Positions 1-64,000 of a stretch of 64,000 nucleotides of DNA are shown piece after piece. Positions within the stretch are counted from its first letter, which is position 1, and each line of letters opens with the position of its first letter. The translations under genes and the position numbers were made by a program. The DNA is from Escherichia coli O157:H7 (GTDB lineage: Bacteria > Pseudomonadota > Gammaproteobacteria > Enterobacterales > Enterobacteriaceae): the NCBI RefSeq assembly GCF_013167455.1, contig NZ_CP038328.1; one strand, written 5' to 3'. The notes under the pieces are model-generated. The model ran no database searches and was not told the DNA's origin. It saw nothing but the letters and a program-made list of their open reading frames with translations.

Positions 1-317
1 GTGAGTAAAATATTAAAGGGGTTGCGATAGCAGACCCATAAATGTACCCACCACGGCGACGGTTGTTGTGCGGGTAATTTATTTTCACCATGTTGTTCGC
101 GGGCAGATTCCACTTCCGCCTGATTTAACCCTTCCGGATGGGTGTCGAACGTTTTCCACAATTCTTCTTCGGGCATCACCGCCATTTTCAGGCAATGCGC
201 ACTTAAGGACGGCGGGACCACCGTATTCACTGTCTGCTGCGCGCCAGGCAATGGATCACGATGAACCAGACGGGAAGGTAAATGGCGAATGAGCCGGGTA
301 AAAATTTCTTTAAACAT
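1..317 (-). CDS. mgtA: Mg2+-importing P-type ATPase MgtA, N-terminal ~105 codons (rest of gene lies beyond window start)
   Basis: Reverse-strand translation from ATG at ~315-317 reads MFKEIFTRLIRHLPSRLVHRDPLPGAQQTVNTVV..., which I recognise as the MgtA N-terminus; open to position 1, so absent from ORF track. Confidence 0.9.
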   Translation of the reverse strand, partial: MFKEIFTRLIRHLPSRLVHRDPLPGAQQTVNTVVPPSLSAHCLKMAVMPEEELWKTFDTHPEGLNQAEVESAREQHGENKLPAQQPSPWWVHLWVCYRNPFNILL

Positions 318-580
318 AAGGAGTCCCTCCGCACTGTCTGAAACAGTACAGAAATGTCTTCAGGCGTGGCGAAGCCTTACCTGAAGGTAATAAAGCTGAG
401 CAGGGACGTTAAAACGTCACGGCCTTACGCATCCGGTAACGCCGTGAAAAGACGGGCTTACCGGAAAAGTTTTAATCTCCGTCGAGGGAGAGGCGTGGGA
501 TCAGGTTCCATATAACCTCCGGTAAGTGAAAAAAGCGCCGCAAATAATAAGGAGAATCCAATAATATTCGTAGCATCTAT
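318..580 (-). promoter_or_regulatory. mgtA 5' leader (long regulatory leader, Mg2+/proline-responsive) containing mgtL
   Basis: ~265 nt between predicted PhoP-dependent promoter and mgtA ATG; contains proline-rich leader ORF; fits known mgtA leader architecture. Confidence 0.7.
458..511 (-). CDS. mgtL: mgtA leader peptide MgtL, 17 aa ([17 protein letters not shown])
   Basis: Last 17 codons of ORF-track entry 458..799(-) start at ATG and encode the proline-rich MgtL peptide; the rest of that 113-aa ORF is a spurious upstream extension overlapping treR. Confidence 0.8.
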
Positions 581-586
581 GGCGAT

Positions 587-621
587 ATAATACCTGCTGG
601 CAACTAAACCAACGATAAACC
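587..621 (-). promoter_or_regulatory. PhoP-dependent mgtA promoter: PhoP box GGTTTA-N5-GGTTTA plus -10 TATTAT
   Basis: Reverse strand reads GGTTTATCGTTGGTTTAG at ~604-621 (direct hexamer repeat, 5-nt spacer) with TATTAT ~11 bp downstream at ~587-592. Confidence 0.65.
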
Positions 622-695
622 AGACTTTACCCATTGCTGAATGCACGGGTAAAGTTAGGCTCAAATAATTAAACAACACGTTACAGGACAACAGG

Positions 696-1643
696 ATGCA
701 AAATCGGCTGACCATCAAAGACATCGCGCGCTTAAGCGGCGTGGGGAAATCTACAGTTTCCCGGGTGCTGAATAACGAAAGCGGCGTGAGCCAGCGCACC
801 CGCGAGCGTGTTGAAGCAGTGATGAATCAGCATGGATTTTCCCCTTCCCGTTCTGCGCGCGCTATGCGTGGGCAAAGCGATAAAGTGGTCGCCATCATTG
901 TTACCCGTCTGGATTCGTTGTCAGAAAATCTCGCCGTTCAAACCATGCTGCCAGCGTTCTATGAACAAGGTTACGACCCAATCATGATGGAAAGTCAGTT
1001 TTCCCCGCAATTAGTTGCCGAACATTTGGGGGTGCTGAAACGGCGTAATATCGACGGCGTAGTGCTGTTCGGTTTTACTGGCATAACAGAAGAAATGTTA
1101 GCCCACTGGCAGTCATCGCTGGTTCTGCTGGCGCGTGACGCAAAAGGCTTTGCTTCGGTCTGTTATGACGACGAAGGGGCAATCAAGATCCTGATGCAAC
1201 GGCTGTATGACCAGGGGCATCGTAATATCAGTTATCTCGGCGTGCCGCACAGTGACGTGACAACCGGTAAGCGACGTCACGAAGCCTACCTGGCGTTCTG
1301 CAAAGCGCATAAACTGCATCCCGTTGCCGCCCTGCCAGGGCTTGCTATGAAGCAAGGCTATGAGAACGTAGCAAAAGTGATTACGCCTGAAACTACCGCC
1401 TTACTGTGCGCAACCGACACGCTGGCACTTGGCGCAAGTAAATACCTGCAAGAGCAACGCATCGACACCTTGCAACTGGCGAGCGTCGGTAATACGCCGT
1501 TAATGAAATTCCTTCATCCGGAGATCGTCACCGTAGATCCTGGTTACGCCGAAGCTGGACGCCAGGCGGCTTGCCAGTTGATCGCGCAGGTAACCGGACG
1601 CAGCGAACCGCAACAAATCATCATCCCCGCCAACCTGTCCTGA
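696..1643 (+). CDS. treR: trehalose operon repressor TreR (LacI family), 315 aa
   Basis: Full ORF; N-terminal HTH (TIKDIARLSGVGKSTVSRVLN) and periplasmic-binding-protein-like core; sits upstream of treBC. Confidence 0.97.
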   Translation: MQNRLTIKDIARLSGVGKSTVSRVLNNESGVSQRTRERVEAVMNQHGFSPSRSARAMRGQSDKVVAIIVTRLDSLSENLAVQTMLPAFYEQGYDPIMMESQFSPQLVAEHLGVLKRRNIDGVVLFGFTGITEEMLAHWQSSLVLLARDAKGFASVCYDDEGAIKILMQRLYDQGHRNISYLGVPHSDVTTGKRRHEAYLAFCKAHKLHPVAALPGLAMKQGYENVAKVITPETTALLCATDTLALGASKYLQEQRIDTLQLASVGNTPLMKFLHPEIVTVDPGYAEAGRQAACQLIAQVTGRSEPQQIIIPANLS

Positions 1644-1700
1644 TCGTTTCCTGAACGATAAATTGTGATCTTCGCTGCGTTTCGGGAACGTTCCCGTTTT
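1643..1700. promoter_or_regulatory. treB promoter region with two palindromes (candidate TreR operators) and a CRP-like half site
   Basis: ATCGTTtcctgAACGAT at ~1643-1659 and perfect palindrome CGGGAACGTTCCCG at ~1683-1696; TGTGATcttcgcTGCG at ~1664-1679. Confidence 0.45.
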
Positions 1701-1761
1701 TAAATTTTTCCGCGCAATATATTCTGCAGCCAACCAAAAATGTCATCTGCCATGGGGCTTT

Positions 1762-3183
1762 ATGATGAGCAAAATAAACCAAACGGATATCGATCGGTTG
1801 ATTGAACTGGTCGGCGGGCGCGGCAATATTGCGACGGTGAGCCACTGTATTACTCGCCTGCGCTTTGTCCTCAACCAACCGGCCAATGCCAGACCGAAAG
1901 AAATTGAGCAACTCCCCATGGTGAAAGGCTGTTTCACCAATGCCGGGCAATTTCAGGTGGTGATTGGCACCAACGTGGGTGATTACTATCAAGCACTGAT
2001 AGCGTCAACCGGACAGGCGCAGGTTGATAAAGAGCAGGTAAAAAAAGCCGCCCGGCAGAATATGAAATGGCATGAGCAGTTGATCTCTCATTTCGCAGAG
2101 ATCTTCTTCCCGTTGCTGCCCGCGTTGATTAGCGGCGGTTTGATCCTCGGTTTTCGCAATGTGATCGGCGATTTGCCCATGAGCAACGGTCAAACGCTGG
2201 CGCAAATGTACCCTTCCCTGCAAACGATCTACGATTTTCTGTGGTTGATCGGTGAAGCGATCTTCTTCTACCTGCCGGTCGGGATTTGCTGGTCAGCGGT
2301 GAAAAAAATGGGCGGCACGCCGATCCTTGGTATCGTGCTTGGCGTGACACTGGTTTCCCCCCAACTGATGAACGCTTATCTGCTCGGGCAGCAGCTGCCG
2401 GAAGTGTGGGACTTTGGCATGTTCAGCATCGCCAAAGTGGGCTATCAGGCGCAGGTGATCCCGGCACTGTTAGCCGGGCTGGCGCTGGGCGTTATTGAAA
2501 CTCGCCTTAAACGCATCGTGCCGGATTACCTCTATCTGGTGGTGGTGCCCGTCTGTTCGCTGATCCTCGCGGTGTTCCTCGCCCATGCGCTGATTGGTCC
2601 GTTTGGTCGCATGATTGGCGATGGCGTTGCCTTTGCGGTACGTCACCTGATGACCGGCAGCTTTGCTCCGATTGGCGCGGCATTGTTTGGCTTCCTGTAC
2701 GCCCCGCTGGTGATCACCGGTGTACACCAGACCACGCTTGCTATTGATTTGCAGATGATTCAAAGCATGGGTGGTACGCCAGTGTGGCCGCTGATTGCGC
2801 TGTCGAATATCGCTCAGGGCTCCGCCGTGATAGGCATTATCATTTCCAGCCGCAAGCACAATGAACGCGAGATCTCCGTGCCTGCGGCGATCTCCGCCTG
2901 GCTTGGGGTCACTGAGCCTGCAATGTACGGCATCAACCTGAAATATCGCTTCCCGATGCTGTGCGCGATGATTGGTTCTGGTCTGGCAGGATTGCTATGC
3001 GGCCTGAACGGCGTTATGGCGAATGGCATCGGCGTAGGCGGCCTGCCGGGAATTCTCTCGATTCAACCGAGCTACTGGCAGGTGTTTGCGCTGGCAATGG
3101 CTATCGCCATCATCATCCCGATTGTACTCACCTCGTTTATCTATCAGCGGAAATACCGCCTGGGCACGCTGGACATTGTTTAA
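1762..3183 (+). CDS. treB: PTS trehalose-specific EIIBC component, 473 aa
   Basis: Full ORF, polytopic membrane protein with N-terminal EIIB cysteine motif (TVSHCITRLRF); followed by treC. Confidence 0.97.
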   Translation: MMSKINQTDIDRLIELVGGRGNIATVSHCITRLRFVLNQPANARPKEIEQLPMVKGCFTNAGQFQVVIGTNVGDYYQALIASTGQAQVDKEQVKKAARQNMKWHEQLISHFAEIFFPLLPALISGGLILGFRNVIGDLPMSNGQTLAQMYPSLQTIYDFLWLIGEAIFFYLPVGICWSAVKKMGGTPILGIVLGVTLVSPQLMNAYLLGQQLPEVWDFGMFSIAKVGYQAQVIPALLAGLALGVIETRLKRIVPDYLYLVVVPVCSLILAVFLAHALIGPFGRMIGDGVAFAVRHLMTGSFAPIGAALFGFLYAPLVITGVHQTTLAIDLQMIQSMGGTPVWPLIALSNIAQGSAVIGIIISSRKHNEREISVPAAISAWLGVTEPAMYGINLKYRFPMLCAMIGSGLAGLLCGLNGVMANGIGVGGLPGILSIQPSYWQVFALAMAIAIIIPIVLTSFIYQRKYRLGTLDIV

Positions 3184-3191
3184 TTTTCTTC

Positions 3192-3209
3192 GGGGCGCAA
3201 TTGCGCCCC
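3192..3209. other. perfect 18-bp palindrome GGGGCGCAATTGCGCCCC in treB-treC intercistronic spacer (RNA stem-loop)
   Basis: Sequence is its own reverse complement; lies between treB stop and treC start. Confidence 0.6.
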
Positions 3210-3232
3210 CTCGCATTTGCAGGAATAACGTA

Positions 3233-4888
3233 ATGACTAATCTTCCCCACTGGTGGCAAAACGGCGTTATCTACCAGATTTATCCAAAGAGTTTTCAGGA
3301 CACCACGGGTAGCGGCACCGGCGATTTACGTGGCGTTATCCAACGCCTGGACTATCTGCATAAACTGGGCGTTGATGCCATCTGGCTAACCCCCTTTTAT
3401 GTCTCTCCGCAGGTCGATAACGGTTACGATGTAGCGAACTATACGGCGATTGATCCCACCTACGGCACGCTGGACGATTTTGACGAACTGGTGACGCAGG
3501 CAAAATCGCGCGGGATTCGTATCATTCTCGATATGGTGTTTAACCATACCTCTACCCAACATGCCTGGTTTCGCGAGGCGCTGAACAAAGAAAGCCCTTA
3601 CCGCCAGTTTTATATCTGGCGCGATGGCGAACCAGAAACGCCACCGAACAACTGGCGTTCAAAATTTGGCGGTAGTGCGTGGCGCTGGCATGCGGAAAGC
3701 GAACAGTACTATTTGCATCTCTTTGCACCAGAACAGGCGGATCTCAACTGGGAGAATCCAGCGGTACGCGCAGAGCTGAAAAAAGTCTGTGAGTTCTGGG
3801 CCGATCGTGGGGTCGACGGGTTGCGCCTGGATGTGGTGAATCTGATCTCCAAAGACCCGCGTTTCCCTGATGACCTGGATGGCGACGGGCGTCGCTTCTA
3901 CACCGACGGGCCACGAGCACACGAGTTTTTGCACGAGATGAACCGCGATGTGTTTACGCCACGCGGGTTAATGACCGTAGGTGAAATGTCCTCCACCAGC
4001 CTTGAGCATTGCCAGCGATACGCGGCACTGACAGGCAGTGAATTGTCGATGACCTTTAATTTTCATCACCTGAAGGTCGATTATCCCGGTGGTGAAAAAT
4101 GGACGCTGGCTAAACCTGACTTTGTGGCGTTGAAAACATTGTTCCGCCACTGGCAACAAGGAATGCACAACGTAGCATTGAATGCCTTGTTCTGGTGTAA
4201 CCACGATCAGCCGCGCATTGTTTCTCGCTTTGGTGATGAAGGTGAATACCGCGTGCCTGCGGCAAAAATGCTGGCGATGGTGCTGCATGGCATGCAGGGA
4301 ACGCCGTATATCTACCAGGGCGAAGAGATTGGCATGACCAACCCGCATTTCACGCGCATTACTGACTATCGCGACGTAGAGAGCCTCAATATGTTTGCCG
4401 AGCTGCGCAACGATGGGCGTGATGCCGACGAGTTATTGGCAATCCTCGCCAGTAAATCCCGTGACAACAGCCGCACGCCCATGCAATGGAGCAACGGCGA
4501 TAATGCCGGGTTTACGGCTGGCGAACCGTGGATTGGCCTGGGCGATAACTATCAACAAATCAACGTAGAAGCCGCGCTGGCCGATGAGTCCTCGGTGTTT
4601 TACACCTACCAAAAGTTAATCGCACTGCGTAAGCAGGAAGCCATCCTGACATGGGGCAATTACCAGGATCTGCTGCCAAACAGCCCTGTATTGTGGTGCT
4701 ATCGCCGTGAATGGAAGGGGCAAACCTTGCTGGTCATTGCCAACCTTAGCCGTGAGATCCAACCCTGGCAGCCAGGGCAAATGCGCGGCAACTGGCAGCT
4801 TGTGATGCATAACTACGAAGAAGCCTCACCACAACCCTGTGCCATGACTTTACGGCCTTTTGAGGCTGTCTGGTGGTTACAGAAGTAA
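3233..4888 (+). CDS. treC: trehalose-6-phosphate hydrolase, 551 aa (GH13)
   Basis: ORF-track 3086..4888 starts at an upstream TTG; the real start is the ATG giving MTNLPHWWQNGVIYQIYPKSF; alpha-amylase family motifs present. Confidence 0.95.
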   Translation: MTNLPHWWQNGVIYQIYPKSFQDTTGSGTGDLRGVIQRLDYLHKLGVDAIWLTPFYVSPQVDNGYDVANYTAIDPTYGTLDDFDELVTQAKSRGIRIILDMVFNHTSTQHAWFREALNKESPYRQFYIWRDGEPETPPNNWRSKFGGSAWRWHAESEQYYLHLFAPEQADLNWENPAVRAELKKVCEFWADRGVDGLRLDVVNLISKDPRFPDDLDGDGRRFYTDGPRAHEFLHEMNRDVFTPRGLMTVGEMSSTSLEHCQRYAALTGSELSMTFNFHHLKVDYPGGEKWTLAKPDFVALKTLFRHWQQGMHNVALNALFWCNHDQPRIVSRFGDEGEYRVPAAKMLAMVLHGMQGTPYIYQGEEIGMTNPHFTRITDYRDVESLNMFAELRNDGRDADELLAILASKSRDNSRTPMQWSNGDNAGFTAGEPWIGLGDNYQQINVEAALADESSVFYTYQKLIALRKQEAILTWGNYQDLLPNSPVLWCYRREWKGQTLLVIANLSREIQPWQPGQMRGNWQLVMHNYEEASPQPCAMTLRPFEAVWWLQK

Positions 4889-4900
4889 ATCTTCCCTAAG

Positions 4901-4934
4901 CCCCGGTAATGCCGGTCATTCCGGGGTTTTGTCT
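4901..4934 (+). terminator. rho-independent terminator after treC
   Basis: GC-rich hairpin CCCCGGTAATGCCGGTCATTCCGGGG followed by TTTTGTCTG. Confidence 0.6.
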
Positions 4935-5049
4935 GTCAGCATGTTGTTTTTGTTGATTTTTCAACCAGCAAATTCATTAAAAAATTTACATAACGCTGTA
5001 GCGCCCGTCATCCGTACGCTCTGCTTTTTACTTTGAGCTACATCAAAAA

Positions 5050-5130
5050 AAGTTCAAACATCCTTGATGCAAAGCACTATATATAGACTTTAAAATGCGT
5101 CCCAACCCAATATGTTGTATCAATCGACTA
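5050..5130 (+). promoter_or_regulatory. nrdDG promoter region: NrdR-box-like AT palindromes and FNR-like TTGAT half sites
   Basis: CACTATATATAG at ~5075-5086 and CAATATGTTGTAT at ~5108-5120; TTGATgcaa at ~5064-5072; assignment by resemblance to consensus only. Confidence 0.4.
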
Positions 5131-5169
5131 TAATTGCTACTACAGCTCCCCACGAAAAAGGTGCGGCGT

Positions 5170-5255
5170 TGTGGATAAGCGGATGGCGATTGCGGAAAGC
5201 ACCGGAAAACGAAACGAAAAAACCGGAAAACGCCTTTCCCAATTTCTGTGGATAA
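5170..5255 (-). promoter_or_regulatory. two consensus DnaA-box 9-mers (TTATCCACA on reverse strand) in the nrdD 5' region
   Basis: Plus strand shows TGTGGATAA at ~5170-5178 and again at ~5247-5255, same orientation, the second ~27 nt upstream of the nrdD ATG. Confidence 0.4.
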
Positions 5256-5281
5256 CCTGTTCTTAAAAATATGGAGCGATC

Positions 5282-7420
5282 ATGACACCGCATGTGATGA
5301 AACGAGACGGCTGCAAAGTGCCGTTTAAATCAGAGCGCATCAAAGAAGCGATTCTGCGTGCAGCTAAAGCAGCGGAAGTCGATGATGCCGATTATTGCGC
5401 CACTGTTGCTGCAGTTGTCAGCGAGCAGATGCAGGGCCGCAACCAGGTGGATATCAATGAGATCCAGACCGCTGTTGAAAACCAGCTGATGTCAGGTCCA
5501 TACAAACAACTGGCTCGTGCTTACATCGAGTACCGTCACGATCGCGACATTGAACGTGAAAAACGCGGTCGCCTGAATCAGGAGATCCGTGGTCTGGTCG
5601 AGCAGACCAACGCCTCGTTACTCAACGAAAACGCCAACAAAGACAGCAAGGTGATTCCAACCCAGCGCGACCTGCTGGCCGGGATCGTGGCTAAACACTA
5701 TGCACGTCAGCACCTGCTGCCGCGTGACGTGGTGCAGGCACATGAGCGTGGCGATATTCACTATCACGATCTCGATTACTCACCGTTTTTCCCGATGTTC
5801 AACTGCATGTTGATCGACCTGAAAGGCATGCTGACCCAGGGCTTTAAGATGGGGAACGCCGAGATTGAACCGCCGAAGTCGATCTCTACGGCAACCGCGG
5901 TAACTGCGCAGATTATTGCTCAGGTTGCCAGCCATATTTATGGCGGCACCACCATTAACCGTATCGATGAAGTGCTGGCACCGTTTGTCACCGCCAGCTA
6001 CAACAAACATCGCAAGACCGCAGAAGAGTGGAACATCCCGGACGCCGAAGGCTACGCTAACTCTCGTACCATTAAAGAGTGCTACGATGCCTTCCAGTCG
6101 CTGGAGTACGAAGTAAACACCCTGCACACCGCCAACGGTCAGACGCCGTTTGTAACCTTTGGTTTTGGTCTGGGCACCAGCTGGGAGTCGCGCCTGATTC
6201 AGGAATCTATCCTGCGTAACCGTATCGCAGGCCTCGGTAAAAACCGTAAAACTGCGGTGTTCCCGAAACTGGTGTTTGCGATTCGCGATGGTCTGAACCA
6301 TAAAAAAGGCGATCCGAACTACGACATCAAACAGCTGGCGCTGGAGTGCGCAAGCAAGCGCATGTATCCGGATATCCTGAACTACGATCAGGTAGTGAAA
6401 GTCACCGGTTCGTTTAAAACCCCGATGGGCTGCCGCAGCTTCCTCGGCGTGTGGGAAAATGAAAACGGCGAGCAGATCCACGATGGTCGTAACAACCTCG
6501 GCGTGATCAGCCTGAACCTGCCGCGTATTGCTCTGGAAGCAAAAGGCGATGAAGCCACCTTCTGGAAGCTGCTGGATGAACGTCTGGTGCTGGCACGTAA
6601 GGCTCTGATGACCCGTATCGCTCGTCTCGAAGGCGTGAAAGCGCGCGTGGCCCCGATCCTCTATATGGAAGGTGCTTGTGGCGTGCGTCTCAATGCTGAC
6701 GATGATATTTCTGAAATCTTCAAAAACGGTCGTGCGTCTATTTCGCTGGGTTACATCGGCATCCACGAAACCATTAACGCGCTGTTCGGCGGCGAACATG
6801 TTTACGACAACGAGCAGCTCCGCGCGAAAGGTATCGCCATTGTTGAACGTCTGCGTCAGGCAGTGGATCAGTGGAAAGAAGAAACGGGTTATGGTTTCAG
6901 TCTCTACAGCACGCCGAGTGAAAACCTGTGCGACCGCTTCTGCCGTCTCGATACTGCTGAGTTTGGCGTGGTGCCGGGCGTGACCGATAAAGGTTACTAC
7001 ACCAACAGTTTCCACCTCGATGTGGAGAAGAAGGTGAACCCGTACGACAAGATCGACTTTGAAGCGCCTTACCCGCCGCTGGCGAACGGTGGTTTCATTT
7101 GCTACGGCGAGTATCCAAACATTCAGCACAACCTGAAGGCGCTGGAAGATGTCTGGGATTACAGCTATCAGCATGTACCGTATTACGGCACCAATACACC
7201 GATTGATGAGTGCTACGAGTGTGGCTTTACCGGTGAGTTCGAGTGCACCAGCAAAGGCTTCACCTGCCCGAAATGTGGTAACCATGACGCCTCCCGTGTG
7301 TCGGTAACTCGCCGCGTGTGCGGATATTTAGGTAGCCCGGATGCACGTCCGTTTAACGCCGGCAAGCAGGAAGAAGTTAAGCGCCGCGTTAAACATTTGG
7401 GAAATGGGCAGATAGGTTGA
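5282..7420 (+). CDS. nrdD: anaerobic ribonucleoside-triphosphate reductase (class III), 712 aa
   Basis: Full ORF; N-terminal ATP-cone, C-terminal zinc ribbon (CYECGF...CPKCG) and glycyl-radical motif (RVCGYLG). Confidence 0.97.
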   Translation: MTPHVMKRDGCKVPFKSERIKEAILRAAKAAEVDDADYCATVAAVVSEQMQGRNQVDINEIQTAVENQLMSGPYKQLARAYIEYRHDRDIEREKRGRLNQEIRGLVEQTNASLLNENANKDSKVIPTQRDLLAGIVAKHYARQHLLPRDVVQAHERGDIHYHDLDYSPFFPMFNCMLIDLKGMLTQGFKMGNAEIEPPKSISTATAVTAQIIAQVASHIYGGTTINRIDEVLAPFVTASYNKHRKTAEEWNIPDAEGYANSRTIKECYDAFQSLEYEVNTLHTANGQTPFVTFGFGLGTSWESRLIQESILRNRIAGLGKNRKTAVFPKLVFAIRDGLNHKKGDPNYDIKQLALECASKRMYPDILNYDQVVKVTGSFKTPMGCRSFLGVWENENGEQIHDGRNNLGVISLNLPRIALEAKGDEATFWKLLDERLVLARKALMTRIARLEGVKARVAPILYMEGACGVRLNADDDISEIFKNGRASISLGYIGIHETINALFGGEHVYDNEQLRAKGIAIVERLRQAVDQWKEETGYGFSLYSTPSENLCDRFCRLDTAEFGVVPGVTDKGYYTNSFHLDVEKKVNPYDKIDFEAPYPPLANGGFICYGEYPNIQHNLKALEDVWDYSYQHVPYYGTNTPIDECYECGFTGEFECTSKGFTCPKCGNHDASRVSVTRRVCGYLGSPDARPFNAGKQEEVKRRVKHLGNGQIG

Positions 7421-7429
7421 TCTGCACTA

Positions 7430-7600
<171 letters not shown>

Positions 7601-7609
7601 GGCGAAATA

Positions 7610-8074
7610 ATGAATTATCATCAGTACTATCCTGTCGACATCGTCAACGGTCCCGGCACTCGCTGCACCCTGTTTGTCTCCGGGTGTGTTCATGAATGCC
7701 CCGGTTGCTATAACAAAAGCACATGGCGGGTAAATTCCGGTCAGCCATTTACTAAAGCAATGGAAGACCAGATCATTAACGATCTGAATGACACTCGTAT
7801 CAAACGCCAGGGTATTTCCCTCTCCGGCGGCGATCCGCTGCATCCGCAAAACGTGCCGGATATTCTGAAACTGGTACAACGCATCCGCGCCGAGTGTCCG
7901 GGTAAAGACATCTGGGTGTGGACAGGCTATAAACTCGACGAACTCAACGCTGCGCAAATGCAGGTTGTTGATTTGATTAACGTGCTGGTCGACGGCAAAT
8001 TTGTGCAGGATTTAAAAGACCCTTCCCTGATCTGGCGCGGCAGCAGCAATCAGGTGGTGCATCATTTGCGATGA
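7610..8074 (+). CDS. nrdG: anaerobic RNR activating enzyme (radical SAM), 154 aa
   Basis: ORF-track 7565..8074 trimmed to the ATG giving MNYHQYYPVDIVNGPGTRCTLFVSGCVHECPGCYN (CxxxCxxC cluster motif). Confidence 0.95.
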   Translation: MNYHQYYPVDIVNGPGTRCTLFVSGCVHECPGCYNKSTWRVNSGQPFTKAMEDQIINDLNDTRIKRQGISLSGGDPLHPQNVPDILKLVQRIRAECPGKDIWVWTGYKLDELNAAQMQVVDLINVLVDGKFVQDLKDPSLIWRGSSNQVVHHLR

Positions 8075-8078
8075 TAAG

Positions 8079-8110
8079 TTCCCTGTTACCTGAGTGCAGG
8101 CAACAGGGAA
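8079..8110. terminator. stem-loop between convergent nrdG and cybC (possible bidirectional terminator)
   Basis: TTCCCTGTT...AACAGGGAA 9-bp arms; no strong T-tract on either side. Confidence 0.45.
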
Positions 8111-8118
8111 ATGAGGAA

Positions 8119-8508
<390 letters not shown>

Positions 8509-8688
8509 TCACTTCCTTTTTTATTTACACTTCATCCTTCACACTGCCTCATCGACGACTACGCTCATTCGACCGGGTCACGTACTGCGAGTACGCTCCC
8601 CGGCCCTCATTCACTTTCCGTCTCGATGCAGTGCGAATGATTTTGTGTAATTTTTTAGTTTATAGCGCGGCAGGTCGCGCCAGTTTTT

Positions 8689-10041
8689 TTACTGTCCGGC
8701 GATTTTCATCTCCGGCAACAGCACAGAACCACACTGTATATTACTGCGTGTTTCAATATCGTTACCGACGGTGACAATATTGCGCCACATATCTTTTAAA
8801 TTACCTGCGATGGTGATTTCGCTAACCGGATACTGAATTTCGCCGTTTTCTACCCAGAAGCCCGCCGCACCACGGGAATAATCACCGGTAATTGCACTCA
8901 CGCCCTGGCCCATCAATTCCGTCACCACCAGCCCGGTGCCCATCTCTTTGAGCATCTGCTCGAAGCTTAGACCTTGTCCGGCAATCCGCCAGTTGTGAAT
9001 ACCGCCCGCATGTCCGGTGCTTTTCAGCCCCAGTTTCCGCGCCGAGTAGCTGGTCAGCAGCCACTGAGTCAGGATGCCATCTTTAATAATATCGCGACGC
9101 TCGGTGCGCACACCTTCGCTGTCAAATGGCGTCGATGCCAGCCCTTTCAGCAGATGCGGATGCTCTTCAATGGTCAGCCAGTCCGGCAGAATTTGTTTAC
9201 CCAGCGAATCCAGCAGGAAGGTAGATTTACGGTAAACCGATCCACCCGCTATCGCCCCCACCAGATGCCCAAAAAGCCCGGTTGCCACTTCATTGGCAAA
9301 AATGACCGGCGCTTTCATGGTGGAGAGTTTACGCGGTGACAGACGCGATAAAGTACGGCGAGCGCAATCGGCCCCGACCCACTCTGGCGTCTGCAAATCG
9401 CTCATCGCGCGGCCAATGGTGTAGGCGTAATCACGCTCCATATCGCCATTTTCTTCGGCAATTACACAGCTGGAGAGCGAATGACGCGTTGAGCAGTAAC
9501 CCTGCAACATGCCGTGGCTGTTGCCAAAAACTTTGACACCGTAGTGGCTGTTAAAGCTGCCACCTTCGGTATTGGTGATGCGTTTGTCCGCCTGCAATGC
9601 CGCCTGTTCTGCGCGGGCCGCCAGTTCAATGGCTTCATCCGGGGAAACTTCCGCAGGGTGGAACAAGTCGAGATCCGGTGCGTCAAAGGCCAGCAGCTCT
9701 TTGTCTGCCACGCCGGCACAGGGATCTGGCGAGGTATAACGGGCAATATCCAGCGCCGCCTGTACAGTACGGGCAATGGCCTGCGGGCTTAAATCGGTGG
9801 ATGATGCGCTACCTTTGCGGTTCTGGTGATAAACAGTGATCCCCAGCGCGCCATCGCTATTGAATTCAACATTCTCCACTTCACCATAACGCGTGCTTAC
9901 GCTAATGCCGGTGGTCTTGCTGACGGCAACTTCCGCACCGTCCGATTTGCCTGAGGCCAACTCCAGCGCAGTGGAAACTGCTTCTTCCAGAATCTTGCGC
10001 TGCGCTTCAACTTGAGAGATTACTTTCATTGCAAGTGCCAT
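8689..10041 (-). CDS. pmbA: metalloprotease PmbA/TldE, 450 aa
   Basis: Full ORF; PmbA/TldD family sequence. Confidence 0.95.
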
Positions 10042-10134
10042 AATGTAGAGAGTTTCTCTGAAGTCTAACAGAGAACCGTTTTTCAGTGCGCATCTTAACT
10101 GGTAACATTAGCCTCTTTTTTTAAGGAGCCTGAG

Positions 10135-10686
10135 ATGACTAAGCAGCCCGAAGACTGGCTCGACGACGTTCCCGGTGATGACATCGAAGACGAAGACGAT
10201 GAAATTATCTGGGTCAGTAAAAGTGAAATTAAACGTGATGCCGAGGAGCTAAAACGCCTTGGCGCGGAAATTGTTGATCTGGGGAAAAACGCGCTGGATA
10301 AGATCCCGTTAGATGCGGATCTGCGCGCGGCTATTGAGCTCGCCCAGCGTATTAAGATGGAAGGTCGCCGCCGCCAGTTGCAGCTCATCGGTAAGATGCT
10401 GCGCCAGCGCGATGTAGAACCGATCCGTCAGGCGCTGGATAAGCTGAAAAACCGTCACAACCAGCAGGTGGTGCTGTTCCATAAACTGGAAAACCTGCGC
10501 GATCGTCTGATCGATCAAGGTGATGACGCCATCGCTGAGGTATTAAATCTGTGGCCCGATGCCGATCGTCAGCAACTGCGTACTCTGATCCGCAACGCGA
10601 AGAAAGAGAAAGAAGGGAATAAGCCGCCGAAATCCGCACGCCAGATTTTCCAGTATCTGCGCGAACTGGCGGAGAATGAAGGGTAA
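10135..10686 (+). CDS. yjgA: ribosome-associated protein YjgA (DUF615), 183 aa
   Basis: Full ORF, acidic N-terminus then basic helical protein; divergent from pmbA as in K-12. Confidence 0.9.
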
Positions 10687-10704
10687 TTTTCGTTGTTGAT
10701 GTGA

Positions 10705-10820
10705 GTATGGTTTGCCGGATGCGGTGCACCTGTAGGCCTGATAAGACGCATCAAGCGTCGCATCAGGCACTATGCTCAAATGCCGGATGCGGCGTGAACG
10801 CCTTATCCGGCCTACGCACA
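10705..10820. repeat. REP elements between yjgA and mpl
   Basis: GCCGGATGCGG...CCTTATCCGGCCTAC and GTAGGCCTGATAAGACGC...CGCATCAGGC motifs. Confidence 0.85.
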
Positions 10821-10841
10821 CTATCTCAGGCTGAGGCCGAA

Positions 10842-12215
10842 TTACTGCGCAGCTTCCGCCTTCTTCGCCAGACCATCCAGTAGTTTCTGATGGATCCCAC
10901 CAAAACCGCCGTTGCTCATCACCAGAATATGGTCGCCAGGCTGAGCGGTTTTCACCACCATATCTGCCAGCGTATCCACATCGCCACTCCAGTGTGCAGG
11001 CTGAACGCAGGCTTCTGCCACTTCTGCCACCTGCCACGGAATATGCGCCGGTTGCAGCAGGAAGACTTCATCGGCACGACCTAATGAAGGTGCCAGATCG
11101 TCTTTGCAGATCCCCATTTTCATGGTATTCGAGCGCGGCTCCAGCACAGCAATAATGCGCGCCGTACCACCAACTTTGCCACGCAGCGCCGCCAGCGTTG
11201 CCAGAATCGCCGTCGGATGATGGGCAAAATCGTCATATACCGTGACGCCATTCGCTTCACCACGCAACTCCAGACGGCGGCGAGCGTTAATAAACGAACC
11301 CAGCGCGTTAGCGGCATCTGCCGGCGCTACACCAACATGGCGAGCCGCTGCAATCGCCATCAGGCCATTGTGCATATTATGTTCGCCTACCAGCGACCAT
11401 TTCACTTCGCCCACTTTTTCGCCATCCAGCAAAACTTCCCATTCGGAAGCATCGGTGGTCAGCTTTTTCGCCTGCCAGTGACCCTGCTCACCCACCAGCT
11501 CCTGCTCGCTCCAGCAGCCCATCGCCATGGTCTGTTTCAGGTTGATGTCATTTTCCGGCCAGATAATACGACCCTGCCCCGGAACGATACGCACCAGATG
11601 GTGGAACTGTTTCTGGATCGCTTTCAGGTCGTCAAAGATATCGGCGTGATCGAACTCAAGGTTGTTGAGGATCAGCGTACGCGGGCAGTAATGGACAAAT
11701 TTAGAGCGTTTGTCGAAGAAGGCGCAGTCGTACTCATCCGCTTCGATAACAAAGAAGTCGCTTTCGCCCAGACGCGCCGAAACCTCAAAGTTCCCCGGCA
11801 CACCGCCGATTACAAAGCCCGGTTTGTAACCACACTGTTCCAGAATCCAAGTCGCCATTCCCGCGGTGGTGGTTTTGCCGTGTGTACCGGCAACGGCCAG
11901 CACCCAGCGGTCGCGCAGCACAAAATCGTGCAGCCACTGTGGACCTGACATATAAGGGATGTTTTTTTCCAGTACCGCTTCCACACACGGATTTCCACGG
12001 GTCATGGCGTTGCCAATAATCACCAGATCCGGCTGCGGGTCGAGCTGGCTGGCATCGTAACCCTGAATCAGCTCAATGCCTTGCTTCTCAAGTAAGGTGC
12101 TCATCGGCGGATACACATTGGCGTCCGAACCCGTTACTTCATGGCCTAACTGGCGCGCCAGCATCGCCAGACCGCCCATAAACGTGCCACAAATTCCTAA
12201 AATATGAATGCGCAT
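10842..12215 (-). CDS. mpl: UDP-N-acetylmuramate:L-alanyl-gamma-D-glutamyl-meso-DAP ligase (murein peptide ligase), 457 aa
   Basis: Full ORF; Mur ligase family motifs (GTHGKTTT). Confidence 0.95.
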   Translation of the reverse strand: MRIHILGICGTFMGGLAMLARQLGHEVTGSDANVYPPMSTLLEKQGIELIQGYDASQLDPQPDLVIIGNAMTRGNPCVEAVLEKNIPYMSGPQWLHDFVLRDRWVLAVAGTHGKTTTAGMATWILEQCGYKPGFVIGGVPGNFEVSARLGESDFFVIEADEYDCAFFDKRSKFVHYCPRTLILNNLEFDHADIFDDLKAIQKQFHHLVRIVPGQGRIIWPENDINLKQTMAMGCWSEQELVGEQGHWQAKKLTTDASEWEVLLDGEKVGEVKWSLVGEHNMHNGLMAIAAARHVGVAPADAANALGSFINARRRLELRGEANGVTVYDDFAHHPTAILATLAALRGKVGGTARIIAVLEPRSNTMKMGICKDDLAPSLGRADEVFLLQPAHIPWQVAEVAEACVQPAHWSGDVDTLADMVVKTAQPGDHILVMSNGGFGGIHQKLLDGLAKKAEAAQ

Positions 12216-12390
12216 GCGTCACTATCCTTTTTTAATCTGCCGCTCATTTTACGCATATGTCGGGCAAGTGAGAAACGCATTTCAGGATAATCCGTAATTT
12301 GCTGGCGCGATTCACCTGAGCGCAACATTGAGATTATTTGTTAAGATTGTTGCGGTCGCTTTACTCCATAAACATTGCAGGGAAAGTTTT

Positions 12391-13389
12391 ATGAAAACGT
12401 TAGGTGAATTTATTGTCGAAAAGCAGCACGAGTTTTCTCATGCTACCGGTGAGCTCACTGCTTTGCTGTCGGCAATAAAACTGGGCGCCAAGATTATCCA
12501 TCGCGATATCAACAAAGCAGGACTGGTTGATATCCTGGGTGCCAGCGGTGCTGAGAACGTGCAGGGCGAGGTTCAGCAAAAACTCGACTTGTTCGCTAAT
12601 GAAAAACTGAAAGCCGCACTGAAAGCACGCGATATCGTTGCAGGCATTGCCTCTGAAGAAGAAGATGAGATTGTTGTCTTTGAAGGCTGTGAACATGCAA
12701 AATACGTGGTGCTGATGGACCCACTGGATGGCTCGTCCAACATCGATGTTAACGTCTCTGTCGGTACCATTTTCTCCATCTACCGCCGAGTTACGCCCGT
12801 CGGCACGCCGGTAACGGAAGAAGATTTCCTCCAGCCTGGTAACAAACAGGTTGCGGCAGGTTACGTGGTATACGGCTCCTCTACCATGCTGGTTTACAGT
12901 ACCGGATGCGGTGTTCACGCTTTTACTTACGATCCTTCGCTCGGCGTTTTCTGCCTGTGCCAGGAACGGATGCGCTTCCCGGAGAAAGGCAAAACCTACT
13001 CCATCAACGAAGGAAACTACATTAAGTTTCCGAACGGGGTGAAGAAGTACATTAAATTCTGCCAGGAAGAAGATAAATCCACCAACCGCCCGTATACCTC
13101 ACGTTATATCGGCTCACTGGTTGCGGATTTCCACCGTAACCTACTGAAAGGCGGTATTTATCTCTACCCAAGCACCGCCAGCCACCCGGACGGCAAACTG
13201 CGTTTGCTGTATGAGTGCAACCCGATGGCATTCCTGGCGGAACAAGCGGGCGGTAAAGCGAGCGATGGCAAAGAGCGTATTCTGGATATTATCCCGGAAA
13301 CCCTGCACCAGCGCCGTTCATTCTTTGTCGGCAACGACCATATGGTTGAAGATGTCGAACGCTTTATCTGTGAGTTCCCGGACGCGTAA
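12391..13389 (+). CDS. fbp: fructose-1,6-bisphosphatase class I, 332 aa
   Basis: ORF-track 12328..13389 trimmed to the ATG giving [32 protein letters not shown]. Confidence 0.95.
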
Positions 13390-13395
13390 TCTCCT

Positions 13396-13426
13396 GCGCC
13401 TCTCCACACGGAGAGGCGATTTTATT
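13396..13426 (+). terminator. rho-independent terminator after fbp
   Basis: GCGCCTCTCC-ACAC-GGAGAGGCG hairpin followed by ATTTTATT. Confidence 0.6.
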
Positions 13427-14417
13427 GCTGCGCAATGTTGACTCTTGTCACAGGCGAACTCTGACGATTCTCCCACAGCACCGTTAATCCACGCTGTAAT
13501 GCTATAAAAATAAACAACAAAATACCGATGGCGATTTTCGTCCACCATGAGCTCAGCGTACCATCAAAGTTTATGTAAGTCTGAATCAGTCCCTGAATCG
13601 CCACGCCAAAAAGCGTCCCTAATACCGTTCCAACGCCACCGCTCAAAAGCGTACCGCCAATCACCACTGAGGCGATAGCGTCCAGTTCCACACCTACGCC
13701 CGCCAGCGCGTATCCGGCCTGGGTATAAATCGAGAAGACAATCCCCGCCAGTGTCGCCAGTCCGGTAGAGAGCATATAAATGCGAATAGTTGTGCTGCGA
13801 GTGGAAATCCCCATCAGGTTTGCCGACGTCGCATTGCCGCCAATGGCGTACACCTGATTACCAAAGCGGGTACGATGCGCGAGGAATATGCCGATAACCA
13901 CCACCGCCAGCATCAGCAGCCCCATCGCACTTAAGCGACCGCCGCCAGGAATTTTCCATGCAAGGCTTGAGAGCGTGTCATAAACAGGATGGTTTATCGG
14001 GATCGACTCTTCCGAAACGAGGTAGCTGACGCCGCGCAAAAAGAACATTCCTGCCAAAGTAATGATAAATGCCGGGATCTTCAGGGCGTCGATCAAAAGC
14101 CCCATAAATGCGCCAAAGGCACAGCCCATTACCAGCACCAGCGGAAATGCCAGCAACGGCGAGAGGCCGAAATCGCCAATCACTTTTGCCAGAAACACGC
14201 CGGTAAAGGCGATCACCGAACCAACGGAGAGATCGATCCCACCGGAGAGGATCACAAAGGTCATGCCAACGGCGATTATCCCAAGAAAGGCATTATCGGT
14301 CAGGATATTGCAGATCACTCTTGTGGAAGCAAAACCGGGAAACTGGGTCAGGCAGTAGAGATAACCCAGCACAAAGACGCCGATGGTGATCATCAGTGGC
14401 AAATTACGTTTTATCAC
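13422..14417 (-). CDS. yjfF: ABC transporter permease (galactofuranose transporter), 331 aa
   Basis: Full ORF, polytopic membrane protein; last gene of ytfQRT-yjfF cluster. Confidence 0.9.
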   Translation of the reverse strand: MIKRNLPLMITIGVFVLGYLYCLTQFPGFASTRVICNILTDNAFLGIIAVGMTFVILSGGIDLSVGSVIAFTGVFLAKVIGDFGLSPLLAFPLVLVMGCAFGAFMGLLIDALKIPAFIITLAGMFFLRGVSYLVSEESIPINHPVYDTLSSLAWKIPGGGRLSAMGLLMLAVVVIGIFLAHRTRFGNQVYAIGGNATSANLMGISTRSTTIRIYMLSTGLATLAGIVFSIYTQAGYALAGVGVELDAIASVVIGGTLLSGGVGTVLGTLFGVAIQGLIQTYINFDGTLSSWWTKIAIGILLFIFIALQRGLTVLWENRQSSPVTRVNIAQQ

Positions 14418-15429
14418 GGCTACGCACTCCTTTAATCAGACTGATAAAGCGTTGCGACTGGACAATCAGCACGCAAAGCACCACCACCGCTTTCACCACC
14501 TGGTTCATCTCTGGCGGAAAGCCCGAAAGCAAAATTCCGGTGTTCATCCCCTGAATAATCAGCGCCCCCACCACCGAAAGCAGTAGGTTAAAACGTCCGC
14601 CCATCAGCGAACCACCGCCAATCACCACCGCGAGAATGGCGTCCAGCTCCAGCCATAATCCGGCGTTGTTGGCATCGGCACCGCGAATATCCGCCGCCAC
14701 GATAATGCCCGCAATCGCCGCACACAGCCCGCTCAACACGTAGGTAAGCATGACGATGATCCGCGTGTTTACCCCGGCATTTTTTGCCGCCCGAATGTTG
14801 ATACCAACGGCTTCGATAAACATCCCCAGCGCCGTTTTGCGGGTCAACAGCCAGAACAGGATAAGCGTCAGCACCGCGATAATGACCGGCGTTGGCAGGA
14901 ACAACAGCGATCCACTGCCGAACCATGAGAGATCCGGCGAGTTAAACGTGATGATCTGTCCGGAGGTGATCAGTTGCGCCACGCCGCGCCCGGCGACCAT
15001 CAGGATCAGAGTGGCGACAAACGGCTGAATTTTGAGGATCGCTACCAGTATGCCGTTCCACAATCCCGCCAGGATGCCGGTGCCCAGGGCGCTTAACAAA
15101 ACAATCGGCAGGCTGAATCCCGCGACCGTCATCGCAGCCGTTGTGGCTCCGGCGATAGCCATCACCGCCCCTACGGAGAGATCAATCCCACCTGTTGCGA
15201 TCACCAGCGTCATACCAATCGCCAGTAGCGCAACGGGGGCGGCGCGATTAAGAATGTCGATAGGGCTACCGAACAAACGCCCATCCTGAAGCACCACCTG
15301 CCAGAAATGCGGGGCCACCAGGCTATCGACCAGCAGCACCAGCAACAGTGCCGCCAGCTGCGGCATTCCCGTTGGCCAGCGAAAGCGCCTTTTTGGCGGC
15401 GTAGTGTCCGGGAGAGATTGAGGCATCAC
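14404..15429 (-). CDS. ytfT: ABC transporter permease (galactofuranose transporter), ~341 aa
   Basis: ORF-track 14404..15456; start set to the GTG preceded by GGAGAA (MMPQSLPDTT...); the ATG one codon downstream is an alternative. Confidence 0.88.
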   Translation of the reverse strand: MMPQSLPDTTPPKRRFRWPTGMPQLAALLLVLLVDSLVAPHFWQVVLQDGRLFGSPIDILNRAAPVALLAIGMTLVIATGGIDLSVGAVMAIAGATTAAMTVAGFSLPIVLLSALGTGILAGLWNGILVAILKIQPFVATLILMVAGRGVAQLITSGQIITFNSPDLSWFGSGSLLFLPTPVIIAVLTLILFWLLTRKTALGMFIEAVGINIRAAKNAGVNTRIIVMLTYVLSGLCAAIAGIIVAADIRGADANNAGLWLELDAILAVVIGGGSLMGGRFNLLLSVVGALIIQGMNTGILLSGFPPEMNQVVKAVVVLCVLIVQSQRFISLIKGVRSRDKT

Positions 15430-15439
15430 ACTGTTCTCC

Positions 15440-16942
15440 TTACGCCGCAATGGCATTCATGATCGCCGGAACGGAAAGCTCTGCCAGCGGGATCTCCGCC
15501 ACCTGTTTGCGATCGCGCATGATGATCACCCGGTCGGCATAGCCCACCAGTTCTTCCAGTTCGGAGGAGATCACCAGCAGCGCCAGACCATCGGCGCATA
15601 GCGTTTCAATCAGGCGGATGATCTCGGCGTGGGCACCAACATCAATGCCGCGGGTTGGCTCATCGAGGATCAGAAATTGCGGTCGGGTCAGTAGCCAACG
15701 TGAAAGCAACACTTTTTGCTGATTGCCGCCGGAGAGAAATTCAATCGGTTGTTCAGTTGAAGGTGTGCGAATGCCAAGCTGGCGGATAAAGCGTTCGGCA
15801 ATCTCTTGCTGTTCTTTGCGGGAAATGGGACGTAGCCAGCCGCGCCGGGCCTGGAGAGCGAGGATGATATTTTCCCGCACCGAGGCGGCAGCGATGATGC
15901 CATCGGTTTTCCTGTCTTCCGGGCAGAAGCCAATGCCAAGTACCGAAGCCTGATGTGGCGATCGCAGGTTTTGCGGTTTGCCTTTGATCAACGCCGTGCC
16001 GCTGTCAGCAGGTTTGATACCGAAGATCACTTCGGCGGTTTCGGTACGTCCTGATCCCAGCAATCCAGCCAGACCGACGATCTCGCCGGGGCGTACTTCG
16101 AGATCAAACGGTGCGATCGTTCCTTTTTTGCCGTAATTTTTGAACGCGGCAACGGGTTTGTCGCTCAACAATGTTCGCCCGGCACGCTGTAGCGCGTGGG
16201 TATCCAGCTCGCGCCCCAGCATCATTTTTACCAGTTCGATCTGCGGTAGCTCGCACGTTTCCCGACAGCCTACGAAACTGCCGTTGCGTAAGACGGTGAT
16301 CCGATCGCTGACCTGATAGACCTGATCGAGAAAGTGAGTGACAAAGATCAGGCTGACGCCGCGATCGCGCAACTGACGCATCAGGTCAAACAGTAACTCC
16401 ACTTCCTGGGTGTCGAGACTGGCGGTGGGTTCATCGAGGATCAGCACTTTGGCAGAGAGATCGATAGCCCGGCAAATAGCGACGATTTGCTGCATCGCGA
16501 CTGAAAAGCGGTTGAGCGGTTCGCGCACGTCGAGGGAGAAACCGTAAGATGCCATCAGTTCGGTGGCGCGCTTTTCCATCTCTTTGCGGCGTAGAAGGCC
16601 GAAGCGTTTGGGTTCGCGGCCTATAAATAGATTATCAGCGACCGACATATTGGGTAGCAGGTTGACTTCCTGATAGACGGTGCCAATGCCGAGTTGTTGC
16701 GCGTGGGCGGTATTTTTCGGTGAGATAGCCTGGCCTTCCAGCCAGATGGTGCCGCGATCAGCGTGGTATACACCAGTTAATGCTTTGATTAGCGTTGATT
16801 TTCCCGCCCCGTTTTCACCGAGCAGCGCCATGATTTCGCCACGGCGCAGGCTGAAATCAACGTTGTCTAACGCTTTGACGCCGGGGAAAAATTTACTTAA
16901 TCCTTCGGTGCGGAGGATCTCCTGGTGTTGGTCGGTCGTCAT
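15440..16942 (-). CDS. ytfR: ABC transporter ATP-binding protein with duplicated ATPase domains, 500 aa
   Basis: Full ORF; two Walker A motifs (GENGAGKST and GLLGSGRTE) and ABC signature motifs. Confidence 0.95.
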   Translation of the reverse strand: MTTDQHQEILRTEGLSKFFPGVKALDNVDFSLRRGEIMALLGENGAGKSTLIKALTGVYHADRGTIWLEGQAISPKNTAHAQQLGIGTVYQEVNLLPNMSVADNLFIGREPKRFGLLRRKEMEKRATELMASYGFSLDVREPLNRFSVAMQQIVAICRAIDLSAKVLILDEPTASLDTQEVELLFDLMRQLRDRGVSLIFVTHFLDQVYQVSDRITVLRNGSFVGCRETCELPQIELVKMMLGRELDTHALQRAGRTLLSDKPVAAFKNYGKKGTIAPFDLEVRPGEIVGLAGLLGSGRTETAEVIFGIKPADSGTALIKGKPQNLRSPHQASVLGIGFCPEDRKTDGIIAAASVRENIILALQARRGWLRPISRKEQQEIAERFIRQLGIRTPSTEQPIEFLSGGNQQKVLLSRWLLTRPQFLILDEPTRGIDVGAHAEIIRLIETLCADGLALLVISSELEELVGYADRVIIMRDRKQVAEIPLAELSVPAIMNAIAA

Positions 16943-16959
16943 GGTTTCCCCCGGTGTAA

Positions 16960-17075
16960 AGCGTGCTCCCAGTAGGCATGATAAGACGCGGTAAGCGTCG
17001 CATCAGGCTTCAGTGCACCATCGCCGGATGCGGCGCGAGCGCCTTATCCGGCCTACGAATCGGCATCAGGCATAG
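16960..17075. repeat. intercistronic REP elements between ytfQ and ytfR
   Basis: GTAGGCATGATAAGACGCG...CGCATCAGGC and GCCGGATGCGGCGCGAGCGCCTTATCCGGCCTAC motifs. Confidence 0.85.
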
Positions 17076-17081
17076 CAACCC

Positions 17082-18038
17082 TCAATACCCCATATTTTTC
17101 TTCTTCTCTAACTCTTCTTTTGCGGTATCAGGCAGGTAAAGGGTGGATTTGGTTAACGTCAGCTTTTCAGGCATGGTGCCGTCTTTTTTGTATTTCTCCA
17201 GCGCATCGAAAGCGGGTCCCGCCATGTTCGGCGTCAGTTCAACACTGGCGTTCGCTTCGCCATCCATCATCGCTTTGTAGATGTCCGGTACACCGTCAAT
17301 GGAACCCGTGAGGATATCTTTGCCCGGTTTCAGGCCCGCTTCTTTAATTGCCTGAATTGCACCAATCACCATGTCGTCGTTATGGGCGTAAACCATGCAG
17401 ATGTTTTTGCCGTTGTTTTCCGCTTTGATAAAGCTCTCCATGACTTCTTTGCCTTTACTGCGGGTGAAGTCACCTGACTGCGAGCGGATGATTTTGATAT
17501 TTGGCGCATTCTTAATGGCTTCGGCAAAGCCTTTCTTACGGTCAATGGCGACGCTGGCCCCAACGGTGCCCTGCAGCTCCACCACGTTGCATGGTTTGCC
17601 ATTCACTTCTTTTACCAGCCAGTCACCGATCAACTTACCTTCGAGGATGTTGTCGGCAGTAACGGTGGTCATATAGAGAGATTTGTCTTTCACATCGATG
17701 GAACGGTCGAGCAAGAAGACCGGGATTTCGGCATCTTTCGCCTCTTTTAATACCGGTTCCCAACCTGTCGCGACCACCGGAGCGATAAAGATCGCATCCA
17801 CCCCTTGTGCAACGAAGGAACGTACCGCTTTAATCTGGTTTTCCTGCTTTTGCTGACCATCGGCAATTTTCAGCGTAATTCCGCGTTTTTCGGCCTCACT
17901 TTTCGCCACATTGGTTTCTGCGGCGCGCCAGCCGGATTCCGATCCGACCTGCGAAAATCCTACGGTTAATGGAGCGGCCAACGCCATAGACGACATGGCT
18001 GCCGAGACTGCAGAGACTACAAGTAAGCGTTTCCACAT
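17082..18038 (-). CDS. ytfQ: periplasmic sugar-binding protein (galactofuranose-binding), 318 aa
   Basis: Full ORF with signal peptide (MWKRLLVVSAVSAAMSSMALA); periplasmic binding protein fold. Confidence 0.95.
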   Translation of the reverse strand: MWKRLLVVSAVSAAMSSMALAAPLTVGFSQVGSESGWRAAETNVAKSEAEKRGITLKIADGQQKQENQIKAVRSFVAQGVDAIFIAPVVATGWEPVLKEAKDAEIPVFLLDRSIDVKDKSLYMTTVTADNILEGKLIGDWLVKEVNGKPCNVVELQGTVGASVAIDRKKGFAEAIKNAPNIKIIRSQSGDFTRSKGKEVMESFIKAENNGKNICMVYAHNDDMVIGAIQAIKEAGLKPGKDILTGSIDGVPDIYKAMMDGEANASVELTPNMAGPAFDALEKYKKDGTMPEKLTLTKSTLYLPDTAKEELEKKKNMGY

Positions 18039-18108
18039 AGGGTTGTCCTCGTCGGAGTAATTATTATTGGTGAAAAGATGTTCGCGAAAAAACTATAGAC
18101 AATTCGTT

Positions 18109-18129
18109 ATGTAACGGATTGCGTTACAT
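18109..18129. promoter_or_regulatory. inverted repeat ATGTAACG-N5-CGTTACAT upstream of ytfQ (candidate operator)
   Basis: 8-bp perfect arms ~70-90 bp upstream of ytfQ start in the ytfQ-ppa divergent intergenic region. Confidence 0.35.
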
Positions 18130-18347
18130 CACACTTCAAAAAAGTAAATAAAACGTTAATCACAAGTTTGTAATCGCTTTCATCTCACTATGAAAAATGC
18201 GGCTACGGTTATGGATTTTCCTGCTCTGCATACCGTCTTAAAACTGGCGAAAAAGGAAAATGAAGACGAAAACAAGCGAAGACATTCGGCGCGAGTTGGC
18301 TATAATACTCGGCACTTGTTTGCCACATATTTTTAAAGGAAACAGAC

Positions 18348-18878
18348 ATGAGCTTACTCAACGTCCCTGCGGGTAAAGATCTGCCGGAAGACATCTACGT
18401 TGTTATTGAGATCCCGGCTAACGCAGATCCGATCAAATACGAAATCGACAAAGAGAGCGGCGCACTGTTCGTTGACCGCTTCATGTCCACCGCGATGTTC
18501 TATCCGTGCAACTACGGTTACATCAACCACACCCTGTCTCTGGACGGTGACCCAGTTGACGTACTGGTCCCAACTCCGTACCCGCTGCAGCCGGGTTCTG
18601 TGATCCGTTGCCGTCCGGTTGGCGTTCTGAAAATGACCGACGAAGCCGGTGAAGATGCGAAACTGGTTGCGGTTCCGCACAGCAAGCTGAGCAAAGAATA
18701 CGATCACATTAAAGACGTTAACGATCTGCCTGAACTGCTGAAAGCGCAAATCGCTCACTTCTTCGAGCACTACAAAGACCTCGAAAAAGGCAAGTGGGTG
18801 AAAGTTGAAGGTTGGGAAAACGCAGAAGCCGCTAAAGCTGAAATCGTTGCCTCCTTCGAGCGCGCAAAGAATAAATAA
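18348..18878 (+). CDS. ppa: inorganic pyrophosphatase, 176 aa
   Basis: Full [38 protein letters not shown]...; TATAAT -10 element at ~18301. Confidence 0.97.
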
Positions 18879-18957
18879 GTTCTTCTGGCGTAATAACCCT
18901 GAACGCCGGGCTTCGGTTAGTAAGGGTTTTTTTATGCCCGCGATAAATAAACACACC

Positions 18958-19308
18958 TTATTCCACCACCGCCTGCAAGCGTAATAACGCCTCTTCCACC
19001 ACCTCATCCGCAGCCAGACCAATACGCTTTGCCAGCCGGGCGCGTAGATCCATCATCCGCACCTGATTAACCAGCACCACGCCGTGCACATCGCCTTCTT
19101 CGCAATGTAAAGGAACGCTAAATCCGGCATAACGGGCAAAATTTCCACCCTGCGTAATGGGGGCCACCAGCGTCATTCCCAGTTGATTAAAGGCTTGAAC
19201 GGAGAGCACAAGCGCAGGTCGACCAGCACCTTGCTGTTCATGGCCGCTTGCTGGATCAAAGCCAACCAGCACAATGTCTCCCCGTTCAAATTCACTTTTC
19301 TTTACCAT
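18958..19308 (-). CDS. chpB: type II toxin ChpB (MazF/PemK-family endoribonuclease), 116 aa
   Basis: Full ORF; PemK/MazF-like sequence; overlaps upstream antitoxin gene by a few nt. Confidence 0.9.
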   Translation of the reverse strand: MVKKSEFERGDIVLVGFDPASGHEQQGAGRPALVLSVQAFNQLGMTLVAPITQGGNFARYAGFSVPLHCEEGDVHGVVLVNQVRMMDLRARLAKRIGLAADEVVEEALLRLQAVVE

Positions 19309-19553
19309 ATTTCGTCACCCGCAGGGGTGGATTTACCCCAGACATCCTGCTCGCTAAGTTCCGCGGCGTTCATGTCACACTGTGCCAGCAGTTCATCAAG
19401 CGAGTAGCGCCTGGAGATGGGTGTCAGAATCAGTTGGTTGTTGCTCACCTGCACTTCCACGCTCTGCCCCGGCTGTAAGTTAAGTTCTTTCATTACGATA
19501 TTGGGAATGACCATACCTGCACTGTTCCCCCATCTTTTTATGGTAATACGCAT
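19302..19553 (-). CDS. chpS: antitoxin ChpS (MazE/AbrB-like), 83 aa
   Basis: ORF-track 19302..19559 trimmed to the ATG giving MRITIKRWGNSAGMVIPN; strong RBS AAGGAGG upstream. Confidence 0.9.
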   Translation of the reverse strand: MRITIKRWGNSAGMVIPNIVMKELNLQPGQSVEVQVSNNQLILTPISRRYSLDELLAQCDMNAAELSEQDVWGKSTPAGDEIW

Positions 19554-19566
19554 CTGCACCTCCTTA

Positions 19567-19585
19567 AGTTATACAAAGTATAACT
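19567..19585. promoter_or_regulatory. palindrome AGTTATAC-AAA-GTATAACT immediately upstream of chpS RBS (candidate chpSB operator / -10)
   Basis: Perfect 8-bp arms with 3-bp spacer; contains TATACT -10-like hexamer on the reverse strand. Confidence 0.4.
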
Positions 19586-19721
19586 CACGGTGCTACAGGA
19601 AACGTTTTACCCCTGCGCATTTGTGAATGCCAGCAGAGTTTTTTATGCGTTAATAGATATGGAAAGCGGCTCGGAGAGAAAAGCAAAAGGTGAGGGAATT
19701 ACAAAACAGAATGCGAGTCGT

Positions 19722-19757
19722 CTCGCAAAAAACAACGCCACCCGAAGGTGGCGTATG
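19722..19757 (-). terminator. rho-independent terminator after ytfP
   Basis: Reverse strand hairpin ACGCCACC-TTCG-GGTGGCGT followed by TTGTTTTTTG. Confidence 0.6.
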
Positions 19758-19764
19758 CATAGGG

Positions 19765-20106
19765 TTACTTATCCCTGTCTAACCAGTCGCCGCTTTCAAT
19801 TAGCTTTAATCCATCGACGGGTCGTTGATAAACGTACATCCATGCACTCCCGTACGGCGTCTGAATCAACTGGCGCGCGTATTCACCGCCCCTGGTGCGC
19901 AAGGCATCAAGTTCGGCCAGCGTGGCGTTGTCAATACGATAAACTTCACCGTGTACCGTTCCGTTCCCCGGAACTGCGCCTGGATAGTGGCCCAGGCTAT
20001 ACAACTGGTAGTTATCGATACTGAAATCGCCCAGTAACTGGGCATTGGTCATCCAGTGACTGTTGCCTTGTTTGTGGCGTAAACTGCCGTAGACAAATAT
20101 TCGCAT
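19765..20106 (-). CDS. ytfP: gamma-glutamylcyclotransferase-family protein, 113 aa
   Basis: Full ORF MRIFVYGSLRHKQGNSH... (AIG2/GGCT-like YGSL motif); 3 nt downstream of tamB stop. Confidence 0.9.
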   Translation of the reverse strand: MRIFVYGSLRHKQGNSHWMTNAQLLGDFSIDNYQLYSLGHYPGAVPGNGTVHGEVYRIDNATLAELDALRTRGGEYARQLIQTPYGSAWMYVYQRPVDGLKLIESGDWLDRDK

Positions 20107-20108
20107 TG

Positions 20109-25660
<5,552 letters not shown>

Positions 25661-25823
25661 TTAAACGGCTTAACAAAAATCCAGTAATATGGATTAAAAA
25701 GCAGACTAAACCCCAAATATTTCTTATGTTTTACTTTAGACCTATTCACGGTGGTTATTGTGTGCAAATACGCCTCTTGTTACAACCTTAACCCCAATGA
25801 CCGATTTTCGGGAGAGCGACACC

Positions 25824-26462
25824 ATGAGTTTATTTGATAAAAAGCATCTGGTTTCCCCCGCCGATGCCCTGCCTGGACGTAACACCCCGATGCCCGTAGC
25901 CACGCTGCATGCGGTTAACGGTCACTCAATGACCAATGTACCTGACGGAATGGAGATTGCCATTTTTGCGATGGGTTGTTTCTGGGGTGTGGAGCGTCTG
26001 TTCTGGCAGTTACACGGCGTTTACAGCACCGCCGCAGGTTATACCGGCGGCTATACGCCAAATCCGACTTATCGGGAAGTGTGCTCCGGTGATACTGGTC
26101 ATGCCGAAGCGGTACGCATTGTTTACGATCCTTCCGTCATCAGCTATGAGCAGTTGCTACAGGTATTTTGGGAGAATCACGATCCCGCCCAGGGAATGCG
26201 TCAGGGCAATGACCACGGCACGCAGTATCGTTCAGCGATTTATCCGCTGACCCCAGAACAGGATGCCGCAGCTCGCGCCAGTCTGGAACGTTTTCAGGCG
26301 GCGATGCTTGCCGCCGATGACGATCGTCACATCACCACGGAAATCGCTAACGCCACACCGTTTTATTATGCCGAAGATGACCACCAGCAATATCTGCATA
26401 AAAACCCGTACGGTTACTGTGGAATTGGCGGAATTGGCGTCTGTCTGCCACCGGAAGCATAG
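25824..26462 (+). CDS. msrA: peptide methionine-S-sulfoxide reductase MsrA, 212 aa
   Basis: ORF-track 25758..26462 trimmed to the ATG giving [10 protein letters not shown]; GCFWG active-site motif present. Confidence 0.95.
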
Positions 26463-26504
26463 CGTTACGGGTACAAATGTAGATTGTTGATAAAGTGCGT
26501 TTTG

Positions 26505-26612
26505 TTTATGCCGGATGCGGCGTAAACGCCTTGCCAGGCCTACAAAATCGTCCAAATTCAATATATTGCAAGGACTGCGTAGGCCTGATCGGCATAGCGC
26601 ATCAGGCAGTTT
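26505..26612. repeat. REP elements downstream of msrA
   Basis: GCCGGATGCGGCGTAAACGCCTT...GGCCTAC and GTAGGCCTGATCGGCATAGCGCATCAGGC motifs. Confidence 0.8.
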
Positions 26613-26784
26613 TGCATTTTTCAGCTGTCTGAATTTTAACCCTCTGGCGGCTTTACAGTACCTTACGCTATACTAGCCACTGAAAATGCCGGTTCACTTT
26701 CTTCGAATCGGCTTTCAATGTGTATTTCACACAAATTAATCAACTTCCCCTTCCGAGGATCTGGCCTGAAAGGTCGGATAAGAT

Positions 26785-28128
26785 ATGTTAAACAGTATTT
26801 TAGTCATACTCTGCTTGATCGCTGTAAGTGCGTTCTTCTCGATGTCTGAGATCTCACTTGCCGCCTCACGCAAAATCAAACTTAAACTGCTGGCTGATGA
26901 AGGCAATATAAATGCCCAACGCGTTCTGAATATGCAGGAAAATCCCGGCATGTTCTTTACCGTGGTCCAAATCGGTCTGAACGCAGTGGCGATTCTCGGC
27001 GGTATCGTCGGTGATGCGGCATTTTCTCCAGCTTTTCACAGCCTGTTCTCCCGCTATATGTCGGCAGAGCTCTCTGAGCAACTGAGCTTTATTCTCTCTT
27101 TCTCGTTAGTGACTGGCATGTTTATCCTGTTTGCGGATTTAACCCCGAAACGCATCGGTATGATTGCGCCAGAAGCTGTGGCTTTGCGTATCATCAACCC
27201 GATGCGCTTCTGCCTGTACGTTTGCACCCCGCTGGTGTGGTTCTTCAACGGCCTGGCGAACATAATCTTCCGTATTTTCAAACTGCCAATGGTACGTAAA
27301 GATGACATCACTTCTGATGACATCTACGCGGTAGTGGAAGCCGGTGCGCTGGCGGGCGTGTTACGTAAACAGGAACACGAGCTGATTGAAAACGTCTTTG
27401 AGCTGGAATCCCGTACCGTTCCGTCTTCAATGACACCGCGTGAAAACGTGATTTGGTTTGATCTCCACGAAGATGAGCAAAGTCTGAAAAATAAGGTGGC
27501 GGAACATCCGCACTCTAAGTTCCTCGTCTGTAATGAAGATATTGACCACATCATCGGCTATGTCGATTCTAAAGACCTGCTGAACCGCGTGCTGGCTAAC
27601 CAAAGCCTGGCACTGAACAGCGGCGTACAAATTCGCAACACGCTGATTGTGCCGGATACGTTAACCCTTTCAGAGGCGTTGGAAAGTTTTAAAACCGCAG
27701 GAGAAGACTTCGCGGTGATCATGAACGAGTACGCGCTGGTAGTGGGGATCATCACCCTCAACGACGTGATGACCACGCTGATGGGCGATCTGGTCGGTCA
27801 GGGACTGGAAGAGCAGATTGTCGCCCGTGATGAGAACTCATGGCTGATTGACGGCGGCACTCCGATTGACGACGTCATGCGCGTGCTGGATATTGACGAG
27901 TTCCCGCAGTCGGGCAACTACGAAACCATCGGCGGCTTTATGATGTTTATGCTGCGTAAGATCCCGAAACGCACCGATTCGGTGAAATTCGCCGGCTACA
28001 AATTTGAAGTGGTGGATATCGATAACTACCGCATCGACCAGCTGCTGGTGACCCGGATCGACAGCAAGGCCACAGCCCTTTCGCCAAAACTGCCTGACGC
28101 TAAAGATAAAGAAGAAAGCGTCGCGTAA
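26785..28128 (+). CDS. ytfL: inner-membrane protein with DUF21-CBS-CorC/HlyC domains (CNNM/UPF0053 family), 447 aa
   Basis: Full ORF; N-terminal TM region, tandem CBS region and C-terminal CorC_HlyC-like segment. Confidence 0.93.
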   Translation: MLNSILVILCLIAVSAFFSMSEISLAASRKIKLKLLADEGNINAQRVLNMQENPGMFFTVVQIGLNAVAILGGIVGDAAFSPAFHSLFSRYMSAELSEQLSFILSFSLVTGMFILFADLTPKRIGMIAPEAVALRIINPMRFCLYVCTPLVWFFNGLANIIFRIFKLPMVRKDDITSDDIYAVVEAGALAGVLRKQEHELIENVFELESRTVPSSMTPRENVIWFDLHEDEQSLKNKVAEHPHSKFLVCNEDIDHIIGYVDSKDLLNRVLANQSLALNSGVQIRNTLIVPDTLTLSEALESFKTAGEDFAVIMNEYALVVGIITLNDVMTTLMGDLVGQGLEEQIVARDENSWLIDGGTPIDDVMRVLDIDEFPQSGNYETIGGFMMFMLRKIPKRTDSVKFAGYKFEVVDIDNYRIDQLLVTRIDSKATALSPKLPDAKDKEESVA

Positions 28129-28144
28129 CCCCCATAAACATCAA

Positions 28145-28170
28145 CGGCTCCTGAATCAGGAGCCGTCTTA
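28145..28170 (+). terminator. rho-independent terminator after ytfL
   Basis: CGGCTCCTGA-ATCAGGAGCCG hairpin followed by TCTTATT. Confidence 0.55.
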
Positions 28171-28222
28171 TTACTGCATAGCACTTTTTACTGCATAGCA
28201 CTTTTTACTGCATAGCACTTTG
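28171..28222. repeat. tandem direct repeat, ~17-18 bp unit (ACTGCATAGCACTTTTT) x ~3
   Basis: Three consecutive copies read directly in sequence between convergent ytfL and ytfK stops. Confidence 0.7.
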
Positions 28223-28223
28223 G

Positions 28224-28430
28224 TTAAGCCATCTCTGTTTGCAGACGCATAACCTGACGGTTAACTTCGGACATCACTGACAAATGCAGCTTATCCTTCA
28301 CTTTTGGGATAAGAATCTTACCCTTATCGAATTCAAAAGCGCCAACGTCCTTGATGTATAATCGTCCACGGAACAGGATCTTTACGTACTTCGCCACCTG
28401 AAGTGGGTTGTACCGTTGGAAAATTTTCAT
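28224..28430 (-). CDS. ytfK: small protein YtfK (DUF1107), 68 aa
   Basis: ORF-track 28224..28496 trimmed to the ATG giving [19 protein letters not shown], preceded by AGGAGA RBS. Confidence 0.9.
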
Positions 28431-28754
28431 TGTTATCTCCTGCTGAGTATTACGCCTGTGCGGTGCCACAATCGGCCCAACTATTATGAGGCGCAAATTT
28501 TAATGCTTAGTGACTATAGACTATCCGGGCAATGTTTCCACCGCGTATAACTTTTTTTACCTAAAGGTTACAATTATTCAGAATTATCTTTTTACCGAAG
28601 CGCGGTCTTCAGTATAAGCATTCATTTTTCATATGATTTGTGCGCTTGACCGCAAACTGGCATCACACTTGCGGGAAATTCGATAAATAGCACATATGAT
28701 TAAAACTCAGACCCAAGTGGTCGGATCACCTGCATATCATAAGAAGGAAACACC

Positions 28755-29309
28755 ATGACCCTACGCAAGATTCTGGCACTCACCTGCCTGCTGTTGCCGA
28801 TGATGGCTTCCGCACATCAGTTCGAAACCGGTCAGCGAGTGCCGCCGATTGGCATTACCGATCGGGGCGAGTTGGTGCTTGATAAAGATCAGTTTAGCTA
28901 CAAAACCTGGAACAGCGCGCAGTTAGTGGGAAAAGTGCGAGTACTGCAACATATTGCTGGTCGCACCTCTGCAAAAGAGAAAAACGCGACGCTGATTGAA
29001 GCGATTAAATCAGCGAAGTTACCGCACGATCGTTACCAGACCACCACCATTGTTAACACCGACGACGCGATTCCGGGTTCCGGCATGTTTGTGCGCAGCA
29101 GTCTGGAGAGTAATAAAAAGCTTTATCCCTGGTCGCAGTTTATTGTCGATAGCAATGGCGTCGCGCGCGGTGCCTGGCAGCTGGATGAAGAAAGTTCCGC
29201 TGTAGTGGTGCTGGATAAAGACGGTCGCGTGCAATGGGCCAAAGACGGGGCGCTCACTCAGGAAGAGGTGCAGCAAGTGATGGACCTGCTGCAAAAGTTG
29301 CTCAAATAA
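28755..29309 (+). CDS. ytfJ: periplasmic protein YtfJ, 184 aa
   Basis: Full ORF with signal peptide (MTLRKILALTCLLLPMMASA). Confidence 0.9.
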   Translation: MTLRKILALTCLLLPMMASAHQFETGQRVPPIGITDRGELVLDKDQFSYKTWNSAQLVGKVRVLQHIAGRTSAKEKNATLIEAIKSAKLPHDRYQTTTIVNTDDAIPGSGMFVRSSLESNKKLYPWSQFIVDSNGVARGAWQLDEESSAVVVLDKDGRVQWAKDGALTQEEVQQVMDLLQKLLK

Positions 29310-29329
29310 TGGCAATAACATAAATTCTG

Positions 29330-29371
29330 CAAAAATAATTTTCCCCTATCGTTATCTATGGGATAGGGGAA
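29330..29371 (-). terminator. rho-independent terminator after ytfI (hairpin shared with convergent ytfJ)
   Basis: TTCCCCTATC...GATAGGGGAA 10-bp stem; T-tract on reverse strand (AATTATTTTT). Confidence 0.6.
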
Positions 29372-30310
29372 TTAAGTCTCTGAGTTCTTACGCCGAACTA
29401 ATACTGGTAACGCTAGTTGCTCTTTTTTAAACGCCTCAATGGTCGATTTATATTTCTCGCAAATCTTTTCTTTGGTAATATCACTATCTGCGGCCAGATT
29501 CGCACTTACTATCGCATCCACTTGTTCGGCTAATTCGACTTGTTGGCAACCCGCATTAACCAGAAAATTATAAATAAGAGAGTAATCTTCATCCTCCAAG
29601 ACAACAGAGGAACCATTACGAAAACGTTCATCCCCTCCATAGATTTTAAGCGCAAAGCCCAAAGATTCTATGACTATGGCAAAATTATCATCAATTATTT
29701 TTTCGTAAATATACCATCCATCGCACTGTTTAATTCCACCTCCTGGCCCTTGTAGTTCAAATTTACCCCGTTTTAATTTGCTTACTATATCATCCAATAA
29801 AGCATAACCTAAAGACACGTCACCAATCGCCTGGTGAATATAACCTTTAATCCTTTTCGGTATGTCAGACTGTTTTTTCTGCAGAATATCCCAGGCATAC
29901 AATCGTCTGTTTTGTTCTAACGGAAATTCACGGTTCTTGAAATCCATGAATGAGTTATACTCATTTATTGTTATGGGGATTTCTTCGTATTCAAATCCAC
30001 TGCCTCGCAATGTCATTGTATATTCGGCACCGTTATCTTTAAGGCTGAAACTGATAAGAAACTTATCCATAGCGTTAACAGTTTCATTTTTTGATGAAAG
30101 CACCTGATAACTACTTTTATCAATCTGAGTTGCGCAACGAAAGAACTCCCTCAAAGTTAACAGGCTATCATAATTCGAAATCCAATCTTTTTTCTTAAAT
30201 GCATGATGGATGTTGTTAAAAAAATTGTTTGAATGTGTTTTTGTATACGAAGACTTTACAAATAACTCCACCGCACCAATAAAATTATTGTGTCTGATCC
30301 TGGGTAACAT
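29372..30310 (-). CDS. ytfI: uncharacterized protein YtfI, 312 aa; AT-rich orphan gene
   Basis: Full ORF, visibly AT-rich relative to neighbours, no recognisable domain by eye; same position as ytfI in K-12. Confidence 0.8.
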   Translation of the reverse strand: MLPRIRHNNFIGAVELFVKSSYTKTHSNNFFNNIHHAFKKKDWISNYDSLLTLREFFRCATQIDKSSYQVLSSKNETVNAMDKFLISFSLKDNGAEYTMTLRGSGFEYEEIPITINEYNSFMDFKNREFPLEQNRRLYAWDILQKKQSDIPKRIKGYIHQAIGDVSLGYALLDDIVSKLKRGKFELQGPGGGIKQCDGWYIYEKIIDDNFAIVIESLGFALKIYGGDERFRNGSSVVLEDEDYSLIYNFLVNAGCQQVELAEQVDAIVSANLAADSDITKEKICEKYKSTIEAFKKEQLALPVLVRRKNSET

Positions 30311-30480
30311 ATGACAACCTTATTTTATTTGGTTACTTTATATCGCCATTAAATATCTCACTATAGAAGTAAACTATCAAAAAACGCTCATTATTAAAAT
30401 GTAACTTATTAGCAATTGAATTTTTGCACTTTAAATACAATCTCTTTTTATTTATAACTTTTTAGGTTGGGAGAAATCAG

Positions 30481-30516
30481 GATGGCAGAATCAGGAAATA
30501 CACTGTTTCTGCCATC
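30481..30516 (-). terminator. stem-loop downstream of cysQ (candidate terminator)
   Basis: GATGGCAGAA...TTCTGCCATC 10-bp arms with 16-nt loop. Confidence 0.45.
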
Positions 30517-30521
30517 TGAAT

Positions 30522-31262
30522 TTAGTAAATAGACACTCTGAACCCCGGATTCAGGAACGACTCGCGCGGAGTGTAATCCAGCGGTTTACCCTGCCAGTCG
30601 TGAACGTGCGCTCCGGCAGCTGCAGCCACAGCATGTCCAGCGGCGGTGTCCCAAATATTCGTTGGTCCGAAACGCGGGTACAGCTGCGCCTGTCCTTCCG
30701 CCACCAGGCAGAACTTCAGCGAAGAGCCGATGGACGTGGTCTGATGTTCGCCAAGCTGTTGCAGATACTCTTTCAGCTCCGCATCCGCATGAGAGCGGCT
30801 GATCACCACCAGCGGCGGGCGCGCATCGCGGACCTGAATCTGCTTGCGCACGCCGCACTCTTCTTTCCAGGCCTTGCCTTCTGCCGCGCTGTACATTACG
30901 TTCATTACCGGCGCATACACCACACCTAAAATCGGTTTGCCATGGTCAATGAGCGCAATGTTAACGGTGAATTCGCCATTACGTTTAATAAACTCTTTCG
31001 TACCATCCAGCGGGTCTACCAGCCAGTAACGCTGCCAGTGCTGACGGACTTCCCAACCGGGAGGATCTTCTTCAGAAAGGACCGGAATATCCGGTGTCAG
31101 CGTACGTAAACCGTCCATGATAACGGTGTGAGCGGCAATATCCGCTGCCGTTACCGGAGAATTGTCCGCTTTGCTGACGACGTCCATCGGTTTCGCCCCG
31201 TCGTAGACCTGCATAATGGCATCGCCTGCATTCCGTGCAAGCTGGCATACTTGATCTAACAT
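30522..31262 (-). CDS. cysQ: 3'(2'),5'-bisphosphate nucleotidase CysQ, 246 aa
   Basis: Full ORF; inositol monophosphatase family motifs (WLVDPLDGT). Confidence 0.95.
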
Positions 31263-31451
31263 TTCTCCACCTCGTCTCTGTGAGCGGTGTTAACTTATTG
31301 TTTTACTTATACCCTATCATTAATGAATGCGCCAACTGTGATAGTGTCATCATTTTCAAAGCGTAAAATTGTGGCATTCTTCACTGTTCTATAAGTAAGA
31401 CGTTTATTCTCCCTTTTCTTTCGTATTCCCGATGATAAAAGGATGTCCCTG

Positions 31452-33395
31452 ATGATTAAGTTTAGCGCAACGCTCCTGGCCACGCTGATTGCCGCCAGTG
31501 TGAATGCAGCGACGGTCGATCTGCGTATCATGGAAACCACTGATCTGCATAGCAACATGATGGATTTCGATTATTACAAAGACACCGCCACGGAAAAATT
31601 CGGACTGGTACGTACGGCAAGCCTGATTAACAATGCCCGCAATGAAGTGAAAAACAGCGTACTGGTCGATAACGGCGATTTGATTCAGGGGAGTCCGCTG
31701 GCCGATTACATGTCGGCGAAAGGATTAAAAGCAGGTGATATTCACCCGGTCTATAAGGCATTAAATACGCTGGACTATACCGTCGGAACGCTTGGCAACC
31801 ACGAGTTTAACTACGGTCTGGATTACCTGAAAAATGCGCTGGCAGGAGCGAAATTCCCTTATGTAAATGCCAACGTCATTGACGCCAGAACCAAACAGCC
31901 AATGTTTACACCGTATTTAATTAAAGACACCGAAGTGGTCGATAAAGACGGAAAAAAACAGACGCTGAAGATTGGCTATATTGGCGTCGTGCCGCCGCAA
32001 ATCATGGGCTGGGATAAAGCTAATTTATCCGGAAAAGTGACGGTGAATGATATTACCGAAACCGTGCGCAAATACGAGCCTGAAATGCGCGAGAAAGGTG
32101 CCGATGTCGTTGTCGTTCTGGCGCATTCCGGGCTGTCTGCCGATCCGTATAAAGTAATGGCGGAAAACTCAGTTTATTACCTCAGTGAAATTCCGGGCGT
32201 TAACGCCATTATGTTTGGCCATGCTCACGCCGTTTTCCCGGGTAAAGATTTTGCTGATATCGAAGGGGCTGATATCACCAAAGGCACGCTGAATGGTGTT
32301 CCGGCGGTAATGCCGGGCATGTGGGGCGATCATCTTGGGGTGGTCGACTTACAACTCAGTAATGACAGCGGTAAATGGCAGGTGACGCAGGCGAAAGCGG
32401 AAGCACGGCCGATTTACGACATCGCCAATAAAAAATCCCTCGCGGCGGAAGACAGCAAGCTGGTAGAAACACTCAAAGCCGATCACGATGCCACACGCCA
32501 GTTCGTCAGCAAGCCAATCGGTAAATCTGCCGACAATATGTATAGCTATCTGGCGCTGGTGCAGGACGATCCGACCGTGCAAGTAGTGAACAACGCGCAA
32601 AAAGCGTATGTCGAGCATTACATTCAGGGCGATCCGGATCTGGCAAAACTGCCGGTGCTTTCAGCTGCCGCACCGTTTAAAGTCGGTGGTCGCAAAAATG
32701 ACCCGGCAAGCTATGTGGAGGTGGAAAAAGGCCAGTTGACCTTCCGTAATGCCGCCGATCTTTATCTCTATCCCAATACGCTGATTGTGGTGAAAGCCAG
32801 CGGTAAAGAGGTGAAAGAGTGGCTGGAGTGCTCCGCCGGACAGTTTAACCAGATTGATCCCAACAGCACGAAACCACAGTCACTCATCAACTGGGATGGT
32901 TTCCGCACTTATAACTTTGATGTTATTGATGGTGTGAATTATCAGATTGATGTTACCCAGCCCGCCCGTTATGACGGCGAGTGCCAGATGATTAATGCCA
33001 ATGCGGAAAGGATTAAGAACCTGACCTTTAATGGCAAGCCGATTGATCCGAACGCTATGTTCCTCGTTGCCACCAATAACTATCGCGCTTACGGCGGCAA
33101 ATTTGCCGGGACGGGCGACAGCCATATCGCTTTTGCTTCACCGGATGAGAACCGCTCGGTGCTGGCAGCGTGGATTGCTGATGAGTCGAAACGTGCGGGG
33201 GAAATTCACCCGGCGGCAGATAACAACTGGCGTTTAGCACCGATAGCTGCCGATAAGAAACTGGATATCCGTTTCGAAACTTCCCCGTCAGATAAAGCCG
33301 CAGCGTTTATTAAAGAGAAAGGGCAGTATCCGATGAATAAAGTCGCGACCGATGATATCGGGTTTGCGATTTATCAGGTGGATTTGAGTAAGTAA
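31452..33395 (+). CDS. cpdB: periplasmic 2',3'-cyclic-nucleotide 2'-phosphodiesterase / 3'-nucleotidase, 647 aa
   Basis: ORF-track 31443..33395; start set to the ATG giving [19 protein letters not shown] signal peptide; calcineurin-like and 5'-nucleotidase C-terminal regions. Confidence 0.95.
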
Positions 33396-33419
33396 AACAC
33401 TTCTTTTTCGGCCTATAAA

Positions 33420-33525
33420 TCATCAATCGCATCCGGCATTTATTGGCGGATGCGATGCTGGCGCATCTTATCCGCCCTACAAGTCATACACCGTAGGCCG
33501 CGCATCCGGCAGTTATGCCGCACGT
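33420..33525. repeat. REP-like elements downstream of cpdB
   Basis: CATCCGGCA / GGCGGATGCG...CTTATCCGCCCTAC / GTAGGCCGCGCATCCGGCA motifs. Confidence 0.7.
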
Positions 33526-33893
33526 TCATCCCGCACCGCCAACACCTCGGGCAAATTCAACTCAATCCAGTCCGCCAGTGCAGCAACCTTTTCGCTCACC
33601 TGCTCGCCCAGCGGCGTGAGGCTGTATTCAACATGCGGCGGCACCACCGGATACGCGATACGGTTAAGAAAACCATCCTGTTCTAACGCCTGTAACGACT
33701 GCGCAAGCATCTTTTCGCTCACCCCGCCGATTTTGCGCCGCAGGTCGCTAAAGCGATGAGTACCTTCGCGTAGCGCCACCAGAATCAACACCCCCCAACG
33801 GCTGGTGACGTGTTTCAACACCTCGCGCGACGGGCACTGTTCCGCAAAGAGATTACCCTCTTTCAGTTGTTGCGACAGGCTAACCTGACTCAT
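33513..33893 (-). CDS. ytfH: HxlR-family transcriptional regulator, 126 aa
   Basis: ORF-track 33513..34004 trimmed to the ATG giving MSQVSLSQQLKEGNLFAEQCPSREVLKHVTSRWGVLIL. Confidence 0.9.
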   Translation of the reverse strand: MSQVSLSQQLKEGNLFAEQCPSREVLKHVTSRWGVLILVALREGTHRFSDLRRKIGGVSEKMLAQSLQALEQDGFLNRIAYPVVPPHVEYSLTPLGEQVSEKVAALADWIELNLPEVLAVRDERAA

Positions 33894-33981
33894 TTCATAC
33901 TTACCTTTTTGTGCGTACTTACTAAAAGTAAGTTTAGGTGTTAGCGTATTTAAACACAAGACAAAACGATGGAGACTTCCC

Positions 33982-34842
33982 ATGATCGCTATTACTGGTG
34001 CCACTGGCCAACTTGGTCAGTATGTTATTGAATCCTTGATGAAAACGGTTCCTGCCAGCCAAATAGTGGCTATCGTTCGTAATCCGGCAAAAGCCCAGGC
34101 ACTGACAGCACAAGGCATTACCGTGCGTCAGGCTGACTACGGCGATGAAGCCGCACTGACATCTGCACTTCAGGGAGTGGAAAAACTACTGCTGATCTCT
34201 TCCAGCGAAGTGGGTCAACGTGCCCCGCAGCATCGTAATGTTATTAATGCCGCAAAGACGGCTGGCGTGAAATTTATCGCTTATACCAGCCTGCTTCACG
34301 CGGATAAATCTCCGCTCGGCCTCGCCGATGAGCACATCGAGACGGAGAAAATGCTGGCTGATTCTGGCATCGTTTACACCCTACTGCGCAACGGCTGGTA
34401 CACCGAAAACTACCTCGCCAGCGCCCCGGCAGCACTGGAACACGGCGTATTTATCGGTGCGGCGGGCGATGGCAAAATCGCCTCAGCAACGCGGGCAGAT
34501 TATGCGGCAGCTGCGGCACGCGTGATTAGCGAAGCCGGTCACGAAGGCAAGGTTTACGAACTGGCGGGCGATAGTGCCTGGACGTTGACACAGTTAGCGG
34601 CAGAGCTGACCAAACAGAGCGGCAAACAGGTTACCTATCAAAATCTGAGCGAAGCCGATTTCGCCGCGGCACTGAAAAGCGTCGGACTGCCCGACGGACT
34701 GGCGGATATGCTGGCGGATTCTGACGTTGGCGCATCGAAAGGCGGTCTGTTTGATGACAGCAAAACACTTAGCAAATTGATTGGCCACCCAACGACAACG
34801 TTAGCCGAAAGCGTAAGCCATCTTTTTAATGTTAATAACTAG
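33982..34842 (+). CDS. qorB: NAD(P)H:quinone oxidoreductase (NmrA-like), 286 aa
   Basis: Full ORF with Rossmann GATGQLG motif; divergent from ytfH. Confidence 0.9.
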   Translation: MIAITGATGQLGQYVIESLMKTVPASQIVAIVRNPAKAQALTAQGITVRQADYGDEAALTSALQGVEKLLLISSSEVGQRAPQHRNVINAAKTAGVKFIAYTSLLHADKSPLGLADEHIETEKMLADSGIVYTLLRNGWYTENYLASAPAALEHGVFIGAAGDGKIASATRADYAAAAARVISEAGHEGKVYELAGDSAWTLTQLAAELTKQSGKQVTYQNLSEADFAAALKSVGLPDGLADMLADSDVGASKGGLFDDSKTLSKLIGHPTTTLAESVSHLFNVNN

Positions 34843-34940
34843 TTAATTAAAGTGGCATCCTCCCGCATCCTCTCTGATAATGACGGGATGCCGGGAGCAA
34901 TCATGTCTGCTTCCTGAACTTTCTTCTGACAGATCAATGG

Positions 34941-35915
34941 ATGCCAGTAATGATTAGCGGCGTGCTGTACGCCCTGTTAGCAGGGTTGATGTGGGGGCTT
35001 ATTTTTGTCGGGCCGTTGATCGTGCCGGAATACCCGGCGATGTTGCAGTCGATGGGGCGTTATCTGGCGTTAGGGTTAATTGCGCTGCCCATTGCCTGGC
35101 TGGGACGCGTGCGTCTGCGTCAGTTGGCGCGTCGCGACTGGCTTACCGCCTTGATGCTCACTATGATGGGCAACCTCATCTATTACTTCTGCCTTGCCAG
35201 TGCCATTCAACGTACTGGTGCGCCTGTTTCCACGATGATTATCGGCACCCTGCCGGTGGTGATTCCCGTCTTCGCCAATCTGCTTTATAGCCAGCGCGAC
35301 GGCAAACTCGCGTGGGGAAAACTCGCCCCGGCACTGATTTGTATTGGCATCGGCCTGGCGTGTGTGAATATTGCTGAGTTAAACCACGGACTCCCCAATT
35401 TTGACTGGGCACGTTATACCTCTGGCATCGTGCTGGCGTTAGTTTCCGTGGTCTGCTGGGCGTGGTATGCCCTGCGCAACGCCCGCTGGCTGCGGGAAAA
35501 TCCCGACAAACATCCGATGATGTGGGCAACAGCGCAGGCGCTGGTCACACTGCCGGTTTCACTTATCGGCTATCTCGTCGCTTGTTACTGGCTGAATACG
35601 CAAACGCCGGACTTCTCCCTACCCTTTGGCCCCCGTCCGCTGGTGTTTATTAGTCTGATGATTGCGATAGCCGTGCTTTGCTCATGGGTTGGCGCACTCT
35701 GCTGGAACGTCGCCAGCCAGCGATTACCGACAGTGATTCTCGGGCCGCTGATTGTTTTCGAAACGCTGGCAGGTTTGCTGTACACCTTTTTACTCCGCCA
35801 GCAAATGCCGCCGCTAATGACGCTGAGCGGTATCGCGCTGTTAGTGATTGGCGTGGTCATCGCGGTTAGAGCAAAACCAGAAAAACCTTTAACTGAATCT
35901 GTCTCAGAAAGTTGA
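34941..35915 (+). CDS. ytfF: inner-membrane protein YtfF (DMT/EamA-like), ~321-324 aa
   Basis: Full ORF, polytopic membrane protein; start may instead be the ATG 9 nt downstream (34950). Confidence 0.85.
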   Translation: MPVMISGVLYALLAGLMWGLIFVGPLIVPEYPAMLQSMGRYLALGLIALPIAWLGRVRLRQLARRDWLTALMLTMMGNLIYYFCLASAIQRTGAPVSTMIIGTLPVVIPVFANLLYSQRDGKLAWGKLAPALICIGIGLACVNIAELNHGLPNFDWARYTSGIVLALVSVVCWAWYALRNARWLRENPDKHPMMWATAQALVTLPVSLIGYLVACYWLNTQTPDFSLPFGPRPLVFISLMIAIAVLCSWVGALCWNVASQRLPTVILGPLIVFETLAGLLYTFLLRQQMPPLMTLSGIALLVIGVVIAVRAKPEKPLTESVSES

Positions 35916-35973
35916 CACGCTGGCAGTGAGTTAAATAAGCCTCTGCTACGTAAGGGTTATAGCTTTTGCCTTA

Positions 35974-35996
35974 AAGATGCATTTAAAATACATCTT
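35974..35996. promoter_or_regulatory. NsrR operator upstream of ytfE (AAGATGCATTT-A-AAATACATCTT)
   Basis: Near-perfect 11-1-11 inverted repeat matching the NsrR binding consensus, ~30 bp upstream of ytfE start. Confidence 0.8.
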
Positions 35997-36022
35997 ATCT
36001 TATTAAGAATGAGGTATCAGCT

Positions 36023-36685
36023 ATGGCTTATCGCGACCAACCTTTAGGTGAACTGGCGCTCTCTATTCCTCGCGCTTCGGCTCTGTTTCGTAAATATGAT
36101 ATGGATTACTGCTGCGGCGGTAAGCAAACGCTGGCGCGTGCGGCGGCACGTAAAGAACTGGATGTTGAGGTCATTGAAGCTGAGCTGGCAAAGCTTGCTG
36201 AACAACCGATTGAGAAAGACTGGCGTAGCGCCCCGCTGGCAGAAATCATCGACCATATCATCGTGCGCTACCACGCTCGTCACCGCGAGCAACTGCCGGA
36301 GCTGATTCTGCAAGCGACTAAAGTCGAGCGCGTTCACGCCGACAAACCGAGCGTGCCAAAAGGGCTGACAAAATACCTGACCATGCTGCATGAAGAGCTT
36401 TCCAGCCACATGATGAAAGAAGAGCAGATCCTCTTCCCGATGATCAAACAAGGCATGGGCAGCCAGGCAATGGGGCCAATCAGCGTAATGGAAAGCGAGC
36501 ACGATGAAGCGGGTGAACTGCTGGAAGTGATCAAACACAATACCAATAACGTCACACCGCCGCCGGAAGCCTGCACCACCTGGAAAGCGATGTATAACGG
36601 CATTAATGAACTGATTGATGACCTGATGGATCACATCAGCCTGGAAAACAATGTACTGTTCCCAAGGGCGCTGGCGGGTGAGTGA
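36023..36685 (+). CDS. ytfE: iron-sulfur cluster repair di-iron protein (RIC), 220 aa
   Basis: Full ORF; ScdA N-terminal region and hemerythrin-like histidine motifs. Confidence 0.95.
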
Positions 36686-36692
36686 TCTAAAA

Positions 36693-36717
36693 GCTGGATG
36701 GCATTGCGCCATCCAGC
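36693..36717. terminator. bidirectional terminator hairpin between convergent ytfE and cycA
   Basis: GCTGGATGGC-ATTGC-GCCATCCAGC perfect 10-bp stem. Confidence 0.6.
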
Positions 36718-36729
36718 ATGATAATGCGG

Positions 36730-38142
36730 TTATTTCCGCAGTTCAGCAGCCCGCTTCTTACCAATAAACAACCAGCCCAGCCCCAGCGCGATAAACCACA
36801 GCGGGGTAACCAGCAGCGCCTGGCGAGTGTCATCTTCCAGTGTCAGCAACACGACCACGAACACAAAGAACGCCATACATACCCAGCACATCAGCTTGCC
36901 GAGCGGCATCTTGTAGATCGACTTCTCATGTAGATGAGGACGCTGTTTGCGATACACAAGGTACGAGCAAAGGATAATCGTCCAGACGAACATAAACAGA
37001 ATCGCGGAAACGGTTGTAATCATCGTGAACGCGCCAATCACGCTAGGATTCACATACAACATCACCACGCCGCCGAGCAGACAGATACACGAGAAAGTCA
37101 ACCCTTTCGCGGGTACTGCGCGCTTAGAAAGTTTAGCGAACGCTTTCGGTGCCACACCTTCCTGCGCCAGACCAAACAGCATACGGCTGGTAGAGAAGAC
37201 GCCACTGTTAGCGGAAGACGCCGCAGAGGTCAGCACCACAAAGTTGATCACGCTGGCAGCCGCAGGCAAACCTACCAACACAAACAGTTCAACAAACGGG
37301 CTTTTCTCCGGGACTACCGAACTCCACGGCGTCACGGACATAATAACAATCAGCGCGAAGACGTAGAACATAATGATACGGATCGGAATGGAGTTAATCG
37401 CGCGTGGCAGTGATTTCTCTGGATCTTTGGTTTCCGCAGCTGTTGTACCTACCAGCTCAATCCCCACGAAAGCGAAAACCGCTATCTGGAATCCGGCAAA
37501 GAAGCCACTTAAACCTTTCGGGAACCAGCCGCCGTCATTCCACAAATGCGCGAATGACGCTTCCACACCAGTCGGTGACTGAAAGTGCATCGCCACCATG
37601 ACCAGGCCGACGACAATCAGCGACACAATGGCGACGATTTTGATCATCGCAAACCAGAACTCCATCTCACCGAACATTTTCACAGTGGCGAGGTTAAGCG
37701 TCAGCAGCAGCACTATCACCGCCAGCGAGGCGACCCAGTCGGAGAGATCGGGGAACCAGAACTGAGCATAAGCCGTGATCGCCACCACGTCTGCCATACC
37801 GGTTACAACCCAGCAGAACCAGTAAGTCCAGCCGGTGAAATATCCTGCCCACGGCCCGAGTAAATCGGAAGCGAAGTCACTAAAAGATTTGTATTCCAGA
37901 TTCGAAAGCAGCAATTCCCCCATTGCCCGCATCACGAAAAAGAGCATAAAACCAATGATCATATAAACGAAAATGATCGACGGCCCGGCAAGGCTAATCG
38001 TTTTGCCAGACCCCATAAACAACCCCGTACCAATGGCACCACCAATGGCAATAAGCTGAATATGTCGGTTTGTGAGATTGCGCCGTAGCGACTGTTCAGC
38101 CGGAGCCTGATCATCGGCAACGACTTTTACCTGATCTACCAT
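36730..38142 (-). CDS. cycA: D-serine/D-alanine/glycine:H+ symporter (APC family), 470 aa
   Basis: Full ORF, 12-TM amino-acid permease sequence. Confidence 0.95.
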   Translation of the reverse strand: MVDQVKVVADDQAPAEQSLRRNLTNRHIQLIAIGGAIGTGLFMGSGKTISLAGPSIIFVYMIIGFMLFFVMRAMGELLLSNLEYKSFSDFASDLLGPWAGYFTGWTYWFCWVVTGMADVVAITAYAQFWFPDLSDWVASLAVIVLLLTLNLATVKMFGEMEFWFAMIKIVAIVSLIVVGLVMVAMHFQSPTGVEASFAHLWNDGGWFPKGLSGFFAGFQIAVFAFVGIELVGTTAAETKDPEKSLPRAINSIPIRIIMFYVFALIVIMSVTPWSSVVPEKSPFVELFVLVGLPAAASVINFVVLTSAASSANSGVFSTSRMLFGLAQEGVAPKAFAKLSKRAVPAKGLTFSCICLLGGVVMLYVNPSVIGAFTMITTVSAILFMFVWTIILCSYLVYRKQRPHLHEKSIYKMPLGKLMCWVCMAFFVFVVVLLTLEDDTRQALLVTPLWFIALGLGWLFIGKKRAAELRK

Positions 38143-38450
38143 GTTTTTTTCTTCCTGTACCTGTCTGTGTTGTTCAGGCTCTACGGCCTTTAGTCAGTCT
38201 ATGATACGACGAATCTGTATCGGGACTCATCGATATTAGGTAACAATACGCGGGATGAATACTAAGATTTAGATCTAATGTTAATTTTATGTTTAAAGTG
38301 AGTGTCATATCACGGTGATAACGCGAAACAGCTCACAAAAATACACGCTTACGGGGTCTTTGCAACACAAAATAGCGCCGTTTGGCAAACTGAAGGGTTT
38401 ATTGCTGAATGCCTGCTCCCCTCTGGTTCGAGGGGAACAGAATGCGCTGC

Positions 38451-39071
38451 TTAGAGGATTTCCAGCAGTTCGACTTCAAACACCAGGGTGCTGAACGGAG
38501 GGATGGATGCGCCTGCGCCGCGCTCGCCATATGCCAGTTCCTGCGGGATAGTCAGTTCCCATTTAGAACCTACCGGCATCAGAGTCAGTGCTTCAATCCA
38601 GCCAGGGATCACGCCATTAACCGGAAATTCAGCGGGTTCACCACGAGCAACGGAGCTGTCAAACACGGTGCCGTCGATCAGTTTACCGGTGTAATGAACA
38701 CGAACGCGGTCGGTACGTGCCGGAATTGCGCCTTCACCCTGGTTGATCACGCGGAATTGCAGGCCAGATTCGGTGCTATTCACACCTTCTTTTTTGGCGT
38801 TTTCTTCCAGGTATTTCACACCTTCAGCAGCCATCGCCTGGAAACGCTGACGACGAACGGCATCGGCGCGCTCGTGGATTTCACGCAGCGCGCGATGCAC
38901 CACATCAACCGGAACAGCCGGATGTTTGCCTTCCAGCGCATCGGCAATACCTGCAACCAGTGCTTCTGGCAGCAGCCCTTCCAGGCCAGATTCACTCAGT
39001 TGTTGCCCTACCTGCAAACCAATGCCGTAGCTTGCTTGCGCTTCGATGGTGTCAAAAGTTGGGGTGGTCAT
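38451..39071 (-). CDS. fklB: FKBP-type peptidyl-prolyl cis-trans isomerase, 206 aa
   Basis: ORF-track 38451..39230 trimmed to the ATG giving [20 protein letters not shown]; FKBP domain at C-terminus. Confidence 0.93.
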
Positions 39072-39288
39072 CGTATTTCCTTTCTTAGGGTATAAAGTAG
39101 CGGGCAGCATATCAGCCACACTTCTTTGGGTAAAACTTTGTCGCGGGAATGATGACAAATCCCAGGGAAAAAGAAACAATAGCAATATCCCGTATGAATA
39201 TAATAAAGGCGGGTTTACCACGGACATCATAGCGTTAGCTTATTCATAGGCTATGATTGAGGAACAAGACGCGGAGCAGGAGGAAACC

Positions 39289-39927
39289 ATGCCCGGGCGC
39301 TTTGAACTAAAACCAACCCTGGAGAAAGTCTGGCACGCACCGGACAATTTTCGCTTCATGGACCCGCTGCCGCCGATGCATCGTCGGGGGATCATTATTG
39401 CCGCCATTGTATTGGTGGTCGGATTTCTGCTTCCATCTGATGATACGCCCAACGCGCCGGTGGTGACGCGTGAAGCGCAGTTAGATATTCAGTCGCAATC
39501 ACAACCGCCGACAGAAGAACAGCTGCGGGCGCAATTAGTCACCCCACAAAATTATCCTGATCAGGTGGCTCCGGTCGCTCCAGAACCTATACAGGAAGGC
39601 CAGCCAGAAGAACAGCCGAAAACTACCCAAACGCAACCATTCCAGCCAGATAGCGGAATTGATAATCAATGGCGCTCTTACCGTGTCGAACCCGGTAAAA
39701 CGATGGCGCAGCTGTTCCGCGACCACGGACTGCCCGCTACCGATGTCTATGCAATGGCGCAGGTAGAAGGCGCGGGTAAGCCGCTGAGTAATTTGCAAAA
39801 CGGGCAGATGGTGAAAATCCGCCAGAACGCCAGCGGCGTGGTGACGGGCTTAACCATTGATACGGGGAATAATCAACAGGTCCTGTTCACCCGCCAGCCG
39901 GATGGCAGTTTTATTCGTGCGCGGTAG
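39289..39927 (+). CDS. ytfB: OapA-domain cell-division protein YtfB, 212 aa
   Basis: ORF-track 39253..39927; start set to the ATG giving [16 protein letters not shown] preceded by AGGAGG RBS; TM segment, Pro/Gln-rich linker, C-terminal OapA-like domain. Confidence 0.88.
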
Positions 39928-40061
39928 ATGAAGGGTCAACCAAAAGCCAGCTAAGGATTGTCTCTTTGATGACCTTACGTCTGGCTTCCAGTGCCTGGGG
40001 TGAAACCATACTGATGTGTTGACATCCTCCAAGCCCTGAAGGACGTGGATCCCTGCTACGT

Positions 40062-41270
40062 TCAGGCTGTCGCCTGAATCATTTCGGTGGGTTCCTGCTT
40101 CAACGGGCGGCCTGACTGCACCATCTCCCCACAGGCAAGAACGGCGTGCCCCGCCGCTAAAATGTTACGAGCGCCATTTACATCAGCGTTCGCTGTATAT
40201 CCACATGCCTGGCATCTGAATTTACTTTGTGACAGGCGATTTTCTTTCGCTGTATGACCACAGCACGCGCAACGCTGGCTTGTGTACGCTGGCGGAACAG
40301 CAAGCACCTGACCGCCACGCCAGAGCTGCTTGTACTCAAGCTGGCGGCGCATTTCATACCAGCCCTGATCCAGTATCGAACGGTTTAAACCTGATTTTGC
40401 CCGGACATTGCGCCCCGGCTGGCTGACCGTACCCGCTGCTGACTTTGACATGTTGCTGACCTTCAAATCCTCAATGACTATCATTGCGTGGTTTTTGCTG
40501 ACGGTCGTTGTGACTTTGTGAAGGTAGTCCCTGCAGATATTTGCGATACAGGAATGCAGTCGCTGTATTTTGCGTTTCTGCTTCTGCCAGTTGTTGCTGA
40601 ATTTGACCTTGCGGCTTAACTGTCGCTGAAGTCTCGCCAGCGTCTTCTGGTTTTTCTGAAAACTGTTTACAGGTCCAAAGACTGTGCCATCTGACAGCGT
40701 GGCGAGTTTAGCCACGCCAGCATCCAGTCCGACCATTAATGCTGAAGGGTGAACCGGAGTTGATACTTCATTTTCAGTCTGAATACTGATGTACCACTTA
40801 CCGCAGGACTGGCTGGCAGTGACATTTTTCACAACACCCGTGACCTGACGGCTATTCCGGTAGCGCATCCAGCCAAGTTTCGGCAGAAAAATACGGCTGT
40901 TTTCCTGATCGAGCTTAACGCCCTGCGGGTAGCGGAATGCATCATTCTGTCCCCGCTTTTTGAATCGGGGAAAAGCAGCCCGCTTCCGGAAGAAGTTTTT
41001 GTAAGCCCGCTCAAGGTCTTTCAGTGACTGTTGCAATGGCTGTGACGGGGCATCTTTAAGCCATTGCGTTTCAGTGGCATTTTTCCACTCAACCAGCCAG
41101 GAAGCCATTTTCCCGTAAGGGATGTATTTATTACCGGCCTCATGATTCTCATTCTGAAGCGCCAGAGCACGATTGAAAACGAAACGACATGCGCCTGCGA
41201 AGCGCCTCATTTCACGCTCCTGTTGACCACCGGGTCTTAACTGGAATTTAAATGCCTGTAGTCGTTTCAC
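40062..41270 (-). CDS. tnpB: TnpB (IS605 OrfB family; putative RNA-guided endonuclease), 402 aa
   Basis: Full ORF; RuvC-I ([15 protein letters not shown]), RuvC-II ([11 protein letters not shown]), zinc finger CACCGH...CQACGY and RuvC-III ([11 protein letters not shown]) all present. Confidence 0.92.
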
Positions 41271-41277
41271 AGGCCAA

Positions 41278-41709
41278 ATGATACTTTGGTCTGTGAAAAA
41301 AGAAACCGATATCCGGCGTGGAAGGCATTGTGTTTTCCTGATGCATGTTCACCTGGTCTTTGTCACCAGATACCGACGCCAGATTTTTGACCATGACGCG
41401 ACAGAAAAACTACGCACTTACTTTTCAAAGGTATGTGCTGATTTTGAAGCTGAACTGGTTGAAATGGATGGCGAACCAGATCACGTCCATTTGTTAATTA
41501 ACTATCCTCCCAAACTGGCGATATCCAGTCTGGTAAACAGCCTCAAAGGCGTATCGGGTAGGTTACTGCGACGAGATCGACCAGATATTGCAGTCAGGTA
41601 TTACTACAAAGGCGTTTTGTGGAGTCCTGGCTATTTTGCCAGTAGCTGCGGAGGTGCGCCAATATCCGCCATCCGTCAATACATTGAACAACAGCAAACA
41701 CCTGGTTAG
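41278..41709 (+). CDS. tnpA: IS200/IS605-family Y1 (HUH) transposase TnpA, ~143 aa
   Basis: HUH motif (DHVHLL) and catalytic Tyr region (SPGYFASS); divergent from tnpB with start codons ~8 nt apart; true start may be a downstream Met. Confidence 0.9.
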
Positions 41710-41765
41710 GTGGAAAACCGCGCCGTATATCCCCGCCCTGAAGGACGGGGTTTTACGGCGCACCG

Positions 41766-41985
41766 GATAAACCAGGCCAAGCGTATGCTGGTTGATCAAA
41801 TAATATCCCCCAAGCGCAGCAATATTAATATTCACCTGCAATGGGTCGATATCTGGCTTAAAAATATTGTATTTCTTCCCTTCATCCAATAAGGATTCCA
41901 TTAACTGCAAGTGCGCATGGTTGATTTCTAAGAGACGCTGTGATTTTGCATAATGCACACCTTTACTTTGATTTTCACTATGCAC
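41766..41985 (-). pseudogene. ytfA: N-terminal portion of ytfA-like ORF, interrupted by the IS insertion
   Basis: Reverse-strand frame [36 protein letters not shown]... runs from a GTG into IS sequence; a matching C-terminal frame (...[32 protein letters not shown]) lies on the other side at ~39911-40010. Confidence 0.45.
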
Positions 41986-42331
41986 AATTTTTAAAAACCA
42001 GGGGTTAGCAATATAATAATCCCATGTAAAATCAATAATTTTCTCAATGGCTTTTTGTGGCTGGTTAACCTGCTGATTAACGAATACACCGATACCGACA
42101 GCGTAGAATAATTACATACCGCACAACAAGAATGTACGGTGTAAGGCGTGGAAGTCATTTTCTCCCCGGGTGCATCGTTATATCCATAATGAGCGATTTT
42201 TGATATTAATATCTTTCACCATCCGCTATTTTCACCACTTCAGAAAACAAACTTATTTTTATTAATATCGATTTTTTTCTGTGAACATTCAGCTGCGATA
42301 TTTATAAAAACATTAAACAGGTCACATTACA

Positions 42332-43126
42332 ATGACATTACCAACCACTATTTATTCATTTCCTGCATATTTATCTCGTTTTTCGTCCACCGACAAACCA
42401 GTAAAATTAAAATTTCATCAATACGCACGCGCTACATTACTTTCAAATCGTGGAAGAGATCATAATTGCGATGGCAGACGTACTGTTGAGATCCACAAAC
42501 TAGATCTCTCAGACTGGCAAGCATTCAATAAGTTAGCAACGAAGTGTAATGCTTACGATGGAGTAACAATGAATGGTGATAATTCTTTTGGATGGAACCA
42601 TGAAGCTACATTAGATAATATTCACGCCCAGAAATACAATAAAGCTTACGCGGGTGCGAGGTTAACCGCAGAACTGAAATATTTATTGCAAGATGTCGAA
42701 TCCTTCGAACCCAACAGTAAATACACAATACACGAAGTGGTTTTGGGACCTGGTTATGGTACTCCAGACTATACCGGCCAAACGATAGGATACGTTGTAA
42801 CCCTTCCTGCCCAAATGCCTAATTGCTGGTCATCTGAACTACCAACAATCGATCTTTATATCGACCAACTTCGCACTGTTACAGGCGTTTCTAATGCCCT
42901 CGGATTCATCATTGCTGCATTGCTAAACGCGTATTCTGATTTACCCCATGATTTGAAAATTGGTCTGCGTTCCTTATCAAGTTCAGCCGCAATCTACTCG
43001 GGTTTGGGTTTCGAGCGAGTGCCGCAGGAGCGAGACATCAGTTGCGCTCGTATGTATCTAACGCCAGCAAACCATCCTGACTTATGGACACAAGAGAATG
43101 GTGAATGGATCTACTTGCGAAACTAA
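42332..43126 (+). CDS. yjfZ: uncharacterized protein YjfZ, 264 aa; AT-rich orphan
   Basis: Full ORF with AT-rich sequence and long AT-rich upstream region; no recognisable domain by eye. Confidence 0.85.
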   Translation: MTLPTTIYSFPAYLSRFSSTDKPVKLKFHQYARATLLSNRGRDHNCDGRRTVEIHKLDLSDWQAFNKLATKCNAYDGVTMNGDNSFGWNHEATLDNIHAQKYNKAYAGARLTAELKYLLQDVESFEPNSKYTIHEVVLGPGYGTPDYTGQTIGYVVTLPAQMPNCWSSELPTIDLYIDQLRTVTGVSNALGFIIAALLNAYSDLPHDLKIGLRSLSSSAAIYSGLGFERVPQERDISCARMYLTPANHPDLWTQENGEWIYLRN

Positions 43127-43196
43127 TACCTGACGAAAAATAGAAAGCAAAACGCCGACCAGTGGTCGGCGTTTTTACGTCTCGTTGAATAACGAA

Positions 43197-43658
<462 letters not shown>

Positions 43659-43687
43659 TCAAAGTCGTATTAATGGACCGTGACCGA

Positions 43688-44234
<547 letters not shown>

Positions 44235-44240
44235 CAGAAA

Positions 44241-44654
<414 letters not shown>

Positions 44655-44962
44655 TTATTCAGCCTCCTGTCTGGGTCAGCCGAATCCCGGGGAGGCAAGG
44701 AACGTGTTAAAGGTCGGCTGAAAAATGACGCGTTATAGTACTGACATACCCCGCTAAACTCAAGGCCAGCCGACAAATAAATCTCATCTTTCACCAAAGT
44801 GGACTAACACGCTGATTTGAAGTTCATCACACTTCATCATGGTGTTTTTTCGAACAACTGCATCAGAAATGGTCACCATCAACTTCTTTATCATTGATTA
44901 AAATTAAATCAGAAGATCATCACAGAGGAGAGCACACAAAGTCAGCCGTCGAGGAGGTATCT

Positions 44963-45238
44963 ATGTTCAGTCGAGTTTTAGCCCTTCTGGCTGTGCTTTT
45001 GCTAAGTGCAAATACATGGGCAGCCATTGAAATTAATAACCACCAGGCCAGAAATATGGACGATGTGCAAAGCTTAGGCGTGATTTATATCAATCATAAT
45101 TTCGCCACTGAAAGCGAAGCACGTCAGGCATTAAATGAAGAAACAGATGCGCAAGGCGCAACGTACTACCACGTAATTCTGATGCGGGAACCGGGGAGTA
45201 ACGGCAATATGCACGCCAGCGCGGATATTTATCGCTAG
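44963..45238 (+). CDS. yjfY: DUF1471-family small periplasmic protein YjfY, 91 aa
   Basis: ORF-track 44894..45238 trimmed to the ATG giving MFSRVLALLAVLLLSANTWA signal peptide. Confidence 0.85.
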   Translation: MFSRVLALLAVLLLSANTWAAIEINNHQARNMDDVQSLGVIYINHNFATESEARQALNEETDAQGATYYHVILMREPGSNGNMHASADIYR

Positions 45239-45278
45239 CACCAGGTATAACCAACGAAACATTGCCATAGTTTGCTTT

Positions 45279-45303
45279 GCCCCCTTCGCAGGGGGCTTTT
45301 TTT
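45279..45303 (+). terminator. rho-independent terminator after yjfY
   Basis: GCCCCC-TTCGCA-GGGGGC hairpin followed by TTTTTTT. Confidence 0.7.
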
Positions 45304-45366
45304 GAAAAACGGCTGCGGAATTAGACCAGTTATCTCCCGAGGAAGGAAATTTCCGCAGCGCGTGTT

Positions 45367-46053
45367 CTACTTCTGCCCGTAATAAGCGTTGGGGCCGTGC
45401 TTACGCATGAAGTGTTTATTCATCAGGAAGCTGTCGATGTGATTGAGTTGTGGATTAATACTGCGCGCAATCCACGCCATTTTCGCCACTTCTTCCATCA
45501 CTACCGCGTTATGCACCGCGTCGTGGGCATCTTTCCCCCAGGCGAACGGTCCGTGCTGATACACCACAATTCCCGGCGTATGCAGCGGCTCGGCGTTGCC
45601 CAGCGTTTCGATAATCACTTTGCCAGTGTTCAGTTCATACTCACCCTGCACCTCTTCTTCGCTTAATCCACGCGTACACGGGATATCACCAAAGAAGTAG
45701 TCAGCGTGCGTGGTGCCTAACGCCGGGATCGCCAGCCCCGCCTGCGCCCATGCGGTAGCATGAGTGGAGTGGGTATGGACAATGCCGCCAAGCGACGGAT
45801 AACGACGGTAGAGTTCGAGATGCGTCGCGGTGTCGGAAGACGGACGATATTCCCCTTCCACCACCTTACCGCTCATATCGACCACCACCATATCGTCTGC
45901 TTTCATGGTTTCGTAGGCGACGCCGCTGGGCTTGATCACCACCAGCCCGCGTTCGCGGTCGATAGCGCTGACGTTGCCCCAGGTAAAGGTCACCAGCCCA
46001 TAGCGCGGCAGATCCATGTTGGCTTCAAACACCTGCTGTTTTAGCTTTTGCAT
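45367..46053 (-). CDS. ulaF: L-ribulose-5-phosphate 4-epimerase, 228 aa
   Basis: ORF-track 45367..46101 trimmed to the ATG giving [21 protein letters not shown]; start overlaps ulaE stop by 1 nt. Confidence 0.95.
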
Positions 46054-46907
46054 TATGCCGCCTCCACCATGCCCGCTTTCGCCATGCGCGCTTTCACCCA
46101 ATCACGCGCTTTCGCCACTTCTGCCGCCGGGTCTTCCGCCGTTTCGCTCCACATCTCAATCAGGTACGGCCCGCAATAGCCACTCTGTTTGAGCGTTTCG
46201 AAGCAACGTTCGAAATCCACCACACCTTCGCCAAATGGCACGTTTTTGAAGACGCCCGGTTTGGTGTCTTTCACATGTACCGCGACGATATGCCCGATTC
46301 CGGCCTGCAACTCCATCTGCACATCGTTGTCCCACGCCGACAGGTTGCCGATATCCGGGTAGAGCTGGAACCACGGATTGTTGAGATAGTGCGCGTAGCC
46401 CAGCGCCTTGCTGATGGAGTTCATCAACGGATAATCCATGATCTCCATCGCCAGCGTCACCTGCGCGCGGCTCGCCATCTCAACGCTCTCTTTCAGGCCG
46501 TCACGGAAACGACGACGCGTTTCGTTATTGGCTTCCTGATAGTAAACGTCATAGCCCGCCAGTTGGATCACGCGAATACCAACGTCCTGGGCGAACTGGA
46601 TAGCTTTACGCATAATCTCCAGCCCCTGCGCCCGCACCGCGTCATCTTCACTGCCCAGCGGGAAACGACGATGAGCAGAAAAGCACATGGACGGCACGCG
46701 CACGCCGGTTTCAACAATCGCATTCACCAGCGCCAGACGCTGCTCGCGGCTCCAGTCGAGGCGCGACAGGCGCTCGTCCGTTTCATCTACCGACATCTCG
46801 ACAAAATCGAAGCCCAACGTTTTTGCCAGTTGCAGGCGTTCCAGCCAGCACTCCCCGGCGGGGAGCGCTTTTTCATAGATGCCAAGCGGGATTTGTTTGG
46901 ACAACAT
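46053..46907 (-). CDS. ulaE: L-ribulose-5-phosphate 3-epimerase, 284 aa
   Basis: Full [45 protein letters not shown]... (TIM-barrel sugar-phosphate epimerase). Confidence 0.95.
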
Positions 46908-46916
46908 ATCCGCTCC

Positions 46917-47567
46917 TTAGCCCCACAGTTCGGCGATGGAACGTTTGAACTGACGTGCGGCTTCCACCGGAGAAGCGGCATCACGGATACTACGGCCCGC
47001 GATAAAGACGTGAATCGGAATGCCTTTGAACAGCGGCAGATCTTCCAGCGCCAGGCCACCAGTGACGGTGACTTTGAAGCCCATATCGGAAAGACGTTTG
47101 ATCGCGGTGATGTCCGCTTCGCCCCACGCCACGCCTGCGGCCTGCGCGTCACGGCTGCGGTGATAAACCACCTGCTGAATACCTGCGTCGCGCCACTGTT
47201 GCGCCTGTTCCCAGGTCCAGTAACCGGTCAGTTCGATCTGCACGTCGCCGTTAAACTCTTTTGCCACGTCCAGCGCGCCTTTGGCGGTGTTGATATCCGC
47301 ACAGCAAATTACCGTCACCCAGTCAGCGTTGGCTTCGAAGCACATACGCGAAAGGATTTTGCCTGCATCGGCAATTTTGGCGTCTGCCAGTACGATTTTG
47401 TGCGGGTAGAGCGCTTTCAGGTCACGAACCGCACGCACGCCTTCGCCCACGCACAGAATGGTGCCCACTTCGATAATGTCGACTTCTTCGGCAATCAGGC
47501 GAGTGGTTTCGTAGGCGCTATCCATAGTCTGGTTGTCCAGCGCGACTTGCAACATCGGTAATGACAT
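46917..47567 (-). CDS. ulaD: 3-keto-L-gulonate-6-phosphate decarboxylase, 216 aa
   Basis: ORF-track 46917..47765 trimmed to the internal ATG giving [20 protein letters not shown]; start coordinate may be off by 1 nt. Confidence 0.93.
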
Positions 47568-47580
47568 GTTCAATTCCTTC

Positions 47581-48045
47581 TTAAGCTGCCGCGTTGGTGC
47601 GGTCAATGAGATCCAGTACTTCCTGCTCGGTACGGCAGGCGCGTAAACGGTCAAAATTCTCTTCATCTTCAAACAGGTTGACGATCTGCATGATGCCCAC
47701 TTCCTGGTGAGTATTGGCATCGACCGCCGCCATGGTGATGAGGATATCCACCGGATCGTTGTCATCGTGGTTGAACTCCAGCGGCTTTTTCAGCGTTACC
47801 AGAGAGAAACCGGTTTTCTTAACGCCCTCTTCCGGACGCCCGTGCGGCATTGCCAGGCCCGGAGCGATAACGAAATAAGGACCGAACTGTTCAACGCCAT
47901 CCAGAATCGCCTGGTAGTAACGCGGCTCTACCACATCTGCCGCCACCAGCAGGTCAACGCCGATTTTCACCGCTTCCTGCCATGTCTCTGCTTCAGCCTG
48001 CAGACGGATGGATTTATTTTCAGCCAGCGAATCACGTAATTTCAT
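47581..48045 (-). CDS. ulaC: PTS ascorbate-specific EIIA component, 154 aa
   Basis: Full [32 protein letters not shown]... Confidence 0.95.
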
Positions 48046-48054
48046 GGCGCGTCC

Positions 48055-48360
48055 TTACTTCACGTCCTGCGGGAAATGCTCTTTGATCACTTCCAGCAGT
48101 TTCGGGCCAAAGTCGGCAGGAGAGAGCATGTTGCGCACGCCAACCACGTATTTGTTGCCGGTCACGGTGATTTCGCCCGCAATGTGCGTAGAAGCGATGA
48201 TGATATCCGCGCCACTCAACTCGCTTTTGTACTCGCCAACCGCGCAGCTGTTTACCGTATGGTCAATGTTTGATTGGGTTAAAAACTGGTCCACTTTCAT
48301 CTTCATGATCATGGAACTGCCTTGTCCGTTGCCACACACAGCCAGAATACGTACGGTCAT
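48055..48360 (-). CDS. ulaB: PTS ascorbate-specific EIIB component, 101 aa
   Basis: ORF-track 48055..48366 trimmed to [16 protein letters not shown] (phospho-cysteine motif). Confidence 0.95.
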
Positions 48361-48375
48361 AATCAAAACTCCTTA

Positions 48376-50127
<1,752 letters not shown>

Positions 50128-51192
50128 ATGAGTAAAGTGAAAAGTATCACCCGTGAATCCTGGATCCTGAGCACTTTCCCGGAGTGGGGTAGCTGGTTGA
50201 ATGAAGAAATTGAACAAGAACAGGTCGCTCCTGGCACATTTGCGATGTGGTGGCTTGGCTGCACCGGGATCTGGTTGAAATCGGAAGGTGGCACCAACGT
50301 TTGCGTTGATTTCTGGTGCGGCACTGGCAAACAAAGTCACGGTAACCCGTTAATGAAACAGGGTCACCAGATGCAGCGCATGGCTGGCGTGAAAAAACTG
50401 CAGCCAAACCTGCGTACCACCCCGTTTGTTCTTGATCCGTTTGCGATTCGCCAGATCGACGCGGTACTGGCGACTCACGATCACAACGATCATATCGACG
50501 TTAACGTCGCTGCTGCCGTGATGCAGAACTGTGCTGATGACGTACCGTTTATCGGACCGAAAACCTGTGTGGATTTGTGGATTGGCTGGGGCGTACCGAA
50601 AGAGCGTTGCATCGTGGTCAAACCGGGCGATGTAGTAAAAGTGAAAGACATTGAAATTCATGCGCTTGATGCTTTCGACCGTACTGCACTGATCACCCTG
50701 CCTGCCGATCAAAAAGCGGCTGGCGTACTGCCAGATGGCATGGACGATCGCGCGGTGAACTACCTGTTCAAAACGCCTGGCGGCTCCCTGTATCACAGCG
50801 GCGACTCCCACTACTCTAACTATTATGCGAAGCACGGTAACGAACATCAGATCGACGTGGCGTTAGGATCGTACGGCGAAAACCCGCGCGGTATCACCGA
50901 CAAGATGACCAGCGCCGATATGCTGCGTATGGGTGAAGCGCTGAATGCGAAAGTGGTTATCCCGTTCCACCACGATATCTGGTCAAACTTCCAGGCCGAT
51001 CCGCAAGAGATCCGCGTGCTGTGGGAGATGAAAAAAGATCGTCTGAAGTATGGCTTCAAGCCGTTTATCTGGCAGGTGGGCGGCAAATTTACCTGGCCGC
51101 TGGATAAAGACAACTTCGAGTACCACTATCCGCGCGGTTTCGATGATTGCTTCACTATTGAACCGGATCTGCCGTTCAAGTCATTCCTGTAA
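50128..51192 (+). CDS. ulaG: L-ascorbate-6-phosphate lactonase (metallo-beta-lactamase fold), 354 aa
   Basis: ORF-track 50122..51192 trimmed to [14 protein letters not shown]; HxHxDH metal motif (THDHNDHID). Confidence 0.95.
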
Positions 51193-51213
51193 TCTGTCGT
51201 TTATACCGGATAG

Positions 51214-51245
51214 CGTGGAGAAGTTCGCGCTATCCGGCGTAGTAT
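51214..51245 (+). terminator. stem-loop downstream of ulaG
   Basis: CCGGATAGCG...CGCTATCCGG 10-bp arms. Confidence 0.5.
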
Positions 51246-51299
51246 TTCCTGGCTATTTCAAATATCATCTAAAAAAATCAAATTTTATCGGAATAGCTC

Positions 51300-52055
51300 A
51301 TGACTGAAGCACAAAGACATCAAATCCTCCTGGAAATGCTCGCACAATTGGGCTTTGTGACCGTTGAGAAAGTCGTTGAGCGTCTGGGAATTTCGCCTGC
51401 CACTGCGCGACGCGATATCAATAAACTTGACGAAAGCGGCAAACTGAAAAAAGTGCGCAATGGTGCAGAAGCTATTACCCAACAGCGCCCGCGCTGGACG
51501 CCGATGAATCTGCATCAGGCGCAGAATCACGATGAAAAAGTACGTATCGCTAAAGCGGCCTCGCAGCTGGTTAATCCGGGCGAAAGCGTAGTCATCAACT
51601 GCGGCTCCACCGCGTTTCTGCTTGGGCGGGAAATGTGTGGCAAGCCAGTGCAAATCATCACTAATTATCTACCGCTGGCAAATTACCTGATCGATCAAGA
51701 ACATGACAGCGTGATCATTATGGGCGGACAGTACAACAAAAGTCAGTCCATCACTTTAAGCCCGCAGGGCAGCGAAAACAGTCTCTATGCCGGGCACTGG
51801 ATGTTTACCAGCGGAAAAGGGCTGACCGCAGAAGGGTTGTATAAAACCGATATGCTGACAGCAATGGCAGAGCAGAAGATGCTGAGCGTGGTAGGGAAAC
51901 TGGTGGTACTGGTTGATAGCAGTAAGATTGGCGAACGCGCGGGAATGCTTTTTAGCCGTGCCGATCAAATCGATATGCTTATCACCGGCAAAAATGCTAA
52001 CCCGGAAATCCTGCAACAACTGGAAGCGCAAGGGGTCAGCATTCTGCGTGTTTAA
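51300..52055 (+). CDS. ulaR: DeoR-family repressor of the ula regulon, 251 aa
   Basis: Full ORF with N-terminal HTH and DeoR C-terminal sugar-phosphate-binding region; 3' end overlaps convergent yjfP by 4 nt. Confidence 0.95.
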
Positions 52056-52801
52056 AGATGCTGGCGGAAAAATGTCACGGCAGCATCTAACGCCTCAGGC
52101 GTAATGCGGTGACGCACGCCTGGCTGCCATGAACAGGTTAGCAGTTTATCCCGTCCCGTCTCGCTTAAGGCCTGCTGCAAACGTAGTGATTCGTCGGCAG
52201 GCACAACGTCATCGTCGAGGCCATACCACAGCAGTAGAGGTCTGTCACTAAGTTGTTCCAGGTGGTTTGTCGCTTCCCACTCTGCCAGTGGCGCGACAAT
52301 GTTATTGAATTCATTCTGCTGTGCTACCGTTTCAGGTATCAGCGGTGGAAACAGTGAACGGGCGAGTGATGTAAAATAGCCCGATCCCATCATGCTGGCG
52401 GTACATCTCACCGTGGGGTGGCGAGCGGTAATCCCCAGTGCCGTCATCGCGCCCATCGACGCACCACCGACTGCCAGACGGTCATCAAGCAGCCACTTTT
52501 CTTCGGCTATTGCCGCACGTAAAGTAGTGAATTCCTGCATACTTTGTAGCAAGATTTGCCAGAATTGATTTAACCGCCGCGCTGCGTCACCACTAAAACG
52601 GCTACCGTGATCGGGCGCATCCGGCATGATCACCCGCAAACCAGCCTGCGCCAGCGCAACGGCAAAATAGCTATACACCAGACTGGACGAAGTAAAGCCG
52701 TGATAAAAAATCACGCACGGTAACGGGGTATCTTTTTGTCCGACAGGATAAGCATGAAGAACGGGAATATCTGCCAGCTCGCGTGATTCTATTTCAATCA
52801 T
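52052..52801 (-). CDS. yjfP: alpha/beta-hydrolase esterase YjfP, 249 aa
   Basis: Full ORF; GxSxG nucleophile motif (GGASMGA). Confidence 0.9.
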
Positions 52802-52982
52802 CTGTCTCTCCTTTTTGTCTGGTATGACATGAAGAAATCCTTAGCACAAGTTTCTGCTGGCGGTATTAGTTCATAATGTTGAGATGTGGGTTACGCTTTC
52901 GTCACGTTTTCATTCGAAAATCGCGTACCAGGTAACAATTCGGGAACATTCCCCCAAAGTTAAATTAATAAGGCACTACACT

Positions 52983-53312
52983 ATGGTTAGCAGGAAACGT
53001 AATAGCGTTATTTACCGGTTTGCCAGTTTATTATTGGTGTTGATGTTAAGTGCCTGTAGCGCACTGCAAGGTACGCCACAGCCAGCACCGCCAGTAACGG
53101 ACCATCCGCAAGAGATTCGCCGCGACCAGACGCAAGGGTTACAGCGAATAGGTAGCGTAAGCACAATGGTTCGGGGTTCTCCGGATGACGCATTAGCAGA
53201 AATCAGAGCAAAAGCTGTCGCTGCAAAAGCTGATTATTACGTTGTCGTCATGGTGGACGAAACCATCGTGACAGGACAGTGGTATTCACAAGCCATTTTG
53301 TACCGTAAATAA
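52983..53312 (+). CDS. bsmA: DUF1471-family lipoprotein BsmA (YjfO), 109 aa
   Basis: ORF-track 52884..53312 trimmed to MVSRKRNSVIYRFASLLLVLMLSACSA (lipobox LSAC). Confidence 0.85.
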   Translation: MVSRKRNSVIYRFASLLLVLMLSACSALQGTPQPAPPVTDHPQEIRRDQTQGLQRIGSVSTMVRGSPDDALAEIRAKAVAAKADYYVVVMVDETIVTGQWYSQAILYRK

Positions 53313-53460
53313 ATCAGACAACTTACATAGTCAGCTTTACATTGCTTTGCGTCCCTATGCGTTTACCTGTGCACAATAAATTACCGGCTGGAAGCCTGGG
53401 CGTTTATTACCGCGATGGAATGCCCTGCAACATGTGGGGAAACGAAAAATGGAGCTGACG

Positions 53461-53736
53461 ATGAAACAATTACTTGCCTCACCCTCGCTGCAATTAGTGA
53501 CTTATCCTGCGAGCGCCACGGCACAGTCTGCAGAATTCGCCAGTGCTGACTGCGTGACGGGCCTGAATGAAATAGGTCAGATCTCAGTTAGCAATATTTC
53601 AGGGGATCCGCAGGACGTGGAACGTATCGTGGCGTTAAAGGCCGATGAACAAGGTGCGTCATGGTACCGCATTATTACCATGTACGAAGACCAGCAGCCT
53701 GATAACTGGCGCGTACAGGCGATACTGTATGCATGA
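53461..53736 (+). CDS. yjfN: DUF1471-family small periplasmic protein YjfN, 91 aa
   Basis: ORF-track 53434..53736 trimmed to MKQLLASPSLQLVTYPASATA; C-terminus resembles yjfY and bsmA. Confidence 0.85.
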   Translation: MKQLLASPSLQLVTYPASATAQSAEFASADCVTGLNEIGQISVSNISGDPQDVERIVALKADEQGASWYRIITMYEDQQPDNWRVQAILYA

Positions 53737-53757
53737 GTGTCATCTACAGCAAATGAA

Positions 53758-53798
53758 CAATGCCGGATGCGGCGCGAGCGCCTTGTCCGGCCTACAAT
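53758..53798. repeat. REP element downstream of yjfN
   Basis: GCCGGATGCGGCGCGAGCGCCTTGTCCGGCCTAC motif. Confidence 0.8.
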
Positions 53799-53852
53799 TT
53801 TCACATATTTCATTTAGTTAATCGAAACCAGCGTCGCATCAGTCGTATACGC

Positions 53853-55478
53853 TTACACACACACTCCCCCCGTCGCCCGCAGCAATAAATCATTCTGGAT
53901 CTGCTCTGACAACCGTACGCCGCCGCGCGTATCTAACATCACCTGACACCACGCCTGCGCCATTGGCGGAGAAGCATATTTCAACATTTGCGCACCGCAG
54001 CCCAGCAGGAATAGCTGATGAGTAATCTCTCGCCCCAGTTCTTCAGCTGGCTTACGCAGCTGCTGCTGTAAACGACGAACCGCGCAATCAAAATAGCGAT
54101 CCTGCCCTTTCACTTCTACAAATGCTTCCGACAATAAGTCGTATACGCCCGCTTGCTTATTGAGAACGCGCAGCACATCCAGGCACATAATATTGCCGGA
54201 ACCTTCCCAAATACTGTTTACCGGCATCTCCCGGTAAAGCCGCGGCAGCTCGCTCTCCTCGCAATAACCAATGCCGCCCAGCACCTCCATCGCTTCGGCC
54301 ACAAACGGCATACCTCGTTTGCAGATCACAAATTTTGCCGCAGGCGTAAATAAACGCGCCCACAGAGCTTCTTTGGCATCGGCGCGCCGGTCCCACGCTC
54401 GCGCAAGACGAAACAGCAACGCCGTTTGCCCTTCAAGCTGAAGTGCCATGCGACTTAAGACATGACGCATAAGGGGCTGTTGGATCAATGGATTACCAAA
54501 AACATGGCGTTGATGCGCATGATAAATCGCCAGCGAGAACGCACGGCGCATCATGGCATGGCTACCCAGGGCGCAATCAAAACGCGTCATCCCCCCCATT
54601 TTCAGGATCAGACGAATTCCTTCCCCTTCCTGCCCCAATAACCAGCCAATGGCATCCTGAAACTCCACTTCACAACTGGCGTTAGAGCGATTACCCAGCT
54701 TATCTTTCAGCCGCTCGAGGCGAATCGCGTTGCGTTGCCCGTCAGGCAAAAAGCGCGGCACAAAAAAGCAGGACAAACCGCCCGCGGTCTGCGCCAGCAC
54801 CAGATGCGCATCGCTTTGCGGAACTGAGAAAAACCATTTATGCCCCACCAGCCGATAAGAGCCATCCTCCAGACGCTCTGCGCGGGTGGTGTTGCTCATG
54901 ACATCGGAACCGCCCTGCTTTTCCGTCATTCCCATGCCAATCAACAAACCGCGTTTTTGCCCACCTGGCAATAAGTGAGAATCGTAGCGATCGCTCAACA
55001 GCGGTGTGGTCCAGTCCTGAAACGGCGCGGGTAACATCTGTAACAACAATGGCGTGGCGGCAAAGGTCATGGTTATCGGACATAACGACCCCGCCTCAAC
55101 CTGTGCGTGCAACATAAAACGCGCCGCGCGCGCCACAAATGCGCCGGAGCGAGCGTCTTCTTCCCAGGCAAGATTGTGCACCCGATTGGTACATAGTGCC
55201 TGCATCAGCAGGTGCCAGGCGGGGTGAAAACGCACATCGTCCAGACGGCGTCCTTGCGCATCGTAGCGCAACAGTTCAGGCGGATTCACATTCGCCAGCC
55301 GCCCCAGTTCAAGGGATTCAGCCGTTCCTAACTGCTGACCAATACTGGCTAGAAAATCGCTATCCCAGCCAGCACCTTCACGCGTTACCGCTTCGCAAAG
55401 CGCGCCATCAGACAGGTATAAGTTGCTGTTATTTAATGGTATAGGTTGATTAAAAACGGTGTGAGTTTGCCAGTGCAC
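53853..55478 (-). CDS. aidB: acyl-CoA-dehydrogenase-like adaptive-response protein AidB, 541 aa
   Basis: ORF-track 53853..55496; start set to the GTG giving (M)HWQTHTVFNQPIPLNNSNLY; acyl-CoA dehydrogenase fold. Confidence 0.92.
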   Translation of the reverse strand: MHWQTHTVFNQPIPLNNSNLYLSDGALCEAVTREGAGWDSDFLASIGQQLGTAESLELGRLANVNPPELLRYDAQGRRLDDVRFHPAWHLLMQALCTNRVHNLAWEEDARSGAFVARAARFMLHAQVEAGSLCPITMTFAATPLLLQMLPAPFQDWTTPLLSDRYDSHLLPGGQKRGLLIGMGMTEKQGGSDVMSNTTRAERLEDGSYRLVGHKWFFSVPQSDAHLVLAQTAGGLSCFFVPRFLPDGQRNAIRLERLKDKLGNRSNASCEVEFQDAIGWLLGQEGEGIRLILKMGGMTRFDCALGSHAMMRRAFSLAIYHAHQRHVFGNPLIQQPLMRHVLSRMALQLEGQTALLFRLARAWDRRADAKEALWARLFTPAAKFVICKRGMPFVAEAMEVLGGIGYCEESELPRLYREMPVNSIWEGSGNIMCLDVLRVLNKQAGVYDLLSEAFVEVKGQDRYFDCAVRRLQQQLRKPAEELGREITHQLFLLGCGAQMLKYASPPMAQAWCQVMLDTRGGVRLSEQIQNDLLLRATGGVCV

Positions 55479-55561
55479 TGTGTCTCCCTCCATCAATGGC
55501 AGTCACCATTAGTATGGTCACTGCCATGGATTCATGACAGAAAGAGATTGCTAAAACATTC

Positions 55562-56725
55562 TTATCCAGCAATGTAATGCGGAACGAAACGTGAGGTGTC
55601 TTTGGTGATCAGTGTGTTATCTTCACGGATCCCCATTCCGCACGCTTCATCATCGACAATCCAGCTACCGATGAGTGTGTAGCTATCGCCAAACCGCGGC
55701 AGAGGTTGAAACGCCTGGTAGATCATCGGTTCATCGGCGTAATCACCATCAGCGTGGTCAACGACGTTATTCTGGCCGTCGAAAATGGTGACATTTCCGC
55801 CTTCGCGCGAGTAGATCGGTTTACGCACATAGCTTTCGCCAGCGGCAATCTGCGGTTTTTCACCCTCAAACCAGGATGCAAGAAGGTTAGGATGACCAGG
55901 GAAGAAGCGCCAAAGCAGCGGCATTAGCCCTTTATTACTCAAGATACTTTTCCATAACGGCTCCACCCATTGCTCGCGACGCTTGCGCAGCAGCGGACCG
56001 TTATCGTCACGCATCATCCACTCCAGCGGATACAGCTTAAATGCACGCTGGATGACATTATCATCAAGATCGGTCAGTACGCCGCCGACGCCCAAACCGA
56101 GATCTTCAATGTAGATAAACCGCGACTCCTGCCCTGCCTGCTGGGCGCAGTCCTGCAAGTACAGCACGGTACTCCTGTCTTCATCGGTGTCCTGACAGCA
56201 GCAAAAATAAAACGGTTCCCGACTGTAAAGCTCGCTAAAGCGTGAAATCAGGCGTTCCTGAATAGCATTGTACTGATCGGCATCACGCGGAATAATGCCG
56301 CTGCGCCGGGCATCCTCCAGCCACAGCCACTGGAAATAAGCCGACTCGTACAATGAAGTTGGCGTATCGGCGTTGTACTCCAGCAGCTTCACCGGCGCAT
56401 TGCCACACCAGGCAAAATCCATCCGTCCATACAGCGAAGGATCGCGGGCGCGCCAGCTTTCAGCGATCACATCCCAGTACAACGGCGGGATCGCCAGTTG
56501 CGTCAGGATCTCTTCATCTTTTACCGCGCGATCCACCACCTCAAGGCACATCTGATGCAGTTCCGCAGTCGGTTTTTCGATCTGCTCTTCAATCTGGCGC
56601 AGAGTAAAACGGTAAGCCCGACTCTCATCCCAATAGATTTCATTGTCGATGATATGAAAGTCGAAACCGTTGTCAGCGGCGATCTGGTCCAGATCCCGTC
56701 GCACAGGAACGTTGTGTCTCAGCAT
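55562..56725 (-). CDS. yjfC: ATP-grasp protein YjfC (glutathionylspermidine-synthetase-like), 387 aa
   Basis: ORF-track 55562..56740 trimmed to MLRHNVPVRRDLDQIAADNGFDFHIID; 2 nt downstream of yjfM. Confidence 0.9.
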   Translation of the reverse strand: MLRHNVPVRRDLDQIAADNGFDFHIIDNEIYWDESRAYRFTLRQIEEQIEKPTAELHQMCLEVVDRAVKDEEILTQLAIPPLYWDVIAESWRARDPSLYGRMDFAWCGNAPVKLLEYNADTPTSLYESAYFQWLWLEDARRSGIIPRDADQYNAIQERLISRFSELYSREPFYFCCCQDTDEDRSTVLYLQDCAQQAGQESRFIYIEDLGLGVGGVLTDLDDNVIQRAFKLYPLEWMMRDDNGPLLRKRREQWVEPLWKSILSNKGLMPLLWRFFPGHPNLLASWFEGEKPQIAAGESYVRKPIYSREGGNVTIFDGQNNVVDHADGDYADEPMIYQAFQPLPRFGDSYTLIGSWIVDDEACGMGIREDNTLITKDTSRFVPHYIAG

Positions 56726-56727
56726 GA

Positions 56728-57366
56728 TTAGCCTCCCCAATGCCCACGGGCGCTGGAAGAACGACCATAGCCGCCGCGAGAAACGGTTGACGCTTTTTTG
56801 GTGGTAAAGCCGCCTGAAGAGTAAGACTCTTTTTTGCCAGAACCGGAGCGCCAGGAGTAATCACCGGAAGTGTTGCGCCAGACGGGGCGGGAAGCAAATG
56901 AGGATCCGCCGCTGTTATAGACAAACGGCTCATCGCGATCTTTACGAATAACCCGGCTTAACAAAAATCCAGAAACGACCGGGATCCAACTCTGTTCAAC
57001 ATTGTCGTAGTAGCAATTTTCGTACTTAGACTGACAGTTCTGCTGAGTCATATTCTTCGGAACATCGGCATAAAATGCCGCTTTGGCGTTGTTCCAGCCA
57101 CGCGCGCAAATGTCGGCATTATTACCGTCATCAATACAATCCTGCACTGTCGAATAAAACGTTCCGTCGCCGTCGTTATCGACATCGCCACTATCGCCAC
57201 AACCTTTCAATACAAAAAAAGCGGCACCGCCCATTAGCGCCAACGTTAAGTATTTTTGTGCGTAGCGATTGCGACGCGGTTCAAAAGGATTATTCGGTCT
57301 ACCAATGCGACTGATCGCTCCGTGACCAATTTTACTGTTATTTCTTGATTTGCGTTTTCTGGCCAT
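56728..57366 (-). CDS. yjfM: uncharacterized protein YjfM (DUF1190), 212 aa
   Basis: Full ORF; basic N-terminus, one hydrophobic segment, Gly/Ser-rich C-terminal tail. Confidence 0.85.
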   Translation of the reverse strand: MARKRKSRNNSKIGHGAISRIGRPNNPFEPRRNRYAQKYLTLALMGGAAFFVLKGCGDSGDVDNDGDGTFYSTVQDCIDDGNNADICARGWNNAKAAFYADVPKNMTQQNCQSKYENCYYDNVEQSWIPVVSGFLLSRVIRKDRDEPFVYNSGGSSFASRPVWRNTSGDYSWRSGSGKKESYSSGGFTTKKASTVSRGGYGRSSSARGHWGG

Positions 57367-57375
57367 GATCGTCCA

Positions 57376-57774
57376 TTACCATGTCATACAAGCTGCGTTA
57401 AAAATACCGCCAGCCAGCGCGGCGGTTCCCATAAACATTCCTGCTGCGGTATTGTGATTAATAATTTTTTCGCTTAATGCGGGCATATAAAGTCTGACAC
57501 CAGCAAAAACGAGTAACTGAATCACCAGTGCAATCCCGCCCCAGGCGAAATAGTCTGGAATACTCACCGCATTGATTGCCGCACTGGATAAGGGGATCAC
57601 GTAACCCAACAATGTACCGCTGAACGCCAGTGACGCTGCGGTATTATTGTTTTTGATTAATTGCCATTCATTGTGCGGTGTAATTTTGGAGTAGATAAAC
57701 AGAAAAATAATCACCATAGCCACGCCAATAAAAAAATAGGCACTAAAGGCAAGAAGTGAATCCAGTATATGCAT
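57376..57774 (-). CDS. yjfL: small inner-membrane protein YjfL (DUF350), 132 aa
   Basis: ORF-track 57376..57855 trimmed to the ATG giving MHILDSLLAFSAYFFIGVAMVIIFLF; four hydrophobic segments. Confidence 0.85.
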   Translation of the reverse strand: MHILDSLLAFSAYFFIGVAMVIIFLFIYSKITPHNEWQLIKNNNTAASLAFSGTLLGYVIPLSSAAINAVSIPDYFAWGGIALVIQLLVFAGVRLYMPALSEKIINHNTAAGMFMGTAALAGGIFNAACMTW

Positions 57775-57791
57775 TGTAAACGTCCTTGTAA

Positions 57792-58451
57792 TTAACCAAT
57801 AATATGAAGTGATGTCAGCGGGATATCGACACCCAACGCGCGCGAAAATAACCACTCTGGCTCGCCGAGATCGTTAAAAGATTCCTCACCATTTAGCAGC
57901 AAATATTCGTAAGTATCTTCGGTCACTTGCCGCTGGTAGCCCATGGTAAAATTATGGACTTCCCATTTAGCATGATTTTGATTTTCTACTTTTTCCAGCA
58001 TGTAGACGGGTTCGATATTTCCCGGTTCTTCGCTGTTAAAAAATCGCTGCCAGCGTTTTTCCTGCCAGTTTAAGGTCATTGCCCCCATCGTTTTGGCGTT
58101 GATCGCCTCGCGCCAGTGATTCTCTTTACTGATACCGTAGCTCTCTTCATAGACAAAGAGCTTGATATCATCAATGTCATCAATATCTTCGCCGCCGGTG
58201 GTATTGATTTGCAGAAACTCATCGCCTGAAGTGTAGTAGCGGAAAATCTGACTACCGCCGCCCAGATCGATGTGGCTGACAGCGACTACCGTAAATTCCT
58301 CACCCGGCAGCGCAATCAGCAATTCATCTTCCAGCAAACGAAACGCTAACGTGTCGAGCGTAAAGCCACTATTGAGATGAAGTCCCAGCGGACCGCGAGC
58401 GATAGCAGGCTTATTATCCTTGCCAAACAGACGCTGGAAAAAACCAGACAT
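57792..58451 (-). CDS. yjfK: uncharacterized protein YjfK (DUF2491), 219 aa
   Basis: Full ORF in tight series with yjfJ and yjfL. Confidence 0.85.
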   Translation of the reverse strand: MSGFFQRLFGKDNKPAIARGPLGLHLNSGFTLDTLAFRLLEDELLIALPGEEFTVVAVSHIDLGGGSQIFRYYTSGDEFLQINTTGGEDIDDIDDIKLFVYEESYGISKENHWREAINAKTMGAMTLNWQEKRWQRFFNSEEPGNIEPVYMLEKVENQNHAKWEVHNFTMGYQRQVTEDTYEYLLLNGEESFNDLGEPEWLFSRALGVDIPLTSLHIIG

Positions 58452-58501
58452 ATTTTATCCTTAAAATAGTTGCCAGCCTTGCAGTGAGGCTGGCAAAAAA
58501 A

Positions 58502-59200
58502 TTACTCGCCCTGTTGGCGTTGCAGTCTTGCTAATACATCCTGGGCGCTACTTTTATTGCTACCGCCAATTCCGGCTTCCGCCAGCTTTTCGTCAAGGTC
58601 GCGACCGTCTGCGACTTTTTCTAACTGTGCGGCAGCATCCAGGCGAGCCTGACGTTCGGCCTGACGCGTTTGCAGGCGTTTTAAGGATTCTGCTGCTGTC
58701 GAAACGCTGGAAGATGCGCCAACGGTAGAAGTCGTTACAGCCTGTTGTGCACGCTGCATGGCTTCAGTGGCTTTAACGACTTCCATTTGCTGCTCAAACT
58801 GAGCGATACGCTGCGCTGTCGCTGCAACTGCTTTTTCCACGCCATCACGGGAGACTTCCAGATTCGACAACACTTGCTCTTCAGCGGTAATGAGATTCTC
58901 AAGGCGCGCGATTTCTTCAGCAACTTCGTTAATCAACGACGGATTAACGTTCTTGCTTAACGCTTCCAGCGTACGGGCTTCCAGACTGGCTTTGCGCTCA
59001 CGTAAATCTTTCAGCTTATCGTGACTTAATTTCACCCGCGCCAGCAGATCAACGCGAGATTTTCCGGCTTTATCGAGTTCAGCTTTAGCGTCACGAATAT
59101 GCTGTTCCAGCATGCGCACACCCTGGGTTTCTTCAATGGATTCTTCCGCCTGGGAGATAAACGATTTCCCCAGCGTAAATAAACTTTTTAAAATTCCCAT
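58502..59200 (-). CDS. yjfJ: PspA/IM30-family protein YjfJ, 232 aa
   Basis: Full ORF; long coiled-coil sequence typical of PspA/Vipp1 (ESCRT-III-like) proteins. Confidence 0.9.
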   Translation of the reverse strand: MGILKSLFTLGKSFISQAEESIEETQGVRMLEQHIRDAKAELDKAGKSRVDLLARVKLSHDKLKDLRERKASLEARTLEALSKNVNPSLINEVAEEIARLENLITAEEQVLSNLEVSRDGVEKAVAATAQRIAQFEQQMEVVKATEAMQRAQQAVTTSTVGASSSVSTAAESLKRLQTRQAERQARLDAAAQLEKVADGRDLDEKLAEAGIGGSNKSSAQDVLARLQRQQGE

Positions 59201-59218
59201 AAATACCCGTCCTTGTAA

Positions 59219-59620
59219 TTAGTGTGAATATTCTTCTGTAATTTCAGCCAGATCCAATGCGTTATCTACCAGCGAGGTTATCTCAAGCAGGATATCTTCA
59301 AGAGAAGATTTAAGCGATAACGCCCCGAAAACAATGTAATACTCTTCTTGTTGTACGCTGGAGATTCCTACCGATGACAACGGCATCATCTTCTGATTTC
59401 TTAATAAGAAGGTATTAAATTCATCTGGATTGCTGATACTACTCACCGGACAAATAAAGGTTTCGATAATCATTTGGCGGGAAGTAAAAAGAATATTGAT
59501 TTGCAAATCGCCATAATCATTCATTTTAATAATTAATGCGTTCTCGCTATTTGTTACATCAATATTTTGTTCAGGTACAGTTTGCAGCGCCGTCGCCAGC
59601 GCCAACGGATTCCATGTCAT
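59219..59620 (-). CDS. yjfI: uncharacterized protein YjfI (DUF2170), 133 aa
   Basis: Full ORF, first gene of the yjfIJKLMC series. Confidence 0.85.
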   Translation of the reverse strand: MTWNPLALATALQTVPEQNIDVTNSENALIIKMNDYGDLQINILFTSRQMIIETFICPVSSISNPDEFNTFLLRNQKMMPLSSVGISSVQQEEYYIVFGALSLKSSLEDILLEITSLVDNALDLAEITEEYSH

Positions 59621-59698
59621 ATATTATTCCATATAGATTAAGTTTAAATATTAATAAAATGAATATTTGCAATACGTAATTATCTTACCAGCTATAGA

Positions 59699-59727
59699 CA
59701 AAAAAAAACCATCCAAATCTGGATGGC
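59699..59727 (-). terminator. rho-independent terminator after rlmB
   Basis: Reverse strand GCCATCCA-GATT-TGGATGG hairpin followed by a run of ~9 T. Confidence 0.7.
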
Positions 59728-59746
59728 TTTTCATAATTCAGAGGAA

Positions 59747-60478
59747 CTAGCTGCGCTGACGAACCGCTTCAAATAAGCAAATTCCGGTTGCAACCGAAAC
59801 GTTCAGGGAAGAAACACTTCCTGCCATTGGGATGCTGATCAACTCATCGCAATGTTCACGGGTCAGGCGACGCATACCTTCACCTTCCGCGCCCATCACC
59901 AGCGCCAGGCGTCCGGTCATTTTGCTTTGATAGAGCGTATGATCCGCCTCACCTGCCGTACCGACGATCCAGATATTCTCTTCCTGCAACATACGCATGG
60001 TGCGCGCAAGGTTAGTCACCCGAATCAGTGGAACGCTTTCTGCCGCGCCGCAGGCTACTTTTTTCGCCGTGGCGTTGAGCTGTGCGGAGCGATCTTTCGG
60101 CACAATCACCGCGTGAACGCCAGCAGCGTCCGCGCTACGCAGGCACGCGCCGAGGTTGTGCGGATCGGTTACACCGTCGAGGATCAGCAGGAACGGTTGA
60201 TCGAGCGAAGCGATCAGATCCGGCAGATCGTTTTCCTGGTACTGACGTCCTGGCTTCACGCGGGCGATAATGCCCTGATGCACGGCACCGTCGCTTTTCT
60301 CGTCGAGATATTGGCGGTTTGCCAACTGGATAACCACGCCCTGGGACTCAAGGGCGTGGATCAGCGGTAACAGACGTTTATCTTCACGGCCTTTTAAAAT
60401 AAAGACTTCCTGAAAACGTTCAGGGGCGCGCTCCAGCAGGGCCTGCACTGCATGGATGCCGTAAATCATTTCGCTCAT
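59747..60478 (-). CDS. rlmB: 23S rRNA (guanosine2251-2'-O)-methyltransferase, 243 aa
   Basis: Full ORF; SpoU/TrmH-class methyltransferase sequence. Confidence 0.95.
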
Positions 60479-60504
60479 TAATGTACTCGTTGTTTACGTT
60501 TTGC

Positions 60505-60600
60505 CTGATGCACTACGTTTATCCGGTCTACATGATCCCTGCAATATATTGAATTTGCGTGATTATGTAGGCCGGATAAGGCGTTCACGCCGCATCCGGC
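60505..60600. repeat. REP elements between rnr and rlmB
   Basis: TTATCCGGTCTAC...GTAGGCCGGATAAGGCGTTCACGCCGCATCCGGCA motifs. Confidence 0.8.
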
Positions 60601-60658
60601 ATGAACAAAGCGCATTTTGTCAGCAATCTAACCCTCTTCTGTTTGAAGAGGGTAATGA

Positions 60659-63100
60659 TCACTCTGCCACTTTTTTCTTCGCCGCACGCTTCGCTTTGGT
60701 CGCTGCAGCTATTTTCTGCGTTTTCGCCGATGGCTTTTTCGCTTTTCTCGCGTCTTTCTTCGCTGCTTTCGGCTTCGTTTTTTTCTCACCGCGGAAGGCG
60801 CTGTCTGGCTCAAAGTTTACCTTTTTACCGACCTGACGACGCTTGCCGCCTTTTTTACCTGCATCGCCTTTTTTCGCTTTCTCGCGCGCCGTTTTACCGA
60901 CGTTGCGCGGTGCGCGTTCGCTGGAGATCAGGCTAAAGTCGATTTTGCGCTCGTCCATATTAACCGCTTCGACGCGAACTTCCACGCGATCGCCCAGGCG
61001 ATAAGTCTGGCCGCTGGATTCACCCATCAGGCGTTGCCCTACCTGGTCAAAGCGATAGTAGTCATTGTCCAGCGAAGAGACATGGACCAGCCCATCAATG
61101 AACAAGTCGTCCAGACGGACGAAGAAGCCAAAGCCAGTGACGCTGGAAATTACGCCTTTAAAGACGTTACCTACCTGGTCGAGCATGAAGTCACACTTCA
61201 GCCAGTCAGACACATCGCGCGTTGCTTCGTCGGCACGACGTTCCGCCATCGAACAGTGCTGACCCAATTGCAGCATCTCTTCCATCGAATAATGGTAGCC
61301 ACCGGTTTCAGTGGTGTTGCCCTGATGCCCCTGCTCTTTCGCCAGCAGATACTTAATGGCGCGGTGCAGCATCAGGTCAGGATAACGACGAATCGGCGAA
61401 GTAAAGTGCGCATAGGACTGCAATGCCAGGCCAAAGTGACCACGGTTTTCCGGATCGTAAATCGCCTGTTTCATCGAGCGCAGCAGCATGGTTTGCAGCA
61501 TTTCTGCATCAGGACGGTCGGCAACCGACTCCAGCAGCTCCGCGTAGTCGCGCGGTTCCGGCTTGTTACCGCCCGGCAGTTCCAGCCCCAGCTCTGCCAG
61601 CACTGAACGGAAAGAGGTAATCGCTTCGGTGCTCGGCTTGTCGTGAATACGGAACAGTGCCGGTTCTTTCGCTTTCTCAACGAAACGCGCCGCCGAGATA
61701 TTCGCCAGAATCATGCACTCTTCAATTAACTTGTGTGCGTCGTTACGCTGAGTCTGTTCGATACGTTCAATACGGCGTTCAGCGTTGAAAATGAACTTCG
61801 CTTCTTCGCTCTCAAATGAGATCCCGCCGCGTTCTTCACGGGCTTTATCCAGCACTTTATAGAGGTTATGCAACTCTTCGAGATGCTTAACCAGCGGGGC
61901 GTACTGCTCGCGCAGATCCTGATCGCCCTGCAGAATATGCCAGACTTTGGTGTAGGTCAGACGCGCGTGAGAGCTCATCACCGCTTCGTAGAATTTGTAG
62001 CCAGTCAGGCGGCCTTTCGACGAAACCGTCATCTCGCACACCATACACAGGCGGTCTACCTGCGGATTGAGCGAGCACAGACCGTTAGAGAGCACTTCCG
62101 GCAGCATCGGGATAACCTGCGAAGGGAAGTACACCGACGTACCACGGTTACGCGCTTCTCTGTCCAGCGGCGTTGGCGGACGCACATAGTAGCTGACGTC
62201 AGCAATCGCGACCCATAAACGCCAGCCGCCGCCGCGTTTTTTCTCGCAGTAAACCGCATCGTCAAAGTCACGGGCGTCTTCGCCATCAATGGTGACCAGC
62301 GGTAAATCGCGCAAATCGACACGGCCCGCTTTTGCTTCTTCCGGCACTTCTTCTTTCAGCCCAGCAACCTGTTGCTCAACAGCCTGCGGCCAGATGTACG
62401 GAATTTCATGGGTACGCAGAGCGATATCAACCGCCATGCCCGTGCCCATATTGTCGCCCAGCACTTCGACGATTTTACCCACCGCTTTGGTACGGCGAGT
62501 CGGGCGTTGGGTCAGTTCAACAACCACCACAAAGCCCATCCGCGCGCCCATGATCTGATCGGGCGGGATTAAGATATCGAAGCTCAGACGGCTATCGTCA
62601 GGAACCACAAAGCCGACGCCCGCTTCGGTAAAGTAGCGACCAACAATCTGGCTGGTTTTTGGCACCAGTACGCGGACAATACGCGCTTCACGACGACCTT
62701 TACGGTCAGCACCCAGCGGCTGAGCCAGCACCTGATCGCCATGAATGCAGGTTTTCATCTGCTCGCTGGAGAGATACAAATCATCTTTACGCCCTTCAAC
62801 CCGCAGAAAGCCGTAGCCATCACGGTGGCCAATAACGGTACCTTTCACCAGGTCGAGGCGTTCCGGCAGCGCATAGCACTGACGACGAGTAAAGACCAGT
62901 TGACCATCGCGCTCCATCGCGCGCAGGCGGCGACGCAGGCCTTCAAGCTGCTCTTCGCCTTCAATGTGCAGTTCTACCGCCAGCTCATCACGGCTGGCCG
63001 GTTTTTCACATTTGGTTAAATGTTCGAGGATAAATTCCCGACTAGGGATGGGATTCGCGTATTTTTCAGCTTCGCGTTCCTGGAAAGGATCTTGTGACAT
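60659..63100 (-). CDS. rnr: ribonuclease R (3'-5' exoribonuclease), 813 aa
   Basis: ORF-track 60659..63142 trimmed to the ATG giving [20 protein letters not shown]; RNB catalytic domain, S1 domain and Lys-rich C-terminal tail. Confidence 0.95.
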
Positions 63101-63138
63101 CTCGGTTCCTCCGTTGTCATCTCTGATGAAGATTTTCG

Positions 63139-63564
63139 TCACTCCACCAGCAATAATTTATAAAGCGGTTGATTCTCTTCAACCAAATCGGCAAGCGTGT
63201 AGTTATCCAGTTCCGTAAGAAAACTTTGCACGGCCTTAGAAAGCGCCTGTTTCAACCGACAGGCAGGTGTAATGTGGCAAAACTCACTGCTGCAATTCAC
63301 CAGCGATAAGGGCTCCAGCTCGCGCACCACATCACCAATACGTATCGCACTCGCCGGTTTACCCAGGCGAATGCCGCCATTTTTTCCACGAACAGCAGTC
63401 ACGTAGCCGGCACGACTAAGTTGATTGATTATTTTGACCATATGATTACGGGAGACGCCGTAGACGTCAGTCACTTCAGAAATACTGGTCATCCGCCCTT
63501 CTGGCAATGACGCCATGTAGATCAGCGCACGTAATCCGTAATCAGTGAAACTCGTTAACTGCAC
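63139..63564 (-). CDS. nsrR: NO-sensing Rrf2-family repressor NsrR, 141 aa
   Basis: Full [53 protein letters not shown]...; three-Cys cluster motif. Confidence 0.95.
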
Positions 63565-63768
63565 ATCAACCTCAAAAGGGAAATCGGGAAAAAATACATT
63601 TATATTGATGATAAACCAGCCACAAGCTGTGTCGCTAATTTATTTCAGTTCGGGGAAGGAAAAAAGCGAGGATTTAACACTGTGTCGGATAGCGTAATGG
63701 CTTAACCGACACAGCAATGTATCACACTGTTAGCCCGGCAGGCAAAATATCTGCCAGGCGTACCAGAA

Positions 63769-64000
63769 TTACGCGTCGAACGGGTCGCGCAGAATCATGG
63801 TTTCAGTACGATCCGGACCGGTAGAGATGATATCGATCGGTACACCGGTCAGCTCTTCAATGCGCTTGATGTAGTTCAGCGCCGCCTGCGGCAGGCCGCT
63901 ACGATCTTTCACGCCGAAGGTGGATTCAGACCAGCCCGGCATGGTTTCGTAAATCGGCTCTACACCTTTCCAGTCGTCAGCTGCCAGCGGAGTGGTAGTC
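63769..64000 (-). CDS. purA: adenylosuccinate synthetase, C-terminal ~77 codons (5' part of gene beyond window end)
   Basis: Reverse strand ends ...LRDPFDA-stop at ~63769, matching the PurA C-terminus; frame open to the window end. Confidence 0.9.

Follow-up and report, generated by a model that had tools for sequence, protein, structure and literature searches.

The six-gene cluster yjfI-yjfJ-yjfK-yjfL-yjfM-yjfC, carried within a 64,000-nucleotide stretch of Escherichia coli O157:H7 DNA (the window), is real, widely conserved and already published, and is not new. A sequence-only reading had singled it out as the window's best candidate for an under-described system, which does not stand, as its operon class was described previously (PMC11237479, section 19). 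Added here are the nested organisation of the cluster, the loss of a K+ channel gene, the [W/F/M]-G-G-COOH ends of its DUF1190 proteins, and the occurrence of lipoprotein-ligase pairs in phages. The six genes probably form one functionally linked envelope module, and a role in protection against membrane or ion-homeostasis stress is rather likely. We give about even chances to our best explanation, that yjfIJKLMC is a composite inner-membrane stress module in which YjfC amidates the C-terminal glycine of YjfM.

The cluster consists of six co-directional open reading frames on the minus strand, at 59620-55562, preceded by the strong terminator of rlmB:

59219..59620, minus strand: yjfI, 133 aa, DUF2170; CesT/Tir-like small cytoplasmic protein, presumed partner of YjfJ
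58502..59200, minus strand: yjfJ, 232 aa, PspA/IM30/Vipp1 (bacterial ESCRT-III) family
57792..58451, minus strand: yjfK, 219 aa, DUF2491; beta-rich cytoplasmic protein with an orphan fold
57376..57774, minus strand: yjfL, 132 aa, DUF350; small polytopic inner-membrane protein
56728..57366, minus strand: yjfM, 212 aa, DUF1190; lipoprotein-type protein
55562..56725, minus strand: yjfC, 387 aa, stand-alone GSP-synthetase-type ATP-grasp ligase

The limits and the 2-50 nt gaps first read from the sequence agree with these frames and with their spacers (18, 50, 17, 9 and 2 nt from yjfI to yjfC), and the stop-plus-RBS string TAATTACAAGGACG is repeated at two junctions. The same six genes are annotated in RefSeq in a 100% identical strain, and the region, which has a constant place between rlmB and aidB, is present in 5425 of 5426 complete E. 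coli genomes; it belongs to the core genome and lies outside any variable island.

Domain assignments held for all six proteins (DUF2170, PspA_IM30, DUF2491, DUF350, DUF1190 and GSP_synth). YjfI matched Pfam DUF2170 (1.6e-44), the solved structure of its homologue BacA from Pseudomonas aeruginosa (8Q8O, 1.1e-16; PMC10948618) and, under the model's cut-off, the NCBIfam BacA model (1e-26); in 32 of 80 ligase loci, YjfI and YjfJ homologues are neighbours. The proposal that YjfJ is a PspA/Vipp1-type protein is borne out by a full-length match to PF04012 (7.5e-57, residues 2-232) and by a profile of 17 orthologues that matches the solved Vipp1/PspA chains 8QBV, 8QBW and 6ZVR end to end (positions 1-228, 4e-10). 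YjfJ reportedly does not assemble into PspA-like rings (PMC5333519). YjfL matched DUF350 (1.4e-33), and its hydropathy profile, with two strong hydrophobic segments and two weaker ones, is compatible with the 4-TM architecture of that family (PMC11237479), as expected of the four-helix membrane protein first proposed. YjfC matched GSP_synth (4e-149), in keeping with its reading as a glutathionylspermidine-synthetase-like ATP-grasp enzyme, as well as the crystal structures 7UK6/7UK7, deposited as "putative acid--amine ligase YjfC" (1.8e-274), and the CHAP amidase domain is absent from it.

Three sequence elements lie in the spacers before and within the cluster:

59703..59732, minus strand: rlmB intrinsic terminator, 13-bp stem followed by T9 (-16.9 kcal/mol, z = -4.6)
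59621..59702, minus strand: AT-rich leader/promoter region of yjfI, GC 0.32
58470..58496, minus strand: 10-bp hairpin in the 50-nt yjfJ/yjfK spacer (-17.1 kcal/mol, z = -3.4)

The terminator and the AT-rich stretch ahead of yjfI had both been noted from the sequence and are both present. The T9 tract of the terminator occupies 59708-59700, and a (T)9->8 deletion between rlmB and yjfI switches on yjfIJKL in heat-evolved strains (PMC12492005); its supplementary entry, "DEL (T)9->8, rlmB/yjfI intergenic (+47/-80)", gives offsets that, counted on the window sequence, agree with 59700. A SELEX-derived RpoD promoter, TTAATA-17-TGGAAT, is reported in the same spacer (PMC3946193), and we located its two elements at 59654-59649 and 59631-59626, again by counting on the window sequence. 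A consensus scan of the yjfI upstream region yielded no sigma-70-like site, and no convincing sigma-54 promoter was found by eye in the spacer upstream of yjfI. The yjfJ/yjfK hairpin is followed by an imperfect U tract, and is possibly a partial terminator or an mRNA-stabilising hairpin. One published transcription unit comprises nsrR-rnr-rlmB-yjfIJ (PMC3946193); in published co-regulation data, yjfIJKL make up an iModulon, with yjfM and yjfC outside it (PMC12492005). When yjfIJKL is activated, growth at 42 C is 1.21-fold faster (PMC11472167), and the membrane-stress role first suggested is consistent with these published data (PMC12492005, PMC11472167).

We surveyed gene order around 80 ligase loci in GTDB species genomes, and found the six genes to be syntenic far beyond E. 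coli. The order I-J-(channel)-K-L-M-C occurs in 29 of the 80, and about eight further loci are truncated or rearranged with the genes still adjacent (for example M<L<K<IJC in Pseudovibrio, CIJKLM in Vibrio ruber and IJCKLM in Novispirillum); these loci come from gamma- and alpha-proteobacteria and from one Desulfurivibrionaceae genome. Presence is nested, with M in 78 loci, L in 49 (upstream of the DUF1190-ligase pair), K in 36, J in 34 and I in 32; M-C stands alone in 28 loci and L-M-C in 13. The gap from M to C has a median of 5 nt and is at most 40 nt in 68 of 73 cases, the yjfC start codon in the window lying 2 nt past the yjfM stop. A rhomboid-family gene lies just downstream of the ligase in 16 full-length loci from marine bacteria; it matches rhombosortase best (TIGR03902, 8.8e-11, under the cut-off). 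An arginase/agmatinase-family gene adjoins one DUF1190-ligase pair (L085), and one metagenomic locus adjoins SIR2/TIR and nSTAND genes.

In most relatives a 2-TM K+ channel gene separates yjfJ from yjfK; only 19 of the 5426 complete E. coli genomes keep it. In the window its place is taken by a 47-nt hairpin spacer, and homology to channel-bearing E. coli ends at the yjfJ stop codon and restarts some 3 nt ahead of the yjfK ATG. What E. coli carries is a reduced version of a seven-gene cluster, the channel gene having been lost.

YjfM, which matched DUF1190 (1.6e-17), has the basic N-terminus and Gly/Ser-rich tail originally described, with 12 K/R among its first 38 residues and 40% Gly+Ser in the tail. 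The N-terminus is followed by a hydrophobic segment and Cys56; the protein additionally contains four invariant cysteines, a short P/G hydrophobic motif and a basic tail with RGG[FY]G that terminates in HWGG-COOH. The [W/F/M]-G-G-COOH terminus is nearly invariant among DUF1190 proteins: a terminal GG was found in 76 of 80 ligase-adjacent homologues and in 91 of 114 diverse representatives, where about 4-7 would be expected from tail composition, and 14 further representatives end in GS. W occupies position -3 in 59 of the 114, against 1.3% W elsewhere in the tail, and the departure of the C-terminus from composition has a binomial P of ~1e-89, a value that counts related proteins as independent. 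Charge is distributed asymmetrically in DUF1190 proteins, the stretch that follows the lipobox Cys averaging a net -6 (negative in 81 of 83) and the tail a net +7.4 (positive in 80 of 83). As a canonical lipobox is present in 99 of the 114 representatives, and the Cys is retained in most others, the tail may be periplasmic and thus beyond a cytoplasmic ATP-dependent ligase; the internal hydrophobic motif, at only ~12-16 residues, is short for a membrane-spanning helix.

The lipoprotein-ligase pair also occurs in several unrelated large phages. A GG-ended DUF1190-like lipoprotein lies upstream of a ligase in Aeromonas phage phiAS4, Ralstonia phage RSL1, Acinetobacter phage ZZ1, Sinorhizobium phage Phosso and two large metagenomic phage-like contigs, and Klebsiella phage KB57 encodes a GG-ended DUF1190 protein with no ligase nearby. 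In ZZ1 an SMR/QacE-like transporter adjoins the pair. The DUF1190 loci compared provide no clean co-loss control between GG end and ligase, because members with SS or GE ends still adjoin a ligase and KB57 has the GG end without one.

Under our preferred explanation, the cluster would be built in three layers. The lipoprotein YjfM (DUF1190) and the ligase YjfC (ATP-grasp) would make up an ancient core of two genes that is mobile, and YjfL, a small membrane protein of the DUF350 family, would form the second layer. The third would combine YjfJ, a membrane-repair protein of the PspA/ESCRT-III type, with CesT-like YjfI as its partner and with YjfK, which is cytoplasmic and beta-rich; in most other bacteria it also takes in the 2-TM K+ channel lost from mainstream E. 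coli. YjfI would hold or deliver YjfJ, which would coat and stabilise the stressed inner membrane in a PspA/Vipp1-like manner. YjfC would use ATP to turn the free carboxylate of the invariant YjfM C-terminal Gly (...HWGG) into an acyl-phosphate, as its homologues GspS and TryS (trypanothione synthetase) do with the Gly carboxylate of glutathione. It would then amidate this activated Gly with spermidine or another polyamine, and the product, a membrane-tethered polycation, could limit ion leak or stabilise the bilayer together with YjfL, the channel and YjfJ. The scheme draws on the domain matches, the synteny, the GG-ended DUF1190 termini, the phage pairs and the charge asymmetry of DUF1190. 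Weighing against it are the lipobox with its possibly periplasmic tail, the shortness of the internal hydrophobic motif, an AF2 model in which the YjfM tail did not dock, the lack of a clean co-loss pattern, the position of yjfM and yjfC outside the iModulon and the reported absence of YjfJ rings. That the YjfM C-terminus is the physiological substrate of YjfC is a tentative, and on balance doubtful, part of this scheme.

The earlier statement that no member has an experimentally defined function is outdated, given 7UK6/7UK7, 8Q8O, the heat-growth effect of yjfIJKL and the peptide-spermidine ligase activity of YjfC in vitro (Pederick 2023, as cited in PMC11762307 and PMC12568646). This activity on free peptides favours another possible, if not probable, account, that YjfC serves small-molecule polyamine metabolism by making soluble, glutathionylspermidine-like peptide-polyamine conjugates that buffer, store or detoxify polyamines under stress; YjfM and YjfL would sense, bind or export these, and the PspA part would be co-located only through a link between polyamines and membrane stress. 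AdoMet decarboxylase and polyamine oxidase genes in related operon variants (PMC11237479), the arginase/agmatinase-family gene at L085 and the ZZ1 transporter fit this account, as does an AF2 model of YjfC-(GS)15-YjfM tail with paired alignment, in which the tail did not dock (pLDDT 27-37). However, it leaves unexplained why a lipoprotein with an almost invariant, free [W/F/M]-G-G end is tied to the ligase in 78 of 80 bacterial loci and in every phage locus inspected, and no physiological small-peptide substrate is known (PMC11762307). We consider it unlikely that the DUF1190 terminus is instead a ligase-independent signal for sorting, proteolysis or partner binding, for which a rhomboid/rhombosortase-type protease or a PDZ-type reader would be candidates. 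The rhombosortase-like gene of the 16 marine loci, the export predicted by the lipobox and the ligase-free KB57 protein would suit such a signal, but no gene for such a protease accompanies the cluster in E. coli or at most loci, GlyGly-CTERM consists of GG followed by a TM helix rather than a free GG terminus, and the ligase would be left without a role despite its near-universal adjacency to DUF1190.

It is improbable that the "system" reflects gene packing alone, with yjfIJ as the tail of the nsrR-rnr-rlmB operon and yjfKL and yjfMC as separate units. The published unit (PMC3946193), the stable hairpin after yjfJ, the restriction of the iModulon to yjfIJKL and the loci with M-C or L-M-C alone point that way; against this, some 37 loci from distant orders keep the full set together, shuffled gene orders included, spacers other than the hairpin spacer are 2-18 nt with TAATTACAAGGACG at two junctions, and in published data the mutation 5' of yjfI raises expression through yjfL, beyond the hairpin. 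An anti-phage defence or abortive-infection role is highly improbable: phage stress is what led to the discovery of PspA, phage genomes contain parts of the module and one metagenomic locus lies beside SIR2/TIR and nSTAND genes, but PADLOC matches were coiled-coil noise only and the locus is core genome.

Known systems share individual parts of the cluster. RimK, which acts on ribosomal protein S6, and tubulin-tyrosine ligase are ATP-grasp enzymes that extend one particular protein at the free carboxylate of its C-terminus; the RimK substrate is encoded elsewhere, and both enzymes add amino acids, not polyamines. By analogy they offer a precedent for action of YjfC on a protein C-terminus, its protein substrate being hypothetical. 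Gss (glutathionylspermidine synthetase/amidase) and trypanothione synthetase share with YjfC the GSP_synth pre-ATP-grasp and ATP-grasp catalytic domain and the chemistry, in which a polyamine amine is coupled to the carboxylate of a C-terminal Gly, although YjfC has no CHAP amidase domain and accepts other peptides. PMC12506659 and PMC11762307 describe YjfC and YgiC as peptide-spermidine ligases rather than GSP synthetases, and cite a report that YjfC does not make glutathionylspermidine (Sui 2012).

The tolC-ygiB-ygiC locus contains a paralogous DUF1190 lipoprotein and ligase pair, equivalent to the M-C architecture (TolC lies upstream in 23 loci), with lipoprotein tails ending ...SRSMGG, but has no PspA, DUF2170, DUF2491 or DUF350 partners. 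Cpx regulates this pair (bioRxiv 10.1101/2021.12.13.472529), and that preprint, citing Dhamdhere and Zgurskaya 2010, relates an interaction of YgiBC/YjfMC with the tolC growth defect. The E. coli pspABCDE/PspF system likewise has a PspA/IM30-family effector with an N-terminal amphipathic start and a link to stress tolerance (PMC12492005); the yjf cluster has no PspB/C/D/E or PspF genes, its partners are wholly different, and YjfJ is the most divergent, reportedly ring-less, family member (PMC5333519). The biofilm-associated bacABCDEF cluster of P. aeruginosa (PA3732-), for which a sigma-54 promoter is reported (PMC10948618), starts with DUF2170 BacA (8Q8O) and PspA-family BacB, like yjfIJ, whereas its downstream genes are unlike yjfKLMC and include no polyamine ligase. 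The closest correspondence is with the "third group" of CesT/Tir-PspA dyad operons of Ravi et al. 2024 mSystems (PMC11237479), where no ligase substrate is proposed and DUF1190 is termed a metal-chelating lipoprotein. Their parts list is identical to yjfIJKLMC (DUF2170, PspA, DUF2491, 4-TM DUF350, DUF1190 lipoprotein and GSP-synthetase-like ATP-grasp ligase), and they additionally include the ligand-gated K+ channel that the cluster in the window lacks.

The six genes yjfI-yjfJ-yjfK-yjfL-yjfM-yjfC make up a system that is already catalogued, and the most useful new lead here is the lipoprotein accompanying the ligase in bacteria and in phages, with its invariant Gly-Gly end. We found six minus-strand open reading frames at 59620-55562, with exactly the limits first described and with the tight packing proposed from sequence alone (spacers of 18, 50, 17, 9 and 2 nt). 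HMM tests upheld the domain assignments of 6/6 proteins, as follows, with the downstream neighbour included:

59620-59219, minus strand: yjfI, DUF2170 (PF09938), 1.6e-44
59200-58502, minus strand: yjfJ, PspA_IM30 (PF04012), 7.5e-57, full length
58451-57792, minus strand: yjfK, DUF2491, 1.2e-70
57774-57376, minus strand: yjfL, DUF350, 1.4e-33
57366-56728, minus strand: yjfM, DUF1190, 1.6e-17
56725-55562, minus strand: yjfC, GSP_synth (PF03738), 4e-149; 387 aa
downstream of yjfC, same (minus) strand as yjfC: aidB

The 4.4-kb region is 100% identical to that of O157-type strains, and was found in 5425/5426 complete E. coli genomes. A 14-nt stop-plus-RBS string, TAATTACAAGGACG, is identical on the minus strand at the yjfI/yjfJ (59208-59221) and yjfK/yjfL (57781-57794) junctions, giving two matches in the window against 0.01 expected. 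Homologues of YjfK share a basic amphipathic N-terminus, MFxKLFGKK, and 20 of the 27 sequences in the YjfK alignment end in a C-terminal Gly (...I-x-G). At 55492-55531, in the yjfC/aidB spacer, we noted an inverted repeat of 18 nt (89% complementarity, 4-nt loop). It has no T-run after it, and may serve to regulate aidB rather than to terminate transcription.

Upstream of yjfI, the rlmB terminator was recovered as a strong one, with a 13-bp stem followed by T9 (-16.9 kcal/mol, z = -4.6), and the leader between it and yjfI is AT-rich as described (GC 0.32). A transcription unit nsrR-rnr-rlmB-yjfIJ has been published, as has a SELEX RpoD site between rlmB and yjfI (PMC3946193), and yjfIJKL forms a co-regulated "YjfJ iModulon" that is turned on in heat-evolved E. 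coli (PMC12492005). The activating lesion is given as (T)9->8 at +47/-80, a promoter deletion of 1 nt that lies 80 bp ahead of yjfI (PMC12492005 supplement). Counted from the window sequence, this lesion falls on the U-tract of the rlmB intrinsic terminator (59708-59700), and read-through is therefore an alternative to promoter creation; to judge from this position, the lesion could work via terminator read-through from nsrR-rnr-rlmB, as well as via a promoter change. Either way, transcription entering 5' of yjfI runs past the hairpin between yjfJ and yjfK, reaching at least yjfL. A terminator-like site in the 3' end of yjfL (57426-57406) was rejected, as shuffled sequence folds just as well (z = -0.45), and no structured RNA or riboswitch in the locus matched Rfam at gathering thresholds.

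We investigated the distribution of the cluster across bacteria by scanning a YjfC alignment over a single genome for each GTDB species; this gave 80 loci, which were annotated with iterated local HMMs. In 78/80 of them, the gene immediately preceding the ligase encodes a DUF1190 protein, with a median gap of 5 nt; of the remaining two, one ends at a contig edge and one is a true orphan ligase. The architectures are nested. The DUF1190 lipoprotein and ligase genes (M-C) occur alone in 28/80 loci, which are of the type of ygiB-ygiC, the paralogous pair of E. coli, and have TolC upstream in 23; a homologue of yjfL is added in 13/80 (L-M-C); and the order I-J-...-K-L-M-C was identified in 29/80, in genomes of species other than that of the window. 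In approximately eight more loci the set is truncated or rearranged with the genes still adjacent, for example M<L<K<IJC in Pseudovibrio, CIJKLM in Vibrio ruber and IJCKLM in Novispirillum. Because the genes remain adjacent despite their shuffled order, these loci argue for a functional linkage, rather than for an inherited gene order. The full set was seen in Enterobacterales, Alteromonadales, Vibrionales, Oceanospirillales, two alpha-proteobacterial genera and one Desulfurivibrionaceae genome, so the synteny is conserved well outside E. coli, with 29 loci in full order.

In the majority of full loci, yjfJ and yjfK stand 1.0-1.3 kb apart, and the interval is occupied by a gene for a 2-TM K+ channel of about 350 aa, which has a cytoplasmic domain and a selectivity filter reading GST[LV]G[FY]GD; this gene was found in 26 related loci (for example L002:3070-4140, ~356 aa). 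Its carriers include Citrobacter, Enterobacter, many marine gamma-proteobacteria and a minority E. coli lineage, accounting for only 19/5426 complete E. coli genomes; NZ_CP043414.1 is one channel-bearing strain. Compared with channel-bearing E. coli, the homology of the window ends at the yjfJ stop codon and restarts ~3 nt before the yjfK ATG; within the 50-nt yjfJ/yjfK spacer (58452-58501), 47 nt with a 10-bp hairpin (-17.1 kcal/mol, z = -3.4) stand exactly where the channel gene sits elsewhere. Since the channel holds the same position across several orders, its loss from mainstream E. coli is the parsimonious reading.

In 16 marine loci of full architecture (L040:10213-10770 and 15 others), the ligase gene is closely followed by one for a rhomboid-family membrane protein of ~185 aa, which matches rhombosortase TIGR03902 best (8.8e-11, short of the cut-off) and is absent from E. 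coli. In the metagenomic contig of protein P0264, an I-J-K-L-M-C cluster lacking the channel gene directly adjoins SIR2_2/TIR_2 and nSTAND1 genes, of the sort that typify defence islands. A reading of the locus as a defence system was rejected, as a PADLOC search of all locus proteins returned coiled-coil noise only for YjfJ (E ~1e-3) and no match for the others.

The ligase and its paralogue are known in structure, YjfC as 7UK6/7UK7 and YgiC as 7UK8/7UKA. Both are reported to be without GSP synthetase activity and to act as peptide-spermidine ligases in vitro (PMC11762307, PMC12506659 and PMC12568646). Plasmid activation of the yjfIJKL module makes growth 1.21-fold faster at 42 C (PMC11472167), and combined loss of YgiBC and YjfMC modifies the tolC growth defect (bioRxiv 10.1101/2021.12.13.472529). 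The sequence-only reading, which knew of no member with a function defined by experiment, is thus out of date on this point, given the in-vitro activity of YjfC, the heat phenotype of yjfIJKL and the published structures. YjfC and YgiC are two orphan ATP-grasp ligases with structures and in-vitro activity, and the near-invariant Gly-Gly end of the lipoprotein encoded upstream makes the question of their substrate readily testable.

We examined this lipoprotein in 114 DUF1190 representatives, drawn from a search of 1.8 billion cluster representatives. In the family alignment, a short basic N-region and a hydrophobic region lead to a lipobox Cys that is 97% conserved, the lipobox being canonical in 99/114; E. 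coli YjfM has VLKGC at this point, with K at position -2, preceded by a 38-residue basic extension. An acidic segment of ~68 residues with four invariant Cys follows, then a short hydrophobic motif, WFMPxMAGFM (~12-16 residues, Pro and Gly invariant), and a basic, Gly/Ser-rich tail of ~80 residues, with an invariant R-G-G-F-G, that ends in [W/F/M]-G-G. Terminal GG was found in 76/80 ligase-adjacent homologues and in 91/114 representatives, where tail composition predicts ~4-7, and a further 14 representatives terminate in GS; the nominal P of ~1e-89 for this enrichment is inflated by the relatedness of the sequences. At position -3, 52% of representatives have Trp, a residue with a frequency of 1.3% in the rest of the tail. 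In E. coli, YjfM ends ...GHWGG and YgiB ...SRSMGG.

That GspS and trypanothione synthetase act by activating glutathione at its Gly carboxylate is well established. Given this chemistry, the in-vitro peptide-spermidine ligation by YjfC, the start of yjfC 2 nt past the yjfM stop codon and the GG terminus, the simplest reading is that YjfC would amidate the C-terminal Gly of its neighbour YjfM, a proposal that we regard as possible but rather doubtful. By C-terminus and gene order, DUF1190 proteins would resemble substrates of the RimK/S6-like or ubiquitin-like-GG type, having a conserved free C-terminus and a dedicated adjacent ligase (78/80 loci). The principal objection concerns topology, as the lipobox predicts export, and the tail would therefore be periplasmic, away from a cytoplasmic ATP-dependent ligase. 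DUF1190 proteins carry a charge of -6 before the hydrophobic motif and of +7.4 after it, in ~97% of members; this asymmetry would agree with a segment that crosses the membrane and keeps the tail in the cytoplasm, but the motif is short for a transmembrane helix. A Tat signal was dismissed as an escape from the topology problem, as an RRxF-like motif is present in only 3/114 representatives. When YjfC was joined by a (GS)15 linker to the last 25 residues of YjfM and modelled in AF2 with a paired 24-sequence alignment, the ligase was predicted at pLDDT ~90, and the tail remained undocked at 27-37, a negative that carries little information.

We also considered YjfM-YjfC fusions in databases as a sign that tail and ligase share a compartment, but these are really frameshifts within the yjfM tail. 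The -1 frame of the tail is open throughout into yjfC, and single-base indels at two A6 runs (56830-56835 and 56794-56799) yield YjfM'-YjfC fusion ORFs of 474-601 aa. Such ORFs are present in public assemblies (proteins P0116-P0120, P0162 and P0167), one cluster having 130 members, and may be sequencing errors, real alleles or slippage.

The lipoprotein-ligase pair was also identified in phages. A tblastn search with the ligase against 50,697 phage records gave matches in 140. In every ligase-bearing phage locus examined, the ligase gene is closely preceded by one for a DUF1190-like lipoprotein that has RGGFG and ends in GG; these loci are:

Aeromonas T4-like phage phiAS4 (L090), ORF0185: Band_7 protein upstream, lysis-inhibition gene downstream
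Ralstonia jumbo phage RSL1 (L091), ORF051: DUF1190-ligase pair
Acinetobacter phage ZZ1 (L092), p0010: adjoins an SMR/QacE-like gene, near rIIA
Sinorhizobium jumbo phage Phosso (L093), gene 533: DUF1190-ligase pair

Band_7, SMR/QacE-like, lysis-inhibition or rIIA genes are often close to the phage pairs, and two metagenomic pairs (L086 and L088) are embedded in extended series of small ORFs of one orientation, alongside NAMPT, NUDIX, RNA-ligase and Band_7 genes. These phage and metagenomic copies indicate that the pair acts as a self-contained, mobile functional unit, and this behaviour is the strongest support for treating the DUF1190 protein and the ligase as partner and enzyme. A DUF1190 protein with the C-terminus ...RSSFGG was found in 50 records of Mydovirus-type Klebsiella, Cronobacter and Salmonella phages. 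One such record was examined, that of Klebsiella phage KB57 (L089:2462-3031, KB57_033); here no ligase was found within 2.5 kb of the GG-ended DUF1190 gene, and this protein may rely on host YgiC or YjfC. We also looked for DUF1190 members lacking both GG and ligase, and all three informative non-GG members (SS or GE ends) adjoin a ligase. As the ligase-less KB57 protein is still GG-ended, and the non-GG members are still ligase-adjacent, these cases provide no co-loss control.

A wider proposal, to which we give somewhat less credence than to YjfM amidation itself, is that YjfC, YgiC and their phage homologues would be protein C-terminal polyamine ligases, amidating the [W/F/M]-Gly-Gly-COOH of the cognate DUF1190 protein with spermidine or putrescine. 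An ATP-grasp enzyme would here activate a ubiquitin-like GG terminus, and bacteria and phages would share a post-translational modification that is new. It would yield a polycation tethered to the membrane and acting with PspA-type repair proteins to tune ion leak, the activity of channels or porins, or the stability of the bilayer, and large phages would use the same modification to condition the host envelope. If true, this would define a new protein modification, link polyamines mechanistically to envelope stress and tolC phenotypes, and account for the same gene pair in several unrelated large phages; if refuted, the locus stays a well-conserved, already catalogued cluster.

YjfJ has full-length PspA_IM30 support (PF04012, 7.5e-57, residues 2-232 against model positions 1-220), so its identification from sequence as a PspA/IM30 protein does not want for HMM evidence. 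A 17-orthologue YjfJ profile matches the Vipp1/PspA structures 8QBV, 8QBW and 6ZVR over positions 1-228 (4e-10), and single-sequence phmmer of YjfJ against the solved Vipp1/PspA structures gave no match. YjfJ is reported not to assemble into PspA-like rings or rods (PMC5333519), and its structure in PMC12492005 is a homology model only. YjfI matches 8Q8O (1.1e-16), the DUF2170 structure of BacA, its Pseudomonas aeruginosa homologue, for which a crystal structure and a biofilm phenotype are described (PMC10948618); the fold of BacA/DUF2170 has been assigned as CesT-like (PMC10948618 and PMC11237479). On its DUF2170 domain and BacA-structure homology, YjfI would belong with the CesT/Tir-type chaperones, and YjfJ is presumed to be its client, from the adjacency of the two genes in 32/80 loci.

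The interpretation of the cluster as a membrane-stress or remodelling module with an attached amide-bond-forming enzyme was largely right but is out of date. E. coli owns a second PspA/ESCRT-III protein, in a context wholly unlike the classical Psp system. The canonical Psp regulon (pspABCDE/pspF) has PspB/PspC partners and a PspF/sigma-54 promoter, and the locus shows neither: the neighbours of YjfJ are DUF2170, DUF2491, DUF350, DUF1190 and GSP_synth proteins, and in the spacer upstream of yjfI, inspected by eye for a sigma-54/PspF promoter, the best TGG-N8-TTGC-like string is mismatched in the critical -12 GC. The resemblance of YjfC to glutathionylspermidine synthetase was upheld (PF03738, 4e-149), in that it shares the GSP_synth ATP-grasp domain and the TryS and Gss structures match at 1e-37 and 1e-32. 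YjfC (387 aa) lacks the N-terminal CHAP amidase domain, and its alignment to Gss is confined to the synthetase part (residues 253-444 of Gss, and positions 487-613 in the Gss model of 619 positions). Exactly this operon class is described by Ravi et al. (mSystems 2024, section 19; PMC11237479), as a dyad of a CesT/Tir-like protein (YjfI) and PspA (YjfJ) joined to a GSP-synthetase-related ATP-grasp ligase, with a 4-TM DUF350 protein, a DUF1190 lipoprotein, DUF2491 and a K+ channel as further members. The window locus resembles their group 3 in having all six parts in one co-directional cluster, and differs from it in that the class carries a K+ channel with a cytoplasmic ligand-sensing domain, whereas the window locus does not.
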